This document shows, in pieces, positions 1 to 64,000 of a stretch of DNA of 64,000 nucleotides; position 1 is the stretch's first letter; every line of letters starts with the position of its first letter. Under the pieces are notes generated by a model. That model made no database searches. It was not told where the DNA came from and worked only from the letters and a program-made list of their open reading frames with translations. The stretch is from an uncultured candidate division Zixibacteria bacterium. GTDB taxonomy: Bacteria > Zixibacteria > MSB-5A5 > GN15 > FEB-12. The stretch is taken from contig CAWDXE010000006.1 of assembly GCA_963806185.1 (NCBI GenBank), positions 160,001-224,000 of the forward strand. Reading direction: 5' to 3'. Position numbers and translations under genes: made by a program.

Positions 1-7
1 CGGAGGC

Positions 8-465
8 CTTCGACTTCACTCCGGGCGGCGTATTACGGATTACGCACATTTCAATGGTAGGTCAGGGGCCTTGTGCCCCGGACAGCAAGGCTGGCGTACG
101 CGAGTGCGTGCACAGGGAGTAGGGGGAAGCATTGAATCTTGAACCCACCGTTCCGGTGGGGTACGAGCGACGCTATAGCGAACACCGATGGATTTGAGGT
201 TGCTTCGTCCCCTTCGACTCCGCTCAGGGTCCTCGCAATGAGTCAGTCGAGTTTTCGATTCATCGGTCGCGCTTCGACTTCGCTCAGTGCGACGTATTAT
301 CGAGATGCTGAAGCACGATAAGAAGCGGCTTTAGCATGACAGGCTTCAGCATGACGATTCTATGGGCCCCCGCTTTCGCGGGGGTGACATTGGAGAAGGC
401 GGGGGTGACATTAGTCTACTGTCGGGTTTCTCCGCGAGCAAAGCTCGCTCCGGAACCCGACCTAC
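8..465. repeat. Mosaic of REP-like short palindromes
   Basis: Hairpins CCCACCG-TTC-CGGTGGG-GTAC (144-164), CCCCCGCTTTCGCGGGGGTGAC (~367-388) and a GTAG-type element (421-465), plus CTTCGACT(T/C)CGCTCAG copies at ~212 and ~272. Confidence 0.7.
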
Positions 466-1032
466 GGTAAGGGGGCCAGGGGGAAGGTGCGCACCGAGAC
501 CCAGTGGTCACCGGCGTCAGGCGCGACCAGATCGATCGACGCCGGCATAGAAGTGTTCGTCGGGTAAATACGGCAGGATTCGCTCTTTCACCATCACCAC
601 GCGATGATCGGAAATCTCCTTCGCGACCGTCACGTGCGGCACGAATTGCTTGTGCGGCAGAGGCAGATCGAGACGGGCGTGCAGACTCTTGTACAGCGTG
701 TTAATGACCGGGCTGACTTTCACACACCAGTAGATAATCGGATATTCGGGATAGAAATCACCGATCGATGACAGTTCGACGCGAAACGCGGAGCGTTCGG
801 CCGTTTCCGCATAAATCGTCCGGGCGACATCGTCGATGGTCTGTTGCGTCTTGAAGGGGAAGACAAGCGAGATGTGGGAGTCGACCAGTTGATGGTCGGG
901 GTCGAATTTCTCGCGGTGGGGCTGCACGATCCCGTCGAGCTGTGGCGGCAGAAAAATCACCACGGCGAATTCGTTGGTCTCGCCGCGGCGGTGCAGCTTG
1001 TCGCGGCGATAATTATATTCCAAATGAGTCAT
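462..1032 (-). CDS. 2H phosphoesterase / 2'-5' RNA ligase family protein (frameshift near 544)
   Basis: Two HxS/T motifs (HISL, HVTV). The shifted frame gives a natural C-terminus SIDLVAPDAGDHWVSVRTFPLAPLP* ending at 462. Confidence 0.75.
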
Positions 1033-1040
1033 CGGAATCT

Positions 1041-2486
1041 CTACCTGTAGAAGACCAGTTCAATGCGGCGGTTTTTGGCCCGACCGGCGGCGGTGTCGTT
1101 CGAGGCGATCTGGTTTATCTCGCCGCGCCCGAAAGCTTTCATCCGGTCGCTCGCCACGCCCTGGGTCACCAGATAATCGCGAACCCGCATCGCGCGCTTC
1201 TCAGACAGTTTCTGGTTGGCGACGTCGGTCCCGATGTTATCGGTGTACCCGTTGATTTCCAGTTTAATATCGGTCACGACCGCCAGCAGTCCAGCCAGTT
1301 TCTTCAGTCGTTCCCGCGAATTGGGGTCAATTTCGAAAGAACCGGGCGGATAGTCAATATACAGAATCAGTGGTTTGGCGAAGATGGCCATGTCGATACA
1401 GCCGTGCCGATCGACAGCAACACCCGGGAGCGTATACGGACAGTCATCCAGACCGTCAGGAACCCCGTCCTTGTCGCTGTCTATCGGGCAGCCGCTCGAG
1501 TCGACCACGGCACCTACCGGGCTGAACGGGCAGGCGTCGAGATAGTCGGGAATGCCGTCAAAATCGGAGTCGATCGGGCAGCCGTACATGTCGATGGACC
1601 CGGCCGCCTTGGCAGGTGTGCCGGGGCAGTCGTCGAGGCCGTCGTAAACGCCGTCGCGATCAGAATCAACCGGGCAGCCGGTTTTGTCGACTACGGCGCC
1701 GAGCGGGGTCGAGAGGCACCGGTCGGTAGCGTCCGGGACGCCATCCTCGTCGCTATCACCCAGAAGCGTTCTGACGGGCCGTCGGACGTTAGGCGGCGGC
1801 GCAGACCAGGCGGAGTCGGACGTCCAGCGGGCCGGTTTTGCGCGTCGGCTGCCGAAATGGACCTGGATTCCGGCGGTGGCGCTGTAGAGGGCACGGCCGC
1901 GCAGGCTATTGTAATCGCCTCGGAACGGGGCACCGGCCCCCGTTTGGTAGTCGGCGCGGAATTCGCCGTGGATGGAGAAGCGCGGGTTGGGGGTCGCACT
2001 AAGGCCGAGCGCGACACTGGTGATCACCTCTGACGCTTTGTATTTGCGGGGACTGTCAGTGTTGTTAAAGGCGTCGAGGACAGTGTCAGCGATGCCGTCA
2101 TTGATCTTCCAGGCCATCAGTCCACCGCCCAGGCCGATTTCAAGATTAAACGTCTTATCGGGAGGAAAGAAATTGCGGCGAAACAAGAGCGAAAAGCGGG
2201 TGGCCCGGTAGTCGCCACTGAAGGAGGAGTCGCTCGATGGGAAGAGGGGATCATCGGCCGCCAGCCTGAGCTTGTCGTTGCTGAATGAGGCAATATCGCC
2301 GGTGAGTTGCCACTTGTCGGAGAGTCTGTAGCCGACGATGCCGCCGAAGAGCTGGCCATTATCGGCGCCCTGGAAATCTGAGAAGGCAATACCTCCGGAG
2401 CCGTAGAAACCGCCGACCGACCAGCGGTAGGATTCGGCGGAGGCGGTGGTTGTTGTGAATAGCAGCAAAGCTAGAAATAGGCGCAT
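1041..2486 (-). CDS. OmpA-family outer membrane protein with thrombospondin type-3 repeats
   Basis: Signal peptide, beta-barrel-like N-terminus, DSDxDGVPDxxDxCP repeats and an OmpA C-terminal domain (GYTDNIG...NQKLSEKRA...NRRIE). Confidence 0.9.
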   Translation of the reverse strand: MRLFLALLLFTTTTASAESYRWSVGGFYGSGGIAFSDFQGADNGQLFGGIVGYRLSDKWQLTGDIASFSNDKLRLAADDPLFPSSDSSFSGDYRATRFSLLFRRNFFPPDKTFNLEIGLGGGLMAWKINDGIADTVLDAFNNTDSPRKYKASEVITSVALGLSATPNPRFSIHGEFRADYQTGAGAPFRGDYNSLRGRALYSATAGIQVHFGSRRAKPARWTSDSAWSAPPPNVRRPVRTLLGDSDEDGVPDATDRCLSTPLGAVVDKTGCPVDSDRDGVYDGLDDCPGTPAKAAGSIDMYGCPIDSDFDGIPDYLDACPFSPVGAVVDSSGCPIDSDKDGVPDGLDDCPYTLPGVAVDRHGCIDMAIFAKPLILYIDYPPGSFEIDPNSRERLKKLAGLLAVVTDIKLEINGYTDNIGTDVANQKLSEKRAMRVRDYLVTQGVASDRMKAFGRGEINQIASNDTAAGRAKNRRIELVFYR

Positions 2487-2538
2487 GGGGACAATGTCGA
2501 AGACGGAAGCGGCGATGGCAATTTAAAACACCGGCGGC

Positions 2539-3828
2539 TCAGTAAAGCTTTTTGAGACTAATTCCGGTGTAGTAGGCGGAAAGAATCTGATCGAAGAGTT
2601 CCCCGCGCCGGGCTTTGCCGATCGCACCGCACTGGCACATGCCGACGCCGTGGCCGTAGCCGCGACCGTTGAATACGATATTCCGGGTGTACCCTTCGGA
2701 GTCACGCTCGATGGCGACATCGAAACCGGCCGAGGGGAGAATAAGATCGGGATTGGAGGCGCGGCCGATAACCCAGCGGACCCGGTCCTTGGTGAAGCGG
2801 TAGTTGTCGTCCACCGTACGCACGACCATTTTGGAGACACGACCACCCGCCGTGCGTTCTTCAACTTTGACGTCGAGAATTGTGCTCAGACGGATGTCGC
2901 GCCCACGATCGGTGCTGAGGTACTGCTCGATCCGTCCGCGCAGTTGCGGCTCGGTGAAGGATTCCTTCCAGACGTAGTATTTTGACCAACTGCAGTCGGA
3001 GCTGTCCTCGCGTGATTTCAGGTAGGGTTCTTCCTTTTTGTCCCAGACCTGCTCGATGTTATCAGTGATACCACCGCAGGTGGAGTGATAGTAGGCGTTG
3101 ATGAAGGCATCGTTGTACATGGCCACCGTACCGGCGGTGAGGTCGATGGCATTATTGACGAGCACTACCTCGGCATCGGCGCCTTCGTAGACCTGGTCGG
3201 CGACCGATGAGCGCATGTCATACGGTTCGCCTTCATATTGCTGGAGGTGGGCCATAGAATAGGTGCGCGCGGCGACGGCCTGGGCCTTGATAGCTTCGAT
3301 TTCGTTCTCCTCGCGAGGGCCGATTTCCGGCGGCACGACACCGCGCAGGTAATCTTCCATGTAGAGCACATTGACGAGGCGGACGTTGTGGCCCTGGGGC
3401 AGGATTTTCATGATACCGCGATACCGCTTGTTGTTAACCATGAGGCGATTGTTGGAGCCGCGCGGGATGATGTTCACCTCGTCGAGTCCCTCGCTAACCA
3501 CCTCGCCGCCGCGATCCAAAACCGAAATTTTGCGCACGCCCATCCGGGCGGAAATCGGCTGGCTGGAATAGAAGACTTCTTGTTCGCCGCCGCGGAGGCA
3601 TTCGACGGCAAAGGCCTGATCGGCTGACACGGAGACCGATTCGGCGTTGTCGTTTAGCAGGACGCGAACGAACGGAACGCGGATGACGTTGGTCACCTGT
3701 TCTTCGTGAATCCCCGGAATTCCGGCACAACTGAGGGTGAGTGAAAGGACGACAACGGCAAAGATAACGCGGATCGTCAGGCGAAACGACGGTGAAAATG
3801 CAAAACGGCGGTCGGTAGTATCGGTCAC
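2539..3828 (-). CDS. SpoIID/LytB domain lytic transglycosylase, possible lipoprotein
   Basis: Motifs EDYLRGVVPPE, EAIKAQAVAARTY, DQVYEG, YYHSTCGG and GYGHGVGMCQCGA. Confidence 0.9.
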   Translation of the reverse strand: MTDTTDRRFAFSPSFRLTIRVIFAVVVLSLTLSCAGIPGIHEEQVTNVIRVPFVRVLLNDNAESVSVSADQAFAVECLRGGEQEVFYSSQPISARMGVRKISVLDRGGEVVSEGLDEVNIIPRGSNNRLMVNNKRYRGIMKILPQGHNVRLVNVLYMEDYLRGVVPPEIGPREENEIEAIKAQAVAARTYSMAHLQQYEGEPYDMRSSVADQVYEGADAEVVLVNNAIDLTAGTVAMYNDAFINAYYHSTCGGITDNIEQVWDKKEEPYLKSREDSSDCSWSKYYVWKESFTEPQLRGRIEQYLSTDRGRDIRLSTILDVKVEERTAGGRVSKMVVRTVDDNYRFTKDRVRWVIGRASNPDLILPSAGFDVAIERDSEGYTRNIVFNGRGYGHGVGMCQCGAIGKARRGELFDQILSAYYTGISLKKLY

Positions 3829-5030
3829 GACTTGGTCCTTTTCGGTGGCTGGACGATGTGGCCAAGAACCGGCTGGGGCAGTTGCGGCCGGCTGGAATCG
3901 AAGCGGGTGCGCAAAGGTTCGCCGCGCAGGCCGGCCTCGCCCATAACGGCGTAGGCTGACGACTCGACCAGTTGCGGATCGAAGCCGAGTTCGGCGATGG
4001 AGGCGACATCGTTTGGATACAGCATATCAGTCAGGCGGCGGACGAAGTATTCATTGCGGGCGCCGCCACCCATTAAGTATACCGTGTGGAGACGGTCGTC
4101 ATCAGCAAAAAACGGGGCGACTCTTTCGACAATGGTGCCGACGGTCAGTTCGGCGGCGGTAGCGAGCATATCGAACTTTGACAGCTTGAGTTTTCGGCCG
4201 GCGGAGTAGATCTGCTGCATGGTTCTCACGCCGAAGTCCTCGCGGCCGGTGGACCGTCGATTACTGCGGAAGAACGGATTGGCGGCGAGCATGGTCATCA
4301 GGCGAGTGGAAATCACGCCGCGGCCGGCGAAAGCGCCGTTCTTGTCATAAGGAAGATTGAACAGAAATTGCGTAAGCAGGTCCGACAGGACATTGCCCGG
4401 GCCGCAATCGGCGGCACGAACGGCAAGTTTCGCATGGCCGGTCGGAAAGTAGAAGTAGTTTGCCATGCCGCCAATATTGACGATCAGGCGCGACTCTTCT
4501 GGATCGGCGAACAAACGCGCCATGGCGCCGACCGTAATAGGAGCGCCCTCACCGCCGAGGGCAATATCGCCCTGTCGGAAGTTGCCGACAGTCATGCAGC
4601 CGGTCAGGGCTGCGATCTGGTCGAGCGAACCGAGCTGAAGTGTGCCATTGAGCGGATGGCCGAGAATCTTGAGTTTCGCCGGAAGATGACGGACAGTCTG
4701 GCCGTGAGTGGCGATCAGGTCGACGGTAATGCGCCGGCGCTTGAGTTTCGCAATGAATCGCGAGCCGGCCTGGCCGATGACCCGACCGATCAGGTTGTCG
4801 AAGCGGATGACAGCATCGAGATCGACCTTGTCGGCGTCGGCAAGAAAATGGATGGATCGCCGCAATTGAGGAGTGAATGGCGCCGAGATGCTGTCGAGAA
4901 TGCGATAGCTGGTTTTCCCTTGCGTGTGGCTGATGCGCAAGGCGACCAGATCGAGGCCGTCGGCAGAGGTACCGGAATTGATGCCAACGACGGTAAGGCT
5001 TTGGCGATGTATAAGCTCGGTCAGTGACAT
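3825..5030 (-). CDS. anmK: Anhydro-N-acetylmuramic acid kinase
   Basis: Motifs GINSGTSADGLD, HGQTVRH, GGEGAP, NIGGMAN, DCGPGN and STGREDF; adjacent to nagZ. Confidence 0.92.
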   Translation of the reverse strand: MSLTELIHRQSLTVVGINSGTSADGLDLVALRISHTQGKTSYRILDSISAPFTPQLRRSIHFLADADKVDLDAVIRFDNLIGRVIGQAGSRFIAKLKRRRITVDLIATHGQTVRHLPAKLKILGHPLNGTLQLGSLDQIAALTGCMTVGNFRQGDIALGGEGAPITVGAMARLFADPEESRLIVNIGGMANYFYFPTGHAKLAVRAADCGPGNVLSDLLTQFLFNLPYDKNGAFAGRGVISTRLMTMLAANPFFRSNRRSTGREDFGVRTMQQIYSAGRKLKLSKFDMLATAAELTVGTIVERVAPFFADDDRLHTVYLMGGGARNEYFVRRLTDMLYPNDVASIAELGFDPQLVESSAYAVMGEAGLRGEPLRTRFDSSRPQLPQPVLGHIVQPPKRTKS

Positions 5031-5035
5031 ATTGC

Positions 5036-6049
5036 CTACTGAATGGCCACGCGGCGGAGTCTGCATTTTAGTCCGGCAATCCGTTCCAGCGAAGCGGTGA
5101 GTCGGGCAGGCGGGATATTTCCGCGCCGCACCGCATCGACAAAGTAATCAAACGCCTCCATGGCCAGTTCGTAATCTCGCCCGAACAGGAGAATATCGTG
5201 TCCGGCGAGGAAAGCCGCAACAGCGCGTTCGCCGATTGAACCGAGCGTTTCAGCGCCGGCCATAGAGAGATCGTCGGTGATAACCAGACCGTCAAAATCC
5301 AGCCCTTTGCGCAGCAATGAATCCATCACGGTTTGAGAACCGGTGACGATTGCCGAGTCCAGTTCGGGGAGAACGACGTGAGTAGTCATGATCATATCGG
5401 CGCCGGCCTCGATGCCCGCGACAAACGGAATCGATTCTCTCTGGCGCCAGACGAATTCGTCATACTTGATCGTGGGAGTCATAGTGTGAGGATCGAGATC
5501 GCCTGCGCCGAGTCCGGGGAAATGTTTCAGGCAGGAAAGCAGGCCGGACCGACGCGAGACCTCGACCGAGGTGCGCACGAATTTGGCGACGTGTTCGGGG
5601 TCGCTGCCGAAGCTTCGTCCCTCGAGGACGGCATTCTTCGGGTTCGTGAAGATGTCCGCGACCGGGGCGAGATTGAGGTTAAAGCCAAGGGCCTCAAGAT
5701 AGACGGCGGAGCGGGAGTAATCTTCGCTGAAATGATCGGTGGTTTTTTCGCGGCCGTAATCGGCAGCCGAGCGGAATTCGGCCGGAGCCCCGCGCAGACG
5801 ACAGACCCGGCCACCCTCCTGATCAATGGCAATAAAGGGAATAGTGTCGTGCTGGGCACTCCTGATCTGATCGACGTTCTGTCGGGCCGCAAGGTGAGTA
5901 GGGCAGTTTTCTTCAAAGAAGATTACGCCGCCCAGGCGTTCCTCCCTCACGAAGTTCCGGAAAGCAGAAGAGGGTGCGGAGCCGGGGAATCCGCACATGA
6001 ACAATTGTCCGAGTTCTTGCATCAGGTCAGCCATATCAGTAAACCCCAC
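5036..6049 (-). CDS. nagZ: Beta-N-acetylhexosaminidase (GH3)
   Basis: Motifs IDQEGGRVCRL, NLAPVAD, RSFGSDP, KHFPGLG...DPH and ITDDLSM. Confidence 0.9.
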   Translation of the reverse strand: MGFTDMADLMQELGQLFMCGFPGSAPSSAFRNFVREERLGGVIFFEENCPTHLAARQNVDQIRSAQHDTIPFIAIDQEGGRVCRLRGAPAEFRSAADYGREKTTDHFSEDYSRSAVYLEALGFNLNLAPVADIFTNPKNAVLEGRSFGSDPEHVAKFVRTSVEVSRRSGLLSCLKHFPGLGAGDLDPHTMTPTIKYDEFVWRQRESIPFVAGIEAGADMIMTTHVVLPELDSAIVTGSQTVMDSLLRKGLDFDGLVITDDLSMAGAETLGSIGERAVAAFLAGHDILLFGRDYELAMEAFDYFVDAVRRGNIPPARLTASLERIAGLKCRLRRVAIQ

Positions 6050-6065
6050 ACACTACGTCCTGCTA

Positions 6066-7625
6066 TCAGGCGATGCAGACGAGATTTTTTCCAGAACCTT
6101 TGGCTCGATACAACGCTTGATCGGCCACAGAGACGAGTTCCTCGTGCGACCGGCCGTTTTCGGGGAACGATGAGACACCGACTGAGACGGTGATCTTCAC
6201 TTTTCCGGCCGAACCCGCATCAATGATGGTACTCTCCACCTGTGATCGGATACGCTCCCCGATATGGTGTGCTTCACTCTGGGGCGTCTGAGGGAGAATG
6301 ACGACGAATTCCTCGCCGCCATAACGGGCGAAGATATCGACATCGCGAATACAACTCTTGATAACGCGAGAAAGTTCCTTTAGTACAACGTTGCCGACCT
6401 CGTGCCCGTACGAATCATTAAGCTTCTTGAACCAGTCGATGTCAACCATAATGAGCGACAGGGGGAGGTCGTAACGGGTGGCACGCTTCTTTTCTTCCTG
6501 CAGTTTCTGAACGAAGTAGCGATAATTGAAGGTTTCGGTCAGTTCGTCGATGATGGTCAGTTCGGCCGTGCGGCGATGCAGTTCGGCGTTTTCGATCGCC
6601 AGGGCGGCCGAGCGGGCCACCACCGTCAGCATCTGGACGTCGCGATCGGTGAAGCGATCCCGTTCAGGCGCTTCGGCGAGCAGGAGTCCCTGGGTCTGGC
6701 CGTGAGCGGTCATCGGGACGACGATAAGCGAACGCGACTGGGACATCATGGGCAGGTAATCATCGCGGTCACCGATTTCCTTGATGCGGATCGGCTCGTG
6801 CATGTCGGCCACCTTGCGCAGCAGGTCATTCTTGGTGATATCAAGCGCTTTGGCGTGGAAGTTGGCATGGCCGTCGATCTGCCTCGCCCGGTAATAGAAG
6901 GTATCCGGGCGATTGCGAAACACCAGCGCAAATTGCTGGTATTGCAGAGTGCGGCCGAGGATGCGTGCTATCTCTTTGACCACGCCGTCGGGTTCGAGAA
7001 TGGCCGCCAGGATGCGGGTGTTCTCGTAGATCATCTCGAGTTGGGCCTGTGATTTTTCCAGTTCCGACGTGCGCATATTGAGCGTATCGAAAAGCTTCAT
7101 CAGGCGACGTTCGGATTTGCGCAGATAATCTGAGGCGTAGGCCACGGCCAGGTAACTGATCCAGAGAAAGCCGATGCGCATGGTGACCCCGAAGAGGGCG
7201 TCAATGGTCAGATCCTGGGAGATGATTATCAGATAGGCAACCGTGACGATGACGGTCACGGCGGTGGCGAACCAGAAGGTGAGCATGTAGGCGCCGACCG
7301 AAACGGTGAGAAAGAACAGGACGAACATCGACGACTGGACGCCGCCGGTGTAGGCGATGAAGATCGGGACGAATATGATGTCGTAGATGATCGCCGAGAG
7401 ATAGGCCAGTTTCATATCGAAACGGTCGCGAATGGCCAGCGCCAGGAGGCTGAGGTTGGCGATGAAGGTGACAATAATGATGCTGCAGAGGACGGGCTCA
7501 TCGCGGAGGATACTGGAGGACAGGACGTACCAGAGAAAGCCGATGAGCGTCAATACTCGGGTAAGCAGAAAGATGACGTCAATCCGCGGCAGGAGAGTCT
7601 TGTTACGGTCGAGAAACAGTTTCAT
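6066..7625 (-). CDS. Membrane-bound GAF-GGDEF diguanylate cyclase
   Basis: N-terminal TM helices, a GAF domain, DIDWFKKLNDSYGHEVGN, an RDVD I-site and the RYGGEEF active site. Confidence 0.92.
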   Translation of the reverse strand: MKLFLDRNKTLLPRIDVIFLLTRVLTLIGFLWYVLSSSILRDEPVLCSIIIVTFIANLSLLALAIRDRFDMKLAYLSAIIYDIIFVPIFIAYTGGVQSSMFVLFFLTVSVGAYMLTFWFATAVTVIVTVAYLIIISQDLTIDALFGVTMRIGFLWISYLAVAYASDYLRKSERRLMKLFDTLNMRTSELEKSQAQLEMIYENTRILAAILEPDGVVKEIARILGRTLQYQQFALVFRNRPDTFYYRARQIDGHANFHAKALDITKNDLLRKVADMHEPIRIKEIGDRDDYLPMMSQSRSLIVVPMTAHGQTQGLLLAEAPERDRFTDRDVQMLTVVARSAALAIENAELHRRTAELTIIDELTETFNYRYFVQKLQEEKKRATRYDLPLSLIMVDIDWFKKLNDSYGHEVGNVVLKELSRVIKSCIRDVDIFARYGGEEFVVILPQTPQSEAHHIGERIRSQVESTIIDAGSAGKVKITVSVGVSSFPENGRSHEELVSVADQALYRAKGSGKNLVCIA

Positions 7626-7727
7626 ATCTGGCGCCTGATAGTCTTAAGACTGTATCGGCAGATATGGAGGTTTATTTATTGGAGGAAAAGGGGTTAGGGG
7701 GAAGATCCGCGCCGGCGTCAGAGTCGC

Positions 7728-8288
7728 TCAGAGGGCCGACGGAAATCTCCGCCGCGAGGCGAAGTATGCGGCGACAAGAAAGATGCCGCCGCCGTACAGA
7801 ATCGAGCCGAAACTGACGCGACCGAACAGATTCCACGGCGCGAACGGATGCAAAGTAGATTGAGACGGATTGGCCGGATCGTAATAGACGATCACGGCCT
7901 TTCCTTTTGGATATTCGGCGACGATTTCCCGAGCGACGTCGTATTTCGAGTTGCGTCCGCCAAAGGCTGGTGAATCCATCGCGGTAGTATCGATGAATTG
8001 CGTCCCCCCCACGCTGTAGGAATAGACTATTTCGGGATGGAAAGCGCGGTGCCCGGCGACCTGCGTTTGCAGGACTTCACCCGACACCGACGGCCAATGA
8101 CGGCGATCTTCGGAGATACCGAGCGAGCGGAAGGAGATGAGGACCAGTGCGGCACCACAAAGAGCCAGTACCAGTCCGAGCAGAGCGAAACGGCGCGTGG
8201 TCCGGAGTACCCCCTCGCGGAAGAGCAGTACCGGCAGAATTACCAGCAGACTGACAGCCACGAGGACGATGAGGGCGGAAGAGAGCAT
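7728..8288 (-). CDS. DUF3592-like membrane protein
   Basis: TM-soluble-TM layout with WPSVSGEV...YSYSVGG...YPKGKAVIVYYDPANPSQS. Start taken at Met 8288. Confidence 0.7.
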   Translation of the reverse strand: MLSSALIVLVAVSLLVILPVLLFREGVLRTTRRFALLGLVLALCGAALVLISFRSLGISEDRRHWPSVSGEVLQTQVAGHRAFHPEIVYSYSVGGTQFIDTTAMDSPAFGGRNSKYDVAREIVAEYPKGKAVIVYYDPANPSQSTLHPFAPWNLFGRVSFGSILYGGGIFLVAAYFASRRRFPSAL

Positions 8289-8334
8289 ATAAACTAGTAG
8301 AACACGGATTGGCGGGGAGGGTTCGGATTGACTT

Positions 8335-8414
8335 CCGTACCCCACCGATTTACGGTGGGATATCCACGCGTGGCAACTCCCCAGATACCCCACCGCATAG
8401 ACGGTGGGGTACGG
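8335..8414. repeat. Composite two-hairpin REP/BIME-like element, copy 1
   Basis: GTACCCCACCGATTTACGGTGGG...ATACCCCACCGCATAGACGGTGGGGTAC; near-identical to 60228-60308. Confidence 0.85.
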
Positions 8415-8430
8415 GTAGAAGAGAGCTTGT

Positions 8431-8630
8431 CATTCTGGCCCCCCATTGTCATTCTGGAGCGTAGCTCCAGAATCTCAGTGTCCACGAATCTGACGTCATT
8501 GTCATTCTGGGCGCTCAGCCCAGAATCCATGAGGCCACACACGCCACTGCGCTACGCCTTAACCTGGATTCCCGCTTTCGCGGGAATGACAAAGGGGGCG
8601 GGTATGACCGGAGGGGACGGGTATGACAAG
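8431..8630. repeat. GTCATT-type REP-like palindromes
   Basis: GTCATTCTGGAGCGTAGCTCCAGAATC, GTCATTCTGGGCGCTCAGCCCAGAATCC and CTGGATTCCCGCTTTCGCGGGAATGAC. Confidence 0.7.
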
Positions 8631-8777
8631 AGGGGTGGGCGATTCCGAGTGGTACAGAGCTCCCAAGAAGAGCAGCACTTTTAGGTTGTCTTTTTGCCCG
8701 GCGGGCGGCAACTTAGCTTGTCTGAGGCCGTAAAGATTCTGGGGGTGGGGAACCAGGATAAACCAGGTAGGTCGAAC

Positions 8778-10040
8778 GTGCGAATAGTTGCCGCTATCTT
8801 CTGCGTAATCGTACTGCTGCCGCTCGTCGCGGCGGCCTCCGAGTTCGAATCCAAGAAAGATCTCCACATTTCCAACCTTCACCAGATTGATGACGATCTG
8901 TACGTCTTTGGGGAGAAGCTGCAGATGGACGGATCGATATCGGGTGACCTGGTGGTGTTTTGTTACGACGCCCGGATGGCGGGGACAGTGGGTGGATCGG
9001 CCAATCTGTTCTGCCGATCGGTGCGACAGAGTGGTACGATATTGCACAGCCTGCGGACATTTTCCGAAGAGGCAACGATCGAGGGGAACATCAGCGGGTC
9101 GTATCTCGGTCTGGGGAGGCGGATTGATGTCGGCAAAGGAGCGGTCATCGAGCGCGACCTCACGGTGTACGCAACTGACGCGAATATCGAAGGACTGGTG
9201 AAGGGAAAGGCCAAGATCGAAGGGGTCCGAATCACGCTGGCCGGGACCATTGAAGGGGACGTGCTCGTCAGGGGAGAGAAGATTTCAATCATTCCGCCGG
9301 CGATCATTCGCGGCGCGCTCGTATACGAATCCGAAAAGCCCGAGGCCCTTGATACTACATCGGGAATCATTCTGGCCGGCGGCGTCAAGTGGCAGTTGCC
9401 AAAGACGGACGAGGAGAAAAAGGACGAGCAGCCGAACTATGTGCGGAAGATCGTCATAGAGATCTCCGGCATGCTGGCCGCCTTTCTCTTTGGCATCATC
9501 GTGGTGGCACTGTTCCGTCCGTTTGCCGCGGCCTCGGTGGACCAGTTGACGCGGCGCACGTCAGTGTCGTTTGCGGCCGGCCTTTTGACATTGGGCATAT
9601 TACTGGTTGCCATAGCAGTGCTGCTCTTTTCCATTCTGGCGGCGATTGCGGGCGTGATCATGGTGGGCGGATCGCTGGCAATCGTCGGTGCGATGATATT
9701 GATCTTCTCGACGCTGATGATTCCGATCAGCGGCTTTGTCACTTTTGTGGGCTTCGCCGCCGTGTATACGGCCAAGATTGTGGCGGCGTTTGTGGTCGGT
9801 GCGCTGGTACTTCGTCGTGCCGACAATGGTGATGATCGACTGGGCAAATTGACCTTGCTGGTCGGGCTGGTGATACTCACGGCTTGCTTTGCCATTCCCT
9901 ACGTCGGGTGGCTGGCCGGGCTGGTGGTCGCCTGCTTTGGCGCGGGTGCAATAGTGCTGGGTGTGCGATCGTGCCGCCTGCACGTGCCGGGTGCGATGAA
10001 TAACGCTTCAGCCGACGCGATGCAGCCGCCGGCGAGTTAA
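8778..10040 (+). CDS. Polymer-forming cytoskeletal (bactofilin-like) repeat membrane protein
   Basis: Signal peptide, GxIxGD beta-helix repeats and several C-terminal TM helices ending IPYVGW. GTG start follows AGGTAGG. Confidence 0.7.
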   Translation: MRIVAAIFCVIVLLPLVAAASEFESKKDLHISNLHQIDDDLYVFGEKLQMDGSISGDLVVFCYDARMAGTVGGSANLFCRSVRQSGTILHSLRTFSEEATIEGNISGSYLGLGRRIDVGKGAVIERDLTVYATDANIEGLVKGKAKIEGVRITLAGTIEGDVLVRGEKISIIPPAIIRGALVYESEKPEALDTTSGIILAGGVKWQLPKTDEEKKDEQPNYVRKIVIEISGMLAAFLFGIIVVALFRPFAAASVDQLTRRTSVSFAAGLLTLGILLVAIAVLLFSILAAIAGVIMVGGSLAIVGAMILIFSTLMIPISGFVTFVGFAAVYTAKIVAAFVVGALVLRRADNGDDRLGKLTLLVGLVILTACFAIPYVGWLAGLVVACFGAGAIVLGVRSCRLHVPGAMNNASADAMQPPAS

Positions 10041-11755
10041 AACCCGGAAGCCTTTCCCCCGTTGCGATAATCGGATGCGGCCTGCAACAGGCCGTTGGGT
10101 TGATACTGCACGATATGCAAGTCACCCCAGTCATCCTGCTCGGCGACTTCATAGCCCATCGTGATCAGCGCCTGAATAGTGCTGATGTCGAACTTCCCCT
10201 TTTCAAGCGCGAGTCTGTCCGGCAACCACTGGTGGTGGTAGCGGGGAGCGTCCACAGCCTCATTTATGGTCATGCGGAAACGCGAGATGTTGATGATCGC
10301 CTCGGCAACCGTTGTCGTAATACGAGAGCCGCCGGGCGAGCCAAGAGCCATGAACGGCTGACCACCTTTGAGAACCAGGGTGGGCGACATCGAAGACAGC
10401 ATGCGCTTGCCCGGTTCGATTTTGTTCGCCTCCGAGCCTACCAGGCCGTACGCGTTGGGGACGCCCGGCTTGAGGGAGAAGTCATCCATCTCGTTGTTGA
10501 GCAGGAATCCGGCCTCATCAACGATCAGGGCCGAGCCGAACGAGGTATTGAGCGTAAAGGTTATCGCGAGCATGTTTCCGGCCGAATCGCAGACGGAGAA
10601 ATGGGTGGTCTGGGGAGACTCCTCGACGCCAGGGAGCGGGTTGCCGCTGGAAACGGCACTTGATGGTGTGGCGTGCCCGGGATTGATCAATGTGCGGCGC
10701 CGGCTCAAATAAACATCACTCAACAGTCCATCGGGTTGCTTATAGAAAGCGGGGTCGCCCAGGTGTTGGGCGCGGTCGGCGTAAGCAAGTCGAGCGGCCT
10801 CGGCAAACAAGTGGATGTACTCGGGTGATTTTGCCGTATAGCGGGAGAAGCTGAATGGCTGGAGCAATTTGAGAATCTGTCCGACGACGACGCCGGCTGA
10901 GCTCGGCGGAGCCATAGTGTAGATATCGAGCGAATCGAAAGTGAAATGAGCCGGTTCGCGCCAGAGCGGACGATATGCGGCCAGATCATCTTTGGTGATG
11001 CGCCCGCCATATTTCTTCATGCAGGAGTCGATCTTGTCGGCAATCAGTCCGCGATAGAAGGCATCCGGCCCTTCATCCGCGATCATCCGCAATGATACGC
11101 CCAGGTCCTGTTGAATCAGCGTGTCGCCGGCCGCTAGCGGCTTATTACCGGGGAGAAAGAGTTTGGCTGATTCCGGGAATTTTTGGAAGTCGGAAGTTCG
11201 TTTTTCGACGGCGGAGGCAAGGTGTGATCCTACGACGAATCCGGAGTCGGCGTAACGAATCGCATACCTGAGCAACTGTTCCCAGGGAAGACTGCCGTAC
11301 CGCTGCCACAGTTCATGCAGACCGGCCACGCTACCGGGGACTCCGGCGGCCAGGGCGCCGGTGATGGAGGCGTCTTTGACGACATTGCCGGAAGAGTCGA
11401 GATACATTTCGGCAGTCGCCGCCGCGGGCGCTGTCTCGCGGAAATCGAGTGATTCGATCTTGCCTGACCGGGCGTTGCGGATGAGGGCGAAGCCGCCGCC
11501 GCCGATATTGCCGGCTTGCGGGTAGACTACGGCAAGGGTGAAGGCGACAGCGACGCCAGCGTCAATGGCATTGCCGCCCTGTCTGAAAACGTCAAGCCCG
11601 ACCTGCGTGGCGAGTGGCGAGACGGAGGCAATGGCGCATTTCTCGTATGACTGGTCGATTTCAAAGCCGGTACAGCCGGTGAGGCTGAACACCAGTGCGA
11701 AAAAAACAACCCGCCGGAGGACTGACCGGCGGGCGAAATCAAGGCAACATGACAT
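10037..11755 (-). CDS. ggt: Gamma-glutamyltransferase
   Basis: Motifs GGNAIDA, GNIGGGGF, DFRETAP, TTHFSV (Thr nucleophile), LLNNEMDDF, SSMSPT and GSPGGSRI. Confidence 0.93.
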   Translation of the reverse strand: MSCCLDFARRSVLRRVVFFALVFSLTGCTGFEIDQSYEKCAIASVSPLATQVGLDVFRQGGNAIDAGVAVAFTLAVVYPQAGNIGGGGFALIRNARSGKIESLDFRETAPAAATAEMYLDSSGNVVKDASITGALAAGVPGSVAGLHELWQRYGSLPWEQLLRYAIRYADSGFVVGSHLASAVEKRTSDFQKFPESAKLFLPGNKPLAAGDTLIQQDLGVSLRMIADEGPDAFYRGLIADKIDSCMKKYGGRITKDDLAAYRPLWREPAHFTFDSLDIYTMAPPSSAGVVVGQILKLLQPFSFSRYTAKSPEYIHLFAEAARLAYADRAQHLGDPAFYKQPDGLLSDVYLSRRRTLINPGHATPSSAVSSGNPLPGVEESPQTTHFSVCDSAGNMLAITFTLNTSFGSALIVDEAGFLLNNEMDDFSLKPGVPNAYGLVGSEANKIEPGKRMLSSMSPTLVLKGGQPFMALGSPGGSRITTTVAEAIINISRFRMTINEAVDAPRYHHQWLPDRLALEKGKFDISTIQALITMGYEVAEQDDWGDLHIVQYQPNGLLQAASDYRNGGKASGF

Positions 11756-11780
11756 ACGAAAACCTTTGCTCCAGGCGGGA

Positions 11781-13964
11781 CTAGGCTCGCTTCTCCACCA
11801 GGAAAATGAGACCATCAGGATACGAGACGGTCACCGGAATGCCGATTTTGAGATCCTTGGCGGTGGTCTTGATCGGTTCGGCACCTTCGCCGGCCATGAT
11901 ATTGGTCAGCTTGAGCTGTGCGGCGTTGAATCCGGGGATCTTGAGATCGGCCTGCACGATAATTTCTTTGGACTTTGCCTCCAGGGCGTCGGACAATTCG
12001 CCGGCCGGCGGTACGACGACAAAGAGAACTCCCTTCTTCTCCCCCATCTGAAAGGCGAGATCGACGGACGGGTCGGAGCACTGCAGATACGACGTGAAGT
12101 TCTCACCGTGCAGAGTGGTTTCAATAAAGCCGAGTTTGTGGTGATTGCCGCCGGAAGCGACGTCAAAGGTGAACAGATATACCGTGCCTTTGAACCGGCT
12201 GCAGCAAACGCCGACGACTTTGCCGTCCTCTTTGACGAGTTTCTTCGACTTGGCATCATCGACCGATTTCACGGAGCCGTAGATGTAGGTCGTGAAGGTT
12301 CCGGCCTTGTGTTCGACCTGGCCGATATGATAGTCCGCTCCCGTCTTGATGCGGAAATGGTTGGACAGAACGGTGCATGGGCGGAGTTCGTCATCGTAGC
12401 GAGGCATGAGGCCGCACATGACGAGCGTCACACCGGCCTTGGCCAGTTCTACCAGCGCCTCCTGATCGCGTTCAGCCATGATCTCCGTGACCGGCACGAA
12501 GAGCAGCTTGTATTTCTTCAACGATTCATAGTCGCGGTTTTCCCGAATACCGTACGGTAGTTTGAGGCGAGTCAGATCGCGACAGAAACCGGTGGTGGTA
12601 TCGTCGAGCAGTCGCTTGAGGAATTCGAATTCCTTGATGCCGTCGGTCATTTTCATCCACTGATAGAGGCGGAAATTGAGCACGGCGATCTGCGGATCGG
12701 CGGTCATGTCGTCGAAGCCGATGGTGGAAATCGTCGAGGTGAAGTTTTTCACAACTTCGAAGCCGTCCGAGACGGTTCCGTCGGCGTGCAGGGGGGCGCC
12801 GTACCAGTGATCGCGATCGACAAACATGTAATGATTCAGCCCTTTGAAACCGGCCGACATGGCGGCGGCAAAGTAGAAACGGCGCTGGTTGTCGGTGACC
12901 GGCGAGAGTTTTTCCTCGCGCTCGGCCGAGACGGCGGCGCGACCGGATGAGAATGAGGCGGCGAAAGCAAAGCCGTATTCTTCCTTCAGAAAGCGGGCCT
13001 TGTTGGCCAGATCGAAATAGCCACCCTCGGGGAAAACGTTGGCGCCGAGAAACGGCGCGCGATCCTCAGGTACCAGATTAAACGCGGGCAGCAGTTCACC
13101 GGAGCGGAAATAAAGCGACCGGAAAAAGAGCGGCTCGACCGTATAGGCGGTGAAAATATCCTCGAGCGATTGCAGGTAAAGATTGAGCATGTACTCGCGG
13201 AACTTGCACCAGTCGACGATTTTGGCGTAGTCATCGAGAGAAATCGAGGTGAACTTTCTCGGCGGCTCGACGGTCTCAAAGGCGGCGTGCTTTTCTTTGT
13301 ATTTCGCATTCAGCTTCTTGATCTCGGTATACTGGGTATCGAGCCACGACGGCCAGTATTTGGCGAGGACGTCGGGATTGTAATCGGCGCGATCGGGTGC
13401 GACCTGGCGGGCAAAGGAAGTTTCATAATCGAGCTCCACCATAAACACCGGCCCGCGCGGGTGGACGTAGTTCTTGGTCGTTTCAATGAAGGCACGGAAA
13501 TAATTCTTCAGGTGAAACTGGAAATTCGAGTGCAGATAGCTCGGCAAATAGCCGCCCTCGACGCCGTGGTCGGCGGGCAATTTGACTTCCTGGCCGCTGG
13601 CATCCCGGGCGAAAATCTTGATGTCGTTGAATAGTTGCTTGGGCAAGCCGCCGTTGGGGAGTTGTCCGCCCACCCAGGGGCCGGGACGGAGTATGACCTT
13701 GAATCCGAATTCGCGGGCCAGTTCAAGAAAGACGATCAGATCCTTGCGCGGGTCATCAAAGCCGTTGAAATCGATATCTTTGGAAGCAACCTGATGGATG
13801 TTCCATGGCACAGCCGTGGCAATGATGCGAAAGCCGGCCCGTTTGATACGATCAAAGCAAATCGACCAGTATCTTTTTTCGATGCGGAAGTAATGCATTT
13901 CTGCGGCATAGGGCTGGTACGTTTCTTTGCCGATGGAGAATTTATTACCGATGACACCGAGCAT
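11781..13964 (-). CDS. GH35/GH42-like beta-galactosidase family protein
   Basis: Motifs EMHYFR, VPWNIH, ILRPGPWV and NHYMFVDRDHW; C-terminal trimerisation-like domain. Confidence 0.7.
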   Translation of the reverse strand: MLGVIGNKFSIGKETYQPYAAEMHYFRIEKRYWSICFDRIKRAGFRIIATAVPWNIHQVASKDIDFNGFDDPRKDLIVFLELAREFGFKVILRPGPWVGGQLPNGGLPKQLFNDIKIFARDASGQEVKLPADHGVEGGYLPSYLHSNFQFHLKNYFRAFIETTKNYVHPRGPVFMVELDYETSFARQVAPDRADYNPDVLAKYWPSWLDTQYTEIKKLNAKYKEKHAAFETVEPPRKFTSISLDDYAKIVDWCKFREYMLNLYLQSLEDIFTAYTVEPLFFRSLYFRSGELLPAFNLVPEDRAPFLGANVFPEGGYFDLANKARFLKEEYGFAFAASFSSGRAAVSAEREEKLSPVTDNQRRFYFAAAMSAGFKGLNHYMFVDRDHWYGAPLHADGTVSDGFEVVKNFTSTISTIGFDDMTADPQIAVLNFRLYQWMKMTDGIKEFEFLKRLLDDTTTGFCRDLTRLKLPYGIRENRDYESLKKYKLLFVPVTEIMAERDQEALVELAKAGVTLVMCGLMPRYDDELRPCTVLSNHFRIKTGADYHIGQVEHKAGTFTTYIYGSVKSVDDAKSKKLVKEDGKVVGVCCSRFKGTVYLFTFDVASGGNHHKLGFIETTLHGENFTSYLQCSDPSVDLAFQMGEKKGVLFVVVPPAGELSDALEAKSKEIIVQADLKIPGFNAAQLKLTNIMAGEGAEPIKTTAKDLKIGIPVTVSYPDGLIFLVEKRA

Positions 13965-14020
13965 ATAAGTTCCTGTCGTTCAATAAATTAGGCCAAATCA
14001 CACACATTGATGAGACATTT

Positions 14021-14049
14021 ACAATACCATAATATGATTGGGCTGTCAA
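14021..14049 (-). promoter_or_regulatory. Sigma70-type promoter
   Basis: TTGACA-17 nt-TATTGT upstream of the ATG at 13964. Confidence 0.65.
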
Positions 14050-14120
14050 TAAGATTCGTGTAATTAATTGCGGTGCAATCGATTAACAGTGCGAAATGGT
14101 TGGATTCGATTGTCAATCAC

Positions 14121-14150
14121 AAAAAAAGAACCCGCCGAAAAGCGGGTTCT
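14121..14150 (-). terminator. Rho-independent terminator
   Basis: On + strand AAAAAAAGAACCCGC-CGAAAA-GCGGGTTCT, giving a hairpin plus U-tract after the stop at 14174. Confidence 0.8.
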
Positions 14151-14173
14151 TCCAAATCAACTCGTGCTGACTC

Positions 14174-15118
14174 TTACTTCATCAGAATCATCTTCTTGGT
14201 TTGGACGAAGCTCCCGGCTTCGAGCTTATAGAAGTAGACGCCCGACGCGAGAGCGGAGGCATTCCAGTCGGCCGAATAACGGCCGGCGGCCTTTTCCTCG
14301 TTCACCAAGGTGGCGACTTCCTGTCCGAGCAAGTTGTAGATCTTCAGAGAGACCTCCGACTTTACCGGGAGTTCGAAGTTAATCTGGGTCGCCGGGTTGA
14401 ACGGGTTAGGGTAGTTCTGCATCAGGGCGAACTCTTTGGGGAGACCGTCACCGGGAATAACGTTCACTCCCGTGCCTACCGGGCCAATGACAAAGCAGGC
14501 TCTGCCGGACCAGAGAGGCGTGGAGAAGTCGCCGGTATTGCCGCCGTAGAGCATGGACCATTTCCAAACGTTGGTCGGTGGGAATTTCATCGACGAATCG
14601 AGGCAAATCGTTTTGCCGATATCGGCGACTTTGGGTCGGATGCGGATCACGAAATGCCGCACGTCAGTCTGCGCGGGCAGGCCGAGTCCGATATCATTGC
14701 CGGCGCCGGAAAACGAGATTGTATCCGGCGAAATACCATCGGCGCGTACCGGAGAACCTGTTGGGGTGGAGAAAGTACGCAGTTGATAGACGGTCGGAAA
14801 GAGCGCCTTGGAGAGCAGACCGGTGGTGTCCATGCCGATTGGGCCGAGGTTGGAGCCGCGAAAGTTTCCGGGGCAGGAGTCGGTCCAGGTGGCGCCGTCG
14901 GGTGACGACAGGATGAACGCATTGGTAACGTTAAAGCCGGAATCAGACAGGTTGGTGTACCGGATATAGAATTTCACGGTATCGCCGGCTTTAATGGTAT
15001 CAGCAGTCGGTGAGCCCAGCCGATTGCCGACGCTATCGAGCGAAATTTGTGTGAGTGCGTAGGCTTGTCCGCACGACAGCGCAAGAAGTATGGTGAGAAA
15101 GACGATCAATCGCTTCAT
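14174..15118 (-). CDS. Secreted protein with a single ~190-aa domain and a T9SS-type C-terminal sorting domain
   Basis: Signal peptide and CTD QNYPNPFNP...LASGVYFYKL...KKMILMK. The domain is paralogous to the N-terminus of 34464-37109. Confidence 0.85.
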   Translation of the reverse strand: MKRLIVFLTILLALSCGQAYALTQISLDSVGNRLGSPTADTIKAGDTVKFYIRYTNLSDSGFNVTNAFILSSPDGATWTDSCPGNFRGSNLGPIGMDTTGLLSKALFPTVYQLRTFSTPTGSPVRADGISPDTISFSGAGNDIGLGLPAQTDVRHFVIRIRPKVADIGKTICLDSSMKFPPTNVWKWSMLYGGNTGDFSTPLWSGRACFVIGPVGTGVNVIPGDGLPKEFALMQNYPNPFNPATQINFELPVKSEVSLKIYNLLGQEVATLVNEEKAAGRYSADWNASALASGVYFYKLEAGSFVQTKKMILMK

Positions 15119-15320
15119 TGGTATCTCCTAACAACTCAAGTAGTCACGTGATGTCAACAACCCTCATCACAATCCGCCGTGAGAATGGACTCTCGGAGCC
15201 CATCCTGGCGTCAACTGATCGAGCGATCAGTCCAGGAATAAACGTGATCAATTTACTGCCTTACAGACACCTCCCTGGTTTGGCCACACGGATGGCATGT
15301 TACGTCATGGTATTAACTTG

Positions 15321-15349
15321 AACATACTCCCTGACAAAATGCCAGTCAA
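15321..15349 (-). promoter_or_regulatory. Sigma70-type promoter
   Basis: TTGACT-17 nt-TATGTT. Confidence 0.55.
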
Positions 15350-15465
15350 TAAAAAAAAGGACTCGAAATCGGTCGACCGGTGACCCATGAGGCTCGGTGC
15401 AGTGCGACCGAGAAGGGTATGTGGATTATACACTTGAGTCGGGCCGGCGGAGTCAAAAACAGGAC

Positions 15466-15497
15466 AAAAAAACGGCCACTCCCGAGGGAGTGGCCGT
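15466..15497 (-). terminator. Rho-independent terminator
   Basis: On + strand AAAAAAACGGCCACTCCC-GA-GGGAGTGGCCGT. Confidence 0.8.
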
Positions 15498-15531
15498 CGC
15501 TTGCCCTACGGCAAACCAATCGAGCAGTTCA

Positions 15532-18500
15532 CTAGAGGTTCTGGCACGCCGGAAGCGGTGCGAACGTAATGAACAGGTTGTTGATCAGAGCCGTCAAGTC
15601 ACCTACGTCGACGCTGTTCAACGGATCGCCATCACAGTTGGCTTCCGCCGGGCAGTCAATCGCTTCAAAGGTGATAAACAGGTTGTTGATCAACTTGGTC
15701 AAGTCACCGACGTCAACGCCGTCAGTGATGTCACCATCAATATTACCCACGGTGGCAATACAGCAACCGGCGACCACGCAATTGTCGGTGAGGCCGCGCA
15801 GCTTACACAGATACCAATTCTTCGCGGCATCGAAGTTGGCCTCGAGATCAGTAAGCGTGCCCTGCTTCACGGAGAAGTAGCCGGTATAGACAACCAGCGT
15901 GTCGCTGGTGATCGTGGTGTTGCTCAGAACCGAAAGGACCATGTTATGGTCATCGGTGAAGCCCGTCGCGGCCAAGCCGGAGACGGTGTCACGATTCCAG
16001 TAATAGGCGCCTTCGTTGTCCTGCGACATGGTGTCATATTTGAACACCGAGTCGTTCAACTGAGCGTACATACCGTGCGGTACGTCGTGGTTGATCGTGC
16101 TGTCGGCCACGTCTTCGCTGCGTTTGAAGTAACCCATGAGCGCATGGGCGCCATAGCGCAGTGAATCCGGGCAGGTAAGCGTGGTGTCGGTGCCGCGCTG
16201 ATAGGTGAAGCCCTTCAGCGAGACGCCGGTCTTGTTGTCAGAACCACCGATACCCGGGACGTCCCAGTCGGCATGTTCGGCAATCGTCACACCGGAGACG
16301 GAACCGGCTTTCGGCCAGTACTTGGTCTCGGCAACGACGAAGTTGCAGTTACCGCTCAACGGGGCGTAATAGGTACGGCTCAGGACGATCGTGGTGTCAC
16401 GGTTGACCATCTTGCCCGTGTAGAACCAGTTGTAGTCGACTGTGCTGCCGGAGGCAGGGGTCGCACCATCAATGTTCTTAAAGGCCTGGTCGGTCGTGAA
16501 GTCACCCTGGAACAGGGCGGACGTGAAGACGTACGTGGAGGCACCGGTCTTCTTGATGACCTGCGGGCCGCCGCTATACAGGTACACGTCGTTGGCCGTC
16601 GTGTTCTCGCAGTCGCCGGCGAGGCCGACGAAGTCGAGGTTTACGCCACCGGCGCCGAGATTACCCATGTCACCGTTGGAAGAAACAACCAGGCGGGTGC
16701 AGGTCGTGGCGACCGTATCCCATACCAGGCCGACAACCGTATCGGCGACGAGGTAATTGACGATCGGAATGACCTTGACAGAGTCAAGCGTCGGCACGTT
16801 CGAGTGCAGAGTCACAGAGCCGTTGAGCGCCCAAACGTTACCGGTAGTGAAGAACGGCGTGGCAATGATATTGATGTTAAAGGAACCGAAAGAGGCTGCC
16901 GGTACGATCAGGGAAGGCGCGGACAGGGTGAGCCAATTTTCGGTAGCGTAGCTGGTCTTCGCAGCGACGATCGAGGCGACGTTGAGGACATCGTTACCCT
17001 GGTTGGTCACCGTAATCGTGTGAACGTTGGTGGCACCGTGGTTCACGAACATCGGATAGCCAAGCAAGGTCGGCGATATCTTGATACGCGGAGCCGAAAC
17101 CGGCGCGACGCACGCCAGGCGAGCATAGCGCAGCGGGTTCAGCGTCGGGACGAACGTCAACGACGCGTCCTGCAAATTGTACTGACCCGGATAGTGATCT
17201 TCCACATAGAACAGGTGGAGGGTCGAGTCGTTGGTAATGGTACCACCCAAAGTGAGCGGCGCTTCCGGCCAGGTCATGGCCACGCCGTACTGTGAGGAGT
17301 CCATACCATTGCGCGATACCGCCATCTTGACGTCGTTCATACAAACGCCGCCGCCGGTGGCCGAGTCGCAGTCCGGGGTATAGGTATTGGTGATGTTACG
17401 CGGGGCATCCCACAGGGCGCCGGCGAGGTCATTGGACACCGACATATAGACGTCGGCGTTCGCATAGAACCGCCAGTCGTTCGGAGCGCCACCCGAGGTG
17501 CAGTCGTCAGGCACAACCAGAGGGTTGTTCAGGTCGTTGGCCATTGACCAGAATACGTACAGCTTACCGGCGCATTCGGAGACCGACATGTAACCGGTAG
17601 TCAGGGCGTTGTAGCCGATCCAGCCGCACAGGTCGCCCGGAAGCAGGCTCTGATCCCACGTGGCATCATAAATCAAGCTGACAACGTTGGTCGACTTGGA
17701 CCAGTGGTACATGTTGGAACCGCGATAGAGCGAGTTCCAGGAGAAGCCGGTGGTATACGGATTGGCATCGACGTTGGCCGCATTGAAGGCCGCGTGCAAA
17801 ACGCCGTTGTGATCGTAGACTGCCTGGGCCTCAACCCACGGAGAGTACGACGCCACCGAGCGATCGGACGAAGTGATCTGAGTCCGAGGACCCCAGTTCA
17901 AGCCGCCGTCGGTCGATTCGCGATAGAACAGAGCTTCGTCGTTTTCTTCACCGTGCAGATAGCCGCCGTCAGTCGTGCGGGTATACACAACCGCGATGTT
18001 GCTGTTCACGCGTGAAGCAGCCAGGTTGATCTGGTTAAAAACGGTATCCAGAAGTTTCGGACCAACCCAGGTACCGGCGGCCGTCTGGCCGAGCTTGCGG
18101 TAATACAGCATCGGGAAGTCAGACAGGTTGCTCGGATTGCCGGTCGTGCGGGCAAGAAGAGCGTTCCAGCGAGCCGCAACGTGCAGCACGGTGTCGGTAC
18201 CGATGATCTGTGTTTCAACAATCGGGACAACCAATTCCGGAGCGGTGTCACCAGGATTAGCACGCCAGGTGCTGTAGCCGTTGACGCCGAGTTTCGGAAT
18301 CTTCGTTCCCGTGCCCCAGGTGCAGGAATAGGCGGCACCTGAAGCCGGCTGGTAATAGAAGTGGTTGTCGGTCTGAGCCGCCGGGTCGGCACCGGCCAGG
18401 ATGACGCGGCCCTTGGGGGTCACCGCCATCGAGGTGATGATGCCAAAGTCGCCGGCTGCCTGAACTTCGCAACCAACGCCCAGCAGTTTCGGCCAGCTGG

Positions 18501-18933
18501 CGAGCGTGGGGCTATACACGTTATAGCCGGCGCGTTCTTCAGCGGTGGTCGAGTTGGGCTGATCCTGATAAACGAAGTGCATATCCGGAGTGCCCCAGAA
18601 ATCCGCGCGACGGCCGCGGGGTGAACCCTGCCAGTCGTCGTAAGAAGCTTCAACTTCGATACCCGGGCCCGCGGTGGCCGCGTTGTCGCCGGCGGCGCCG
18701 ACGGAGACGCGACGCGAAGCTCTGGCTTCGTTCGGGCCCATCAGGCCGGCAAAACGATCGGTAACATTTTCAGTCGGCCGATCAGCGCGCGGGAAACTGA
18801 GTTGCTGAATCTTCGCTGCCCGTTCGTCCTGAACACGCTGGGTGTCCCAGGAGGCGCGAGCGAACGCGAACGACGTCAGCAGCAGAGCCGCGAGCACCGA
18901 GACGACGAGAATTGTCACAAGGCGCTTAGTCAT
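15532..18933 (-). CDS. Large secreted protein with Asp-box/Ig-like regions and a C-terminal dockerin
   Basis: Signal peptide MTKRLVTIL..., Asp-box ESTDGGLNW and duplicated dockerin motif DGD...VDVGDLTxLINNLFITF. No CTD. Confidence 0.8.
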   Translation of the reverse strand: MTKRLVTILVVSVLAALLLTSFAFARASWDTQRVQDERAAKIQQLSFPRADRPTENVTDRFAGLMGPNEARASRRVSVGAAGDNAATAGPGIEVEASYDDWQGSPRGRRADFWGTPDMHFVYQDQPNSTTAEERAGYNVYSPTLASWPKLLGVGCEVQAAGDFGIITSMAVTPKGRVILAGADPAAQTDNHFYYQPASGAAYSCTWGTGTKIPKLGVNGYSTWRANPGDTAPELVVPIVETQIIGTDTVLHVAARWNALLARTTGNPSNLSDFPMLYYRKLGQTAAGTWVGPKLLDTVFNQINLAASRVNSNIAVVYTRTTDGGYLHGEENDEALFYRESTDGGLNWGPRTQITSSDRSVASYSPWVEAQAVYDHNGVLHAAFNAANVDANPYTTGFSWNSLYRGSNMYHWSKSTNVVSLIYDATWDQSLLPGDLCGWIGYNALTTGYMSVSECAGKLYVFWSMANDLNNPLVVPDDCTSGGAPNDWRFYANADVYMSVSNDLAGALWDAPRNITNTYTPDCDSATGGGVCMNDVKMAVSRNGMDSSQYGVAMTWPEAPLTLGGTITNDSTLHLFYVEDHYPGQYNLQDASLTFVPTLNPLRYARLACVAPVSAPRIKISPTLLGYPMFVNHGATNVHTITVTNQGNDVLNVASIVAAKTSYATENWLTLSAPSLIVPAASFGSFNINIIATPFFTTGNVWALNGSVTLHSNVPTLDSVKVIPIVNYLVADTVVGLVWDTVATTCTRLVVSSNGDMGNLGAGGVNLDFVGLAGDCENTTANDVYLYSGGPQVIKKTGASTYVFTSALFQGDFTTDQAFKNIDGATPASGSTVDYNWFYTGKMVNRDTTIVLSRTYYAPLSGNCNFVVAETKYWPKAGSVSGVTIAEHADWDVPGIGGSDNKTGVSLKGFTYQRGTDTTLTCPDSLRYGAHALMGYFKRSEDVADSTINHDVPHGMYAQLNDSVFKYDTMSQDNEGAYYWNRDTVSGLAATGFTDDHNMVLSVLSNTTITSDTLVVYTGYFSVKQGTLTDLEANFDAAKNWYLCKLRGLTDNCVVAGCCIATVGNIDGDITDGVDVGDLTKLINNLFITFEAIDCPAEANCDGDPLNSVDVGDLTALINNLFITFAPLPACQNL

Positions 18934-19327
18934 TCTTGATTCCCTTTCGATTCGTTGTGTGTTCCCAACAATCGTTAACAATAAAGTTACAGTTTACGAA
19001 AAGCGCAAAACGCAACAGAAACGCATGAGCAGCCATCTCGTCATGACAGCGGCGCATGCCAGTGTTACTCACTTCCTCGGATTCACCTCCCTTCATACCC
19101 GTCGGAATAAACCGAAACCGGGGACCACAGTAATCGTCCGCTGTGTGCTAAACGTTATGAGATGCATTCCAATAAATATGTCATTACGCCACGTTCGGCG
19201 TGTGTGCGACCCGAACCGGTAGGCACCTGACCAGAGCCGGCTATGTCGTGAGGTTTTATCGTTCGGTATGAACTCTTCTGTCCAAAGGCAATCCCTGCAA
19301 TCGGATGCTTACCCTTTCACGTCATAC

Positions 19328-19356
19328 AAATTATTGCGAGACGGCGATGTTGTCAA
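19328..19356 (-). promoter_or_regulatory. Sigma70-type promoter with a ~390-nt leader
   Basis: TTGACA-17 nt-TAATTT. Confidence 0.6.
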
Positions 19357-19458
19357 GGTCTTTTCGCTCGCAGCGAGCAGATTGGCCATTCGACAAAGTC
19401 GTTATCTCGCACAGCATTCGAGACGCAAATCTTGCGACGAGGACGAAGGGGTGTCAAT

Positions 19459-19488
19459 AAAAAAAGCCGCTCAGCAGTGAACGGCTTT
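19459..19488 (-). terminator. Rho-independent terminator
   Basis: On + strand AAAAAAAGCCGCTCA-GCAG-TGAACGGCTTT. Confidence 0.7.
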
Positions 19489-19514
19489 CATACGAAATGA
19501 AGATAGATTTCGAA

Positions 19515-22500
19515 TTATCTCGGCGGCTGAGGGCCGTTAAAATACAGGAAGTTAATCAGGTAGGTCACATCGAGAATGTTCACACTACCGTCATTGTCGA
19601 CGTCTGCAGCCACCATAGTTACCGGTTCCGGGCCTTGGCGGAAGAGATAGGAGATCAGATAGGCCATGTCGTTCATGGTGTAGCGACTGTTATTGTCAAT
19701 ATCGCCCCGGAGGAAGGCAACCACACGGATAACGGTGGTGGCGGTATCGGCCAAGCCGCCCGGGTCGGTGGCGATGATCCGGATTTGCGAGACCAGGCCG
19801 ATCTGAGCATTGTCCGGCAAGAAGATATAGTTACCCGTACCATTAAGCGAATCCACGAATCCCGCATTAGTGACAATGGGCGTAGCGGTCATGGTGAGTG
19901 TCTGCAGGTCCGGATCTGCGGCCCGAGCAACCACATTGGTGATCACATTGGCCGGACAGTTGGTAGTGTCAGCCAAGACGGTCGAGAAGACTGGAGCCTG
20001 ATTGCCGGCCTCGGTCACGTCGATCTGGATTATGGCGGTATCGCGTGCGGCCTTGGAGTCAACCGCAATGAAGCGTACCGTGTAAATACCTGCCTGACTA
20101 AAGGTTGGCGTAAAGGAGAAGGTCTTAACGTTGGTCGTCCCCACAAACGTGGCGCCGACCGGCATGTTCTGTGCGGACAGCGTCGGCAAGGTGGCACCAC
20201 CATCAGGATCGGTGGCAGAGACCACGAAGCTGAGGGTGACCCCTTCAGCGATGGTCTTGGTACCTTCGCCGCCGGCAACCGTGACAATGGGGAGGGCGTT
20301 GCGATCGAGCACCGCTATCTGTACCGGTGCGAGCGCATCTTGTACGATGGACGAATCGGCGCCGTCTTTGGCGTAAAAGCGGACGTAGTAGAAGGTTCCC
20401 GGAGATACCGCACCCTGCGAGTAGCTTGGTATGAACCTGAGCAGGGCGGAACCATTGCCCGAATCGGCAATCGACATGTTGGTCGCGAGGGAGTCGGTGA
20501 CCCCATCAAGGCGCGCCCGGATTTTCGGAATCGTACCGTCGAAATCAAAGGCGTTCACGAGGTAGATCAAGGTGTCGCCTTCGAACATGGTGCGGGCTCC
20601 ATAGGTGATGATCACCGGAGCCCGATTGGTGTCGAGCACCGAGATATTGACCAGCTGCGAATCGGCGACGCCGGCAACGTCGAAGTCCTCCGCCTTGAAA
20701 AAGACCTGATAGAAGCCGGAGTCGGTATCGGTCGGCGCCCAACTGAAGGTGCCGGTACCATTGCGATTATCCGTAAACGTCGCACCCGCAGGAAGCGGGT
20801 TGGCGGTGAGTAACGGATAGTTGGTGGCATCGACGTCGGTCGCGGAGATGTTGAAGTTCAGCGCGTTCAATTCTCTCACGCTCTTGTCAGTAATGTTGGC
20901 AAGCACCGGCGGTTGATTGCCGGCCTCGACGATGGTAAGGACGATGTCGATGGTATCGGCGACGGTGCCGTCGGTAGCGCGAATTGTGATGGTGTACGAG
21001 CCGGCTTGGAGGTAATTGGGGGCCATGTAGAAGGTTCCCAGACCGTTGCCGCTATCCGCAAAAGTAATGAGGGCGGCCGGGACGATCTCAAGCAGAGACA
21101 TCGTGACCGTACCACCATCGGGATCGTGCACTTTGATACGGAAGAGACCGGTTTGACCTTCGGTGATGGCCGGGCTGGCCGGGATGGAGTCAAACACGGG
21201 TGTCTGGTTGCCGGCTTCGATCACCTGAATAAAAACCACTTCTTTGTCGACCGCGAAGCCGTCGTACGCCTCAAAGGTGACAGCGTAGAGTCCGGCCTGT
21301 GTGAACGACGGATTAAAGGTGAAGACAGCCGTGCCATTGAGGTTGTCCACGAACGTAGCATTGGCCGGGAGCGCGCCGGTGCGCAGCACGGGAGCGCCGT
21401 CGTCCGGATCGCTTCCGGAGACATTGACGACGAGCGACTGACCCTCGGTAACGGCTTTCGTGCCGATGGCCGCGAGCACAGGCGGGAGGTTCACCGTCTT
21501 CACCACGACGTTGATCGCTATGAGAGTGGACTTGGACGGAACGCCCTGGTCGACGGCAAGGAAGTTGACGACGTTGGTCCCCGCCTGCCCGGCGGTAGGC
21601 GTAAAGCGGAAGGTGCCGGTATTGTCACCGTTATCGGTAAACGTGGCGCCCGTCGGCATGTTGACGGCCGAGAGGAATATCCGATTGCCGGCCACGGCAT
21701 CGGTGGAATCGTACGCCGTGAGCGTGAAGACCAACGGGTCGTTGACTTTCACGCCGAACGGTCCGGCCGCGGCGAACGTCGGCGGCCGATTGACATCGTT
21801 GGTAGTAACCTGCACGATTTCGACACCGGTCTGAATCGGCGTGCCGTAATCGATGGCGAAGAAGCGCACGGTATCGATGCCGGCATCGAAGTAGCCCGGC
21901 TTATACGTGAGGGTACCCGTGCCATCGTTATGATCAACAAACGTATAGTGCAGAAGGGTGGTGGACACCGACAATCTCGGGGCCACGGTCGGTGCGTCGG
22001 GATCGGAGGCGCTGACATTGAGGATGAGTGAGTCGCCTTCGTTGACAAGCGTATCGGCCACGACCGTAAAGATCGGCGGAACGTTACCGGACGGGAAGAT
22101 GGTGATCTGCACCAGTTCCGAATCGGCGAGGACACCGTCGGTCGCGACGAACGTAAGCAGGAACGAACCCTCCTGATTGAAATCAGGTGAGAAAACAAAC
22201 GTCGCAGTACCGTTGCCATTATTGGTGAAAGTGGCGTTGGTCGGCAGTGGCGACGCCGAGAAGGTCGGCAGGGTGCCGTCCGGATCAGCGGCAGTCACGT
22301 TAAACGTCAGCAGTCCGCCTTCGACCCCTGCTCGGTTGCCGATAAGGGCGAGGACAGGACGTTGATTGCCGGCCTCGGCCACGGTGATAACCACAATCTC
22401 GGAATCGATATCAGCCGGGTACTGACCGTCGGTCGCATAGAAAGTTACGTTGTAGACGCCGGCCTGAGTGAAGCCGGGGGTCCAGCTGAGCGTACCGGTA

Positions 22501-25500
22501 CCATTGAGATGGTCGGCGAAGTTCGCTCCGCTTGGTCGGGTTGACGTAGACAGGACGGGCATGACGCCATCCTGATCGGCCGCAGTGATGTCGAAACTAA
22601 GCGCCGCGCCTTCGGTGGTAGTGTACGGACCGATGGGGAAGAGAACCGGTAAACGGTTAGTATTGAGCACGGTGACATTTACCACAATGCTGTCGGCGCC
22701 GAGACTGGCGTCGGTGGCAATAAAGCGAATCGGATACAGTCCCGCTTGAGTGAAATCCGGTGAGAAGGTGAAAGTGCCGGTGCCATTGCCATTGTCGACG
22801 AAGGCGACATTAGTGGGGCTGTTCTCGATCGTGAGTGAAGGAATACCGCCGTCGGGATCAGTCGCGGAGACTGAGAAACTGAGCACTGCACCCTCGGCGA
22901 TACTGGTGTCGGCGCGGGTGGCGAACACCGGCGGCTGATTGCCGGCCTCGAGCACCGTGATGACCACGTCTTCCGAGTCGGCGGTTATGCCGTCGGAGGC
23001 GTAGAATCGGACCGTATGGAATCCGGCTTGCGTAAAGTTGGGTGTCCAGGAGAAGGAACCCGTACCATTACCGTTATCGGTGTAGACCGCGCCGGCCGGC
23101 AGCGTGCTGGTGGTCAGCGTCGGAGTCGTACCGTCGGGATCGCTCGCCGACGTGGAAAACGTCAGAAGCGTGTTCTCAGTAGTTGACTGGGCGCCGATAG
23201 CCGCCAGCACCGGATTCCGATTCAGATCGGTAACCGTGATGGTGATTGTTTCAGAATCGGCGGCGAGTCCGGCATCAGTAGCGATGAAGGTGACGGTGTA
23301 AACGCCGGCTTGCGTAAAGTCGGGATTGAAGGCGAATGAGCCGGTGCCGTCGCCATTGTCGACAAAGCCCGCATTGGCGGGAAGGGTTGAGGTCGTGAGC
23401 GTGAGCGGCGTCAATTCCGGATCGGCAGCGCTGACGGCGAAGTTCAAGGCCACATTCTCGCTGACCGTCTGATTACCAATCGCGGCCAGAATCGGCGCCT
23501 GGTTGCCGGCGTCGAGGACACTGATGGCGACCACCTCAGAATCGGTTGCCACACCATCGGAGGCATAGAAGGTCACGGAGTAGCCGCCGGACTGCGTGAA
23601 GTCAGGCGTCCAGTTGAAGGTGCCGGTACCGTCACCGTTGTCTATGAAAGTGGCGCCGGTGGGCACGGCCGTTGAGGTCAGGGTCGGAATAACGCCGTCG
23701 GCATCGGCGGCAGTGATCGTGAAGGCAAGATTGACGCCTTCATTGATCGCCTTGCCGCCAATCGCAGCCAGGACCGGCAGCTGATTGGTGTTCGACACGG
23801 TAATGGCGACCACCTCGGAATCCGTCACGGTGCCGTCTGAAGCGTAGAAGGTGACCGAGTATCCCCCGGCCTGAGTGAAGCCGGGCGTCCAGTTGAACGT
23901 CCCGGTGCCATTGGCGTTATCGATGAAAGTTGCGCCGGTCGGCAACGCGCTGGTCGTGAGGACCGGTGAATTGCCGTCAGGATCGTTGGCTGATACGCCG
24001 AAGTTCAAATTGGTGTTCTCGCTGATCGACTGTGCGCCGATAGCCGCAAGGATAGGGTCCTGATTCACGTTGTTGACCGTGATAGCGACAACTTCGGAGT
24101 CAGTAGCGATACCGTCACTAGCGTAGAACGTGACACTGTATCCGCCCGCCTGTGCGAAGGTCGGCGTCCAGTTGAACGTCCCGGTGCCGTTGGCGTTGTC
24201 AATAAACGATGCGCCACTGGGCAGGGCACTCGTGGTCAGGGTCGGCGTAGTGGCGTCGGCATCAGAGGCTGAGACACCAAAGTTCAGATTAACGTTTTCA
24301 TTTACACTCTTCGCACCGATGGCGGCCAGGATAGGCGCCAGATTAGTGGTGGAGATGGTGATCGCGACCACTTCGGAATCGGTAGCCGTACCGTCAGTCG
24401 CATAGAACGTGACACTGTACCCGCCCGCCTGGGTAAAGTCGGGGGTCCAGGTGAACGTGCCGGTACCGTTGGCGTTGTCGACAAAGCCCGCGCCGGTCGG
24501 CAGAGCTGACGTGGTAAGCGTAGGCGTAGTGCCGTCAGCATCGGAAGCAGTGATACCAAAGGTCAGAAGGGCACCCTCGACACCACCCTTGGCGCCGATG
24601 GCAGCCAGGATTGGATCCTGGTTTACGTTATTGACGGTGATCGCGACTATCTCAGAGTCGGTGGCGATGCCGTCAGAAGCGTAGAAAGTCACGTTAAATG
24701 AGCCGGACTGCGCAAAGGTCGGCGTCCAGTTAAACGTACCGGTGCCGTTGGCGTTATCGACAAACGATGCGCCGCTCGGGAGAGCGCTGGTGGTTAGGGT
24801 CGGTGTCGTTGCATCCGGATCGGAGGCTGACACGCCAAAATTCAGATTGACGTTTTCATTCACGTTTTTCGCGCCGATCGCCGCCAGAACAGGGTCGAGA
24901 TTGGTACCGGCGATAGTGATGGTGACGACTTCTGAGTCGGTAGCGACACCATCGGTAGCGCGGAAGGTAACCGGGTAGACGCCGGACTGCGTGAAGTCGG
25001 GTGTCCAGCTGAAGGTGCCGGTACCGTTGCCGTTGTCTAAGAAAGCGGCGCCGGTGGGCAGAGTTGACGTTGTGAAGGACGGCGTCGTGCCGTCGGCATC
25101 GGCGGCAGTGACGCCGAAGGTCAGGAGGGCGCCTTCCAGACCGCCCTTGGCACCTATCGCCGCAAGGACGGGGTCTTGATTGACGTTGTTCACCGTGATG
25201 GCGACAACTTCAGAATCGGTAGCCGTGCCGTCGGTGGCACGGAAGGTGACGTTGAACGAACCGGCCTGTGCGAAAGTGGGCGTCCAGTTAAACGTCCCGG
25301 TGCCGTTGCCGTTATCGATGAAAGTTGCGCCGGACGGCAGAGTGGATGTAGTAAACGACGGGGTCGTGCCGTCGGCGTCCGCAGCGGTGACGTTGAAATT
25401 CAGATTCACGTTTTCGTTGATGTTCTGTGCGCCGATAGCCGCAAGGATAGGATCCTGATTCACGTTGTTGACCGTGATAGCGACAACTTCGGAGTCAGTA

Positions 25501-28500
25501 GCGATACCGTCACTAGCGTAGAACGTGACACTGTATCCGCCCGCCTGTGCGAAGGTCGGCGTCCAGTTGAACGTCCCGGTGCCGTTGGCGTTGTCAATAA
25601 ACGATGCGCCACTGGGCAGGGCACTCGTGGTCAGGGTCGGCGTAGTGGCGTCGGCATCAGAGGCTGAGACACCAAAGTTCAGATTAACGTTTTCATTTAC
25701 ACTCTTCGCACCGATGGCGGCCAGGATAGGCGCCAGATTAGTGGTAGAGATGGTGATCGCGACCACTTCGGAATCGGTAGCCGTACCGTCAGTCGCATAG
25801 AACGTGACACTGTACCCGCCCGCCTGGGTAAAGTCGGGGGTCCAGGTGAACGTGCCGGTACCGTTGGCGTTGTCGACAAAGCCCGCGCCGGTCGGCAGAG
25901 CTGACGTGGTAAGCGTAGGCGTAGTGCCGTCAGCATCGGAAGCCGTGATACCGAAGGTCAGAAGGGCGCCCTCGACACCACCCTTGGCGCCAATAGCGGC
26001 AAGGATAGGATCCTGATTCACGTTGTTGACGGTGATAGCGACTACTTCGGAGTCGGTCGCGGTACCGTCGGAAGCGTAAAAGGTCACGCTATACGGTCCG
26101 GACTGCGCAAAGGTGGGCGTCCAGTTGAACGTACCGGTGCCGTTGGCGTTATCGACAAACGATGCGCCGCTCGGGAGAGCGCTGGTGGTTAGCGTCGGTG
26201 TCGTTGCATCCGGATCCGAAGCCGACACGCCGAAATTCAGATTGACGTTTTCATTCACGTTTTTTGCACCGATGGCGGCCAAGACTGGGTCCTGGTTAAC
26301 GTTGTTGACGGTGATGGCGACTACCTCGGAGTCGGTCACGGTACCGTCGGTGGCGTAGAAGGTCACGTTGTATGGTCCAGCCTGAGCTAAGGTCGGCGTC
26401 CAGTTGAAGGTACCAGTGCCGTTGGCATTGTCGGTGAAGCCGGCACCGGTCGGCAGAGCCGATGTAGTCAAAGTGGGCGTCGTAGCATCCGGATCGGAGG
26501 CGGACACGCCAAAATTCAGATTGGCATTTTCGTTGACTGACTTGGCACCAATGGCGGCCAGGACGGGCGCCTGATTGGTACCGGAGATTGTGATGCTGAC
26601 GACTTCAGAATCGGTGGCAACACCGTCGGTACCGCGGAACGTGACGGAGTACCCGCCGGCTTGTGTGAAGTCCGGCGTCCAGCTAAATGTCGCCGTGCCG
26701 TTGGCATTATCAATATACGTCGCGCCGGTCGGCAGAGTTGAACTGGTGAAGCTGGGCGTCGTGCCGTCGGGGTCGGAAGCGGACGTGACGAACGTCAGCA
26801 GACTTCCTTCAGCCCCATTCTTCGCACCGATGGCGGCCAGGACGGGGTCCTGGTTCACGTTGTTCACCGTGATCGCGACTACTTCAGAGTCGGTCGCGGT
26901 ACCGTCAGAGGCATAGAAGGTCACGCTATACGGCCCGGCCTGAGCGAAGGTCGGCGTCCAGTTGAAGGTACCAGTGCCATTGCCGTTGTCGGTGAAGCCG
27001 GCACCGGTGGGCAGAGCTGAGGTCGTAAGTGAAGGTGTAGTGGCGTCGGCATCGGCGGCCGAGACGCCGAAGTTCAGGTTGACGTTTTCATTCACACTCT
27101 GGGCCCCGATGGCGGCCAGCACAGGTGCTTGATTGCTACCGGAGATGGTAATGGCGACTACTTCGGAGTCGGTAGCCGTACCATCAGTCGCATAGAAGGT
27201 CACGCTGTACCCGCCCGCTTGCGTGAAGTCGGGAGTCCAGTTGAAGGTACCAGTGCCATTGCCGTTGTCGACAAAGCCCGCGCCGGTCGGCAGAGCTGAC
27301 GTGGTAAGCGTAGGCGTAGTGCCGTCAGCATCGGAAGCAGTGATACCGAAAGTCAGAAGGGCACCCTCGGCACCACCCTTGGCACCGATGGCCGCAAGGA
27401 TAGGATCCTGGTTCACGTTGTTCACCGTGATGGCGACGACTTCGGAATCGGTAGCCGTACCGTCAGTCGCGTAGAAGGTCACGCTGAACCCGCCCGCCTG
27501 CGCAAAAGTCGGCGTCCAGTTGAAGGTACCAGTGCCATTGCCGTTGTCGGTGAAGCCGGCACCGGTGGGCAGAGCTGACGTGGTCAAAGTGGGCGTGGTA
27601 GCATCCGGATCGGAAGCGGTCACGCCGAAATTCAACGCGACGTTTTCATTGACGTTCTGCGCGCCGATGGCGGCCAATATCGGGTCTTGATTTACGTTGT
27701 TCACCGTGATGGCGACGACTTCGGAATCGGTAGCCGTACCGTCAGAAGCGTAAAATGTTACGCTATAGGGACCAGCCTGAGCAAAGGTCGGTGTCCAGTT
27801 GAAGGTGCCAGTGCCATTGCCGTTGTCGGTGAAGCCCGCGCCGGTGGGCAGAGCTGACGTGGTCAAAGTGGGCGTGGTTGCGTCCGGATCGGAAGCCGAC
27901 ACACCAAAATTCAGATTAACATTTTCGTTGACCGACTTGGCACCGATGGCGGCCAGGACGGGGTCTTGATTGACGTTGTTCACTGTGATGGCGACGACTT
28001 CGGAGTCGGTAGCCGTACCATCAGTCGCATAGAAGGTCACGCTGTACCCGCCCGCTTGCGTGAAGTCGGGAGTCCAGTTAAAGGTACCAGTGCCATTGCC
28101 GTTGTCGGTGAAGCCGGCACCGGTGGGCAGAGCTGACGTGGTCAATGTCGGTGTGGTTGCGTCCGGATCGGAAGCCGACACACCAAAATTCAGCGCGACG
28201 TTTTCATTGACGTTCTGCGCACCGATGGCGGCCAGGATTGGGTCCTGGTTCACGTTGTTCACGGTGATAGCGACGGTCTCCGAGTCGGCGTCACTTGTCA
28301 CCGGATCAAGGGCGATAAAAATGACATTCACGATACCGGCCTGCGTAAAGTCAGGCGTAAACGTGAGTGTCCCGGTGCCATCGCCGTGATCGACCCACGA
28401 CGCGTTGGCCGGCAGGGGGCCGGTCTGCATGATGGGTGTTGTGGCGTCGACGTCGGTTGCCGTGTCGGCCACGGTGAGGGTCAACCCTTCGTTGATCGAC

Positions 28501-28616
28501 TGTGGGCCGATCGGGTTGAGCACGGGAGGAGCGGTTTGCGCTCCCGCAGTCATCGCGAACGCCGCGACGATCAGAAGTACCAGCAAACTCAAGCGTGTAT
28601 TCATAAGGTAAGTCAT
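19515..28616 (-). CDS. Giant 3033-aa Ig/cadherin-like (He_PIG-type) repeat protein with a C-terminal dockerin
   Basis: GGAGG RBS, signal peptide, about 30 repeats of ~93 aa (NQxPxLAAIG...DxD...LPxGAxFxDNxNGTGTFxWTP...DSE) and terminal GDIDNN...ADVDNDGSVNILDVTYLINFLY. Confidence 0.9.
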   Translation of the reverse strand: MTYLMNTRLSLLVLLIVAAFAMTAGAQTAPPVLNPIGPQSINEGLTLTVADTATDVDATTPIMQTGPLPANASWVDHGDGTGTLTFTPDFTQAGIVNVIFIALDPVTSDADSETVAITVNNVNQDPILAAIGAQNVNENVALNFGVSASDPDATTPTLTTSALPTGAGFTDNGNGTGTFNWTPDFTQAGGYSVTFYATDGTATDSEVVAITVNNVNQDPVLAAIGAKSVNENVNLNFGVSASDPDATTPTLTTSALPTGAGFTDNGNGTGTFNWTPTFAQAGPYSVTFYASDGTATDSEVVAITVNNVNQDPILAAIGAQNVNENVALNFGVTASDPDATTPTLTTSALPTGAGFTDNGNGTGTFNWTPTFAQAGGFSVTFYATDGTATDSEVVAITVNNVNQDPILAAIGAKGGAEGALLTFGITASDADGTTPTLTTSALPTGAGFVDNGNGTGTFNWTPDFTQAGGYSVTFYATDGTATDSEVVAITISGSNQAPVLAAIGAQSVNENVNLNFGVSAADADATTPSLTTSALPTGAGFTDNGNGTGTFNWTPTFAQAGPYSVTFYASDGTATDSEVVAITVNNVNQDPVLAAIGAKNGAEGSLLTFVTSASDPDGTTPSFTSSTLPTGATYIDNANGTATFSWTPDFTQAGGYSVTFRGTDGVATDSEVVSITISGTNQAPVLAAIGAKSVNENANLNFGVSASDPDATTPTLTTSALPTGAGFTDNANGTGTFNWTPTLAQAGPYNVTFYATDGTVTDSEVVAITVNNVNQDPVLAAIGAKNVNENVNLNFGVSASDPDATTPTLTTSALPSGASFVDNANGTGTFNWTPTFAQSGPYSVTFYASDGTATDSEVVAITVNNVNQDPILAAIGAKGGVEGALLTFGITASDADGTTPTLTTSALPTGAGFVDNANGTGTFTWTPDFTQAGGYSVTFYATDGTATDSEVVAITISTTNLAPILAAIGAKSVNENVNLNFGVSASDADATTPTLTTSALPSGASFIDNANGTGTFNWTPTFAQAGGYSVTFYASDGIATDSEVVAITVNNVNQDPILAAIGAQNINENVNLNFNVTAADADGTTPSFTTSTLPSGATFIDNGNGTGTFNWTPTFAQAGSFNVTFRATDGTATDSEVVAITVNNVNQDPVLAAIGAKGGLEGALLTFGVTAADADGTTPSFTTSTLPTGAAFLDNGNGTGTFSWTPDFTQSGVYPVTFRATDGVATDSEVVTITIAGTNLDPVLAAIGAKNVNENVNLNFGVSASDPDATTPTLTTSALPSGASFVDNANGTGTFNWTPTFAQSGSFNVTFYASDGIATDSEIVAITVNNVNQDPILAAIGAKGGVEGALLTFGITASDADGTTPTLTTSALPTGAGFVDNANGTGTFTWTPDFTQAGGYSVTFYATDGTATDSEVVAITISTTNLAPILAAIGAKSVNENVNLNFGVSASDADATTPTLTTSALPSGASFIDNANGTGTFNWTPTFAQAGGYSVTFYASDGIATDSEVVAITVNNVNQDPILAAIGAQSISENTNLNFGVSANDPDGNSPVLTTSALPTGATFIDNANGTGTFNWTPGFTQAGGYSVTFYASDGTVTDSEVVAITVSNTNQLPVLAAIGGKAINEGVNLAFTITAADADGVIPTLTSTAVPTGATFIDNGDGTGTFNWTPDFTQSGGYSVTFYASDGVATDSEVVAISVLDAGNQAPILAAIGNQTVSENVALNFAVSAADPELTPLTLTTSTLPANAGFVDNGDGTGSFAFNPDFTQAGVYTVTFIATDAGLAADSETITITVTDLNRNPVLAAIGAQSTTENTLLTFSTSASDPDGTTPTLTTSTLPAGAVYTDNGNGTGSFSWTPNFTQAGFHTVRFYASDGITADSEDVVITVLEAGNQPPVFATRADTSIAEGAVLSFSVSATDPDGGIPSLTIENSPTNVAFVDNGNGTGTFTFSPDFTQAGLYPIRFIATDASLGADSIVVNVTVLNTNRLPVLFPIGPYTTTEGAALSFDITAADQDGVMPVLSTSTRPSGANFADHLNGTGTLSWTPGFTQAGVYNVTFYATDGQYPADIDSEIVVITVAEAGNQRPVLALIGNRAGVEGGLLTFNVTAADPDGTLPTFSASPLPTNATFTNNGNGTATFVFSPDFNQEGSFLLTFVATDGVLADSELVQITIFPSGNVPPIFTVVADTLVNEGDSLILNVSASDPDAPTVAPRLSVSTTLLHYTFVDHNDGTGTLTYKPGYFDAGIDTVRFFAIDYGTPIQTGVEIVQVTTNDVNRPPTFAAAGPFGVKVNDPLVFTLTAYDSTDAVAGNRIFLSAVNMPTGATFTDNGDNTGTFRFTPTAGQAGTNVVNFLAVDQGVPSKSTLIAINVVVKTVNLPPVLAAIGTKAVTEGQSLVVNVSGSDPDDGAPVLRTGALPANATFVDNLNGTAVFTFNPSFTQAGLYAVTFEAYDGFAVDKEVVFIQVIEAGNQTPVFDSIPASPAITEGQTGLFRIKVHDPDGGTVTMSLLEIVPAALITFADSGNGLGTFYMAPNYLQAGSYTITIRATDGTVADTIDIVLTIVEAGNQPPVLANITDKSVRELNALNFNISATDVDATNYPLLTANPLPAGATFTDNRNGTGTFSWAPTDTDSGFYQVFFKAEDFDVAGVADSQLVNISVLDTNRAPVIITYGARTMFEGDTLIYLVNAFDFDGTIPKIRARLDGVTDSLATNMSIADSGNGSALLRFIPSYSQGAVSPGTFYYVRFYAKDGADSSIVQDALAPVQIAVLDRNALPIVTVAGGEGTKTIAEGVTLSFVVSATDPDGGATLPTLSAQNMPVGATFVGTTNVKTFSFTPTFSQAGIYTVRFIAVDSKAARDTAIIQIDVTEAGNQAPVFSTVLADTTNCPANVITNVVARAADPDLQTLTMTATPIVTNAGFVDSLNGTGNYIFLPDNAQIGLVSQIRIIATDPGGLADTATTVIRVVAFLRGDIDNNSRYTMNDMAYLISYLFRQGPEPVTMVAADVDNDGSVNILDVTYLINFLYFNGPQPPR

Positions 28617-28628
28617 CCTCCCAGTCCT

Positions 28629-31410
28629 CTATTTCAGGAAAAGCATCTTCTTAGTTTGGTTGTCGTCACCAACCTGCAAGCGGTACAGATAAAGCCCGGT
28701 GGCGACCCGACGCCCGGCGTCGGAAGTAGCATCCCAGGAAACCTTATAATCGCCCGGCGCGCGGGTGTCGTCAACGAGCGTTTTCACATGTTGGCCCAGG
28801 ACGTTGAATATTTCGAGCTTCGTCTTTTTGAAAGCCTCGTTCGATACCGGCACCGAGAATTCAATAATGGTGGTCGGATTAAACGGATTGGGGTAGTTCT
28901 GGCGAAGCAGGAAGCTGATCGGGAGCACCGGATCGACGCCCTTGGACGGTGATGGAGCCGGCCGTGGCAGTCGACAGGAGCGCTTGGGTCAGGCGGATGG
29001 CAGAGCGGTCGCCGGCGCGAAAGTCCTTTTTCGCGGTCATCGGGATTTCGACCAGATCGGCCAGTCCGGGCTGTAGTAACTCATTGTAGCGGAACGGCTT
29101 CATGTGGTAAATGAGCACCTTCATGCGGCCGCCGCCGTTGTCTTTATAGTTGATGGTGAATTTCTCGTTAAATGCCGTGAGCTTGGGAGCACCGAGCGTC
29201 ACGGTTTCGGGATCATACTCAACCTCGAGCTGAACCCCGGCTACCTGATCGGGCAATTCGGAGCGAACTGCCATGGTCTCGGAGGAGCCGGACGAAAGAT
29301 CGTCGTAGGCCAGTGACATAACGGCCACGTCGGTCGGGCTCGGCTGCGGCGGTGCCGGATTGATCGGCAGGCCGTAGATCAGATTGATGTCGGCCACGAG
29401 GTCGAAGACGTCGATGTTCGAATCAACAATGATATCGGCAGTACGGAACTGACGGAAAGTGAGGTCGAAGGTCGCGATGATCTTGGCGACGATGTTCACC
29501 AGATCGGCGACGTCAATGAACTTATCGAGGTTAACGTCGCCCGGGTTGTCGCACTCGACGACGCCGGAGTCGGTGACCAGCTCGACCGATCCGAAATTCG
29601 GATTGGGGTTGATCGAACCGCGTCCGTTCTTGAGGCCGAGCCAGTAGGTGGTCCACGGCACGGCGCTGGAATCGAGCGTCAGCCAGGCGTACATCACGGC
29701 CGTGCCGGAGGCGGAATCGACGCCGACCGGTTCATTGTTGAGGCCGAACGACAGCACCCGAACTTCACCGGGGGTGACGCCCAGATTGTCGTACACAATG
29801 TACTCAGGCACGCGGCCGCTCACGGTAAAGGAATCGACGCTCACTTGCTGATACGGCCAGGCCAGGTCAAACTGGATGCCGTAGAATGTTTTGTCAGTGA
29901 CCAGGTTGATGGGCCATTTGACTTCCGGCGTGCCGCGCAGTCCGCCGACCGGCTTCTGGCCGGGGGCGGAAACTGAGAAGAGGCGATCGCGGGCAGTCTG
30001 GTTAACAATGACGGTAACCGAACGTGTCGCGGTACTGGTCGTGGTCGCCTGGAAGGTCAGGGCAAAAGTGCCGGACTGATTGAAGTCAGGCGTGAAGCTG
30101 CAGGTACCGGTTACCTGAGTTGTGCCGACCACCGGATTTGTTGGTGAAAAATTGGCGTTATTCGGCGGCGAAACCATCGACAAGGTGATACTCTGCCCGG
30201 ATGAACCGGCCGTTCCTATTACCGAGAACGAGACCGTCTGGCCTTGATCGATGGTATAGCTGACATCGGTCGGGTTGAAGGAGATTGACGGTCCGCCCGG
30301 AGTCACACCGCTGATGGTCACCTGGGCCTGGTCGGTGGCGGTCTTGGTCGCCTTATAGGCAGTGATAGTGAAAGTCGTGGTGGTCGTGATTTGAGGCGAC
30401 GTAGTACTACCGGTTAAGGCAGTAAACTTGGGTCGATATGAAGCAAATTGCGGCGATGTTATCACTACCGAGTCTATATTCGTCGCCACCCATTGGAGGG
30501 ATGTCGTGCCATTAGAGGCCACCTCGCTCGGATTGGCGATGAGGTCGACGGTCGGGTCGGGGACGTCGACATAGGCGGTGTCAACTTTGAAGCCGCCGTT
30601 GATTTGCGTCGGCCAGACCTGATAGGAAGTGGCGACATACTGGGTGTCGACCACCAGAGGCGAGAGGCTGGTTGTGTCCTCGATAAATGTCAGCGAATCG
30701 AACCAGAGGGTACTTAGCTGAGAGCGACGGCAGCCGACAATGACCGTGTCCAAAATACCGTCAGCGGGGTGATTTGTGTCGGCCACATAGAATTCGTTAG
30801 CCTGATAGAACGTAATAGCGGTAGCCGCATTGTGGAAGACCTTGCCGGCGTGACCCAATTCCTTGACTTTGAACTTCACCGAAAACAGGTTATCAGAACC
30901 TCCGGGCAGACTGTCGATCTTGCCGAAGGGGAGGAAGTTACAGGCGATAACGTCCTTCATACCTTGATAATCGGAGATAACGAGATTGTAGAAGGTGTCG
31001 ATGGAAATCGGAAAGCCGAAATCATCGAGCACAGAATCAATGGTTTTCGGAAAGCGAGCCGACGTGACGGTGTAGTCGACGAAGTTGGAGTCGATCTCCC
31101 ATTCCAAACAGGCGTTGGTGAGTGGATCCTTGTTGATACACACCGAATCCTTCTTGTATGCCGGTGTGAGAAACGCCGTGTCGAACTTCACGAGGACCTG
31201 AAATCCGGCCGTCACCGAATCAGCATCGTAGAAGATCGGCATGCGAGCGGTATCGCCCGGCTTTCCAAGGAACGGGACGACTTTGACGAAGTCGTTCGGG
31301 CTGGGCGTAATACTGCCGCAGCCCAACTGCGCCTGTACCCCCGAGGCCCAGAGGACCAGAACCATCAGAAGAAACAGCGGAATTTTCATCAATCTCATGG
31401 TCACCCTCAT
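28629..31410 (-). CDS. Scaffoldin-like protein: cohesin-like, Ig, cohesin-like, dockerin, cohesin-like, T9SS/FlgD CTD (frameshift ~28940)
   Basis: Cohesin-like strands AGFQVLVKFD, YGIQFDLAWP and AGVQLEVEYD; dockerin GDVNLDKFIDVADL. Removing one G joins it to the CTD ORF 28629-28928. Confidence 0.75.
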
Positions 31411-31449
31411 CTATTCTCAGCAGAACTTTGCTATGATAAACTCCTGTCC

Positions 31450-33903
31450 CTACTTCACCATCGCCATCTTGCGCGTGAGTGAGACGCCGGTTGCTTCCAA
31501 TCGATACAGATAGATTCCCGAGGCGGCGGCATTGCCGCGGCTGTCATGGCCGTCCCAGCGGATCGTGTGCGTGCCCGCCGGAAGGTCGTTGTCAACAAGT
31601 GTCCGGACCTCCTGCCCGAGAAGATTGTAGATAGCCAGACGAGTGTGTCCGGCTGCCGGCAGGGCGAATTCTATCTGAGTTTCCGGGTTAAACGGATTCG
31701 GATAATTCTGGCTCAGCGCATACTCGGAGGGGAGCGACGCCGCGTCGGACGGCTTTGTCACCGAGACGTACTGACCATCAGCCGAGGCCAGATCGGCGAT
31801 CTGCACCCGGCTGGTGGTCAAGTTTCGTATCGCAAAGAGATCAGAGCGGCCGGCGGAGATTGTCTCACCGGACAGGGAGTACAGCAGCACGTTGACTGTG
31901 TGATCATCAATGAAGGTCACCATGGTCATCTGCGGCTGCAGATTCTCGACGTCGTCAAGCGCGACGGCGCGATCGATTTCGAGGGAGAGAAACAGGCCGC
32001 CGACAGTGAAGTCGGCATCGGCGGAAAACAGCTGCCGACCCGACGCTTGGCTGGTGGTGAGGCTCGCGTGCAGTTCCTGGCCGGAGATGCGGGCCGCGCT
32101 CGTACCGTTGACCAGTGTATTGATCATGAAGATCAGATCGGAAATGGTAGCGGCGATGTTGTCCTGGTTCACGTCAGAATTGGCATACTGGAGAGCGTTG
32201 AAGCCGTACAGAGCCGGATTGATGAAGTAGTTCGTAAAATAGATGACATCGCCGATCTCGGAGGCCAGGCCGTTCAGATTGATATCGCCAATCTTGATGT
32301 TGCCAATCGAGCGGATCTGTACCGAGCCGTCGACGAAAACGACGTCATTGTCGTTTATGGCGGCATCAATCGAGTCGTACAATACATTCATACCGCTCAG
32401 GTCAAGGTAGCCGAAGCGGATCGGCACGTTGTAACCGGCGTAAGCCAGATTGCTGGTGGCATGGAAAGTAAGCTTGACGACAGCGCCGTCACCGGCCGCC
32501 AAGGCCGGGGTTACCGGAGCCACCGGCAGATTCGCCGTACCAACAATGCGAAGGTCACCGGGAATGCTCTGGGCATTGTTGACCACCGAGAAGTACTCGA
32601 AGTATTCCGAGCGAGTCCCGGCGTTGGTGTAGCCGGCCAAAGAGATAGCGGTCGGATCATACCGAAGGATCAGGTCAAAGCCGCCGACCTTCAGTTCGTT
32701 TTTCAGACCGACGTTAACCGTGGCGTTTTCATTCGGATAGGCGCTGGTCGTGTCGATCCTGATCGTGTACAGCGTGGTGGCATTGACCCGCACGACCACC
32801 TGGGCGGTGTCGGAGAAGCCCTGAGGATCAGCGGCGACGAACGTGAGTGTCTGCGTGCCGGAGTCGGTCACGGCGGTCGACCAGGAGCAGGTGCCCGGGT
32901 TTTTCGAATCGAAGGACATACCGGCCGGCGCACCGCTGAGTGTCCAGGCAACGGATTCGAAATCGGGATCGACAGCACTCACGGCAAATTCGCGCCTGGG
33001 TACCGGCTACGACCGCCACGTTGCCGGGAGCGGTAATCTGCGGGCTGCGGTTGCGATTGAGAACCGTTACTTTGATTTCCTTCTGCACCGCGGACGTACC
33101 GTCGGAAGCCCAGAACTTCAGGGTGAACGGCGAACCGTCGGCCGAGCTGGGGCCGACATACTCAGGCATCCAGCTGAAGCGACCGACGCCGTTGGCGGAA
33201 TCTATAAATGTCGCTCCCAGCGGTTTGGACGGGAGCGCCAGTGTGAGTCTTGTTGCCGTCGGGATCAGTGGCAACGACGCGCAGTTTGAGCGAGTCTCCT
33301 TCGAGAATGGATTGGTCGGAAAGGGCGGCAAATTCCGGCGCCTGATTGGGGCCGGCGACGACCACTTTTCCGAGCACGAATTTCGGACGCACGCTCTGTG
33401 CGGTGGTCGCTTCGGCCATGAGCAGTTCGCCACCGGGCGGATAGAACAGCGAATCAATCGTCAGAATCGAGCCGATGGTGGCGGTGGCCGAGACGGTAAA
33501 CTGAGCGGTGAAAGATGAGTCCGTCGCCCGTAGGGATGGCTGCCTCCTGAATGCGGATCACCGCGACGACGAAATGGCCGTTGATCTGGCTGATGGTCGA
33601 CGGCGTGGTCAGCTTGTTGATGATGTAGTCGACACGGGAGCCGGAGAACGAAATCGCCTTCAGGGTCAGGTTGGCCGGATCATACACCAGCGGAATCGAC
33701 AGCGAGCCCAGCGACTCATCGTTTTTGAGTCGCACACCAATGGTCACATCCTGCCCGCGACCGGCCTTGACGGAATCGAGGTAGACGACGTCTAGCGCGC
33801 CAAACGGATCGGACTGTGCAAAAACCGAACAGCACAGCAGTCCGCAAAGGACGATCGCGAAGAGGAAAGTGAGTCGATGTGTTGTCTTCACTCGTTGTAC
33901 CAT
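31450..33903 (-). CDS. Scaffoldin-like protein: cohesin, two cadherin-like domains, cohesin, dockerin, T9SS/FlgD CTD (three frameshifts)
   Basis: Four ORF fragments join with single-base corrections at ~33512, ~33250 and ~32999. Cohesins LKNDESLGSLSIPLVYD and LKNELKVGGFDLILRYD, dockerin GDINLNGLASEIGD and CTD QNYPNPFNP. Confidence 0.75.
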
Positions 33904-34416
33904 AGTTGAACAGATGTCAAACACGTGGTCTGCCACCAGAGGTGGAGCAAGAATCAGACCAGAACTCAATTGCCGAGCGCAGACGACGTCAACCGGGTCA
34001 GGTTACACGCCCCCCGCTGCGACACCGTTCCGTGGAGTCGATCGACATCCCTGTAATTTCAGAACCGGCAGATACTTACAGACTACAGAGCAATTTCTCT
34101 ACAGAACACAGTATCAGTATGGCGGAAGATCTTCCTTCGACTATAAGACAAGTACAAGGGTGAGGTATACATCATCAAAACTTCAAACAACCTGCAATCG
34201 GCGGCAGGGCGCAACGCCTTGCATAAAGGTCTCACCGACAACGCCACAATATAACAAAAAAAGATGACCATGGGGAGCGAAATTTTAGTTGATTTTCCCG
34301 CATCTAGTCACCTGACAATGTTTTAGTCCTCTGTCGAGTTTACATTCTTTAGCAATTATAGGCCCGCGGTTTCTCCTATCTGCTTCATGTTCCCAAGATC
34401 GTCCGGAACCTCGAAA

Positions 34417-34449
34417 GAAAACCCCGGGAGGGATAAACCTCCCGGGGTA
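34417..34449. terminator. Rho-independent terminator
   Basis: On + strand GAAAACCCCGGGAGG-GATAAA-CCTCCCGGGGT, directly after the stop at 34464. Confidence 0.75.
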
Positions 34450-34463
34450 ATGTCTGTCGAAAA

Positions 34464-37109
34464 TTACTTCAACAGTACGGCCTTCTTAGTGGCAGAGAAT
34501 TCACCAGCCGTGAGCTTGTAGAAATACACGCCCGAGGCAAGGCCAGTCGCGTCGAACTCGCGTTCCACGATACCAGCGTTAGCAGTACCGGAGAGGTCGG
34601 CAACCTTCTGACCAGCAACGTTGTAGATGGTCAGGGTGTAGTCGCCAGCTTTCGGCAGAGCGAAGCTGATGGTGGTCGTCGGGTTGAACGGGTTCGGATA
34701 GTTCTGGTTCAGGCTGTAGGCCTTCGGCAGTTCAACTACCTTCGCCACGCCGCCATTGACGGTACCGAATTCTTTCGAGATCACGTTTCCGTTGACCTGG
34801 AGGAATTCGCCCGAGAAGGACTGGAAGTGGTTGAGGCTTTCAAACGCCGGATAAACCAGGACGTTAGTGTTGGTGCCGTCGAATTCGGAGATCATGGTCA
34901 TGTTATTGGCCAGGAGCTTCACATCGGCAGCGCCTGCAATCACGAGAGCCGCAGCACCCATCTCAGCATCAACCGAGAGAGTACCGTGGTTGTTCGTGAA
35001 GACGACCGAGGTCACGTTGGTCTTGTCATACGGGGCAGCGTCGCCGACGATGACACGGATCAAGTAAACAAGGTCACCAACAGAGAGCGGAATACCGTCA
35101 GCATTGACGTCGGAAGCAGCGATGGCACCCTGCGTCGCATAGGTCGGCGGGATGCAAAGCGGGCAATCCGGCGGGAAGGCAGCCAGACCCTTGATGAAGT
35201 ACTGGGTGAACATGACGGCATCAGCAATTTCGTATGCCAGACCGTTGAGGTTGATATCACCACGAGCGTCGATGGAGTCGGCGCATTCGATGTCAATACC
35301 ACCGTTCGTGAACCATACCGCACGAACCGGTTTGCCCTTCACGGTACCTTCGTCGCATATGGCCTGAGCGCCAAGATACGTCGGGAACCCGAAGTTGATG
35401 TTCTGAATGGATCCATAGTCAACAACCGTCGTGTCAAATTCAAACACGCCACTTGAGATAAACAGCGTGTGACCGTCTTCGCTCGACAGGGTGTTGTCGG
35501 TGCAATCGATCCAGAAGAACCGAATCGGCACATAGGCACATTCATACGTCCGGTTATTGCTAACCAGGAAGCGCAGGGTGGCCAGAGTGATCGGTGTAAC
35601 TTCGACGCCGCAGTCAGGATGATTAGCACCGTTGTTGGTCTCGGCAATACCAACCACACGGACGAGGCCGCTCGGGCAGCCGCCGTTGCAGTTGCCATTG
35701 GCACCGAAACGATAGGTGAAGTATTCCCAGCCACAACCAGGAATGGAATCAGTGTCCTGATTGTAGAGGTCTCCTTCGAACGCCTTCTGGAAGGACAGCG
35801 CCGAGTTGTCATACGCTACCAGGATGTCAAAACCGCCGAGGCCGAAGCCGGAGTCGGTGTTGGCACTGTTCAGCGTAATATCAACATCGTAGAACTGACC
35901 CTGGAACGCGTGGTGTACTTTCTCAATCTGAACCTGGTACGGGGCACCCTGCTGTACGTTGAACGTGACCTGACAGGAATCTGTCTTGTCGCCGTCCGTT
36001 ACATACACCCACACGGTCTGGGAAGGAACTTCTGTCACGATCGGGACATAAGTCACAACGCCAGTGAGCGGGTCGATAACGATCGAGTCAAGAGTGTTGG
36101 CACCAAGCGAGAAGGTGAGAACGTCGCAATCGTCAGTCGCGTTAACATCCTGGGCAGCCGGCGAGCCGACAGTAGCGGTCTTCGGGCCCGGGCAAGCGAT
36201 CACCGGACCAAGATTGGAGGCCACAATGTTCACTGTGCAGGTAGGGCCTTGACCACCGGCATCGGCAGCCGCAACCACGAGAGTGTAGTTCCCAGTGGCC
36301 AGATTGGGGGCTTCCCACAAACCGGAACTGGCGTTAATAGTCCCCGGACCGCTCACCAGCACGAACGTATACGGATCGAGGTCCGGATCAGCGGCATTGA
36401 AGTCATACGAGAAAGCAGTGCAATGCGTATGATCAATGGTCGTCACGCAGTTCGTGATGCTCGGACGGAGGTTCGGAGCATTCCACAGGAATATGCACTT
36501 CTTGCCACTCCAGGTCGGAACGACCGCATCACCCGAGCCACCACCATAAAGAACAGCCCACTTCCAAACGTTGGTCGGCGGGAACTTCATGGAAGAGTCG
36601 ATACAGATGGTCTTGTTCGAGTCGGCCAGCTTCGTCTGAATCAGGATCGAGAAGTTACGAACCGAGGTGTGGGGCGTAAAGGCAAAACCCACATCGGCAC
36701 CGGCACCGGCGAAACTGACCGTATCCGGGCTGATACCATCAGCTCGCACCGGAGCACCCGACGGAGTCGAGAAGGTACGCAGCTGATAAAGGGTCGGGAA
36801 CAGGGCCTTGGACAGCAAGCCGGTAGTGTCAATACCGAACGGACCCAAGTTGGCCCCGTGGAAGTTACCAAAGGCCGAATCAGTCCAGGTCGCGCCATCG
36901 GGCGAAGTGATGATAAAGGCGTTGGTAATGTTAAACCCAGAATCGGAATCATTAATGTACTTGATATGGAATTTCAACACGGAACCAGCCTGGATAGTAT
37001 CGTTGCCGATGAGCGGTTCCACACCGTCCAACGCGATTCCAGTGGCTGCCATGCCCTGCCCAAAACAAAGAGCAAGAAGAATGACGAGGAAAAATGAAAT
37101 TCGCTTCAT
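34464..37109 (-). CDS. Scaffoldin-like protein: N-domain, two cadherin-like domains, cohesin, dockerin, T9SS CTD
   Basis: AGGAG RBS, signal peptide, cohesin LGGFDILVAYDNSAL, dockerin RGDINLNGLAYEIAD...SDVNADGIPLSVGDL and CTD QNYPNPFNP. Confidence 0.85.
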   Translation of the reverse strand: MKRISFFLVILLALCFGQGMAATGIALDGVEPLIGNDTIQAGSVLKFHIKYINDSDSGFNITNAFIITSPDGATWTDSAFGNFHGANLGPFGIDTTGLLSKALFPTLYQLRTFSTPSGAPVRADGISPDTVSFAGAGADVGFAFTPHTSVRNFSILIQTKLADSNKTICIDSSMKFPPTNVWKWAVLYGGGSGDAVVPTWSGKKCIFLWNAPNLRPSITNCVTTIDHTHCTAFSYDFNAADPDLDPYTFVLVSGPGTINASSGLWEAPNLATGNYTLVVAAADAGGQGPTCTVNIVASNLGPVIACPGPKTATVGSPAAQDVNATDDCDVLTFSLGANTLDSIVIDPLTGVVTYVPIVTEVPSQTVWVYVTDGDKTDSCQVTFNVQQGAPYQVQIEKVHHAFQGQFYDVDITLNSANTDSGFGLGGFDILVAYDNSALSFQKAFEGDLYNQDTDSIPGCGWEYFTYRFGANGNCNGGCPSGLVRVVGIAETNNGANHPDCGVEVTPITLATLRFLVSNNRTYECAYVPIRFFWIDCTDNTLSSEDGHTLFISSGVFEFDTTVVDYGSIQNINFGFPTYLGAQAICDEGTVKGKPVRAVWFTNGGIDIECADSIDARGDINLNGLAYEIADAVMFTQYFIKGLAAFPPDCPLCIPPTYATQGAIAASDVNADGIPLSVGDLVYLIRVIVGDAAPYDKTNVTSVVFTNNHGTLSVDAEMGAAALVIAGAADVKLLANNMTMISEFDGTNTNVLVYPAFESLNHFQSFSGEFLQVNGNVISKEFGTVNGGVAKVVELPKAYSLNQNYPNPFNPTTTISFALPKAGDYTLTIYNVAGQKVADLSGTANAGIVEREFDATGLASGVYFYKLTAGEFSATKKAVLLK

Positions 37110-37476
37110 TTTTGTCTCCTAAAGACTTCGTTAACAATTGACAAACAGTGTATCGCTAAACACCTCTCTTGTGTACTTCCCCCTCAGGTTCCGAAGCGTA
37201 TTCGGGAAGAATGAGAGCCAACAAATCCTTACCCAAGGACAATCTTCGGCTTGAGAACAGGTGTTTCGCGTCTTTGTCTGAGCGCGTGCAATAAACCTCT
37301 TACGAACGTCCTCCTTTCCATCGTCTATCAGTTTACTTGTTTCCTAAGCAGCGCATTATTCATGCGACTTATTTCATTCTGACATTTCAACGCTATGGTC
37401 GGTCTGTTCAGATCGTATTGGAGGTCGGTTATCATCCGATCCAAACAGACCGACCGGGTCGCGCCCGTCAGGGCGC

Positions 37477-38649
37477 CTATGGACACTCGCAGGGACCGGG
37501 CCCAAACAGGAACATATAGGTAATGAGTCGGGTCAGGTCGCCGATATCGATGCCCGGACTGCAGTCCATGTCGGCCGTTCCCGCCGGAGGTTCATCGCCG
37601 AACAAGAACATGAACGTAATGAGGGCGGTGAGGTCACCGATGTCGACGTTGACGGGAAACTGACCGTCGACGTTGCCGCATTGTCCACCCAACACCGTGA
37701 GGGAGCCGGGAATAAGTTTCGTCTTTACCGTATCGAGGATCGGCACCGTATCCAGGACGATCCAGACCGAATCATACGGATCACCTTTGGGTACCTTGGT
37801 ATAGTGTAAGCAGACCGGGCCGGCCCAGGAATCACAATGATAGTAATTGGTGTCGGTGACCACCTTGGTAGTAAGGCCGATAGCGGTGCCGTTGGGGCGC
37901 GAGAAACTGAAGTGTTCGAGGAAGCCCTGCGGGATGATGTTGACCGTCCGATCGGAAGCGGTATCGGCGACGGTTTTGATATCGCCCAGCAGGCGGAAGA
38001 GCACGCCGCCCTGTTGCGGGGCAATTCCCTTTTTCACGCCCGGGACATTGTAGGCGTCGGCCGTGGCAGTCACTTTTACGTCGTATCCGGTCTCGGTAAT
38101 AGAACGTGTCTGGACATATTGCCAGCCGCGCATCAGCGTGCCGGCCGTATCGATGTTACCAGTGGCGACGGTGTCGATTTTGACGTACGTGCGCTGGGCC
38201 GTCCAGATATAGCGGCGTTCACCCAGAACTGAGTCAACACGAATGGAGTCGGTGCAGGTCGTGTTGAACGAACCGGCCGTACATTTGAAGTACATCGTAT
38301 CGATTGCTTTGTTCAAGCCGATTGAGTCGGAGCAGTTCGGGAAAGCGCCATGACCGGGAAGGCAAGCCCACCACGTCGTGTCGTGGACCACCACGTCGTT
38401 GGTCTGGAAGATCAGTATATCGGGACTGCTGAGCTGGAGCCAAAGTTCGAAAGCGGCGACGGTGTCCACGAAGTTATCCAGGTAAACGGTAATCACGGAA
38501 TTGATTTCATCCGAGTTACCGGTGGTATCACCTACTTGCACCCGCAGACTGGGAATCGCCTGGGGCGAAGCAGGGAAAATAAACAATGTCAGGATAAGAG
38601 CTACCGCCAGCGCCAGAGAGAAGCGCGCGAGCTGCGACCGAAACGGCAT
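37477..38649 (-). CDS. Secreted cohesin-like protein with Cys-loop insertions and a C-terminal dockerin
   Basis: AAGGAGGT RBS, signal peptide, VYLDNFVDTVAAFELWLQL and a duplicated DIGDLTxLITxMFLFG motif. Confidence 0.75.
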   Translation of the reverse strand: MPFRSQLARFSLALAVALILTLFIFPASPQAIPSLRVQVGDTTGNSDEINSVITVYLDNFVDTVAAFELWLQLSSPDILIFQTNDVVVHDTTWWACLPGHGAFPNCSDSIGLNKAIDTMYFKCTAGSFNTTCTDSIRVDSVLGERRYIWTAQRTYVKIDTVATGNIDTAGTLMRGWQYVQTRSITETGYDVKVTATADAYNVPGVKKGIAPQQGGVLFRLLGDIKTVADTASDRTVNIIPQGFLEHFSFSRPNGTAIGLTTKVVTDTNYYHCDSWAGPVCLHYTKVPKGDPYDSVWIVLDTVPILDTVKTKLIPGSLTVLGGQCGNVDGQFPVNVDIGDLTALITFMFLFGDEPPAGTADMDCSPGIDIGDLTRLITYMFLFGPGPCECP

Positions 38650-38974
38650 ACCGACCTCCTTACACAGAGTTGACCAACGCACGTGAGTGCTGTCCGTGAC
38701 GTCCGCGAGCGAGGAACGCTCGTGACCGACATACAGACGACAATACCCGACCGAGTCAGACATCATCTCTGTTCGGACTATTACCTATGCTTTCGTCGTT
38801 AACGGTAGCTTTGCGAAAGTAACCTGTTTGTACATCTCGGGCGACCCCCACAGTCGACCAGAGACTTGAAGTACTAATTCTGACAGCTTCGCACGGAATG
38901 TGTTGGTTGCGCGGTCGAGCCTATGCCGTACTAACGCAATTCTTTCTGAGTGTCACCACCTATCATCCGCGCTC

Positions 38975-39003
38975 AATATAGGCCGACCCACGGTATCTGT
39001 CAA
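38975..39003 (-). promoter_or_regulatory. Sigma70-type promoter
   Basis: TTGACA-17 nt-TATATT. Confidence 0.65.
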
Positions 39004-39508
39004 TACAAATTCTTCAGATTTTTACCCATGGATCGCCAAATCACCTTCGTGACGCCGCGCAGTGAGGGGAAGTCCCCATAGGTTATATCATGGATGCATA
39101 AAACCAATTTTGTGGACGACTCCCGACCGTCTGGCGCTGCTCCGTTACCGATGTTTACCCTACTATTAATATTATATGACGACACAATCTCCTCCCGGCT
39201 TAACCTGCCAACCGCGTGGGCATGCCGCGCCGGAGTACTGCTCCGGGCGCGGCGTTACCGATGGGGCATGGTGCTCCGGAGCATACACCGGAGCATCACA
39301 CCATGAACGATCAACGCCGTGGAGTAATCGCATAACCTGAATAATCTTAACGGAATCAGATCGATCCAGACCTGGCGTGCTCCCGCAATTCCGCCCGGAA
39401 AGACAGCGAGCTCAGGTAAGGTGAAGTCGAATGTTTTGTGTTGACGGTTCCGGGGAGTTGGATTACCGTGCTCAAGACAAGATTTTCTACGAAAATAGAG
39501 GACATACT

Positions 39509-40408
39509 GTGAGGATTTCCCGTCAGACCCGAGAGATCATTAATATAGTGGTGGCGGTGGTTGTGGTCGCCCTGATACTATTCTACTACGTTGTTTATCC
39601 TCTTAATAAAGCGAAAACGTATTGGGCGCGTGCCGATTCCGGCGCGACGGTCACCAATGAGGCCAACGATCCAACACCTTTTCAATCGGCGGGGTCAACT
39701 ATCGATACGTTTCGACTGGATGTCGACGCGAAGACCAAGTTGGCCGGATTGTATGCCGTCCCGCCAAAGGACAGCATCGGGGTGAAGGGAACGGTGTTGC
39801 TGATGCACGGCAATCGCGGTGATCGGAGTTTGCTGGCGAGCCTGGCCAAGGCGTTGCTCGATTCCGGCTATATCGTCGCGGGTTACGATCAGCGGGCCAG
39901 CGGGAAGTCGACGGGTGAGTACCATGGCGACGGCCAACTGGAGGCGGCCGATATGGAGGCCGTGATTGCGTATCTTGATATCCGCGGGAAGATCATCCAT
40001 CCATTTTTCGTGGCCGGCTATGAGACAGGAGCGGATGCCGCCATTTTGGCGGCGCGGGAAGAGACACGGATCGATCGAATTGTGGCTGTGGCGCCATATC
40101 TATCGACGCGCGCCTTGGTTACGGCGATGTACAAAGCAGACAGCCCGCTCTGGTTCCCCTTCCATGAATCAACGCTCTGGTGGTGGTACACGGTACGGTC
40201 GGGGTATGCGACCACATATCTGGAAGCAGACAACGTGGGCCGGGCGACGGTTCCGACAACGGTGCTGGTGCCGGCCGCGCGAGCCGGTTCCGAGGAAGTG
40301 AAGCGGTTCGATGAGATGTCGACCGACATGGTGGTTACCATTGTACCATTGGCGGCCGACAGCGCGGCGGCACAGCTGCAGGTGATATCGAGTATACTTC
40401 AGAAGTAA
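39509..40408 (+). CDS. Membrane-anchored alpha/beta-hydrolase fold protein with an atypical nucleophile elbow
   Basis: N-terminal TM, VLLMHG and YDQRASGKSTG, with GYETG in place of GxSxG. Confidence 0.75.
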   Translation: MRISRQTREIINIVVAVVVVALILFYYVVYPLNKAKTYWARADSGATVTNEANDPTPFQSAGSTIDTFRLDVDAKTKLAGLYAVPPKDSIGVKGTVLLMHGNRGDRSLLASLAKALLDSGYIVAGYDQRASGKSTGEYHGDGQLEAADMEAVIAYLDIRGKIIHPFFVAGYETGADAAILAAREETRIDRIVAVAPYLSTRALVTAMYKADSPLWFPFHESTLWWWYTVRSGYATTYLEADNVGRATVPTTVLVPAARAGSEEVKRFDEMSTDMVVTIVPLAADSAAAQLQVISSILQK

Positions 40409-40445
40409 GGGAACGAGTCAACCGCTCATTCAGTTTAAGTCATCG

Positions 40446-40775
40446 ATGCCTGTAAAGCGTTCCATATCAATGATGCTGGCCATCTGGCTCGGCCTGTTCA
40501 TGGCTGTGCTCATGCCCCTGCATGCGAATTCGCATTGCCATGGGACGGCGATTTCGTCCGTGACTGCGTCGGTCTCGGAACCGTACGGGGGCATCCTCGA
40601 CCACCCGGATCTCTGCTCAATCTGCAAGGCGCTGTCGCATTTGGCTGCAGTGAGTTGGCAGGGTGGGACGATCGAGGTCCACCGGACCCCGATCATCGCG
40701 TCGGCCGAGCAGGTATCGCTGCCGCGTTCACTCGACATTCATTCGCTCTCTCCCCGTTCGCCACCGCTCGTCTGA
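40446..40775 (+). CDS. DUF2946/CruR-like leader ORF
   Basis: Hydrophobic N-terminus, HANSHCH, CSIC and C-terminal PRSPP, upstream of metal-uptake genes. Confidence 0.65.
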   Translation: MPVKRSISMMLAIWLGLFMAVLMPLHANSHCHGTAISSVTASVSEPYGGILDHPDLCSICKALSHLAAVSWQGGTIEVHRTPIIASAEQVSLPRSLDIHSLSPRSPPLV

Positions 40776-40851
40776 GCGGGGCTGATTTTCTTCATCCAAC
40801 ACTAATCAATGACTGTGGTCGCCATGGGCGATCGACGGCAAAGGAGAGAGT

Positions 40852-42060
40852 ATGCAGAAATACGTTCTGTGTGCTCTGCTGGCCTGTGTATTGGCAGGTT
40901 CGGCGGAGGCACTGGTCCAACCGGACATATCGGCGATTGGAGATTTTCGCGCTTACACTGGAAACTGGAAGCTTGCCGATGGTTCCAAGACGGCGCGCAA
41001 CGGCAATCTCAATATGTCGTTCGACGAATTGGAGTTGGCGGTGAGCGGGTATCTGAACCCGTATGCCAAGGGGTGGGTGACGGTATCGTCGCCGGGAGAC
41101 GGGTTTGAGATCGAAGAGGCGTACGCGACTATCTTTAAGGGTTTGCCCCTCAAGAGCGAACTGAAAGCGGGTAAGTTCCTGGTCGACTTCGGCAAGTTGA
41201 ATTCCAGTCATGCGCACGCCTATCCGTTTATCGACCGGCCAATAGCTCATCGGGTGCTGTTGGGGGGTGATGGTTTCAAAGATCAAGGGATCAACTGGAA
41301 TTTCCTGCTGCCAACGTCGTTTTACAGCAAGGTCTCACTGAATGCGCTCAAGGGGGACATTTTCGCAGGTGAAGAAGCACCCGAGGATTCGCTGGCGGGA
41401 CGGAACACCGAGCGGCCGATATTCAGCGTCAGGTGGAATGTCTTTGTGCCGATCGGCGCGAAGGGTGATCTGGACATGGGGGTGTCCGGACTGTACGGGC
41501 CATACAAAGGGCGAAATGCCTTTGGCACGGGGGATGAGGCGAACGGCTTTCGCAATCTGTACGCGACAATGGGGGCGGTCGACTTTAAATACAAGATTCG
41601 GTGGGATGATTACACATCGATGATCATACAAGGGGAGATCATCACCAATCGCCGCGACGTGTTCACGGACAAATTCAAGACCAATTCAAATTACGGGGCG
41701 TTTGGCTTTGTCGATTACCGTTTTCGCAAGAGGTACAATGTCGGGGTGATGTTTGACCGCGCGCCGGGAATCTATGACAACACCGACGACGATTACGAGC
41801 AGACTGTCGCCGAGGATGCGAGCAACACACCGCTGGCGGCGTTCGACACGAGAAATTCGACCACGGCTTTCACGCTGTTTACCGGTTTCTCACTTATGGA
41901 GGAGACGACGCTCTTTCGCCTGATGGGGCAGTGGAAGCAATACCACATTTCCGACTCCAATCAACTTGTCGACCCGGCGGTGACAAGCAAAAATGGTGAG
42001 TTTACGCTGGTGTTGCAGATGATCTGGTCACTGGGGCCGCACAAACCGCACGAATTTTAG
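40852..42060 (+). CDS. Outer-membrane porin-like protein of the metal (Zn)-uptake operon
   Basis: Motifs PDISAIGD, ELELAVSGYLNPY, IEEAY, GKFLVDFGKLNSSHAH and C-terminal GPHKPHEF. Confidence 0.75.
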   Translation: MQKYVLCALLACVLAGSAEALVQPDISAIGDFRAYTGNWKLADGSKTARNGNLNMSFDELELAVSGYLNPYAKGWVTVSSPGDGFEIEEAYATIFKGLPLKSELKAGKFLVDFGKLNSSHAHAYPFIDRPIAHRVLLGGDGFKDQGINWNFLLPTSFYSKVSLNALKGDIFAGEEAPEDSLAGRNTERPIFSVRWNVFVPIGAKGDLDMGVSGLYGPYKGRNAFGTGDEANGFRNLYATMGAVDFKYKIRWDDYTSMIIQGEIITNRRDVFTDKFKTNSNYGAFGFVDYRFRKRYNVGVMFDRAPGIYDNTDDDYEQTVAEDASNTPLAAFDTRNSTTAFTLFTGFSLMEETTLFRLMGQWKQYHISDSNQLVDPAVTSKNGEFTLVLQMIWSLGPHKPHEF

Positions 42061-42074
42061 GAGAGAAAAGAGAT

Positions 42075-42965
42075 ATGAAGCACTTCATAGCAGTTGTCGG
42101 TCTACTGGTCGCCGCGGCTTTGCCGCTTCAGGCGAAGGTAACGGCGGTAGCCTCGAGTTCCGATCTGGCATCGATTGTGGCTGAGATCGGCGGGGACAAG
42201 GTCGAGGTATCGTCGATTGGTCAGGGGAAATCCAATCTGCACTTTGTGGAGATGTTGCCGAGCTACATGCTCAAGGCGTCAAAGGCCAACGTCTATTTCA
42301 AGATCGGCCTGTCGATGGATCAATGGGCGGGCGGCATCATTGACGGCGCGCGCAACGACAAACTGGTGGTGGTCGATTGTTCGACCAACATACCGGTTCT
42401 GGAGAAACCGACCGGCAAGGTAGATGCGTCGATGGGCGACGTGCATCCGGACGGCAACCCGCACTACTGGCTCGATCCGAGAAACGGGAAGGTGATCGCA
42501 CAAAATGTGCTGGAGGGGCTGTCCAAGGCTGATCCCTCCAATGCGGCGCAGTACAAGGCGAATTATGATTCATTCACGGCACGGCTCGACTCAGCCTGGC
42601 AGGTCTGGTCGGGCAGAGCGGCAACGTTGAAGGGGATGCAGATTGTCAGTTACCACAGCACGTTTGTCTATTTCGCCAATGCGTTTGGGATTGACGTGAT
42701 CGGGTATGTGGAGCCGAAGCCGGGAATCGAGCCGACGCCGTCGCATACGTCGGAACTGATCGATATGATGAAACAGCGCAACGTGAAAGTGATTTTCCGC
42801 GAGCCGTACTACTCGGAGCGGGCGCCCAACGCGATAGCGAAAGAGACGGGAGCGACCGTATGTACGGCGCCGTCGTCGGTGGGTGGCACGGAAACCGCGA
42901 AGGATTACTTTTCACTGTTTGACACCCTAATCGGCCTTTTGATGAATGCGAGTGGCAAGTCATGA
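42075..42965 (+). CDS. Metal ABC transporter substrate-binding protein (ZnuA/TroA family)
   Basis: Motifs GDVHPDGNPHYWLDP, YHSTFVYF and EPKPGIEPTPSH. Confidence 0.9.
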   Translation: MKHFIAVVGLLVAAALPLQAKVTAVASSSDLASIVAEIGGDKVEVSSIGQGKSNLHFVEMLPSYMLKASKANVYFKIGLSMDQWAGGIIDGARNDKLVVVDCSTNIPVLEKPTGKVDASMGDVHPDGNPHYWLDPRNGKVIAQNVLEGLSKADPSNAAQYKANYDSFTARLDSAWQVWSGRAATLKGMQIVSYHSTFVYFANAFGIDVIGYVEPKPGIEPTPSHTSELIDMMKQRNVKVIFREPYYSERAPNAIAKETGATVCTAPSSVGGTETAKDYFSLFDTLIGLLMNASGKS

Positions 42966-43789
42966 TGGAATTACTGCAGCAGCCGTTTGTCCAGATCGGG
43001 ATCATGGTCAGTCTGATATTGGCGGGGATCCATGCTTATCTCGGTTTTCACGTTGTCAGTCGGGGAGTGATCTTTGTCGATCTCTCCCTTGCCCAGGCGG
43101 CGGCGTTTGGGTATGTGGTGGCGATTTTCGCCGGAGTGGGCGAGCATTCGGTGGCCGCTTACTTCATTTCGCTGACCTTTACGATGATCGGGGCGTTTTT
43201 GGTCTCGGTGAGCCGGACCAAGGACGACCGGATACCGCACGAGGCATTTATCGGCATCATTTACGCCGGGTTTGCGGCGCTGGCAATCCTGTTTCTGGCG
43301 CACCGTGCTGAGGGAATGGAGGTGGTACAGGAGATCACCAACGGTTCGATTCTGACCTGCACCTGGGGGGAGCTGCTGACGATAGCCTCGCTCTATACCG
43401 GAGTGGGGTTGTTTCATTATATCTTTCGGAAGAAGTTCTTCCTCATCTCGGAAAACCGGAAGAATGCGGCGGCAAGCGGTGTGCGCACGACGCTCTGGGA
43501 TTTCCTGTTTTACGCCACATTTGGGGTGGTGGTGACTTCGTCGGTGCATATCGCCGGGGTCCTGCTCGTCTTTTCGATTCTCGTGATTCCGCCGGTGATA
43601 GCGCTCCTGTTTACCCCGTCGAAGGGGAAGCGGTTGGCGATCGGGTGGTCGATAGCGGCGGTTGGGTCGGTGGTGGGAATTTTGCTATCGCTCACCTACG
43701 ATTTGCCGACCGGACCCAGTATAATGGTGGCTCTCATCGGGTTGCTGCTCCTGGCCGGGGTGGGAAATAAGATAGTTGTCCGTGTATAG
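42962..43789 (+). CDS. Metal ABC transporter permease (ZnuB/ABC-3 family)
   Basis: Multi-TM; GFHVVSRGVIFVDLSLAQ, GVLLVFSILVIP and YDLPTGPSI. ATGA overlap with the previous gene. Confidence 0.9.
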   Translation: MMELLQQPFVQIGIMVSLILAGIHAYLGFHVVSRGVIFVDLSLAQAAAFGYVVAIFAGVGEHSVAAYFISLTFTMIGAFLVSVSRTKDDRIPHEAFIGIIYAGFAALAILFLAHRAEGMEVVQEITNGSILTCTWGELLTIASLYTGVGLFHYIFRKKFFLISENRKNAAASGVRTTLWDFLFYATFGVVVTSSVHIAGVLLVFSILVIPPVIALLFTPSKGKRLAIGWSIAAVGSVVGILLSLTYDLPTGPSIMVALIGLLLLAGVGNKIVVRV

Positions 43790-43854
43790 GCACCTTGCCT
43801 TCGGGTCGGCGTTACATATATTCCCAGTCCGACCATAAGGAGATTACTAATATC

Positions 43855-45043
43855 ATGAGCGCGCTACAGTTGGCTGATAATGTCTGGTGGGTCGGGGTCA
43901 AGGACCCCGGGCTGCGGACATTTGACATTTACATGGAAACCAAACACGGCACCACCTACAACGCCTACCTCGTCAAGGGGTCGCAGGGGGTGGCGCTGAT
44001 CGACACGGTGAAGAAGGAGTTTTCCGACGAGTACTTTGCCACTATCGAGTCACTGGTCGGGTACGACAAGATTACCCACCTGATTATCAACCATACCGAG
44101 CCGGACCACAGCGGCGCCATCACGGCACTTCTGGAGAAGAATCCAAATATCAAGCTGGTCTGCGCTCCGCCGGCGATGCCGTTCGTGAAGGCGGTCATCA
44201 ACAAGGACCTGCCGCTGACGGCGGTGAAGGACAACGAGACGATCGATTTGGGCGGCAAGAAACTGATCTTCAAGAACACGCCGTACATGCACTGGCCCGA
44301 CACGATGATGGAATTTCTTGAGGAAGATGGGATCCTGTTTTCGTGCGACGGTTTTGCGGCACACGTGGCGGACAAGTCGCTATGGGCCGACGAGGTGAAG
44401 GCGGACCTGAAGTTTGAATTCAAGCATTATTTTGACGCGATCATGCGGCCGTTCACCGGTTACATCCGGCGCGACCTGCCAAAGCTCGACGGACTGGATA
44501 TCAGGATGATCGCGACCTCGCACGGGCCGATTCACCGGAAGAACTGCCGCGAGGTGATCAAGCAGTATGCTGACTGGTGTGTCGACAAAACGGAAGCGGC
44601 CAACCAGGTGACGATTTTTTATGCCTCCAACTACGGCAACACCAAAAAGCTGGCCGAGCTGGTGTCGGGCGAATTGCAGAAGGCCGGGTTTCACGGTCGC
44701 TTTGGTTGATGCCGAGGTAGCACAGCCCGATCATGTCAAGGACCTGATTGAAATCAGCAAAGGGGTGCTGTTTGCCACGCCGACCTTCAATGGCGACGCG
44801 GTCAAACCGATCTGGGACGTGGTCAGCATGATTTCCACGGTCTACTCACTCGGCAAGAAATCGGCGGTGTTTGGCTCGTACGGTTGGGGAGGCGAGGGGA
44901 TCAAACTGGTCGCGGACCGTCTGGCCGGCCTCAAGATGAAAGTCCTCGAGGAGCAGTACCGGGCGCGGCTGATACCATCGGATACCGAGCTGGCCGAGGT
45001 GGTCGAATACGGCAAACGAGTGGCGGCATTTATCAAAGGGTAG
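43855..45043 (+). CDS. fprA: Flavodiiron protein FprA (frameshift ~44690)
   Basis: Motifs GTTYNAYL, NHTEPDHSG, HWPDTM and SHGP. The flavodoxin domain YASNYGNT continues in the other frame to FGSYGWGGEG. Confidence 0.88.
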
Positions 45044-45066
45044 ACACCCGCACGAATGAGCAACGG

Positions 45067-45101
45067 GGCCGGCGGACCAAAGGGTTCGCCGGCTTTTCTT
45101 T
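45067..45101 (+). terminator. Rho-independent terminator
   Basis: GGCCGGCGGACC-AAAG-GGTTCGCCGGCT followed by TTTCTTT. Confidence 0.75.
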
Positions 45102-45155
45102 ATCGTCTCGCGAAATGCGCTTGAGTCCGACGATTGTGTGAGTGTATCATGGGGC

Positions 45156-45812
45156 ATGTCGTACCGCTCGAAACTAATCATCACCATTCTCTTCGCGATC
45201 GCCATGGCCTATTTCGAGGCAGCGGTGGTCGTCTATCTGCGGGCGCTCTTCTATCCCGAAGGGTTCTCTGTCATTGTCAAGAATCTGCCTGCTCCGTATG
45301 TGAAGGTCGAGCTGTGGCGGGAAGCCGTGACAATTATTATGCTATTCCTGGTGGCATGGCTGGCGGGACGGCGGGGGTGGGAGCGATTTGGGTATTTCGC
45401 CATTTTGTTCGGCGTCTGGGATATTTTCTACTATGTCTGGCTAAATGTGGCGATAGGGTGGCCGTCGACTCTGACGGACTGGGACATTCTCTTCCTGCTT
45501 CCGGTGCCGTGGGTGGGGCCGGTGATCGCGCCGGTGGCGGTGTCGATACTGCTGATTATTACCGGGATTGTGTTTACTCGTCGGTTTGCGCGCGAACGGC
45601 GGATTCATCCGCCGCTGGCGACCTGGATTATGGCGCTCGTGGCGACGGGGGTCATACTCTACTCGTTCATGCGCGACGCGGGAAGGGTGACACACGGGCA
45701 AATGCCGGAGCCGTACGCATTCTGGGCCTTGGGGCTGGGGTTGCTGCTCTATATATGGGCGCTGGTGTTGGCGGTGCGGAAGCATGATGGCCGGTCGGGG
45801 TGGCGGGGGTAG
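45156..45812 (+). CDS. Conserved hypothetical integral membrane protein
   Basis: Multi-TM; EAAVVVYLR, WDIFYYVWL and WDILFLLPVPWVGPV. Confidence 0.75.
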   Translation: MSYRSKLIITILFAIAMAYFEAAVVVYLRALFYPEGFSVIVKNLPAPYVKVELWREAVTIIMLFLVAWLAGRRGWERFGYFAILFGVWDIFYYVWLNVAIGWPSTLTDWDILFLLPVPWVGPVIAPVAVSILLIITGIVFTRRFARERRIHPPLATWIMALVATGVILYSFMRDAGRVTHGQMPEPYAFWALGLGLLLYIWALVLAVRKHDGRSGWRG

Positions 45813-46057
45813 TCCTGTGGCCCGCCCATCGGGTGGGGTACGGTGTCCGCGCCGGAAAGACAATTCAAAAATCTCTATCCTGTTTTGGCACAAGGTAATC
45901 GCGAAGACGCGCGATGCATTGGGGCCTCAAACTAGCACATCCACTGACAGATTCTGTCAGTGATCGACCGGACTATCCACAAAATATCTCTTGACAAAGA
46001 CGTGGACTCGCATTAGGGATGTAGTTGTCATCGTCTTCGCGACGATGGGGAGGTTTC

Positions 46058-47134
46058 ATGACATCAAAGTGGCGAAAGCTATCACGGGCCGCGATCCCGC
46101 TCTGTTGGGTGGCGGTTGCCGTTTGGTTGGCGGGGTGTGATGATGATTTCGTCGTGCCTCCAGTGGGGCCGGAACCGGCTCACTTGTACTTCTTTGAAGG
46201 GAGCTACAACGATCAGATATTTCTGTTTGACCCGGTCGCCCTCAGTCTCGACTCGTTCATCCTTCCCGTGCTGGCACGCTGGGATATACGTGTGTCTCCC
46301 GATGAAAAGACACTCTACGTACCAAACGACGAGGGTCTGCATGTCATCGATCTTGCATCACGTCAAATGACGCAGACGCTCCCGTTTCTCGGATTCTGGC
46401 GGGTTGCTGTTTCGCCCGACGGTGCCTTTCTGGCCGTATTGGGCGACAGCCTGTTAGTCGTGCGAACCAGTGATTACTCGATCATTTACTCTGACACCAA
46501 TTCGGCCGTCTGGTGGGACCAGGGTCGGTTCAGCAGGGACAGCAAGCACTTTTTCTGCGCGAAGTTGTATTACTCACCTCCTGGACCACGGGCCTACGGT
46601 TCCGCTTTTCATTTGGACCTGAGGAAGAGGCCTTATCGCACCTCGGAGCGGGAACGCCCGGAAGGCGCCGTCCGCATGGTCGTGCCTTCGCCGCGCCTTG
46701 ATCGATGGCTGCTTATCATCGGCGGCGGCCGGTTTGCCGTGCTGGATACTCTGGGTGATTCGCTGATTTATGACGAAACGCTGCCGGGTCCGGCAGGTGC
46801 AGTGGTCGTGACTCCGGACGGCAGGAGAGTCGTCTATTCGTATCCCGGCAATCTCGGCTATCCGACTCAAGCGCATTCTTTCCGCATATATGATCTCTGT
46901 AGCAATCAGCGCGTAATGGAAGTTGAAACCTGGTTTGTCCGATCGGACAGCACGGTCGATTTCTTTCAACCATCATCTATCGTTTTCACCAGCGATGGAG
47001 ATCACATGTACTGCACCGGGTTCCTGAACGAGACAGGCTTTCTCATATTCGATGCGCGGACATTCGAGCAGGTATCGCAATTCGATTTCACACCGCGCCA
47101 GGCGGGATCACTTACTACCGTCGGCGTGCAATAA
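46058..47134 (+). CDS. Beta-propeller (YncE-like) lipoprotein
   Basis: GGAGG RBS, lipobox LAGC and repeated SPD/TPDG blade motifs. Confidence 0.7.
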   Translation: MTSKWRKLSRAAIPLCWVAVAVWLAGCDDDFVVPPVGPEPAHLYFFEGSYNDQIFLFDPVALSLDSFILPVLARWDIRVSPDEKTLYVPNDEGLHVIDLASRQMTQTLPFLGFWRVAVSPDGAFLAVLGDSLLVVRTSDYSIIYSDTNSAVWWDQGRFSRDSKHFFCAKLYYSPPGPRAYGSAFHLDLRKRPYRTSERERPEGAVRMVVPSPRLDRWLLIIGGGRFAVLDTLGDSLIYDETLPGPAGAVVVTPDGRRVVYSYPGNLGYPTQAHSFRIYDLCSNQRVMEVETWFVRSDSTVDFFQPSSIVFTSDGDHMYCTGFLNETGFLIFDARTFEQVSQFDFTPRQAGSLTTVGVQ

Positions 47135-47151
47135 GTAACTGGGAGGGGATT

Positions 47152-49026
47152 ATGCGTTGTTATCACTCATTCTTTATCACGAGTTTCGTGATTATAGGTC
47201 TTGTGTCAAGCGCTATTGGTGACGATCCGTACTACATCTATGATGGCAGACAGATTCCTGTAAGCGTCGACACGACCAAGATGGTACTGGCTCTACGAGA
47301 AGGAGAAGTGGTCAATGTCGGCAGCTTCATTGGCGGGCTAAGCCGAGTGAGGTCGTACGTGGCTCGTCATAACGGGTATGAGGAACTTTACATTTGTTCT
47401 CTAACGGTGTCGCATGATTACTTCCAGTACCTGGACACCGTACGCGCTGTCACTGCCGTCAGGTACGCGGGCCCTTTGTACAAAGATGGTAGCGGAAAGG
47501 ACCTGTTCGCAACTGACCTGATCTGCGCCGGATTCGATCCGACTCTTGACTCGATGACTATAGACTCCATTCTGCAACACAACGGAGTCGAAGCCGTCGC
47601 CGAGATAATGCATAACGCATGGTCAGCACGGAATGTGCAGCCCGGCGTGCGTGGCACTCTCGCGACGGCGAACGCACTTGCCGCTGAGCCGGGTGTAGAA
47701 TTTGCCGAGCCGGATTTTATGGGCAGCGTGGAAGTGTTTTCATACAAAGCGTACGATTACTTTCATCCGCGAAACCTACAAATAAAGGAAGTCATAGGCG
47801 AGTTCAACGAAAGAAGCGTGTGGGATTTTGCGCGCGTTGATCGACCCTGCACTGTCGCCATTCTGGATGACGGATTAATAAGCCATGAGGATATGCCTGA
47901 TTCGCGCCTCGTTCAAGGCAAAGACTGTTTTGGCTCCAGACTTACGTACCCATGGGCGCTTACAGCGCATGGGATGGGTTGCGCTGGAATCATCGGAGCA
48001 TCACACACGACCGATAGTACTCAAGGGTATTACAGCAACTCTGGGGTGATTTCCATGAACCCGCACAGCCTTCTGATGCCGATTCGCATGATCGACAGTC
48101 TTGGCGTAGCTGTGGTTCATTCTTTGGAAGCAGAGGGTATTCGGTATGCCTGGACACATGGAGCCGACATTTTGAACTGCTCTTGGGGTAATCCTAGACT
48201 GGGGGCCGGTAGTACCATAGTGGATTTGGCGCTTGATTCGGCATATACCTATGGCCGCAACGGTAGGGGATGCCTGATAATTGCCTCGACAGGTAACGAC
48301 GCCGATTGGCAACAGTTATGGTACGATTCGGTGTGGGTAAGCTGGCCGGCCCGCCTTGAATGCTGCTTTGCTGTTGGCGCTGTGGAACTACGAGATGTCC
48401 CCACTGGACAGTTCGCCTCCTTTAGCCAGTTTGGTCCTGAATTGGACATGGTTGCACCGGCAAGTGGCCCGGGTTTCATCAACGGGTATATGTGGACATT
48501 GGATCAAATGGGGTCATATGGCTATAATCCTGATGGCGTTATTGGACTGATTGGTTTATGGGATTGCCCTCCTACAGCGCCAAACAACCAGAATTACGAT
48601 TGCCATTTCGGGGGCACATCCGCCGCCGCTCCTGTCGTCTCCGGTGCCGCTTCGCTCGTCCTCGCATATAATGACACTCTGACGGCATCAACAGTCTACG
48701 ATATTCTTCGACACTCCGCCGTCCCAGTTGTTGGTTCTGTTCCGAGTGACACGTTTGGCTGGGGAGAGGTCGACGCCTTCCGGGCTGTCTTATCACTCGC
48801 GCGCGGCGATGCCGACAACAACGGGTCCGTTGACATCACCGACCTCACCCGTTTGATAGACTACTGGTTTATCTCTTTCGAGCCGCCGTTCCCAACTCCG
48901 CTTCTTGGGGACTGCAACTGCGACGGGCAGGTTGAGGCCTCTGGGGACCTTACGTATATGGTGAATTTCCTGTTTCTCGAAGGACCGCCGCCGGTGATTC
49001 CGTGTTTCCACTTCGAGGTACCATGA
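47152..49026 (+). CDS. S8 subtilase with a C-terminal dockerin
   Basis: Catalytic triad AILDDG / HGMGCAG / GTSAAAP; dockerin RGDADNNGSVDITDL...GDCNCDGQVEASGDL. Confidence 0.9.
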   Translation: MRCYHSFFITSFVIIGLVSSAIGDDPYYIYDGRQIPVSVDTTKMVLALREGEVVNVGSFIGGLSRVRSYVARHNGYEELYICSLTVSHDYFQYLDTVRAVTAVRYAGPLYKDGSGKDLFATDLICAGFDPTLDSMTIDSILQHNGVEAVAEIMHNAWSARNVQPGVRGTLATANALAAEPGVEFAEPDFMGSVEVFSYKAYDYFHPRNLQIKEVIGEFNERSVWDFARVDRPCTVAILDDGLISHEDMPDSRLVQGKDCFGSRLTYPWALTAHGMGCAGIIGASHTTDSTQGYYSNSGVISMNPHSLLMPIRMIDSLGVAVVHSLEAEGIRYAWTHGADILNCSWGNPRLGAGSTIVDLALDSAYTYGRNGRGCLIIASTGNDADWQQLWYDSVWVSWPARLECCFAVGAVELRDVPTGQFASFSQFGPELDMVAPASGPGFINGYMWTLDQMGSYGYNPDGVIGLIGLWDCPPTAPNNQNYDCHFGGTSAAAPVVSGAASLVLAYNDTLTASTVYDILRHSAVPVVGSVPSDTFGWGEVDAFRAVLSLARGDADNNGSVDITDLTRLIDYWFISFEPPFPTPLLGDCNCDGQVEASGDLTYMVNFLFLEGPPPVIPCFHFEVP

Positions 49027-49091
49027 GCCGACACGGGCGTGCCACATATGACAAACGGCAATCGTCATCAACGGGAAGGAGAGAACTTAAG

Positions 49092-49352
49092 GATCGCCAC
49101 GGCTCGCTCAGAAGCGAGCCTCGCGATGACTTCTCGGGCGGATTCTATCTGTATTCGCATGTCCCGGTGCTCACTCTTGCTCCCTCTCCCGCCGGGAGAG
49201 GGTTGGGGTGAGGGCCGGTGAGGGAGCGTCGGGCCACACAACGATACGAATTGTCGCAGGACCCGACGCAACAGGCAAGCTGCCCTGCTGGGTCGAAACC
49301 AGAAGGGTTCCGACCTACAAGATGTGCCGTCAGGCACGGGGGCCTGACGGCA
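49092..49352. repeat. Mosaic of REP-like palindromes between convergent genes
   Basis: GCTCGCT-CAGA-AGCGAGC, CCCTCTCCC-GCC-GGGAGAGGG, a GTAG-type element at 49291-49318 and TGTGCCGTCAGGC...GCCTGACGGCACA. Confidence 0.7.
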
Positions 49353-49362
49353 CATCTCCAAG

Positions 49363-50487
49363 TCAAGTATTCGCCGCCTTCTTCAGGCCCGGGGCCATGG
49401 CTTCCTTAAAGGGCTCCAGCGCTTTCGATACGTATTCCGGATCCTCGCAATGGATACCCTGCTCGTACTCCATCCGATACGTGCAGAAAGGATTGTTGGC
49501 GCGACTGCCGGTAGCCGAAACCGACGTGGTCGCACAGCCACCGCGACAGAGCGGCAGATACTTGCAGTCGTAGCAGAATCCATCGGCCGTGTCGCGGGTG
49601 AACTTGCGATTGTAGGACGCAAAATTCGGGTCATTCCAGATTTCGGTGAATGAGCGTTTGCGGATGTTCCCCTCGACGAATTGTTCCGGCATCGACAAAC
49701 AGCCTTTCACGTCGCCGTTGGATTCAATCCCCGCCACACGCGTGCCGGCAAAGCAGCCGAAGGTCGGGTCGCCGTCGCGCAGTTCGTACCCTTTGCAGCC
49801 GTAAAAGCCGATGTTTTCGCCGACGTCGATGCCGATATGTTCGTCTTTTTTCAGTTCGAGCAGCTTGTCGATAAACTGCGGGAACTTGTCGATGGTCAGC
49901 ACGTAGTTGGCGACTTCCTTCATGCGGCCGGTAGCCGTGGTCATCTGGATGCGCCAGGTGGGGCACTTGATGGCCACGAGCAGGTCACGAATGGCATCGA
50001 GCTCGCCCAGGTTAATGTTGGAGATCTGAGTGACGGCGCAGAACTTCATGCCGCGCTCGGAGAACATTTTCATGGCGGCATAGGCGCGTTCGAATGAGTC
50101 AGGGCGCTGGCGGATGTAGTTATGCGTTTCGCGCGTACCGTCGAAGCTGATTCCGATCTGGTCAAACTTCACTTTCTGCATCTGGTCGACCACCTCGGGT
50201 GTGACGGCATAGCCGTTGGAGATAATGGCTGTCTTAATGCCTCGGCTCTTGGCATGAAGGGCCAGTTTTTGCCAGTCTTTGCGCAGCAGGGGTTCGCCGC
50301 CGGAAAGGGTAATGATTTCGGTGCCGAGACCGGCGAGTTCGTCGATCAGCTTCAGCGCCTCATCGGTGGTCAATTCATCGGGGCGGGCCTTGCCGGCCGA
50401 GGTGCCGCAGTGGATGCACCGCATGTTGCACGCGAACGTGGTTTCCCACACGACATAGTGCGGAAAGAACTTAAAATCAGTAGTCAT
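49363..50487 (-). CDS. Radical SAM/SPASM enzyme, PlpX-like splicease (tyramine excision at XYG)
   Basis: CNMRCIHC. Segments WRIQMTTATGR, GENIGFYG, GCFAGTRVAGIESNGDVKGCLSMP and NNPFCTYR match PlpX-type motifs as I recall them. Neighbouring precursors contain PLYG. Confidence 0.8.
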   Translation of the reverse strand: MTTDFKFFPHYVVWETTFACNMRCIHCGTSAGKARPDELTTDEALKLIDELAGLGTEIITLSGGEPLLRKDWQKLALHAKSRGIKTAIISNGYAVTPEVVDQMQKVKFDQIGISFDGTRETHNYIRQRPDSFERAYAAMKMFSERGMKFCAVTQISNINLGELDAIRDLLVAIKCPTWRIQMTTATGRMKEVANYVLTIDKFPQFIDKLLELKKDEHIGIDVGENIGFYGCKGYELRDGDPTFGCFAGTRVAGIESNGDVKGCLSMPEQFVEGNIRKRSFTEIWNDPNFASYNRKFTRDTADGFCYDCKYLPLCRGGCATTSVSATGSRANNPFCTYRMEYEQGIHCEDPEYVSKALEPFKEAMAPGLKKAANT

Positions 50488-50492
50488 AGGAG

Positions 50493-51833
50493 CTACTCCT
50501 TTGCGGCGGGCTGAGCCTGCCGGTATCGTGAAAGAGCAATCATTTCCAGCATTTCCGGGAGATTGTATTTCCAAGCCTCACAAACATCGGTGTTTAGTTC
50601 ATTCGCCCGTTCGCGGCGCGCGGGGCAACCGCCCATGCAGATGGGCAGGATGTTGCACCCGGTGCATTCCGAGATATCGAACGGGTTGAACTGGTACAAC
50701 GACAGAAAGTTCGGGTGATGGTAATCTATGTCGTGGCGAATATTGCCGGCGGTCTTCGACTTGTCGCCGATAAAATTGAAACAGCGATAGATGTCGCCGT
50801 CCTGGTCGAGCACGAAACCATTCTTGGTCTGCGCCATGCAGAAATGCGACATTGGCTGCGGCAGTTTTTCCACCTTTAAACCGTGCTGCAGCATGACGCG
50901 GAAGAAATTCGATTCGATCTTTGAGAAGTCGGAGAAGGTGTAACAGTCCTCGGCAATATTACTGCAGACCTCGGTGGCCGGGTCGAGGCAGCCGAAGTAG
51001 ACGTGGATGCGATCGCTGATTCCCGCGACCTTGAATTCGTTGAGCATCTCGACAATGGTATCCTCCGTGAAGGACCGATCAATATTGACGCGGACGCCAA
51101 TGCCGAGCCTGGTCGAGGCGTAGGCGATATTCTTGAGAATACGATCGAAGCTGGGCTTACCATTCTTGAGTGGACGTTTTACGTTGTGCAGGCGCGAAGG
51201 GCCGTCGACGGTCACCTGCACGGTCGCCACTTTGAGGGCCCGCAGTTTGTCGACCGTGGCTTCGTCGAGCAGGTAGCCGTTGGTGATCATGCTGGCGGTG
51301 TAGTCGAAGGTGTGCTCAGCCTGCAGGGCAAAGACGGCCTGGGTGAGGTACTCGATAGTATCCATGGCCAAAAGCGGTTCGCCGCCGTACCAGGAGATGC
51401 TGAGTCCTTTGCATTTGGCAATCCGTTGTTTGACGAAAGCGATCAGGGCGTCAGCCGTTTCGCGCGACATCTTCCCTTTCTTGTTCGTCTCATAACAGTA
51501 CGGGCAGGCCATATTACAGGCCATGGACGGCGCGACGACGAGGCCCAGGGCCTCCTCGGTTTCGCGGGCCATCAGATGCTGATCGTGCAGGGTGGCCAGC
51601 TCATCGAGGTCCTCGGGGCGCGTGAAACCGCCATAGTTCATCTGATTGAGAAGTTGTTCTTCCTCGGTTGTGAACACGGCGGCAGGACGGTCGGTGAGTT
51701 TATGGGCAACCAGCTGATAGGTCGCGAAGTTTTCCGGGTTCATGACCGCCAAGGCGCCGGAGCGAGCGTTGTAGGCCAAGTACATGCCGTCACGCCAGGG
51801 CACGATGACGTTGTAGCGAGAGAGCTTTTGCAT
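50493..51833 (-). CDS. Radical SAM/SPASM peptide maturase with an N-terminal RRE-like extension, probably forming Cys thioethers
   Basis: About 105 aa precede CNMACPYC; WYGGEP; SPASM cysteines CMAQ...YRC...CTGCNILPICMGGCP...C. Confidence 0.85.
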   Translation of the reverse strand: MQKLSRYNVIVPWRDGMYLAYNARSGALAVMNPENFATYQLVAHKLTDRPAAVFTTEEEQLLNQMNYGGFTRPEDLDELATLHDQHLMARETEEALGLVVAPSMACNMACPYCYETNKKGKMSRETADALIAFVKQRIAKCKGLSISWYGGEPLLAMDTIEYLTQAVFALQAEHTFDYTASMITNGYLLDEATVDKLRALKVATVQVTVDGPSRLHNVKRPLKNGKPSFDRILKNIAYASTRLGIGVRVNIDRSFTEDTIVEMLNEFKVAGISDRIHVYFGCLDPATEVCSNIAEDCYTFSDFSKIESNFFRVMLQHGLKVEKLPQPMSHFCMAQTKNGFVLDQDGDIYRCFNFIGDKSKTAGNIRHDIDYHHPNFLSLYQFNPFDISECTGCNILPICMGGCPARRERANELNTDVCEAWKYNLPEMLEMIALSRYRQAQPAAKE

Positions 51834-52061
51834 CGTCTGTAGTGGTCCCTTTTGTTATCTATTGGCGCCCAACGGTGAGCAGGTACCCGGTCTCGTCGTT
51901 GTCGCCTGATTAATTAACAGTCACCAGCAGGACTTCGCCCCACTTGGTGCATGGCCACCCGGAGAAGAAAGGCGAAATTGGGGGAGGCTACTGTCGTCGA
52001 TTGAACGACGAACGGGAACCTCCCTTTCCTGTTTGTGCCAGGTCAAATCGTTGTTACGCGA

Positions 52062-52187
52062 TTAGACCTCGACGCCGTAGAGCGGCACGCCATAGAGCGG
52101 CTTAATTCCGCACTTGCTAGGGCAGAGGAACTTGAGCGTGCAGACGCTCGGGCCCTGAACAACGGACGGATCAATGATGAATACCAT
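52062..52187 (-). CDS. RiPP precursor A1: MVFIIDPSVVQGPSVCTLKFLCPSKCGIKPLYGVPLYGVEV (41 aa)
   Basis: Translated by hand; AGGGAGG RBS; homologous to A2; upstream of two rSAM genes. Confidence 0.9.
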   Translation of the reverse strand: MVFIIDPSVVQGPSVCTLKFLCPSKCGIKPLYGVPLYGVEV

Positions 52188-52401
52188 CAAGGACCTCCCT
52201 TGGTTTTAGGGTGTAGCACATTGCAGAACAATCCCGTCGGAGAATCCGACAGGATATTTGGTAGTTAACATCACGGTCCTCTATTCTTTGCGCACACCCG
52301 AACGACAGGGCGCAGGAATTCGCAAAGTGAGGTAGGATCCGTGTGCTCATATATTTTGGTTAGGGAGGGCCTGAGCCCCCTCATGCTCCAGTATTTGTCT
52401 C

Positions 52402-52430
52402 AAAATGTCGACATGTCACCGAATTGTCAA
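52402..52430 (-). promoter_or_regulatory. Putative promoter of precursor A1
   Basis: TTGACA-17 nt-CATTTT. Confidence 0.55.
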
Positions 52431-52584
52431 GACGAAAATGGGCAGAGGCACCCATTACTCTACCTTCAGAGCATGTTCGTCGAGATGCAACTCAATCCAG
52501 CGTAAGCAATTGAGGGAGGCCCAGGCGAGCCGAGAGCGCGCATCGACCTCCCTTGAGATGTCTGTGATCAGCAAGCCGCCTTTA

Positions 52585-52710
52585 TCAAGTGGTCGGCACG
52601 CCGTACAGCGGCTCGTAGAAATCGAGCGGGCACTTCGTCGTGCACACAATGATCTTCAGAGGGCACGGTTTCGGACCCAGGACAGTTGAGGGGTCAATAA
52701 TGAAAACCAT
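52585..52710 (-). CDS. RiPP precursor A2: MVFIIDPSTVLGPKPCPLKIIVCTTKCPLDFYEPLYGVPTT (41 aa)
   Basis: Translated by hand; GGAGG RBS; double stop TGATAA; shares the MVFIIDPS leader, three Cys and PLYGVP with A1. Confidence 0.9.
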   Translation of the reverse strand: MVFIIDPSTVLGPKPCPLKIIVCTTKCPLDFYEPLYGVPTT

Positions 52711-52940
52711 CTTCGGCCTCCAGGTTTGAGGGTTAATGCATTGCAGAGCGTCTTGCCGCACGGGCCGGCACGACGGTGAAATTCAAAAACTTTGTCCCGC
52801 TTGCGGTAAAGCCGTCAATTGGCTGCGAGGAGTGAGAGGTGCAATACCGCATAAAGCGATGTGTGCTCCAAAGAACCAATTGAGGAGAGAACTCCTCAGT
52901 TGCCGGTTTGACGTACCAATTTGATCAAAAGATATCATCA

Positions 52941-52969
52941 AAAGTGGTGTCTGGTCGCGAGCTTGTCAA
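52941..52969 (-). promoter_or_regulatory. Putative promoter of precursor A2
   Basis: TTGACA-17 nt-CACTTT, mirroring the A1 promoter. Confidence 0.55.
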
Positions 52970-53095
52970 GGACAAACGTAGGTATGAGCGCCGACTTCTC
53001 CATGATACTACGAGGAGAAATGCGCGACCGAGACTCGAGTGTGAGTTGAATTGTGAGGATAACTATTTATCGAGCAACAAGGTAGAGCATGCGGA

Positions 53096-53647
53096 TCACA
53101 GCAGGGGGAGTACTGCTTCGTGCAACGCGGCCCGATAGTGCAGGCCGGCCGAATTGAGACTCCGCATGATAGAACCGTAGCGATCGAAGTCACTCAGGGA
53201 GGCGAGATGTACCTCGCGGATCTCGTCGTGGTCGGTGAAACTAAAATCACCGGCGACGTATTCGCCGAGGAAGACAAATGATCTCCAGAACAAGGTGTCG
53301 TGCTCGTGCACGAAATCGACGGAAGTTCGCAGAAGGAATCGAAGCAGGTTGATTTCGCAGCCGATCTCCTCGCCGACTTCACGATAGACGCCCTCAAGGA
53401 ATGTCTCGCCCGGATGAATGCCACCGGACGGGGCGCGGTAGAGATCGGGTGGATACATGTGCTTGGCGATGACGATCCACTGATCACCTTTGCGCACATA
53501 GAGGGTGGCATCGTGGTTGCGGCCGTGCTTCTGCGTTTGCCGGATGCGAGTGAGCTCGGCCGCGGAGGATTCAATACGAAACCGTACCGGCTTCGGCGCA
53601 CCAAATTGCGCCTCCATCTCCCCTATCATGGCCTCAGTCACAAACAT
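53096..53647 (-). CDS. NUDIX hydrolase
   Basis: Nudix box GGIHPGETFLEGVYREVGEEIG. Confidence 0.85.
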   Translation of the reverse strand: MFVTEAMIGEMEAQFGAPKPVRFRIESSAAELTRIRQTQKHGRNHDATLYVRKGDQWIVIAKHMYPPDLYRAPSGGIHPGETFLEGVYREVGEEIGCEINLLRFLLRTSVDFVHEHDTLFWRSFVFLGEYVAGDFSFTDHDEIREVHLASLSDFDRYGSIMRSLNSAGLHYRAALHEAVLPLL

Positions 53648-53658
53648 CAGACAGTGGC

Positions 53659-54837
53659 CTACAGGAGCGGCGTGATTTCAGCCTGCAGCGGCATAGTGGT
53701 AACTTCGACCCCTTCGTGGCTGATGAGCACGTCGATCTCGGTCCGGAAGCCGCAATCCTTCATGTAGATCCCGGGTTCAATAGAGAAGAGATGGCCCTTT
53801 TGGAGGCGGCGCTTATCCTCGGTTTCCAGATTATCGATATTCGGTCCGGTGCCGTGAACATCAGCCGAAATCGAATGGCCGGTGCGATGAACGAAATAGT
53901 CGCCGTAACCGGCGACGCGGACGATCTCGCGGCAGGCGTCATCGACCTCGGCGCCCAGCACCGGCCGTTTTTCGATATTATCCCGGAGGAATTGAACGGC
54001 GCGATCGCGAGCTTTCATCAGGACGGCAAAGATGTCGGTGTAACGATTGGGTATTGCCGCCCGGGAGCCGGTATACCCCATCCAGGTGATATCGGCAAAG
54101 ACACCGTGTTCGGTCTTGAGCTTACCCCAGAGGTCGATCAGCACCAATTGGTCGTGGCCGATGACGGTGGAGTGAACGGCATCCGGCTCGTAATGCGGAT
54201 CGCCGGCGTGAGCGTCGACGGAGCAATTCGGGCCGTGATCGGTTTCCATGTCGAAGGCCGTGAATTGCTCGCGTATGAATTCACAGACATCCCATTCCGT
54301 GACGCGCTTCTGGTCGTGCAGGGATTTCGTTATGAACGCAAAGGTCTTGTCTTTGATTTCGATGATATTGCGTGCGGCCATGCGATGGGCCGCAATCTCC
54401 TCCGGCGTCAGGCGTGATTGAAAGCGAGCCACGAGATCGGCCGAGGAAACGATCTCGACATTCCACGACCGAATGAGATCGATAGTGCCGGCATCGACCA
54501 TCGCCACATACGGCAGTCGGCCGAGCGGGGAATATTCCATGGCGACTTTGCCGGTTCCGGAGACGGTTTCCTTGAGCTTCTGTTCGAGCATCCGGTAGCC
54601 GGCATAGGCGATGAATTTGCCGGGGAGGTGCTTGAATTTGTTCGCCTCAATGGCGTTGACCAGGGCGACCGGATTGCCGGACGCCGGAATATAGTAGAAT
54701 GACCGTCGCGTCAACATGCCCTTGACGCCAAGGGTGCGGGTGGCAATGAAATTGTATCCGTGAAAATCGGCCAGAAGCCAGCCATCGATCTCGTGTTCCG
54801 TGAGCCATTGCTGAATCGCCGCGATGTCCATCGTCAT
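53659..54837 (-). CDS. M24 family Xaa-Pro peptidase
   Basis: Motifs DPHYEP, LIDLWGK, ADITW, HRTGHSI, FSIEPGIY and RTEID. Confidence 0.88.
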   Translation of the reverse strand: MTMDIAAIQQWLTEHEIDGWLLADFHGYNFIATRTLGVKGMLTRRSFYYIPASGNPVALVNAIEANKFKHLPGKFIAYAGYRMLEQKLKETVSGTGKVAMEYSPLGRLPYVAMVDAGTIDLIRSWNVEIVSSADLVARFQSRLTPEEIAAHRMAARNIIEIKDKTFAFITKSLHDQKRVTEWDVCEFIREQFTAFDMETDHGPNCSVDAHAGDPHYEPDAVHSTVIGHDQLVLIDLWGKLKTEHGVFADITWMGYTGSRAAIPNRYTDIFAVLMKARDRAVQFLRDNIEKRPVLGAEVDDACREIVRVAGYGDYFVHRTGHSISADVHGTGPNIDNLETEDKRRLQKGHLFSIEPGIYMKDCGFRTEIDVLISHEGVEVTTMPLQAEITPLL

Positions 54838-54892
54838 TCTCCGTGTTAGGCCTGGTTTGTATCAGGGTGTAATATATGGCAGAGCCCTGAGC

Positions 54893-54922
54893 TTGACACC
54901 TGATTTGTGGCGGACCTATATT
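54893..54922 (+). promoter_or_regulatory. Sigma70-type promoter
   Basis: TTGACA-18 nt-TATATT. Confidence 0.55.
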
Positions 54923-54952
54923 GCGACACATCGATCAGGAGAGAAACGAATC

Positions 54953-55519
54953 GTGCGAATGGTCATCACGGGTGCGCCGGCATCGGGTAAGACGGTCTTT
55001 TTGGAACGGCTGAAAGGGGTGCCGGAGCTGGCGACATTTGCCTTTTTCGATGAACTCGCCCGCCAACTTCTGATCGAGAATCCGGCCTATCGGACTCAAC
55101 GCACCGAATTTCACCGGGAAATATACCGCCGCCAGACGCGGCGCGAAGATCAATTGGCCGATCAGTCTTTTGTGTCGGATCGCGGCACGGTCGACGCGTT
55201 TGCTTTTCATCCGGAAACGCTTACCCTGGTCGGTACGACTCTGGAACGAGAGTATCGGAGGTATGATCTGGTGGTACAACTTGAGTCTGCGGCCCGGCTG
55301 GGATTGCCCTATTATCAAACCGATACCGTTCGCACCGAAACGCCGAAGGATGCTCTGGTGATTGAGTCGGCGATTGCGTCGGCCTGGAAGGGACATCCCG
55401 GCTACCACCGGGTACCAGCCCGACCGTCATTTGATGACAAATGGGCCGATTTCATTGATTTGACCCTGCGGGAGTTGCGCGACCAGGGGTCGAAACAAAC
55501 GGGCCATAAAAGCGTCTAA
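54953..55519 (+). CDS. AAA_28/NadR-like P-loop NTPase
   Basis: Walker A ITGAPASGKT, SDRGTVDAFAF and YDLVVQL. Confidence 0.8.
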   Translation: MRMVITGAPASGKTVFLERLKGVPELATFAFFDELARQLLIENPAYRTQRTEFHREIYRRQTRREDQLADQSFVSDRGTVDAFAFHPETLTLVGTTLEREYRRYDLVVQLESAARLGLPYYQTDTVRTETPKDALVIESAIASAWKGHPGYHRVPARPSFDDKWADFIDLTLRELRDQGSKQTGHKSV

Positions 55520-55541
55520 TAAGAAATAACCGTTCAAACCT

Positions 55542-57752
55542 ATGCGGAATACTATGAGAATATTCATCTTTCTGCCGGTCTTCCTGCTTGTGGCGATCGT
55601 GGCTCGGGCGGAATCCAGTTTTCTCAAGGAATTTGACAATAATTACGATCTCGCGGGCATGGATTACCTCAACACCGACTGCGAGGTGGCCGACGTCAGC
55701 GATTTCACCTACCAGAAGGACATCGCGACGTTCACTTTCACCAAAGGTCAGTTCTTCTTTGTGCGCTACCTGATGGGGCGGCCGACTACGGCATTTTTTG
55801 TCGGCGAGGGCCGCTGTGACATTGAGATTCCCAATCCGAACGAGGTGCAGTCGCTGATCTGGGCGTCGGGCAAACCGGCGGTACACGAGAAATTCCAGGT
55901 GCTGTTCATCCGTTTTGCGGACGATCTCGACACGCAACTTCGGGAAAAATTCTCATTCCGGAAAGACAAGCTGAGCTGGCGCGACTACAACACGGTCAAG
56001 CAGGCGCAAGGGGAGTTTTTCTTCAATCCGGTCGTGATGCATGAATACGACAATTACTTTGAGCTAATGCGCTCCCTCTATGAACGGCGAGCCGATGGTT
56101 ATTTCTGGGCTGACTTCAACCGGTATTCGTTCACGTTTGATCCCAATCGCCCCGAAGAGGTCATTGTGTCGTATGAAAAAGAGGGTGGCACGATCAGTCT
56201 CACCGACGGCGCCGTTCTGGCGCGCAAAGAGAAGGGAAAGACGACCAACGCCCAGTTGTCGCAGATTGCCTACCCGCTGACCACTCTGTCGCGTATCGGA
56301 ACAATTGAGATGGAGGGACTGGACGGCAAGGCGATAAAGCGCGCCGACGTTGAGATGAAGGTACTCGTGAATGCCGACAGCCTTCGGTTCGTGTCGCTGT
56401 ATCTGCACCGAAATCTGGGTCTCGACTCTCTTTTCTGCAACGGTCGGCCGACAGACATACATCGGCGGGTTGACTTTTCGTTCATCGGCGCGATCCTTCC
56501 GGAATACCATAAGAAGGGTGATACGCTGACTTTTCGTTTCGTCTACCACGGAAAGAATTACTTCTCTCCCCTGCCGTTCGTGGAGGATCCGTCGGCCGCG
56601 ACGCACAACTTGACGTTCATTGTACCCAAGGGATACAATTATATTGTGCCGGGGAGAGGCGAGATTACGATGACGGGGGACGGTCATCAGACCTTTGTCG
56701 TGGCGCCAGCGGAGCCGATGCAGACGATTCAATTTCAGCCGATCGCGGGCGGGTATGACACCATCCCGGTGGTCACTGGTTCAGGGTTGACGCTCAATTT
56801 TCTGAAATCCTCGAATCTGTCGAAAAGTCGCAATGAACATTTTGTGGACGACGCAATTTTTCGATCGACCGTCACCAATGCGTTTGACTTCATGACGACA
56901 CGACTGGGGCAACCCAACGTACTCGATCTGTATGTCTATCCCGAGGAGGTGAACAACCTGCCGGGGCTGATACCGGTGACTCAGGTCATGGAGATAATCG
57001 ACGGTACATCGGGGCTGAACGGTGTCGCGGCACCGTCCGTGGCCCGCCAGTGGTTCGGCGGAATGATGCGTCCGGCGACCGACCGGGAAATCTGGCTGCT
57101 GGACGGCGCGACGGACTATCTGGGTCTGATGTCGCTGACGTCGACGATGGACGGCGGGATGTTCTTCGGGGAATTGCAGCGCCGGCGGAACGAATTATTT
57201 ACCGAACTCGGCATGCAGCACGACATGCCGCTGGCGGACGGTCGCAGGACCAGTTCACTCATCCGCACGATCAAGGGGTGCTGGCTGATGCACCAACTTC
57301 GCTACCTGATGTACGACACCGACAAACAATCGGATCGTAAGTTCATACTATTTCTGCGCGACCTGCTGACCATGGTGAACACACGCGAATACACCAATGA
57401 CGATATCCAGAAGCTGGCCGAACAGCACTACGGCAGTTCACTGGACTGGTTTTTCAACCAGTGGTTGTACGGCATCGGTCTGCCGGAATGCGATGTCACG
57501 TACACCATGGGTCAGAGTGAGACCGGCAGCGTAGTCAATGTCGAGGTGAACACAAAGAAGGTCGGCGCCGATTTCGCCGCACCCGTGATGATGCGGGTGG
57601 CGTTGGCCGACGGAACCTCGGTATACGCGCGACAGACAATCAAGCCGGGACAGACAACGTTCCAACTGGGACCGTACGCCTCAGCCCCCACGGAGTTCGT
57701 GTACAACGAGTTCTTCAGCCTGCTGGCCAAGGACAATGTGAAGAAGAAATAG
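55542..57752 (+). CDS. Secreted M1-aminopeptidase-fold protein lacking HExxH
   Basis: Signal peptide; QWFGG, WLLDGATDY, KGCWLMHQLR and LDWFFNQWLYG match M1 flanking motifs. Confidence 0.7.
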   Translation: MRNTMRIFIFLPVFLLVAIVARAESSFLKEFDNNYDLAGMDYLNTDCEVADVSDFTYQKDIATFTFTKGQFFFVRYLMGRPTTAFFVGEGRCDIEIPNPNEVQSLIWASGKPAVHEKFQVLFIRFADDLDTQLREKFSFRKDKLSWRDYNTVKQAQGEFFFNPVVMHEYDNYFELMRSLYERRADGYFWADFNRYSFTFDPNRPEEVIVSYEKEGGTISLTDGAVLARKEKGKTTNAQLSQIAYPLTTLSRIGTIEMEGLDGKAIKRADVEMKVLVNADSLRFVSLYLHRNLGLDSLFCNGRPTDIHRRVDFSFIGAILPEYHKKGDTLTFRFVYHGKNYFSPLPFVEDPSAATHNLTFIVPKGYNYIVPGRGEITMTGDGHQTFVVAPAEPMQTIQFQPIAGGYDTIPVVTGSGLTLNFLKSSNLSKSRNEHFVDDAIFRSTVTNAFDFMTTRLGQPNVLDLYVYPEEVNNLPGLIPVTQVMEIIDGTSGLNGVAAPSVARQWFGGMMRPATDREIWLLDGATDYLGLMSLTSTMDGGMFFGELQRRRNELFTELGMQHDMPLADGRRTSSLIRTIKGCWLMHQLRYLMYDTDKQSDRKFILFLRDLLTMVNTREYTNDDIQKLAEQHYGSSLDWFFNQWLYGIGLPECDVTYTMGQSETGSVVNVEVNTKKVGADFAAPVMMRVALADGTSVYARQTIKPGQTTFQLGPYASAPTEFVYNEFFSLLAKDNVKKK

Positions 57753-57771
57753 GCGTTCCCAATGACTGGCA

Positions 57772-57801
57772 AAACGGCGGCCGATTGGCCGTCGTTTTTT
57801 T
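57772..57801 (+). terminator. Rho-independent terminator
   Basis: AAACGGCGGCC-GATT-GGCCGTCGTTT followed by TTTT. Confidence 0.8.
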
Positions 57802-58048
57802 GGACTCCGGGCAGCGGATTCGCCGTCGGTCGGCCGGTGGCGGGGTTGGCGGCTGATGGTGTATTGGCGCGTTTGGGCCTACTTTCCTTACTTCAGCGGG
57901 TTGACGCCGTCCGGGTTTTCTTGACATTGTCGTAAACAGCCACGTAGATTACACCTACTATTAAGAAACAGCAGTAACCGATTTGGGTGAACATTCCGCG
58001 GTAATACGCGTATGTTGTGCGGGGTGTACCCCTGAAAGGAGAAAAGAA

Positions 58049-58663
58049 GTGAAGGTTTTCGGAATCATCTTACTGGTCTTGTTGGTGGTTGTACTCGGCG
58101 TGTTCGGCTGGATCTGGTCGGGCCGTGGAGGGTTGATCGAACGCTCGCAGGCGGTTGATGCTCAATGGTCGCAGGTGGAGAACGTGTATCAGCGTCGCTT
58201 TGACCTGGTGCCCAACCTGGTGGCCAGTGTCGACAACTTCATGCAGCGCCAGCAGTCGACTCTCACCGAGGTGATTGCAATGCGCCAGCGCGTGATCGAT
58301 CTTAACGCTCAAGCAACTGATGCGTTGAAGAGCGGCTCGCCGGGCGTGCTCGATTCGATTTCCGGCGCGCTGTCACGCCAGCTCAACTCGTTTATCAACG
58401 TCGTGGTAGAGCGGTACCCGGAAATCAAAGGGGACAATCTGTACAGCGACCTGATGACCCAGCTCGAAGGATCGGAAAACCGGATCGCGCAGGAACGGCG
58501 GACCTACAATGACGTCGTGCGCGAATACAACGTCTATCGTCAGCGCGGCCTCAAAGCGCTGGCGGCCGGCTCCATCTTCGGCTTCCCCTATGAGCGCGAG
58601 TTCTTCAAGGCGCAGGCGGGAGCTGAGACGGCGCCGAATGTCAAAGACATGTTCAACAAGTAA
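58049..58663 (+). CDS. lemA: LemA family protein
   Basis: Motifs WSQVENVYQRRFDLVPNLV, VVERYPEIK and LEGSENRIAQERRTYN. Confidence 0.92.
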   Translation: MKVFGIILLVLLVVVLGVFGWIWSGRGGLIERSQAVDAQWSQVENVYQRRFDLVPNLVASVDNFMQRQQSTLTEVIAMRQRVIDLNAQATDALKSGSPGVLDSISGALSRQLNSFINVVVERYPEIKGDNLYSDLMTQLEGSENRIAQERRTYNDVVREYNVYRQRGLKALAAGSIFGFPYEREFFKAQAGAETAPNVKDMFNK

Positions 58664-58678
58664 CCGGGACCACACTCA

Positions 58679-59424
58679 TTGAAGATTATCAAATTTATCA
58701 TTTGCGCTGTGCTGCTGACCTTCGGGTCGGCAGCACTGGCGTTGCCGGTTCCCGGTTATAACTCACCCGTCACCGATCAGGCCGGCATTCTTTCGTCGTC
58801 GGCCCGACAGCAGATTGAACAGAAGATTCTCGCCTACCGCGATGCGTCGAATAACCAGATCGGCGTGCTCATCATCAAGTCGCTCGACGGCGAGCCGATC
58901 GAGGATTTCGCTCACGACGTATACGTGAAATGGGGTATCGGCGAAAAGGGAAAGGACAACGGCGTCCTCTTCCTCATGTCGATCGACGATCGCCAGACTC
59001 GTCTGGAAGTCGGGTACGGACTCGAAGGAGAGCTGACCGATCTGGAGAGCGGCCGTCTGATCGGGCGGCAGTCGGTCATGGCCGACAATTTCGGGCGGGT
59101 GACTTTGACGCCGGGGTGACCGCGGTGGTCGACGGCATTATCACTGCCATCGGCGGAGAATACCAGATTCCCAAGGACAAGCTGAAGAAGAGCAAAGAGC
59201 ACAAGCCCATTGGTGTGATCATCTTCTTCATCATTCTGGCCGTCTTCATGTTCATCTCACGCGTCGGTCGTTATGGCTCCGGCATCGGTCGATGGGGTGG
59301 CTTCGGCGGACCGTTCGGCGGAGCCGGTTTTGGTTCCTTCGGCGGCAGTGGCGGCGGCGGGGGTGGTGGTTTCAGCTTTGGCGGCGGATCATCGGGCGGC
59401 GGCGGCGCCAGTGGAGGGTGGTGA
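58679..59424 (+). CDS. TPM-domain (YgcG-like) protein with a Gly-rich tail (frameshift ~59090)
   Basis: Motifs VTDQAGIL, WGIGEKGKDNGVL and EVGYGLEG; tail FGGGSSGGGGASGGW in the shifted frame. Confidence 0.85.
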
Positions 59425-59427
59425 GAT

Positions 59428-60060
59428 ATGGCTTCATTGGTTGACAAATATTTTTCAAAGGCCGACTTCGACGCCATATCGTCGGCGGTGGTCGCGGCCG
59501 AACACCGAACCTCCGGCGAACTGGCGATCAAGCTGGCCTCGCATACGCGCGAATGGCTGACCGAGCGGCTGATCTATTCGTCGGTGCTGGCGATCCTGTG
59601 CCTGTCCGTTGCGCTGGTGCTCACGCGTGAGCAAAACTGGGGCCTGTATTACAATTTCAGCCAGGCTCTCATCGGCGGCATCATCGGCTTTGCCGTCGGT
59701 TTCTTTGTCTTGCCGCTCTGGCTGCAAAATGAAACACGGCGGCGGCAAGCGGTCTGGAACCGGGCGGTCTTTGAGTTCTCTCGTCTGACACCGACCAAAG
59801 GGCATACCGGCGTGCTGATTCTCGTCTCGATGGAAGAGCGTCAGGCAGCGATTGTCGCTGACCGGAAGATTGCCGAAAAGCTCCCCCCCGACTACTGGGA
59901 CAAGCCACATGCAATGATTATGGAGGGGATCGGCAAGAGCGAGCATGCTGAGGGAATCATTGCGGCCCTGGACGAAATCGGCAAACGTATGGCGGAGTTT
60001 TTCCCGCGCGCCGATGATGATGTGAACGAGATTCCCGATCGGCCGGAAGTGATAAAGTGA
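59428..60060 (+). CDS. TPM-domain membrane protein of the lemA operon
   Basis: Motifs AEHRTSGEL, TGVLILVS and FPRADDDVNEIPD. Confidence 0.85.
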   Translation: MASLVDKYFSKADFDAISSAVVAAEHRTSGELAIKLASHTREWLTERLIYSSVLAILCLSVALVLTREQNWGLYYNFSQALIGGIIGFAVGFFVLPLWLQNETRRRQAVWNRAVFEFSRLTPTKGHTGVLILVSMEERQAAIVADRKIAEKLPPDYWDKPHAMIMEGIGKSEHAEGIIAALDEIGKRMAEFFPRADDDVNEIPDRPEVIK

Positions 60061-60099
60061 GTTGCTTCCAATCTCCGTTCGAGTCGGTGCGGTTTTTGT

Positions 60100-60133
60100 G
60101 CGGTCAGGCCGAATGGCCTGGCCGCTATTTTTT
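60100..60133 (+). terminator. Rho-independent terminator
   Basis: GCGGTCAGGCC-GAAT-GGCCTGGCCGC followed by TATTTTTTT. Confidence 0.75.
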
Positions 60134-60185
60134 TGGGGTAAGAGTCATTTACCTTTGGACGAAATCTTGGCACTCGTGACCTGCA

Positions 60186-60308
60186 TGTCAGGCTTCTTGA
60201 TCAATTGGAAATAGAAGCCTGACCTACTCCGTACCCCACCGATTTACGGTGGGGTATCTTCTATGGGGGGGGATTCCCGAATACCTCACCGCATAGACGG
60301 TGAGGTAC
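60186..60308. repeat. GTAG-type REP plus composite two-hairpin element, copy 2
   Basis: TGTCAGGCTTCT...AGAAGCCTGACCTAC, then an element matching 8335-8414. Confidence 0.85.
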
Positions 60309-60606
60309 AAACATCAGCGCAGTCGACCGCTTTCTTGCTCTCACCCTTCCGCACCCCCGACCAATACCACCAGTTGCACTTCTCTTTGGGGAGTTTTGGA
60401 TTCTTCGCCTGTGCCACCGCCGCCCGGAAAACGTCGAGCACGCAGATATCCTGTTTCTGTCCGGTAAGACGGTTGAGCCGGGCGTAGAGATGGTCGGGGT
60501 TCTTGCGCGCGAGTTGGGCGACACTGGTGACGCCCAGTCTCTCGAAATCGCCAAGCATTGCTTTGCCGATGCCGCAGAGATCGGCCAGTGTGCGATCATC
60601 TTTCAT
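60286..60606 (-). CDS. Cdd1-like helix-hairpin-helix protein
   Basis: LADLCGIGKAMLGDFERLGV, DICVLDVF and NWWYWS. Confidence 0.75.
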   Translation of the reverse strand: MKDDRTLADLCGIGKAMLGDFERLGVTSVAQLARKNPDHLYARLNRLTGQKQDICVLDVFRAAVAQAKNPKLPKEKCNWWYWSGVRKGESKKAVDCADVCTSPSMR

Positions 60607-60734
60607 AGGTTAGTTCTCCATCCTGTGTTTGAGCAAGGCAATATAATGGATGAGGATGCGGGAACGGATCACATGTTTATCTCGGGTTTCTCCGTGCGGC
60701 TGCACGGCACTCCGGAATCCGGCCTGCAGCCCTA

Positions 60735-61736
60735 TCATGCGTCGGCGAATTCGGAAAAATCGATGTCCACAAACGGCAGGCCGGCTTCGATTCGCTCGCG
60801 GCGACCGGCCATGAACTGCAATATCCAGTCGTCGTCCGGAAGATTACTGACATCGAAACTTCGGTAGATCACCCCGTACAAATCGATCTCGCGAAGCGTG
60901 AGAAAGCGGGCGAGCGTCGGCAGCCACTCCGGCGCCAGTCGATTGTGCCTGCGGTACCCCTCGAGGAAAGGGGGCAGAAAGTGGCGGGTCAGCGCCGGTT
61001 TATCTTCGGCCACAGCTAAGACGTAGAACAACACAATGGCGATGTCGTTGGCGAACCAGCTGTAGGTGCAATCGTCAAAGTCAAACAGGGTGATCTTTCC
61101 CTGATCGTCGACAAAGAAATTCCCGCTGTGCGCGTCCTGATGGATCAGACCGTACGTCTCCCGCGTAATCGCCAACTTCGCGAGCGATGCCAACAGATCG
61201 CGAAACCGTTCCCGAACAACCACTTGGTCGGGCGGCAGAAAATGAATTATATCCAGCATCGCCGGATCATTCCAGTGGCCGCGTCGCCACTCGGGGCGTG
61301 AGGGCTCGTACTCCTTGGTGAGCGCGTGCATCCGACCGATGAGCTCGCCGTAGGTGGTAAGGAAGGCGGGTGTCCAGTGCTCCCGTTTCAGCCTCTCCCC
61401 CTTTGCCCTTTCAAAAGCAGTCGCAAGGAACTGGCCACCGTGGCCGTCGTCAATCGCCTCAACCAGTTCACCATCATCAGACTCGATCGCCCGGGCCACG
61501 CCGACTCCATGGGCATGCAGGTAGTTGAGCCAGTCGACCTCGCTGTTGATCAGCGCCCTGGTGCGCCGAATGCTGTGCGCGAGGCGGAGGATATACCCCC
61601 GGGACTGGCGGTCAAACTCATATATAAAGCTCTCGAACCCGTCGAGGAGCCGGATCGCCTCCGACCGGATGCTGTAGCGCCGCATGGCCTGGGCCAGAAT
61701 TTCGTCGGTAAATCGTTCTTTAATGCGATGTTCCAT
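60735..61736 (-). CDS. APH-fold phosphotransferase, amicoumacin-kinase (AmiN/YerI)-like
   Basis: Motifs ILRLAHSIRR, EVDWLNYL, YGLIHQDAHSGNF and LFDFDD. Confidence 0.8.
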   Translation of the reverse strand: MEHRIKERFTDEILAQAMRRYSIRSEAIRLLDGFESFIYEFDRQSRGYILRLAHSIRRTRALINSEVDWLNYLHAHGVGVARAIESDDGELVEAIDDGHGGQFLATAFERAKGERLKREHWTPAFLTTYGELIGRMHALTKEYEPSRPEWRRGHWNDPAMLDIIHFLPPDQVVVRERFRDLLASLAKLAITRETYGLIHQDAHSGNFFVDDQGKITLFDFDDCTYSWFANDIAIVLFYVLAVAEDKPALTRHFLPPFLEGYRRHNRLAPEWLPTLARFLTLREIDLYGVIYRSFDVSNLPDDDWILQFMAGRRERIEAGLPFVDIDFSEFADA

Positions 61737-61849
61737 AACTACTTTTCAAATTCCGCTTGGCTCAATATAGTCAACGACTTGCGTCGATGGCGAGCCAAAT
61801 AATCGACTGGTCTTGCGGGGGGGGCGGTCGATGCACGTGCTGATTAATG

Positions 61850-61878
61850 TTGACACGTTTGCCCGCTCTCCCTAATTT
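61850..61878 (+). promoter_or_regulatory. Putative promoter of RiPP locus 2
   Basis: TTGACA-17 nt-TAATTT. Confidence 0.65.
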
Positions 61879-62067
61879 AGAAAAAGTAACAACCATCATG
61901 TCACCGAGCACACGTGACTGAATTTGTGACGAGTTCTTCTTATTCATTTCGGCAGTCAGATCCCGGACTAACGGGATGTTCGGCGAAGGTATCTTCGCCT
62001 GGGCATGTTGTTGCCTGGGTTGACGGCATAGTAACTAACTGTTAAAACCCCTGAAAGGAGAGGCGAG

Positions 62068-62169
62068 ATGAAACTCATCAGACTACCAGGGATCGACCCG
62101 ATCGAGAAGCCCCATTACATCATCTGCAGCATTAATGGGCCGTACAAGATTATCTGCTCGAAATACTAG
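62068..62169 (+). CDS. RiPP precursor B: MKLIRLPGIDPIEKPHYIICSINGPYKIICSKY (33 aa)
   Basis: Translated by hand; AAAGGAG RBS; internal 10-aa-period repeat; directly upstream of rSAM genes. Confidence 0.82.
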   Translation: MKLIRLPGIDPIEKPHYIICSINGPYKIICSKY

Positions 62170-62195
62170 CAGGTAGTTTTGTCAAGTTGACGCTG

Positions 62196-62221
62196 TGCGC
62201 CGGCAGTTGACTGTCGGCGCA
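62196..62221 (+). terminator. Stem-loop between precursor B and its maturase
   Basis: TGCGCCGGCAG-TTGA-CTGTCGGCGCA with no U-tract, so more likely a stabiliser or attenuator. Confidence 0.55.
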
Positions 62222-62278
62222 TATGCTAATCCCAGTGCCGGTTCGGGCGCCGCACGAAATACTTCCCTCGGGGCTAAT

Positions 62279-63616
62279 ATGAAACCTTCGCCGTTTAACC
62301 ACTTCTTTTCGATCAGTGCCGGCCGGACAATTCTGGCCTATAATGCCTTCTCTGGCGCCTTAGCCGAAATTGAAAGCGAAAATTATGACCGCGTCGTCCA
62401 CCTGCTCAATCATCCCGATCAGGCGCAGTCGGCGCAGGATCAGGAATACCTTGAGTATCTCAAACAGGGCGGCTTCCTCATCGCCGATCCGGTCGACCAA
62501 ATCACGGCTCTCCAAATGCACGGACGGGCGGTCCGGAACCAATCCGCCGCGCTAACCCTGACAATCGCTCCGACACTCGCGTGCAATTTTGACTGCGACT
62601 ACTGCTTCGAGTCCCGGTCAAACGTGCGGATGTCGGAGGAAACGCAGGCGGCCCTCATTCGGTTCACCGATTACCAGCTCCGGCGGGCCGATGCCCTCCG
62701 CGTCTGCTGGTTCGGCGGCGAACCGACCCTCTGCTTTTCAATGATTGAGAAGATGCAGACGCAGCTTCTCGAACTGGCGGCCAAGTGGCGGACCGAAGTC
62801 GTTCCGGGACGGATCATTTCCAACGGGTACCTTCTGGACGCCGCCATGGCGACCCGCCTCAAAGAACTGCTGATTACCGATGCGCAGATCACGCTGGACG
62901 GTCCTGAGACGGTGCACGACGGTCGACGCAAATTGCGGAACGGCAAAGGGAGTTTTGCCCGCATTATCGAGAACCTGCAGGCGACCGTCGACACGCTGTC
63001 GATCACCATTCGCGTCAACATCGATCGCGGCAATGTCGACTCGGCGTGGGAGGTGGTCGAGTATCTCCACAAACTGGGTATTCTGCCCAAGGTGCGGCTG
63101 ACGTTCGCCCAGGTGCAATCGACCGGCGCGGCCTGCTCCAATATCCGCGATCGCTGTTATGATACGGAGGATTTCGCGCGCTCAGTGGTCATGCTGTACC
63201 AGCGCCTGATGGCGGCAGGGATCGGACGGGTTGATTATCCGCGTGCGCTCGGCGGTGTGGCGTGCGGAGCGGTGGCCGGCGGCCAGTATGTCATCTCACC
63301 AGTCGGACAACTCTTCCGCTGCTGGGAGGATTTGTCGATGGACGGCCGCCGCTCGATCGGCGATATCTTCTCGACGGAAACCACCGACCAGCAGAAGGCG
63401 GTCGCCGCGGCATACCATTCGTGGGATCCGGTCAACCTCTCGGAATGCAAATCGTGCAATGTCCTTCCGATTTGTCTCGGCGGCTGTCCGCTGCACGCGA
63501 TGGAGACGGCCAGCACCACCTGCGGCCTCTGCTCGGCATGGAAATACAATCTCGGCGACATGCTCCACATGGCCTACACGGCCGATGTCGCGACGGCCCA
63601 GGAGCAAAGCCGATGA
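62279..63616 (+). CDS. Radical SAM/SPASM peptide maturase, paralog of 50493-51833
   Basis: LAYNAFSGALA, CNFDCDYC, WFGGEP, RVNIDR, CKSCNVLPICLGGCP and WKYNL. Confidence 0.88.
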   Translation: MKPSPFNHFFSISAGRTILAYNAFSGALAEIESENYDRVVHLLNHPDQAQSAQDQEYLEYLKQGGFLIADPVDQITALQMHGRAVRNQSAALTLTIAPTLACNFDCDYCFESRSNVRMSEETQAALIRFTDYQLRRADALRVCWFGGEPTLCFSMIEKMQTQLLELAAKWRTEVVPGRIISNGYLLDAAMATRLKELLITDAQITLDGPETVHDGRRKLRNGKGSFARIIENLQATVDTLSITIRVNIDRGNVDSAWEVVEYLHKLGILPKVRLTFAQVQSTGAACSNIRDRCYDTEDFARSVVMLYQRLMAAGIGRVDYPRALGGVACGAVAGGQYVISPVGQLFRCWEDLSMDGRRSIGDIFSTETTDQQKAVAAAYHSWDPVNLSECKSCNVLPICLGGCPLHAMETASTTCGLCSAWKYNLGDMLHMAYTADVATAQEQSR

Positions 63617-64000
63617 ACACAACGGAGCGAGCACCGAAAGTCATCGGCTGGGAGATCACCCGCTGGTGCAATCTCACCTGCCCACATTGCTACAGCGCCG
63701 CCGCAAAACGGCCGCACGACGAGTTGACCACCGATGAATGCAAACGGGCGATCGACGCCATGGCGCGAATAGGCGTCGGCACGATTGGCTGGACCGGCGG
63801 GGAACCGCTCTTGCGCGAGGATCTCGAAGAACTGACCGCGTATGCGTCGGCCCAAGGAGTGAAGGCAAATATCACGACCAATGCCGTCCTGCTGGATGAA
63901 CGTCGCGCGCTCAGTCTGCTCGAGGCCGGTAATCGGGCGATTCAGATCAGTCTCGACGGCTCAAACCCGGCGATGAGTTACCGGACCCGCCGCACGACCG
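63613..64000 (+). CDS. Second radical SAM enzyme (PqqE/NirJ-like N-terminus), truncated by the window end
   Basis: ATGA overlap; hand translation MNTTERAPKVIGWEITRWCNLTCPHCYS...WTGGEPLLR...ISLDG. Confidence 0.85.
   Translation, partial: MNTTERAPKVIGWEITRWCNLTCPHCYSAAAKRPHDELTTDECKRAIDAMARIGVGTIGWTGGEPLLREDLEELTAYASAQGVKANITTNAVLLDERRALSLLEAGNRAIQISLDGSNPAMSYRTRRTT

Follow-up and report, generated by a model that had tools for sequence, protein, structure and literature searches.

A conserved Zixibacteria gene cassette predicted to pair peptide splicing with thioether formation on very short precursors

Introduction

The known spliceotide systems, PlpX/PlpY/PlpA and PcpXYA (type I, Pleurocapsa; TIGR04103) and the binary RhaX, RcsX and RasX systems (type II), encode a radical SAM/SPASM enzyme beside precursors that contain X-Tyr-Gly motifs, where X is Leu or Met. 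LYG and MYG are proven splice sites of PlpXY, RcsX and RasX (PMC10533398, PMC11626197). Known spliceases need either a Y protein or a helical leader (PMC11414181), and the spliceotides that have been tested inhibit proteases (PMC11414181, PMC9811515).

Clo7bot is a bioinformatically defined system composed of a TIGR04334 maturase and TIGR04333 Cys-rich peptides, for which our literature search found no chemistry. In CrpC/CrpA of Methanococcus voltae (TIGR04463) and the ranthipeptide synthases CteB and PapB, each enzyme combines an RRE, a radical SAM domain and a seven-Cys SPASM domain, with the Cys-rich substrate encoded alongside, and CrpC is a demonstrated thioether maker (PMC13692751). In the literature searched we found no pairing of CrpC, CteB or PapB with a splicease and no description of a combined cassette, the splicease survey of Scott 2022 lying outside that search. 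No chemistry for FlmE/OhkG was found in the passages of PMC12703449 consulted. No natural product from Zixibacteria is described in the literature searched.

Here we analyze a cassette in a 64,000-nucleotide stretch of an uncultured Zixibacteria genome (the window; contig CAWDXE010000006.1, positions 160,001 to 224,000) that likely pairs thioether and ketoamide formation. Both component chemistries are already known; it is their likely combination on one precursor that the sequences predict.

Results

Two short precursor genes precede two radical SAM/SPASM genes

The original prediction of two unannotated ORFs sharing a leader, a C-x5/6-C-x3-C pattern and PLYG, ahead of two closely spaced radical SAM/SPASM genes, was borne out, the gene order being A2, A1, the RRE-bearing gene B and then X (Table 1). 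Each precursor ORF starts with ATG, has GGAGG 6 bases upstream and encodes the common leader MVFIIDPS; A1 and A2 match each other in tblastn (E 2e-6), and A1 does carry two tandem PLYG motifs. The calculated monoisotopic masses of the unmodified peptides, Met1 included, are 4395.32 for A1 and 4508.35 for A2. Their units form a duplicated module that includes the 5' DNA and has accumulated synonymous changes. No further A1/A2-like match was found in the 3.65-Mb genome (tblastn, E<=1e-3), where an ending of the form [PAG][LVIMAK]YG is found in 17 of 23,386 ATG ORFs of 20-100 aa, A1 and A2 among them. No Pfam or NCBIfam model matched either peptide, and the leader of about 14 residues is, as had been proposed, short and not of the Nif11 type. 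The region as first drawn (49363-52969) takes in about 260 bases of non-coding DNA upstream of A2.

Table 1. Features of the cassette, with positions in the window
Feature	Position	Strand	Description
Precursor A2	52585-52710	(-)	41 aa; leader MVFIIDP; Cys16/23/27; one PLYG, Tyr-Gly at 36
Hairpin directly 3' of A2	52513-52553	(-)	GGGAGG...CCUCCC stem; fold -26.3 kcal/mol, z -2.37, 3/200 shuffles as good
Precursor A1	52062-52187	(-)	41 aa; Cys16/22/26; tandem PLYG (Tyr32, Tyr37)
Hairpin directly 3' of A1	51982-52024	(-)	fold -27.3 kcal/mol, z -4.07, 0/200 shuffles as good
B	50493-51833	(-)	446 aa; radical SAM/SPASM maturase, N-terminal RRE-like domain
X	49363-50487	(-)	374 aa; splicease-like radical SAM/SPASM enzyme, without RRE

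The hairpins that follow A1 and A2 have an identical outer stem, and the one after A2 possibly stabilizes the precursor message. We considered a further precursor in the A1-B or the A2-A1 interval and rejected it, as the GGAGG sequences there are hairpin arms (the one after A1 has no start codon behind it) and the ORFs have no family motif. A promoter and terminator scan gave results at chance level. Near-identical contigs of A1 (spanning 52031-52240, 0 differences), A2 (52580-52767, 2 differences) and parts of X are found in RNA libraries from two studies, although these contigs come without a silent-stretch control and are weak evidence; the sequencing runs contained at most 7% of the sequence words.

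Tyr-Gly accompanies X, whereas the leader and cysteines accompany B

Of 285 genomes from this phylum, which is Zixibacteria by the labels of the homologues, 85 encode a homologue of X. B lies directly upstream of X in all 56 retrieved copies with at least 50% identity, and in none of four weaker paralogues. Conservation of the ORFs beside homologous enzyme pairs, a point on which the original prediction depended, is evident: 109 leader-motif peptides, picked without requiring Tyr-Gly, were found in 52 of the 56 loci, and 103 of them contain Tyr-Gly (PLYG 67, PMYG 19, PCYG 14, other 3). The loci come from kindred genomes, so that locus and peptide counts are not independent. There are 246 database homologues of the precursors; all 120 among the matches listed are unnamed or called 'hypothetical protein', and a tandem PLYG like that of A1 is present in one of these 120. 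One homologue is labelled Terriglobales, possibly a binning error. A scan of genome contigs with X alone gave no match, and a second contig scan (3/64 parts) yielded distant enzymes only, up to 40% identical.

Synonymous codons vary freely at the Pro, Tyr and Gly positions (105 genes). The sister cassettes B'+X2 encode 14 leader-like peptides that have Cys and no Tyr-Gly, and the same is true of the three leader-like peptides adjoining the third B paralogue of the present genome. Tyr-Gly is found in 0/17 peptides beside B-like enzymes without X, and these peptides keep a similar leader and the cysteines; Tyr-Gly therefore tracks X, and leader and Cys track B. A terminal P-x-Y-G is also missing from true Clo7bot peptides encoded next to a B homologue. 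In one relative a Tyr-Ser peptide lies ahead of an intact-looking B+X pair (L054/L096). Not all Tyr-Gly motifs of spliceotides are spliced, as the DYG of RcsA illustrates (PMC11626197), which leaves splicing at the second site of A1 uncertain, although type I systems do include precursors with several sites.

At the gene level, a B12 radical SAM enzyme is encoded at 33 and an ABC exporter at 39 of the 56 loci, neither of which had been foreseen. Among ORFs of at least 90 aa, the size class that was clustered, no other is conserved, and no protease is conserved within the cassette. The M24 peptidase, Nudix and S8 protease neighbours were discarded as pathway parts, being non-recurrent across the 56 loci.

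B resembles thioether-forming maturases

The best family of B over its full length is Clo7bot (NCBIfam TIGR04334, 327.5 bits against a cut-off of 600), followed by TIGR04463, the family of CrpC (304.9, cut-off 525), and B scores below all family cut-offs. The Clo7bot peptides and the present precursors have the same short hydrophobic leader with a Pro end and the same CxxxC cores. With the TIGR04333 peptide model, 2 of 30 tested peptides match weakly (best 21 bits against a cut-off of 31), and A1 and A2 are unmatched. The B profile retrieved a true Clo7bot locus and, in contrast to the present cassette, no splicease lies beside the Clo7bot peptides. In a profile search B aligns with CteB, its best solved relative, from position 19 and with TigE from position 4; TigE is a non-thioether enzyme. 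The RRE of B was called from a profile match and a feature search, and the first 95 aa of the protein are similar to small clusters, in one of which 11% of members have PqqD. B has invariant Cys332/351/390/393/399/403/418, the seven-Cys SPASM arrangement of CteB and CrpC, and two extra invariant cysteines, Cys290 and Cys297.

B probably makes Cys-to-carbon thioethers, to judge from these resemblances and its Cys-rich neighbours. It is possible, if rather unlikely, that X splices Tyr-Gly and B either makes another radical modification (a C-C or C-O cross-link, a cyclopropane or an epimer) or mainly lends its RRE, with the cysteines forming disulfides, staying as free thiols or binding metal. 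The RasA and RcsA spliceotides carry a disulfide (PMC11626197), and the sub-threshold family scores, the TigE match from the N-terminus of B and the lack of Clo7bot chemistry in the literature searched all fit that alternative. So does the absence of a conserved acceptor: CrpA has a C-x-x-Q/D motif and freyrasin joins Cys to Asp, whereas none of D, E, N and Q ranks with the most frequent residues anywhere from offset -5 to offset +6 of 205 cysteines, and the residue at Cys i+3 is Lys in 40% and aromatic in 26%. Against it stand the odd Cys number of 40 of 74 peptides, the strict spacing (CxxxC in 92/132 intervals, with the first Cys at position 14-16 in 66/74 peptides), the seven-Cys SPASM domain and the association of B-family enzymes with Cys-rich peptides whether or not X is present.

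X falls in a wider clade of Tyr-Gly-associated enzymes

X starts at an ATG whose AAGGAG site overlaps the last codons of B; the 403-aa version in the ORF list, from a TTG that overlaps B, is probably unused. Pfam Radical_SAM and SPASM domains were matched, and the AlphaFold2 model (pLDDT 90.9) has the rSAM/SPASM fold, with no solved splicease among its structure matches. X is below the cut-offs of the GDL-motif family TIGR03913 (242.7 bits, cut-off 591.75) and the type I family TIGR04103 (224.1, cut-off 725). A 37-row tree, with which a quick tree agreed, joins X, TIGR04133 and the core spliceases in one clade (99/95), apart from X2 and AhbD/NirJ; the spliceases are represented in it by family members, the sequences of the proven PlpX, PcpX and RhaX being outside it. 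Grouping X with X2 is rejected (p-AU 0.0006); placing X at the base of all the Tyr-Gly-associated groups survives the test (p-AU 0.12). The original placement of X among the spliceases thus holds for this wider clade and fails for the 100/100 core clade of named families.

X very probably excises tyramine at the X-Tyr-Gly of the precursors. Other radical chemistry at Tyr-Gly, for instance cross-linking of the Tyr or its fragmentation with the backbone left unjoined, seems improbable. X does form its own clade outside the core, is missing 28 of 49 core-diagnostic residues (21 are retained, with 6 of the 12 columns common to the core and TIGR04133), has a nearly invariant extra Cys231 and has no Y-type activator. 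Yet in the tree X is flanked on either side by wider-clade enzymes whose neighbouring genes carry Tyr-Gly motifs (in type I often PLYG[VI]), the P-[LM]-Y-G-[VI] context is that of type I cores, and TIGR04133 enzymes keep fewer core columns than X (23%) and still adjoin Tyr-Gly proteins.

No separate Y (RRE) protein gene was found among the conserved ORFs of at least 90 aa, and B and X lie too close together for another gene to fit. A predicted C-terminal helix of X (351-372) was considered as a built-in PlpY substitute, on the model of engineered fusions with a splicease activator (PMC11414181), and set aside: in L300-L303 and L237, which are close orthologues, the protein stops near residue 343. 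Because these keep the same B-X pair, three of them with the same peptides, the helix is not required.

Discussion

Like the known spliceotide systems, the present cassette has several paralogous precursors, a P-L-Y-G-V core context shared with type I and an enzyme of the same wider clade. The differences are as follows: X is 33-38% identical to the PlpX/PcpX and RhaX/RcsX/RasX families, the very short leader is neither Nif11 nor DUF1843, no Y protein is present, a second maturase is fixed beside the splicease-like enzyme, the cores are CxxxC, Cys occupies the X position of X-Tyr-Gly in 14/103 peptides, and a B12 radical SAM enzyme and an exporter are often added. Taken as a whole, conversion of A1 and A2 by B and X into a thioether-cyclized peptide with a beta-Leu ketoamide is the best explanation, and one we favour with some reserve; the original interpretation along these lines is supported at the sequence level.

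In that pathway, a Clo7bot-like module of short beta-strand leader, CxxxC core and RRE maturase would have acquired a splicease together with a splice site at the C-terminus. The RRE of B would bind the leader, and the product would have two to three rings and a ketoamide near its C-terminus, with possibly two ketoamides from A1. Export would be by the ABC transporter, encoded 3' of the cassette in most relatives and elsewhere in the present genome, and the product would probably act as a protease inhibitor. The B12 enzyme of most relatives may add methyl groups, which would be absent from the present product. That the present copy is a reduced relic, its methyltransferase and exporter lost and no product made or exported, is very unlikely: neither gene is beside it and no B12-enzyme homologue is in the assembly (82% complete), but the four ORFs are all intact and preceded by ribosome sites, an exporter of 60% identity is encoded at G000:C1:878736-880502, the B12 enzyme is missing at 16 other loci too, and there are the RNA-library contigs.

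A bolder reading, which we regard as speculative and doubtful, is a new RiPP class in which up to three radical SAM enzymes act on a precursor of 30-45 residues. The RRE of B would also serve X in place of PlpY, Cys would be linked to residues other than acidic ones, forming a CxxxC ladder, PCYG members would bear a beta-Cys ketoamide warhead at which its own sulfur might form a ring, and the products would be macrocyclic ketoamide protease inhibitors.

Ketoamides are protease-inhibitor warheads, and thioether rings make peptides rigid and protected. If the preferred pathway is correct, a gene-encoded route that gives a single very short precursor both a thioether and a ketoamide would offer a platform for building libraries of macrocyclic ketoamides, and the more than 240 natural precursor variants chart the tolerance of the enzymes. 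The pathway would also provide the first chemistry for Clo7bot-like maturases and show how a splicease can function when both Y protein and helical leader are missing; about three in ten species of Zixibacteria would gain an assigned natural product.

Gene content and distribution of the cassette

The original prediction of two 41-aa ORFs with three cysteines and PLYG, in tandem in A1, is correct: coordinates, cysteines and motifs of these candidate precursors were re-derived. The two radical SAM/SPASM genes said to lie closely spaced downstream are likewise there, B first and then X, whose ribosome site overlaps the final codons of B. In both A1 and A2, GGAGG stands six bases ahead of the ATG start. 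The two peptides match each other (E 2e-6) and have no further match elsewhere in the genome, where this type of terminal motif occurs in 17 of 23,386 short ATG ORFs; their units form a duplicated module that takes in the 5' DNA and shows synonymous changes. Each precursor has a hairpin 3' of it, and the outer stem is the same in both (z -4.07 after A1, -2.37 after A2; two further candidate hairpins in the same folding run gave -0.21 and -3.00). The REP-like repeat just beyond the end of X, with a second copy near 5690 of compared region L001, attracts many unrelated contigs in sequencing runs, and a second, near-identical propeller gene, about 20 kb downstream, adjoins a transposase-like ORF.

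Features of the window and of compared regions
Feature	Location	Strand	Remarks
A2 precursor	window 52585-52710	-	41 aa; leader MVFIIDPS; Cys 16/23/27; one PLYG near end
A1 precursor	window 52062-52187	-	41 aa; leader MVFIIDPS; Cys 16/22/26; PLYG twice near end
B	window 50493-51833	-	radical SAM/SPASM maturase
X	window 49363-50487	-	splicease-like radical SAM/SPASM
Sister-cassette peptide	window 62068-62169	+	33 aa; two Cys; strong ribosome site
B'	window 62195-63616	+	B-like RRE maturase, about 32-33% to B
X2	L001 4614-5642	+	radical SAM/SPASM, about 29% to X; best NCBIfam 170 bits
Third B paralogue (L060)	G000:C1:316463-318468		apparently split: 60-aa RRE part, 397-aa part
X-like gene (L059)	G052:C3:943682-944755		40% to X
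B12-binding radical SAM, example	L057 1885-3315		after X; in no named family
REP-like repeat	window 49175-49220		short palindrome
Propeller-like lipoprotein, then S8 protease	window 46025-49026; L001 7694-8770	+	beta-propeller-like; protease with dockerin-like tail
Transposase-like ORF	L001 6017-7201

Named X homologues are labelled Candidatus Zixibacteria. X has matches in 36 of 100 relatives, and its profile matches 85 of the 285 genomes of the phylum, all within the window's class and at least one holding a distant paralogue (G529, 35%). The loci compared comprised 38 of the 41 non-own X matches from the 100-relative search, taken as separate regions, and 20 further profile matches; one additional match lay within a region already fetched. 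B is directly upstream of X in all 56 copies of at least 50% identity and in none of the four weaker ones. The X-like protein of L059 keeps the radical SAM part and has lost several SPASM cysteines; B does not adjoin it, and upstream lies a 204-aa protein with Tyr-Gly motifs.

A leader-motif scan of the 56 loci, in which Tyr-Gly was not a criterion, gave 109 peptides in 52 loci, two of the remaining four being truncated by contig ends. Tyr-Gly is present in 103 of the 109 (PLYG 67, PMYG 19, PCYG 14), and the third codon positions of Pro, Tyr and Gly vary freely among 105 genes. Searching with a precursor profile brought up 246 database proteins, which give no unbiased Tyr-Gly count because the profile itself contains Tyr-Gly; the 120 homologues listed are all unnamed or hypothetical, and among them A1 alone has two Tyr-Gly sites. 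The 14 Pro-Cys-Tyr-Gly peptides come from L025, L026, L029, L032, L034, L035, L053, L301, L314 and L315; splicing would turn them into beta-Cys ketoamides, whose warhead bears a thiol. Additional Cys repeats lie C-terminal to Tyr-Gly in some peptides (L029, L041, L043, L055).

Which peptide feature follows which enzyme

The sister cassette of B' and X2 occurs in the window and in about 21 loci of relatives, with peptides bearing a YIIC/FIIC-type motif. Filtering for a ribosome site and two Cys, with leader-like peptides chosen by eye, left 14 from nine of these loci; Tyr-Gly is absent from all 14 and from five discarded candidates. In the window's genome, the third B paralogue is followed by three Cys-rich peptides of 40-61 aa, with an MKW-type leader and repeated CxxxC, and by ABC-2-type transporter genes; no Tyr-Gly occurs in these peptides and no X nearby. 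At metagenome loci, the peptides beside more distant B homologues include true Clo7bot ones, which resemble the X-cassette precursors in leader type and CxxxC but lack the terminal P-x-Y-G. Tandem B copies on a contig of one relative (G092:C20; L054/L096) accompany four peptides, all without Tyr-Gly. The clearest exception is the B and X pair at this locus, with the one Tyr-Ser peptide of the four; the extra B copy adjoining it likewise has peptides without Tyr-Gly, and this X, the longest branch among X rows in the larger, 86-row tree, is possibly under relaxed selection. Taken together, leader and cysteines track B-family enzymes and Tyr-Gly tracks X, a pattern rather than a statistic because the genomes are kin.

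X as a probable splicease

Among NCBIfam models, X scores best with TIGR03913, where it reaches about 40% of the cut-off, and TIGR04103, where it reaches about 30%. We take TIGR04103 to be IPR026482, an equation that LYG-bearing Nif11 precursors beside TIGR04103 members support. PlpX is assigned to IPR026482 in the accessible part of PMC11002830. In a tree of 37 rows with AhbD/NirJ as root (for speed, 49 rows of the larger, 86-row set were omitted, long branches included), the X rows form their own clade (100/100), grouped with TIGR04133 and the core of named splicease families (99/95) and placed next to, outside, that core (87/87; core 100/100). A basal placement of X was not rejected (p-AU 0.12). 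Grouping of X with X2 was rejected (p-AU 0.0006). Of the 49 columns diagnostic of the core, X retains 21, as against 6% for X2 and 23% for TIGR04133. Clear Tyr-Gly motifs occur beside the core families, beside L098 and L187 and at two of five TIGR04133 loci; none were seen beside several other tree rows. The predicted model of X has a confident radical SAM/SPASM fold, and no splicease was among its structure matches. Proven splice sites include Leu-Tyr-Gly and Met-Tyr-Gly (PMC10533398 and PMC11626197, accessible parts). Known spliceases require PlpY or a helical leader, according to what is accessible of PMC11414181; the X cassette has neither. Splicing by X is judged very probable. Cyanobacteriota splicease-like enzymes (L210-L217) adjoin small proteins that begin with a zinc-ribbon-like segment and whose lipobox Cys is followed immediately by Tyr-Gly.

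B as a probable thioether maturase

B scores best, always under cut-off, with Clo7bot maturase and TIGR04463, then FlmE/OhkG, geopeptide, CefB and PapB. Its profile aligns to CteB from position 19 and to TigE from position 4, spanning their N-terminal domains; seven SPASM cysteines align with those of CteB, and Cys290 and Cys297 are also invariant. The accessible part of PMC13692751 describes CrpC (TIGR04463, seven-Cys SPASM) as forming thioethers, probably ranthionines. Disulfides are a competing fate for the cysteines, and RasA/RcsA are spliceotides that carry them (PMC11626197, in part). Among 74 distinct peptides, 66 have their first Cys at position 14-16 and 40 have an odd number of Cys, and 92 of 132 intervals are CxxxC, which fits enzyme-made thioethers better than disulfides; no conserved acidic or amide acceptor for Cys was found in this set. 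Thioether formation by B is probable, and its combination with splicing somewhat favoured over its absence.

The fuller cassette and its proposed product

Clustering of flanking ORFs of at least 90 aa from the 56 loci returned two recurrent extra genes only, for a B12-binding radical SAM in 33 loci and for an ABC exporter of MsbA-like type in 39 loci, with no recurrent protease and no peptidase domain match in the exporter. The order is precursors, B, X, [B12 enzyme], [exporter], several loci ending early. Neither gene lies downstream of the window's X; the window's assembly (82% complete) has no B12 enzyme homologue, and its contig C1 carries an isolated exporter of 60% identity. C-x-I-K-P, one of ten motifs tried in these kin genomes, occurs in peptides of 24 of 31 loci with the B12 enzyme and 6 of 17 without, and is present in A1 though that assembly lacks the enzyme.

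RNA-library contigs from two studies, at depth 2-5, match parts of X as well as A1 (52031-52240, 0 differences) and A2 (52580-52767, 2 differences), a weak hint of expression because they show neither strand nor level, may derive from DNA and come with no silent control region.

We found no literature on such a Zixibacterial RiPP or on the pairing of splicease and thioether maturase, including the accessible parts of PMC9811515, PMC10849128 and PMC12703449; the clade could figure in the main splicease-type survey (Scott et al. 2022, Chem). Genes, order, conservation and co-occurrence are observed. The cassette is real and widespread, and would combine two known chemistries in a pairing apparently not described so far. 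The RRE of B would hold the leader while B joins Cys sulfur to nearby carbons, X would excise tyramine at Leu-Tyr-Gly, and an unlinked protease would cut off the leader; the ring-constrained ketoamide, exported by the ABC transporter, would likely be a protease inhibitor.
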